Of a stretch of DNA of 7,140 nucleotides, positions 1 to 7,140 are shown in pieces. Below the pieces are notes generated by a model. It was not told the origin of the DNA. It ran no database searches and saw only the letters and a list, made by a program, of their open reading frames with translations. The stretch's first letter is position 1; each line of letters begins with the position of its first letter. The stretch comes from a virus (taxonomy: Duplodnaviria; Heunggongvirae; Uroviricota; Caudoviricetes). The position numbers were made by a program, and so were the translations under genes. The stretch lies in the IMG/VR virus record IMGVR_UViG_2695420514_000013, positions 1-7,140 of that record, one strand, 5' to 3'.

Positions 1-1
1 T

Positions 2-337
2 TTACGTGGTGAGTTTATTCGTGGCTGGGATGACGGGCGTGGAGCTGACAGTGGTCGGGGATTATTAAGCTTTCAAAAAGCCACTCTGGTTGAAAGTTTT
101 GGTCTGGTCAGGTCACCAACCACTGGCTCTTATCGTCTGGTTACCAGACCGACAGAAACTGTTTCTGATAATACGTCTAACTATATGACGACTGATTATG
201 ATTCCCGTGAAGGTTTATATTCCCCTGCAACAGCATACCCCTCTATCGAATTGCCACCAACTGGAGCAGGCGCAGGGGCTGGTTTTAGGGTTCGACCAAG
301 GAATATTGCATTTAACTATATTGTGAGGGCTGCATAA
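2..337 (+). CDS. Phage side tail-fibre protein, C-terminal (variable) part; 5' end lies upstream of the window
   Basis: Only one + frame (phase 2) is open from the window edge to TAA at 335-337. That stop overlaps the ATG of the downstream tfa gene (TAATG), the usual coupling of tail-fibre and assembly genes. Product inferred from position upstream of tfa and inside the Pin-invertible segment; no diagnostic motif seen. Confidence 0.55.
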   Translation, partial: LRGEFIRGWDDGRGADSGRGLLSFQKATLVESFGLVRSPTTGSYRLVTRPTETVSDNTSNYMTTDYDSREGLYSPATAYPSIELPPTGAGAGAGFRVRPRNIAFNYIVRAA

Positions 338-939
338 TGGATAACGCCATATTAAATAGCGAGATTATCGCCACCAAAGCAGGGAATATTACCGTCTATA
401 ACTATGATGGTGAAACTCGAGAATATATTTCCACTTCAAATGAATATCTTGCTGTTGGCGTCGGTATCCCTGCATATTCCTGTTTAGATGCCCCTGGCAC
501 ACATAAGGCGGGTTATGCTATCTGCCGTTCGATGGATTTAAACTCATGGGAATATGTGCCAGACCATCGCGGTGAAATCGTCTATAACACCGAAACGGGA
601 GACGCCAAAGAAATCACAACTCCGGGTGATTACCCCGAAAAAACAACCACTATCGCCCCGTTAACGCCATACGATAAATGGGATGGTGAGAAATGGGTGA
701 CGGATACCGAGGCACAGCATAGCGCCGCAGTAGACGCGGCAGAAGCACAACGTCAGTCACTGATTGATACTGCAATGGCTTCCATTAGTCTGATTCAACT
801 GAAATTGCAGGCCGGACGGAAGTTGACGCAGGCAGAAACAACCCGACTTAACGCCGTGCTGGATTACATTGACGCGGTGACGGTAACAGATACCAGCACC
901 GCGCCGGATGTCATCTGGCCTGAACTGCCGGAGGCGTAG
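337..939 (+). CDS. tfaE: Tail-fibre assembly protein (Tfa chaperone), e14 TfaE-like, 200 aa
   Basis: Complete ATG-to-stop ORF, 200 aa. Central SW-x-x-V-x-DHRG-x-x-VY motif and C-terminal DTSTAPDVIWPELP tail typical of the lambda Tfa / Mu U family. Stop-start overlap with the upstream tail-fibre ORF. The symbol rests on recollection of E. coli e14 TfaE (same length and N-terminus), not on a search. Confidence 0.85.
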   Translation: MDNAILNSEIIATKAGNITVYNYDGETREYISTSNEYLAVGVGIPAYSCLDAPGTHKAGYAICRSMDLNSWEYVPDHRGEIVYNTETGDAKEITTPGDYPEKTTTIAPLTPYDKWDGEKWVTDTEAQHSAAVDAAEAQRQSLIDTAMASISLIQLKLQAGRKLTQAETTRLNAVLDYIDAVTVTDTSTAPDVIWPELPEA

Positions 940-1354
940 GCCATTCAATATCTGGAGCACTGGAAGTATCGACCAGTTCCAGTGCGTCCAGATAATCCAA
1001 CCACAAATTATATTGCGCCAGTTCCTCACCTTTCAGACGACCAATAGCGGCTTTACCGGGCCATTGCTTACTGTTCATGTGTTCGTTGGCCTGATTAAGC
1101 AATAATTGTCTTTCTGATTCTGCCTGTTGAATAAGTTCTTCATGTGATGGTTGAGGTATTTCAGCCCATGTGGGAAAACCATTTACCCCTGCAACTCGGA
1201 TTTTCCCTTGTGGCGGTTTCGCCATATATTTTACAGAAATGTTATCAGGAATATCTAATGCATCAGCGGGCCATGTTCCATTTACTTCATAAGTATTTTT
1301 TAAATTAACAGCATAAAATGCATTTTCCGAAGGGGAATAAATATATTGATTCAT
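911..1354 (-). CDS. Second tail-fibre assembly protein (alternative Tfa of the invertible segment), 147 aa
   Basis: Complete ORF on the - strand. C-terminus DTSSAPDIEWPTPP parallels the C-terminus of the + strand Tfa. Its 3' end overlaps the + strand tfa by 29 bp (911-939). Its ATG is 1 nt after the stop of the upstream - strand tail-fibre cassette (TAA-T-ATG). Confidence 0.8.
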   Translation of the reverse strand: MNQYIYSPSENAFYAVNLKNTYEVNGTWPADALDIPDNISVKYMAKPPQGKIRVAGVNGFPTWAEIPQPSHEELIQQAESERQLLLNQANEHMNSKQWPGKAAIGRLKGEELAQYNLWLDYLDALELVDTSSAPDIEWPTPPAVQAR

Positions 1355-1355
1355 A

Positions 1356-1718
1356 TTATCTTCCTATTGCAATAATCATAGTTCCATACAAACCATTTCC
1401 GGTTGATACTTTTAAGGTTACTGATGTCCTTGTTGTCGTGTACCCCATAAGTTTAAAGGTCGGAGCAGCCGTTAATGTGCCATCAGACCATAAGGCACTA
1501 ACAGCAAGTGCACCTGAAGGAAATGCAATAGGGAAATTACCAGTAGTTCCGTTAGTGTCCGCCCCATAAACATTCATCGAAAACATTTGGACAATATGAC
1601 CACTTGGTAACTGAAACCAGTTTTTGCCAGATGGGAATGCAGACATATCTGGTATCTGATTTAAATCTCCCAAACCAACGTTTATGAAAATGCAGAAATA
1701 ACGAGCAAATGGCATCAT
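1356..1718 (-). CDS. Alternative tail-fibre C-terminal variable cassette (silent in this orientation; no constant N-terminal part attached)
   Basis: The - strand frame is open from the stop at 1740-1742 down to TAA at 1356-1358 and reads through the crossover site (FINVGLG). It is G/T/S/N-rich like fibre tips. The ATG at 1718 is probably fortuitous; functionally the cassette starts at the crossover site (about 1690) and would be expressed only after inversion fuses it to the upstream constant region. Confidence 0.6.
   Translation of the reverse strand: MMPFARYFCIFINVGLGDLNQIPDMSAFPSGKNWFQLPSGHIVQMFSMNVYGADTNGTTGNFPIAFPSGALAVSALWSDGTLTAAPTFKLMGYTTTRTSVTLKVSTGNGLYGTMIIAIGR
1665..1690. other. 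Site-specific inversion crossover site (pix-like, hix/gix family), right boundary of the invertible tail-fibre segment
   Basis: 26-bp sequence ATCTCCCAAACC-AA-CGTTTATGAAAA: two imperfect inverted 12-bp half-sites around a central AA dinucleotide. By eye it matches about 7-8 of 12 positions per half-site with hixL/gix as I recall them. It sits 55 bp upstream of the pin start, where such sites lie in Mu, P1 and e14. Confidence 0.55.
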
Positions 1719-1744
1719 TCCTGCTTTTGTCAGGGGGATCTACC

Positions 1745-2299
1745 ATGCTTATTGGCTATGTACGCGTATCAACAAATGACCAGAACACAGATCTACAACG
1801 TAATGCGCTGAACTGTGCAGGATGCGAGCTGATTTTTGAAGACAAGATAAGCGGCACAAAGTCCGAAAGGCCGGGACTGAAAAAACTGCTCAGGACATTA
1901 TCGGCAGGTGACACTCTGGTTGTCTGGAAGCTGGATCGGCTGGGGCGTAGTATGCGGCATCTTGTCGTGTTGGTGGAGGAGTTGCGCGAACGAGGCATCA
2001 ACTTTCGTAGTCTGACGGATTCAATTGATACCAGCACACCAATGGGGCGTTTTTTCTTTCATGTGATGGGTGCCTTGGCTGAAATGGAACGAGAACTGAT
2101 TGTTGAACGAACAAAAGCTGGACTGGAAGCTGCTCGCGCACAGGGACGAATTGGTGGACGTCGTCCCAAACTTACACCAGAACAATGGGCGCAGGCCGGG
2201 CGATTAATTGCATCAGGAGTTCCTCGCCAGAAGGTGGCGATTATCTATGATGTTGGTGTGTCAACTTTGTATAAGAGGTTTCCTGCAGGGGATAAATAA
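1745..2299 (+). CDS. pin: Serine-recombinase DNA invertase Pin (Hin/Gin/Cin family), 184 aa
   Basis: N-terminus MLIGYVRVSTNDQ (catalytic Ser in the VRVSTNDQ motif), resolvase catalytic domain and C-terminal HTH (GVPRQKVAIIYDVGVSTLYKRF). AGGGGG Shine-Dalgarno 7 nt upstream of ATG 1745. The track ORF starting at 1709 adds 12 residues with no ribosome-binding site and is less likely. Confidence 0.95.
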   Translation: MLIGYVRVSTNDQNTDLQRNALNCAGCELIFEDKISGTKSERPGLKKLLRTLSAGDTLVVWKLDRLGRSMRHLVVLVEELRERGINFRSLTDSIDTSTPMGRFFFHVMGALAEMERELIVERTKAGLEAARAQGRIGGRRPKLTPEQWAQAGRLIASGVPRQKVAIIYDVGVSTLYKRFPAGDK

Positions 2300-2405
2300 A
2301 GTTAAAGACACTTTGTGTACAAAAGAAAGTAAAACAACAGCAACTTGTTGCAATTTTATCATTAAAAGTAGTATTGTCGTGAAAAATTGATTAAAGATTA
2401 ATATT

Positions 2406-3239
2406 ATGCATGTTTTTGATAACAATGGAATTGAACTGAAAGCTGAGTGTTCGATAGGTGAAGAGGATGGTGTTTATGGTCTAATCCTTGAGTCGTGGGG
2501 GCCGGGTGACAGAAACAAAGATTACAATATCGCTCTTGATTATATCATTGAACGGTTGGTTGATTCTGGTGTATCCCAAGTCGTAGTATATCTGGCGTCA
2601 TCATCAGTCAGAAAACATATGCATTCTTTGGATGAAAGAAAAATCCATCCTGGTGAATATTTTACTTTGATTGGTAATAGCCCCCGCGATATACGCTTGA
2701 AGATGTGTGGTTATCAGGCTTATTTTAGTCGTACGGGGAGAAAGGAAATTCCTTCCGGCAATAGAACGAAACGAATATTGATAAATGTTCCAGGTATTTA
2801 TAGTGACAGTTTTTGGGCGTCTATAATACGTGGAGAACTATCAGAGTTTTCACAGCCTACAGATGATGAATCGCTTCTGAATATGAGGGTTAGTAAATTA
2901 ATTAAGAAAACGTTGAGTCAACCCGAGGGCTCCAGGAAACCAGTTGAGGTAGAAAGACTACAAAAAGTTTATGTCCGAGACCCGATGGTAAAAGCTTGGA
3001 TTTTACAGCAAAGTAAAGGTATATGTGAAAACTGTGGTAAAAATGCTCCGTTTTATTTAAATGATGGAAACCCATATTTGGAAGTGCATCATGTAATTCC
3101 CCTGTCTTCAGGTGGTGCTGATACAACAGATAACTGTGTTGCCCTTTGTCCGAATTGCCATAGAGAATTGCACTATAGTAAAAATGCAAAAGAACTAATC
3201 GAGATGCTTTACGTTAATATAAACCGATTACAGAAATAA
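2406..3239 (+). CDS. mcrA: McrA, 5-methylcytosine-dependent type IV restriction endonuclease (HNH nuclease), 277 aa
   Basis: Complete 277-aa ORF. C-terminal HNH/zinc-finger motif CENCGK...EVHHVIPLSSGGADTTDNCVALCPNCHRELH. Sequence and length match my recollection of E. coli K-12 McrA. AT-rich relative to its neighbours and located immediately after pin, as in e14. Confidence 0.95.
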   Translation: MHVFDNNGIELKAECSIGEEDGVYGLILESWGPGDRNKDYNIALDYIIERLVDSGVSQVVVYLASSSVRKHMHSLDERKIHPGEYFTLIGNSPRDIRLKMCGYQAYFSRTGRKEIPSGNRTKRILINVPGIYSDSFWASIIRGELSEFSQPTDDESLLNMRVSKLIKKTLSQPEGSRKPVEVERLQKVYVRDPMVKAWILQQSKGICENCGKNAPFYLNDGNPYLEVHHVIPLSSGGADTTDNCVALCPNCHRELHYSKNAKELIEMLYVNINRLQK

Positions 3240-3377
3240 AATTATTTATTAAAGTCACATTTAAGACGTAATACCCTACAGGGTAAAAATTTTTTCTGAT
3301 CTTAACTTCTGCAAATGTTAACTGCTATTTTTATGCTAAAAATGGTTATCAAAACTCAAAAACACATGTTTATAATC

Positions 3378-3414
3378 AATGAGTTATAGAAATGCTAAGG
3401 GCTAATGAGTTATA
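3378..3414. repeat. Two direct copies of AATGAGTTATA (3378-3388 and 3404-3414) in the spacer between mcrA and the icd remnant
   Basis: Exact 11-bp direct repeat, 26-bp period, about 60-95 bp from the icd junction. Function unknown; the position fits arm-type recombination-protein binding sites of an att site. Confidence 0.35.
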
Positions 3415-3472
3415 TGCAAATTAGTAAAATTATGTTGCTATGTCAAATAGTTACGATTTAGTCATCTAACTA

Positions 3473-3586
3473 ATGCTGCGCCATATGGGTTGGACTGAAG
3501 CAGCTGACCTGATTGTTAAAGGTATGGAAGGCGCTAAACTGCTGAAATGTTCAGAGTTTGGTGATGCGATCATCGAAAATATGTAA
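3473..3586 (+). pseudogene. icdC: icdC: displaced 3' remnant of isocitrate dehydrogenase gene icd (prophage attR side)
   Basis: In-frame translation [37 protein letters not shown] matches the Icd C-terminus as I recall it, except that 17 codons (INAKTVTYDFERLMDGA) are missing. No promoter or N-terminal coding sequence precedes it; an in-frame stop lies at 3467-3469. Confidence 0.85.
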
Positions 3587-3610
3587 TTACCACATGTGTT
3601 AAATATTATA

Positions 3611-3639
3611 ACGGGCGTATAACACGCCCGTTGTTTTAT
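3611..3639 (+). terminator. Rho-independent terminator downstream of the icd 3' end
   Basis: Perfect 8-bp stem ACGGGCGT (3611-3618) / ACGCCCGT (3624-3631) with 5-nt loop, followed by TGTTTTAT. A-rich on the 5' side, so it may also serve the convergent hydrolase gene. Confidence 0.7.
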
Positions 3640-3652
3640 GATGATGTAAAAT

Positions 3653-3674
3653 CTTCCCCAAAACTTCCCCAAAA
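3653..3674. repeat. Tandem duplication of an 11-bp unit, CTTCCCCAAAA x2 (plus a partial third CT)
   Basis: Read directly: cttccccaaaa-cttccccaaaa-ct, in the non-coding gap between the icd remnant and the hydrolase gene. Confidence 0.6.
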
Positions 3675-3719
3675 CTGGCTATTTTCTATGCTGTTTTGAT
3701 ATCTACGATAACCCGGTAT

Positions 3720-4640
3720 TTACAGAGTTTCCTCAAAGAATGGAGCTAATACTGAAATCGCTTCAGCCACATAGGCTTTGCCGTCATAGAGGTCCATATG
3801 GTTAGCGCCTTCAACAATGTGATAGCGTTTATCCTGACTTGATGCTCGATCGTACAGGTCGTCACTCATCCATTTACTTCCTGCCAGACTGCCCGCCACA
3901 ATCTGCATCGGCTGAGTCAGGTACACTTCCGCCATATGGTAAGCATCATAGGTAATCATCTGGTTAAGGCTGCGCAAAGTAGCGTAACCCGGTGCTGTTG
4001 GATACTGCGCGCGAGAGGTGTGGTAATACTCCCAGGCCTGACGCAGTTCTTCGTTCGGCGCATCGGACTCTTTCATTGGCGCCAGTGGCATAATGGCGTA
4101 TTCTCCGCTGCTAATATCGCTGGTTCGGGCGTTTGAACCCGCTTCAATGTGTGGCAGAGCATCAATAGATTTCACATTGTTTTCCCAACCATTGCGGAAC
4201 ATCGAACCAATATTGACCGCACTAACGGTGCCGATAGCCTTGATGCGGCGATCCTGAATTGCAGCATTGGCTGTATATCCTGCACCAGCACAAATTCCCA
4301 TCGCACCAATTCGGGCATTGTCGACATAAGAAAGTGTTGTCAGGTAATCAATTACGGCACTGACGTCTTCAGTACGAATGTATGGGTTTTCTAACTGACG
4401 CGGCTCGCCGCCGCTTTCACCTTGATAAGATGCGTCATAAGCAATAGTGACAAATCCCTTTTCCGCCAGTTTTTCGGCATAGGTTCCGGCCGTTTGCTCT
4501 TTAACGCCCCCACCAGGGTGAGATACCACAATTGCCGGATACTGACGGGTTTCATCAAATTGGGGAGGGAAATAGATCACAGCAGACAAAGAGATGGTTG
4601 GATTATTGCTGTTAGTGAAGCTGACTTTATTATTCATCAT
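3720..4640 (-). CDS. Alpha/beta hydrolase of the dienelactone-hydrolase type (putative Cys-His-Asp hydrolase), about 306 aa
   Basis: Long - strand ORF. G-I-C-A-G nucleophile-elbow motif with Cys (GAMGICAGAGY) and a C-terminal His (EGANHMDLYD), as in dienelactone hydrolases. Start placed at the ATG at 4640 because a GAGGAA Shine-Dalgarno lies 4-6 nt upstream; the track start at 4652 has none. Length and the divergent LysR partner recall the E. coli ycjY/ycjZ pair, but that is not verifiable here. Confidence 0.8.
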   Translation of the reverse strand: MMNNKVSFTNSNNPTISLSAVIYFPPQFDETRQYPAIVVSHPGGGVKEQTAGTYAEKLAEKGFVTIAYDASYQGESGGEPRQLENPYIRTEDVSAVIDYLTTLSYVDNARIGAMGICAGAGYTANAAIQDRRIKAIGTVSAVNIGSMFRNGWENNVKSIDALPHIEAGSNARTSDISSGEYAIMPLAPMKESDAPNEELRQAWEYYHTSRAQYPTAPGYATLRSLNQMITYDAYHMAEVYLTQPMQIVAGSLAGSKWMSDDLYDRASSQDKRYHIVEGANHMDLYDGKAYVAEAISVLAPFFEETL

Positions 4641-4740
4641 TCTGTTCCTCATGGCGTTGCCGGTTCGTTTTAACGGCTGGTGATATCACTATAGATATTG
4701 ATCATTAAGTTGATTAGACCCAAAATCATGATTGGACCTA

Positions 4741-4752
4741 TCATTTAAATGA
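4741..4752. promoter_or_regulatory. Perfect 12-bp palindrome TCATTTAAATGA in the divergent intergenic region (candidate LysR-type operator)
   Basis: Perfect dyad 26 bp upstream of the LysR start, embedded in ATC-N8-GAT. Additional dyads lie at 4681-4688 (TGATATCA) and 4701-4714 (ATCA-N6-TGAT). Possible -35 TTGGAC (4732-4737) and -10 TAATAG (4754-4759) flank it. Function is inferred, not shown. Confidence 0.3.
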
Positions 4753-4777
4753 TTAATAGATTGTATAGAGATACTGA

Positions 4778-5677
4778 ATGAAGCGTGAAGAAATCGCTGA
4801 TCTGATGGCATTCGTCGTCGTTGCAGAGGAGCGTAGCTTCACTCGCGCAGCAGTCCGCTTGGGCATGGCGCAGTCAGCTTTAAGCCAGATAGTGCGTCGT
4901 ATAGAAGAACGATTGGGATTGCGGCTCCTGACGCGAACCACGCGTAGCGTTGTGCCAACTGAAGCGGGCGAACATCTTTTATCTGTTCTTGGCCCGATGT
5001 TGCATGACATAGATTCAGCCCTGTCATCCCTGAGTGAGCTGCAGAATCGCCCATCCGGGACAATACGTATTACTACAGTAGAACATGCAGCAAAGACGAT
5101 ACTGCTACCAGCCATGCGCACATTCCTGAAATCGCATCCTGAAATTGATATTCAGCTTACCATTGATTATGGTTTGACCGATGTCGTTTCTGAACGTTTT
5201 GATGCAGGTGTCCGTCTGGGAGGGGAGGTGGATAAAGATATGATTGCCATTCGAATCGGGCCTGATATACCAATGGCTATTGTTGGCTCACCGGATTATT
5301 TTTCCCGCCGAAGCGTTCCAACGTCAGTGTCACAATTAATAGACCATCAGGCCATTAATTTGTATCTTCCCACATCGGGTACAGCGAATCGCTGGCGATT
5401 AATACGTGGTGGACGTGAGGTTCGTGTTCGCATGGAAGGTCAGCTTTTACTGAATACGATAGATCTGATCATTGATGCTGCAATTGATGGGCACGGATTA
5501 GCGTATCTACCTCATGATCAGGTTGAGCGGGCGATTAAAGAAAAAAAACTGATACGTGTTCTGGATAAATTCACACCAGACTTACCCGGTTATCACCTGT
5601 ACTATCCACACCGTCGGCATGCTGGCTCGGCATTCTCCTTATTTATAGATAGGCTGAAGTATAAAGGCGCTGTTTAG
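4778..5677 (+). CDS. LysR-type transcriptional regulator, 299 aa
   Basis: N-terminal winged-HTH signature (FVVVAEERSFTRAAVRLGMAQSALSQIVRRIEERLGLRLLTRTTRSVVPTEAG) followed by a substrate-binding domain of typical LTTR length. Transcribed divergently from the hydrolase, the usual LTTR-target arrangement. Confidence 0.9.
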   Translation: MKREEIADLMAFVVVAEERSFTRAAVRLGMAQSALSQIVRRIEERLGLRLLTRTTRSVVPTEAGEHLLSVLGPMLHDIDSALSSLSELQNRPSGTIRITTVEHAAKTILLPAMRTFLKSHPEIDIQLTIDYGLTDVVSERFDAGVRLGGEVDKDMIAIRIGPDIPMAIVGSPDYFSRRSVPTSVSQLIDHQAINLYLPTSGTANRWRLIRGGREVRVRMEGQLLLNTIDLIIDAAIDGHGLAYLPHDQVERAIKEKKLIRVLDKFTPDLPGYHLYYPHRRHAGSAFSLFIDRLKYKGAV

Positions 5678-6262
5678 TTTTGCTTGATGATACGTTGATT
5701 TCATTTTTCCCTTAACGTGTTCACAGTTCCTTTCGACGTTTTAGTTATTTTTTCTTCTTCATACAATGGCGGCAATTACTTTCTTTTATTTTTATTATCG
5801 TGGATGTTAATACCAGAACTTCTGACCCTACGATGCATGTTTTTTGTATATTATCTGTATCAGGCAAAGAGTGGCGCAAATTGTGGATGGTGGGGGAGTA
5901 TAACCCGGAAGAGTTTACATTTTTGAACGGTATTTTTTGTAATGTAAAGGAAAATCTGTGTCGGAATGATCGCTATTTGGGTGCAGATGGCAGAAGGAGT
6001 GGGGAAATAAATAATAATTCTACGATGATATTATTTGGTTGTATCGGTTAGTGATGAACTCAGGTCGCCAGATGCTGCACTATCTCCGGCGTGGATGATG
6101 CTTTCAGTCTCAGACTTACTGACATCGCTCAATGGGATTCTTTCGTCCTCAGTGAGCGCATCGAAACCATAACTAACCAATTGAATAGCCTGCAAGAGTA
6201 TGTGAGATCACAGTGTTCATATTAGAAAAGTCTTATCATAAGATTTTTTATATGGATGCATT

Positions 6263-6649
6263 ATGTCTCAATACGCTCGTGCCGCTTTAATTGCTTATAA
6301 TTTGGTTGCCGATAAATCAATGTCTCCTCGTGAGGCTTGGGACGCCGCTGTTGCTAAGGTTACAAAAAGCGAATCCTCAAGAAAGAAGGGATGCCCAAGG
6401 GCAACGTTTCTCGCCTTGGCGGATTGCGGTTATCTGAAGAATGTAGAACCACAGTATGGGGAGAAAAAAGGCGGTAAGTTGTACCAAAGGGCGGTTGAAG
6501 TTGCGAATCTGATTCTTGATTTACCCGGAATTAGCAAAGCTGAGTTAGTTGATAAAACTTGCTATAAAGACGGGCAAGGGTCTTATGACATTGTGCTAAC
6601 ACTCGCTCAGTGCGGATTTCTCCAACGCCCTCAGCAAGATATTAAGTGA
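6263..6649 (+). CDS. Hypothetical protein, 128 aa, internally duplicated, four Cys; no family recognised
   Basis: Clean ATG-to-TGA ORF with non-repetitive, mid-GC codon composition, unlike the AT-rich DNA upstream. Weak GGA ribosome-binding site 6 nt upstream. Followed by a hairpin plus T-run. Two homologous halves (see findings). Confidence 0.65.
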   Translation: MSQYARAALIAYNLVADKSMSPREAWDAAVAKVTKSESSRKKGCPRATFLALADCGYLKNVEPQYGEKKGGKLYQRAVEVANLILDLPGISKAELVDKTCYKDGQGSYDIVLTLAQCGFLQRPQQDIK

Positions 6650-6654
6650 TTTAT

Positions 6655-6682
6655 GGCCTCGCTGTTAGCGGGGTTTTTTCAT
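6655..6682 (+). terminator. Putative rho-independent terminator after the 128-aa ORF
   Basis: GC-rich stem CCTCGC / GCGGGG (one G-U pair) with loop TGTTA, followed by TTTTTT at 6675-6680, 6 nt after the stop codon. Confidence 0.5.
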
Positions 6683-6688
6683 ATCTGA

Positions 6689-6820
6689 ATCTCACCACCG
6701 GATGCACTGACTGGCTTCGTGGCTGTTTTCAACAGTGAGGAGGCATCGTGGCATCTCGTTGAAGACCCGCGGGGTAAGACTGTCAGTGGCGTGGCTTCAG
6801 GTAATGCGCTATCCCTTTAA
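6689..6820 (+). pseudogene. Internal fragment of a tail-fibre assembly (tfa) gene, about 43 codons, truncated at both ends
   Basis: Open frame [43 protein letters not shown] carries the Tfa core motif SW-x-x-V-x-D-x-RG-x-x-V also present in the intact Tfa at 337-939 (NSWEYVPDHRGEIVY). It resembles the central part of lambda/Rac-type Tfa as I recall it. No start codon; bounded upstream by the stop at 6686-6688 and a terminator, downstream by a stop and hairpin. Confidence 0.6.
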
Positions 6821-6822
6821 AA

Positions 6823-6847
6823 GGGAGGTTATACCTCCCTTTCTTTG
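6823..6847. terminator. Bidirectional hairpin terminator between convergent genes
   Basis: Perfect stem GGGAGG (6823-6828) / CCTCCC (6834-6839) with loop TTATA, flanked by A-run on one side and TTTCTTTG on the other. The stop codon of the - strand acetyltransferase lies in the loop. Confidence 0.6.
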
Positions 6848-7083
6848 CAAACGTTAACTTTCTTAGTATAGCAAATCGAATTTGAGGGTATATCCTTATT
6901 TACAAATGTAAAAGCACCAATTTTTACATTATCACCTATAGTAATGTTATCTGCGATAATACAGGAGTTCGCTCCAATATTTACATTGTCACCAATGCTA
7001 ATTCTATTAGTATTGTTGTTTTTTAAGCCAATTGTTGTGTTTTGCCTTATATTGAAGTTTCTACCAATTGTGGCATATTGATC
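6829..7083 (-). pseudogene. Hexapeptide-repeat (left-handed beta-helix) acetyl/acyltransferase, 3' portion; interrupted by in-frame TAG at 7084-7086, frame continues to the window edge
   Basis: The - strand translation shows tandem [LIV]-G-x-x-x-x hexads (TIGRNF NIRQNT TIGLKN ... SIGDNV NIGANS ... ITIGDN VKIGAF), typical of LacA/Maa/WbbJ-type transferases. Very AT-rich, Asn-rich codon usage. No ATG/GTG/TTG occurs in frame between the TAG and the stop, and the same frame stays open from the TAG to position 7140, so the gene looks disrupted by a single amber codon. Confidence 0.55.
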
Positions 7084-7140
7084 CTACCCATGTAATATGG
7101 ACACAAGCCTAAGCGAGGTTCTGATTTTCAAATTGTTCCG

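Follow-up and report, generated by a model that had tools for sequence, protein, structure and literature searches.

The locus described here raises the question whether a short open frame that resembles the central part of a tail-fibre-assembly (Tfa) protein is a chance match, a small gene in its own right or the remainder of a larger one, and, in the last case, how it came to lie where it does. The window, i.e. the whole stretch of 7,140 nucleotides that was analysed, carries this frame close to its right end. According to the original prediction, a frame of roughly 43 codons reproduces the central Tfa motif, possesses neither a start nor an N- or C-terminal part, is bracketed by two terminator hairpins and represents what is left of a second, lambdoid-type tail-fibre module. 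We read it as a dead lambda-type tfa fragment, here called the relic, within a heavily decayed prophage downstream of icd in an Escherichia other than E. coli, and assign to this reading a probability of about 0.88.

Identity and extent of the tfa-like frame

The features on which the argument draws are the following, with the strand given where one is assigned:

6084-6225, plus strand: 3' fragment of Rz together with an Rz1 fragment in an overlapping frame, left end of the prophage remnant (Pfam Phage_lysis)
6263-6649, plus strand: intact DUF6979 gene, 128 aa (Pfam PF22399, E 1.5e-28)
6655-6681, plus strand: intrinsic-terminator-like hairpin (6655-6675) with T-run, 3' of the DUF6979 gene (terminator scan)
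6689-6820, plus strand: flagged open frame, 43 codons followed by TAA
6693-6697: left deletion junction CACCA, a 5-bp microhomology common to both parental sequences (overlap of homology blocks)
6693-6812, plus strand: tfa relic, 40 codons collinear with residues 46-85 of lambda Tfa and TfaR, without start and without either terminus
6813-6820: right junction, from the end of tfa homology (6812) to the start of homology to the acetyltransferase module (6821) (alignments)
6820-6842: perfect 10-bp hairpin AAAGGGAGGT-TAT-ACCTCCCTTT (fold)
6829-7078, minus strand: C-terminal 82 codons of a hexapeptide-repeat acetyltransferase gene, "sat" (Pfam Hexapep, E 4e-9)
7079-7140: terminal sequence of an IS3-family insertion sequence that cuts sat (85-91% matches to IS3-like ends)

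The open frame is limited by an in-frame TGA stop codon at 6686-6688 and by the TAA at 6818-6820. Its demonstrably tfa-derived portion, 6693-6812 (120 nt, 40 codons), aligns without a gap to annotated tfa genes, with which it shares 80-84% nucleotide identity in blastn (E 1e-26 to 1e-32). At the protein level, BLASTP aligns the relic with TfaR of K-12 at TfaR residues 45-85, where 32 of 41 residues (78%) are identical (pairwise E 6e-21), and a tblastn search with the 43 amino acids against 2.3 Gb of phage records matched 68 records (best E 2e-13), among them lambda orf-194/tfa at 22105-22227. When positions 6600-6900 were used as query, matches were obtained in 3,540 of 5,426 complete E. coli genomes; 29 of the 30 matches listed lie in an annotated tail fiber assembly gene and one in a DUF6979 gene. 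Within the relic, the core of highest confidence is 6711-6812, and positions 6693-6710 agree with tfa at 12 of 18 sites. The existence of a frame with a Tfa motif is thereby confirmed. The search of the translation returned significant similarity to Tfa, so the doubt voiced in the original prediction, that the resemblance might be a chance match of a short motif, falls away: the nucleotide and protein E values, together with the gap-free collinearity over 40 codons, rule it out and leave it a practically negligible probability.

The frame is also as incomplete as had been proposed. Tfa residues 1-45 and 86-194 are missing from it, and compared to a complete gene, with a start codon, about 150-200 codons and a C-terminal region, it offers 40 homologous codons only. 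The sole start-like codon in the frame is a GTG at 6719 (giving a 33-aa ORF, 6719-6820), upstream of which no Shine-Dalgarno sequence is visible. Moreover, the relic does not lie directly downstream of a tail-fibre gene; its upstream neighbour is the DUF6979 gene with its terminator, and no tail-fibre gene was found between 3240 and 7140. A Pfam search with the 43-aa translation yielded no family at E<=1 and did not reach the gathering score of Caudo_TAP (PF02413), a domain that the two intact tfa genes of the window match with 109 and 116 bits. This can readily be explained by position: the Caudo_TAP model begins at residue 78 of the 200-aa Tfa of the window, in which the relic corresponds to residues 52-90, so that most of the relic sits N-terminal of the domain. 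The Pfam result is therefore no argument against homology to Tfa. Judged by its sequence, the relic is a genuine, non-functional internal fragment of a tfa gene of the lambda/Rac/Qin type.

The original prediction further described the relic as a distinct relative of both intact tfa genes in the window. This description holds for the 200-aa Tfa (337-939), to whose homologous stretch the relic is 28% identical (E 3e-4), and does not hold for the 147-aa Tfa (911-1354), with which no similarity was detectable. Recombination between the relic and the intact invertible segment, also proposed, is unsupported, as no exact match longer than 10 nt exists between the relic and positions 1-2000 of the window, and the best blastn E value is 0.36.

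Could the frame nevertheless do something on its own, as a small functional peptide (the 33-aa ORF beginning with GTG) or as a small RNA? The frame is indeed open, and the flanking hairpins could delimit a short transcript. A scan found no promoter-like site between 6271 and 6986, however, the upstream hairpin is the predicted terminator of DUF6979, and the GTG codon lacks a visible ribosome-binding sequence as stated above. Rfam returned nothing at gathering thresholds for the whole window, and the relic folds no better than shuffled sequences (z -0.62), on which ground an RNA role was rejected. In addition, amino-acid-changing SNPs segregate in the population, e.g. at 6739. We thus consider a functional product very improbable; the relic would be silent and without function.

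Surroundings of the relic and its copies in the population

The left part of the window (1-3240) is the end of an e14-type element, 95-96% identical to E. coli e14, and contains the 3' end of a tail-fibre gene, two convergent tfa genes, a second fibre end, a pin-type invertase gene and mcrA. It is followed by a displaced 3' fragment of icd (3473-3586) and by a ycjY-like hydrolase gene and a pgrR-like LysR regulator gene (3720-5677). The AT-rich tract at 5775-6084 had been taken as evidence of a lost phage module. This view could not be upheld, given that the tract shows no match to phage sequence and carries the C-terminal fragment of a host-type ycgJ gene.

Similarity to prophages begins at 6084. 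From there to 6697 the window shows 91-92% nucleotide identity to a block annotated as lysis protein plus DUF6979 in many E. coli prophages. The Pfam Phage_lysis match at 6091-6222 (E 1.5e-8) covers profile positions 85-125 of 126, i.e. the last third of the Rz model, and the Rz1 match in the overlapping frame reaches 26.2 bits, slightly below the cutoff. The gene upstream of the relic, which had been regarded as an orphan, is DUF6979, a gene found between the Rz lysis gene and terminase in E. coli lambdoid prophages. In the near-complete lambdoid prophage of E. coli SE15 it follows essD-rrrD-lysis protein and precedes terminase, with about 22 kb of head and tail genes between DUF6979 and the tail-fibre region. 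In the partly deleted prophage of E. coli M18, the lysis gene is followed by DUF6979 - lom - tail fibre - tfa, all on one strand. The identical DUF6979 protein is recorded in 147 blocks of the assembly collection. DUF6979 is thus an accessory gene of the lambdoid late region that has been retained in the remnant.

The Rz/Rz1 fragment, DUF6979 and the tfa fragment all lie on the plus strand and in the same order as in the SE15 and M18 prophages; no integrase gene was found between 3600 and 7140. Taken together, a whole prophage appears to have decayed here, beyond a tail-fibre module alone. Of the predicted second lambdoid-type tail-fibre module that was deleted down to a fragment, the lambda-type tfa relic and its late-region flanks stand, the loss has to be extended to the entire prophage, and the lambdoid origin of the module is likely rather than certain.

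To the right of the relic, the acetyltransferase gene runs towards it, its translation ending in KEREV directly before the stop codon at 6829-6831 (minus strand). The gene is intact, with 180 aa, in 8 of the 10 sister assemblies listed, but it too is in decay, being interrupted in L009, in L013 and, by the insertion sequence, in the window. Collinearity with all sister loci ends at 7078, and the IS3-family element is present in none of them. The sister loci, which were recovered via the DUF6979 protein, read phoQ-phoP-purB-hflD-mnmA-nudJ-rluE-icd, followed by the hydrolase and LysR genes; beyond sat the sister genomes carry nleG (about 0.5 kb past sat), queH and ompT. In E. coli DEC9B, nleG homologues (84% nucleotide identity) start straight after the tail-fibre genes of a lambdoid prophage. 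The phoQ-icd stretch is just 92.4% identical to every E. coli genome, and the source must therefore be an Escherichia outside E. coli. [quoted passage not shown] Considering both the divergence of phoQ-icd and the presence of nleG, the source species is probably E. albertii.

Thirteen further copies of the locus, from 10 assemblies and 3 metagenome contigs (97.6-99.9% identical to the window), share both junctions of the relic without change, and the relic occurs in them with or without the e14-type element. All 13 carry the same remnant, and no intact, intermediate or empty version of the prophage at this site was found among them. The population variants for which the original prediction had proposed to look are, within the relic, SNPs in the diverged copies. 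The 10 assemblies show almost no variation over 6084-6828; they were picked for an identical DUF6979 protein and are biased toward close relatives. Among the diverged copies, the relic carries 3 SNPs in 120 nt (6711, 6739 and 6790; 2.5 per 100 nt) and DUF6979 carries 7 in 387 nt (1.8 per 100 nt). Given the selection bias and a relic SNP density in diverged metagenome copies that is at least that of DUF6979, a special constraint on 6084-6828 was rejected. At position 6739 the copy L056 keeps the T of the tfa consensus (Asp) where the window has G (Glu), so that the Glu of the window most likely arose after inactivation.

The pattern of substitutions points in the same direction. Relative to the closest tfa gene, the relic has amino-acid changes in 10 codons and synonymous changes only in 6. 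The amino-acid changes include His to Pro in DHRG, and peculiar residues are found in DALTG, EDPRG and TVSG. In functional tfa genes, by contrast, the protein is almost invariant over this stretch and differences are nearly all synonymous. Fixation of the remnant across the copies and the lack of constraint on the relic are direct observations. Scans of viral contigs (IMG/VR) for relic-specific 23- and 26-mers gave 0 matches, i.e. no phage with the odd residues of the relic; a scan of genome contigs with the junction 22-mer likewise gave 0 matches, and one with the DUF6979 protein returned only a locus of Salmonella diarizonae.

Junctions, hairpins and possible courses of decay

Nucleotide alignment, the approach suggested in the original prediction, maps the endpoints of the relic to 6693-6697 on the left and 6813-6820 on the right. 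On the left, the match to what follows DUF6979 in E. coli prophages runs up to 6697 (...CTGAATCTCACCA), and the match to tfa sets in at 6693 (CACCACCAGAT...). Downstream of DUF6979, the E. coli prophages read ...CATATCTGAATCTCACCA|TGCATATC, the tfa genes at the matching point read ...GATATTG|CACCACCAGATATT, and the window reads ...CTGAATCT-CACCA-CCGGATGC across the junction. Since the two homology blocks overlap in CACCA, the crossover is placed at 6693-6697. Such an overlap is the signature of an illegitimate, microhomology-mediated deletion, a mechanism that we infer from the sequence. Positions 6700-6710 match tfa unusually poorly (about 6 of 11 nt differ), and the left junction could be nearer to 6711 than to 6693. 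On the right, the similarity to tfa extends to 6812, which corresponds to codon 85/86. Citrobacter phage phiNP and plasmid pPSS-10_3 each have an intact tfa gene that is followed, within a few bases of its stop codon, by the hairpin seen here at 6820-6842; the event on the right should therefore have removed about 325 nt, i.e. the last ~108 codons.

The two hairpins that bracket the relic are real and stable, as had been proposed, and their role as terminators is predicted. The upstream hairpin (6655-6675), followed by TTTTTT, has a folding energy of -12.3 kcal/mol (z -3.25) and is conserved in E. coli prophages. For the downstream hairpin (6820-6842), energies of -14.8 kcal/mol on the plus strand and -16.4 kcal/mol on the minus strand were obtained (z -3.8 and -3.25, respectively). 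The stop codon of sat straddles the last base of its stem and its loop (6830-6832). The terminator scan did not call this hairpin because its T-runs are partly inside the stem; it is likely a bidirectional terminator.

Based on these junctions, the following course of decay can be proposed. The ancestral order on the plus strand would have been Rz/Rz1 - DUF6979 - terminator - (terminase, head, tail, side-tail-fibre) - tfa - hairpin - acetyltransferase (convergent) - nleG. One illegitimate deletion mediated by CACCA would have joined the spacer after the DUF6979 terminator to tfa codon 46, at the cost of some 20-25 kb of morphogenesis genes. A second event would have taken tfa codons ~87-194, stopping a few bases short of the hairpin after the gene, and a third truncation would have cut the left side of the prophage inside Rz. 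The survivors with open frames would be accessory or cargo genes, namely DUF6979, the acetyltransferase (in most strains) and nleG, and the tfa fragment would be a neutrally drifting passenger between two terminators. The homologies, junction positions and collinearity are observed; the order, number and mechanism of the events are reconstructed, and the size of the lost segment is estimated from relatives at other sites.

The main alternative concerns the origin of the module to the right of the left junction. The relic and the acetyltransferase may stem from a non-lambdoid phage (a P2-like, P1-like or phiNP-like myovirus), in which case the locus would be a composite joined by illegitimate recombination. 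In the collections searched, the convergent arrangement of tfa and acetyltransferase was found only in non-lambdoid elements: the baseplate-bearing phage phiNP, the plasmid pPSS-10_3, on which phage genes for head, holin and tail fibre are present, and an E. coli E110019 prophage whose genes include those for tail protein I, tail fibre and tape measure. As in the window, the acetyltransferase gene of all three is convergent and lies directly after tfa; unlike in the window, tfa is intact. The acetyltransferases of phiNP and pPSS-10_3 show 80-83% nucleotide and 84% protein identity to that of the window (pPSS-10_3, 83% of nucleotides over 258 nt; phiNP, 80% over 540 nt and 83.8% of the protein), and both elements also share its hairpin. 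E110019 has the same arrangement with merely a 59-nt, 81% patch of acetyltransferase similarity, and the tfa gene of its prophage is of the lambda type and, at 84% identity to the relic, constitutes the best full-length match. A hairpin scan of IMG/VR viral contigs yielded 31 loci, 3 of them with sat, and both sat contigs that hold a tfa gene have the phiNP type.

Set against this, the order and orientation of relic, DUF6979, Rz and nleG match those of lambdoid prophages exactly. The relic is close to tfa genes of the lambda/Rac/Qin type, whereas the tfa genes of phiNP and pPSS-10_3 belong to a different subtype: that of pPSS-10_3 differs from the relic at 56 of 123 nt (about 54% identity), and blastn found no match between the relic and a tfa gene of phiNP. 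Furthermore, tail-fibre modules are known to pass between these phage groups (references in PMC3945230), so that a lambdoid phage with such a module would be unsurprising. We therefore regard a composite of two elements as unlikely, albeit deserving of some weight, and a lambdoid ancestor that carried the tfa/acetyltransferase module as the likely and simplest reading.

A different question is whether the relic, whatever its origin, is kept because it serves as a patch of homology. Through relaxed homologous recombination, in which stf/tfa regions of 88-95% identity take part, phage lambda picks up DNA from the defective prophages Rac and Qin (PMC3945230). Along these lines, incoming lambda-type phages might recombine with the relic, with a second crossover in nleG or in DUF6979/Rz, and thereby exchange the acetyltransferase/nleG cargo or rebuild the prophage. 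The relic and common tfa genes share two 28-nt exact stretches, and homology patches lie on either side in phage order (Rz-DUF6979, 91%; nleG, 84%). Recombination of the relic with incoming lambda-type phages is thus conceivable but would be inefficient. The 120 nt at 80-84% stay well under the identities documented in PMC3945230. A double crossover in Rz/DUF6979 and the relic would, moreover, delete the morphogenesis genes of the phage. The relic shows no excess conservation, and no recombinant phage with relic-specific variants was found in IMG/VR. As usable homology does not imply retention for that use, we judge maintenance of the relic as a recombination site to be improbable.

Comparison with known systems

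With the relic read as a dead fragment in a decayed prophage, the locus is a new example of known prophage debris and contains no new mechanism or gene family. Its value lies in its being a clean, dated example of a prophage whittled away with its cargo genes kept, in which the junctions are mapped to within a few bases. The sequence from 6084 onward should be annotated as prophage-derived, and the remnant may serve as a stable lineage marker.

The closest parallel is provided by DLP12, a cryptic lambdoid prophage of K-12, which likewise contains tfa fragments left after internal deletion of the whole head and tail region. There, a fragment of the terminase large subunit gene is fused directly to a tfa fragment, and a second tfa fragment is also present; PGAP labels both as "tail fiber assembly protein, incomplete", and they are presumably the fragments named tfaD and tfaX. 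Of the two, the first begins at Tfa residue ~49 (IPAGFVAV...), about 10 nt from the start of the relic, and is 83% identical to it at the nucleotide level. In both cases cargo follows, i.e. appY and ompT in DLP12 and acetyltransferase, nleG, queH and ompT at the relic locus. The differences are equally clear: the C-terminal part of the gene is fully preserved in the first DLP12 fragment, whereas the relic is limited to 40 internal codons; what adjoins on the left is a piece of terminase in DLP12 and, at the relic, the spacer that follows DUF6979; and the two lie at different chromosomal sites. Descent of the relic from the DLP12 junction was rejected, given the different left partners and the fact that the relic retains tfa codons 46-48, which the DLP12 fragment lacks; owing to these three codons the two deletions are regarded as independent events.

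The near-coincidence of the 5' breakpoints (Tfa codon 46 in the relic, codon 49 in the DLP12 fragment) could be taken to indicate a preferred point of breakage or recombination at the edge of the widely shared N-terminal 45 residues, with such fragments acting as landing pads for the exchange of cargo (acetyltransferase, nleG). Two random breakpoints in a 582-nt gene would fall this close by chance in roughly 4% of cases. We therefore treat the proximity as a curiosity and not as a finding, and give a preferred breakpoint little credence.

The functional relatives of the relic are lambda Tfa (orf-194), TfaR (Rac) and TfaQ (Qin), which show 78% amino-acid identity to it over residues 45-85 and 82-84% nucleotide identity. 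Unlike the relic, these are complete genes of ~191-194 aa directly downstream of stf, and the relic replaces residues that are invariant among the functional tfa genes compared, including the His of DHRG.

Finally, the arrangement of the cargo recalls the exchangeable effector loci that Tobe and colleagues reportedly described in 2006 for lambdoid prophages of attaching-and-effacing E. coli, where effector genes are said to lie just downstream of tail-fibre genes. The likeness consists in the position of nleG downstream of the tfa relic in the sister genomes, as it follows the tail-fibre genes in DEC9B. The difference is that the carrier phage is here reduced to scraps and that the acetyltransferase gene is placed between relic and nleG, so that the nleG locus of this species would sit in a dead element of the lambdoid type.

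Loss of the acetyltransferase gene adjoining the tfa relic

The acetyltransferase cargo gene (minus strand, 6829-7078) adjoins the tfa relic across the 6820-6842 hairpin, and in the window it is disrupted by the following element:

7079-7140: terminal part of an insertion sequence of the IS3 family, TGATCCTACCC...

Comparison with the 13 sister loci, i.e. the other copies of the remnant, shows that these are collinear with the window up to 7078 and not beyond, and that the IS3-family end is present in none of the 13. The insertion at 7079 is strain-specific.

The gene also varies in three of the sister genomes. In L012, the loop of the 6820-6842 hairpin (window 6830-6832) is inverted from TAT to ATA (L012 positions 10568-10570). 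Since the acetyltransferase stop codon (6829-6831) overlaps this loop, the flip abolishes the stop, and the frame becomes longer by about three codons (KEREV* to KEREVIPP...). In L009 and L013, the frame (about 10567-11109, corresponding to window 6829 onward) is disrupted; here the longest open frames comprise 116 and 119 amino acids, compared to 180-193 elsewhere. Taken together with the IS insertion in the window, the broken frames in L009 and L013 indicate that loss of this relic-adjoining cargo gene is under way by more than one route.

Variation of the e14-type element

Apart from the cargo gene, the left part of the window varies among the sister genomes as well. Loci that are nearly identical in other respects differ in whether they contain the e14-type element (window 1-3586; compared in L006 and L008-L013). 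At icd, L011 has a small element of another kind, with an integrase and a GIY-YIG protein. In L014, the GIY-YIG gene takes the place of the window's mcrA. Locus comparison further revealed that the tail-fibre segment of the element (window 1-1662) is inverted in L007 and L014 and direct in L015, with the orientation switch point located between window 1662 and 1666, just 5' of the invertase gene. The opposite orientations fit a population in which Pin inverts the segment or has recently done so.

Sequences between the icd fragment and the phage remnant

Two further features were located in this region:

3644-3676: short direct repeat, CTTCCCCAAAA CTTCCCCAAAA, read from the sequence alone
within 5800-6051: fragment comprising the C-terminal part of a ycgJ-like gene (match to positions 45-87 of the 87-position Pfam YcgJ model, E 1.4e-7)

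The direct repeat lies immediately 3' of the icd-fragment terminator, between the end of the E. coli e14/icd homology (3639) and the onset of ycjY homology (3720). From there, the hydrolase and LysR genes adjoining icd (3720-5775) show ~95% identity to E. coli ycjY-pgrR. In annotated E. coli strains, the matching pair sits not beside icd but at the ycjY-pgrR locus, which is roughly 190 kb away from icd on the K-12 map. Two matching places occur in most E. coli genomes, which suggests that the icd-adjoining pair is a paralogous or relocated copy in the source species. The ycgJ-like fragment, called as ORFs of 54 or 72 amino acids in sister genomes, is placed in the AT-rich stretch that separates the LysR gene from the phage remnant.

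Comparison of the tfa breakpoints with DLP12

In the DLP12 locus of E. coli K-12 (L023), the terminase'-'tfa junction (position 9117) falls at about Tfa codon 49, while the left end of the relic (window 6693) falls at codon 46. The two breakpoints are independent of each other and lie about 10 nt apart. Such proximity, which has a chance probability of about 4%, may reflect either coincidence or a breakpoint hotspot.
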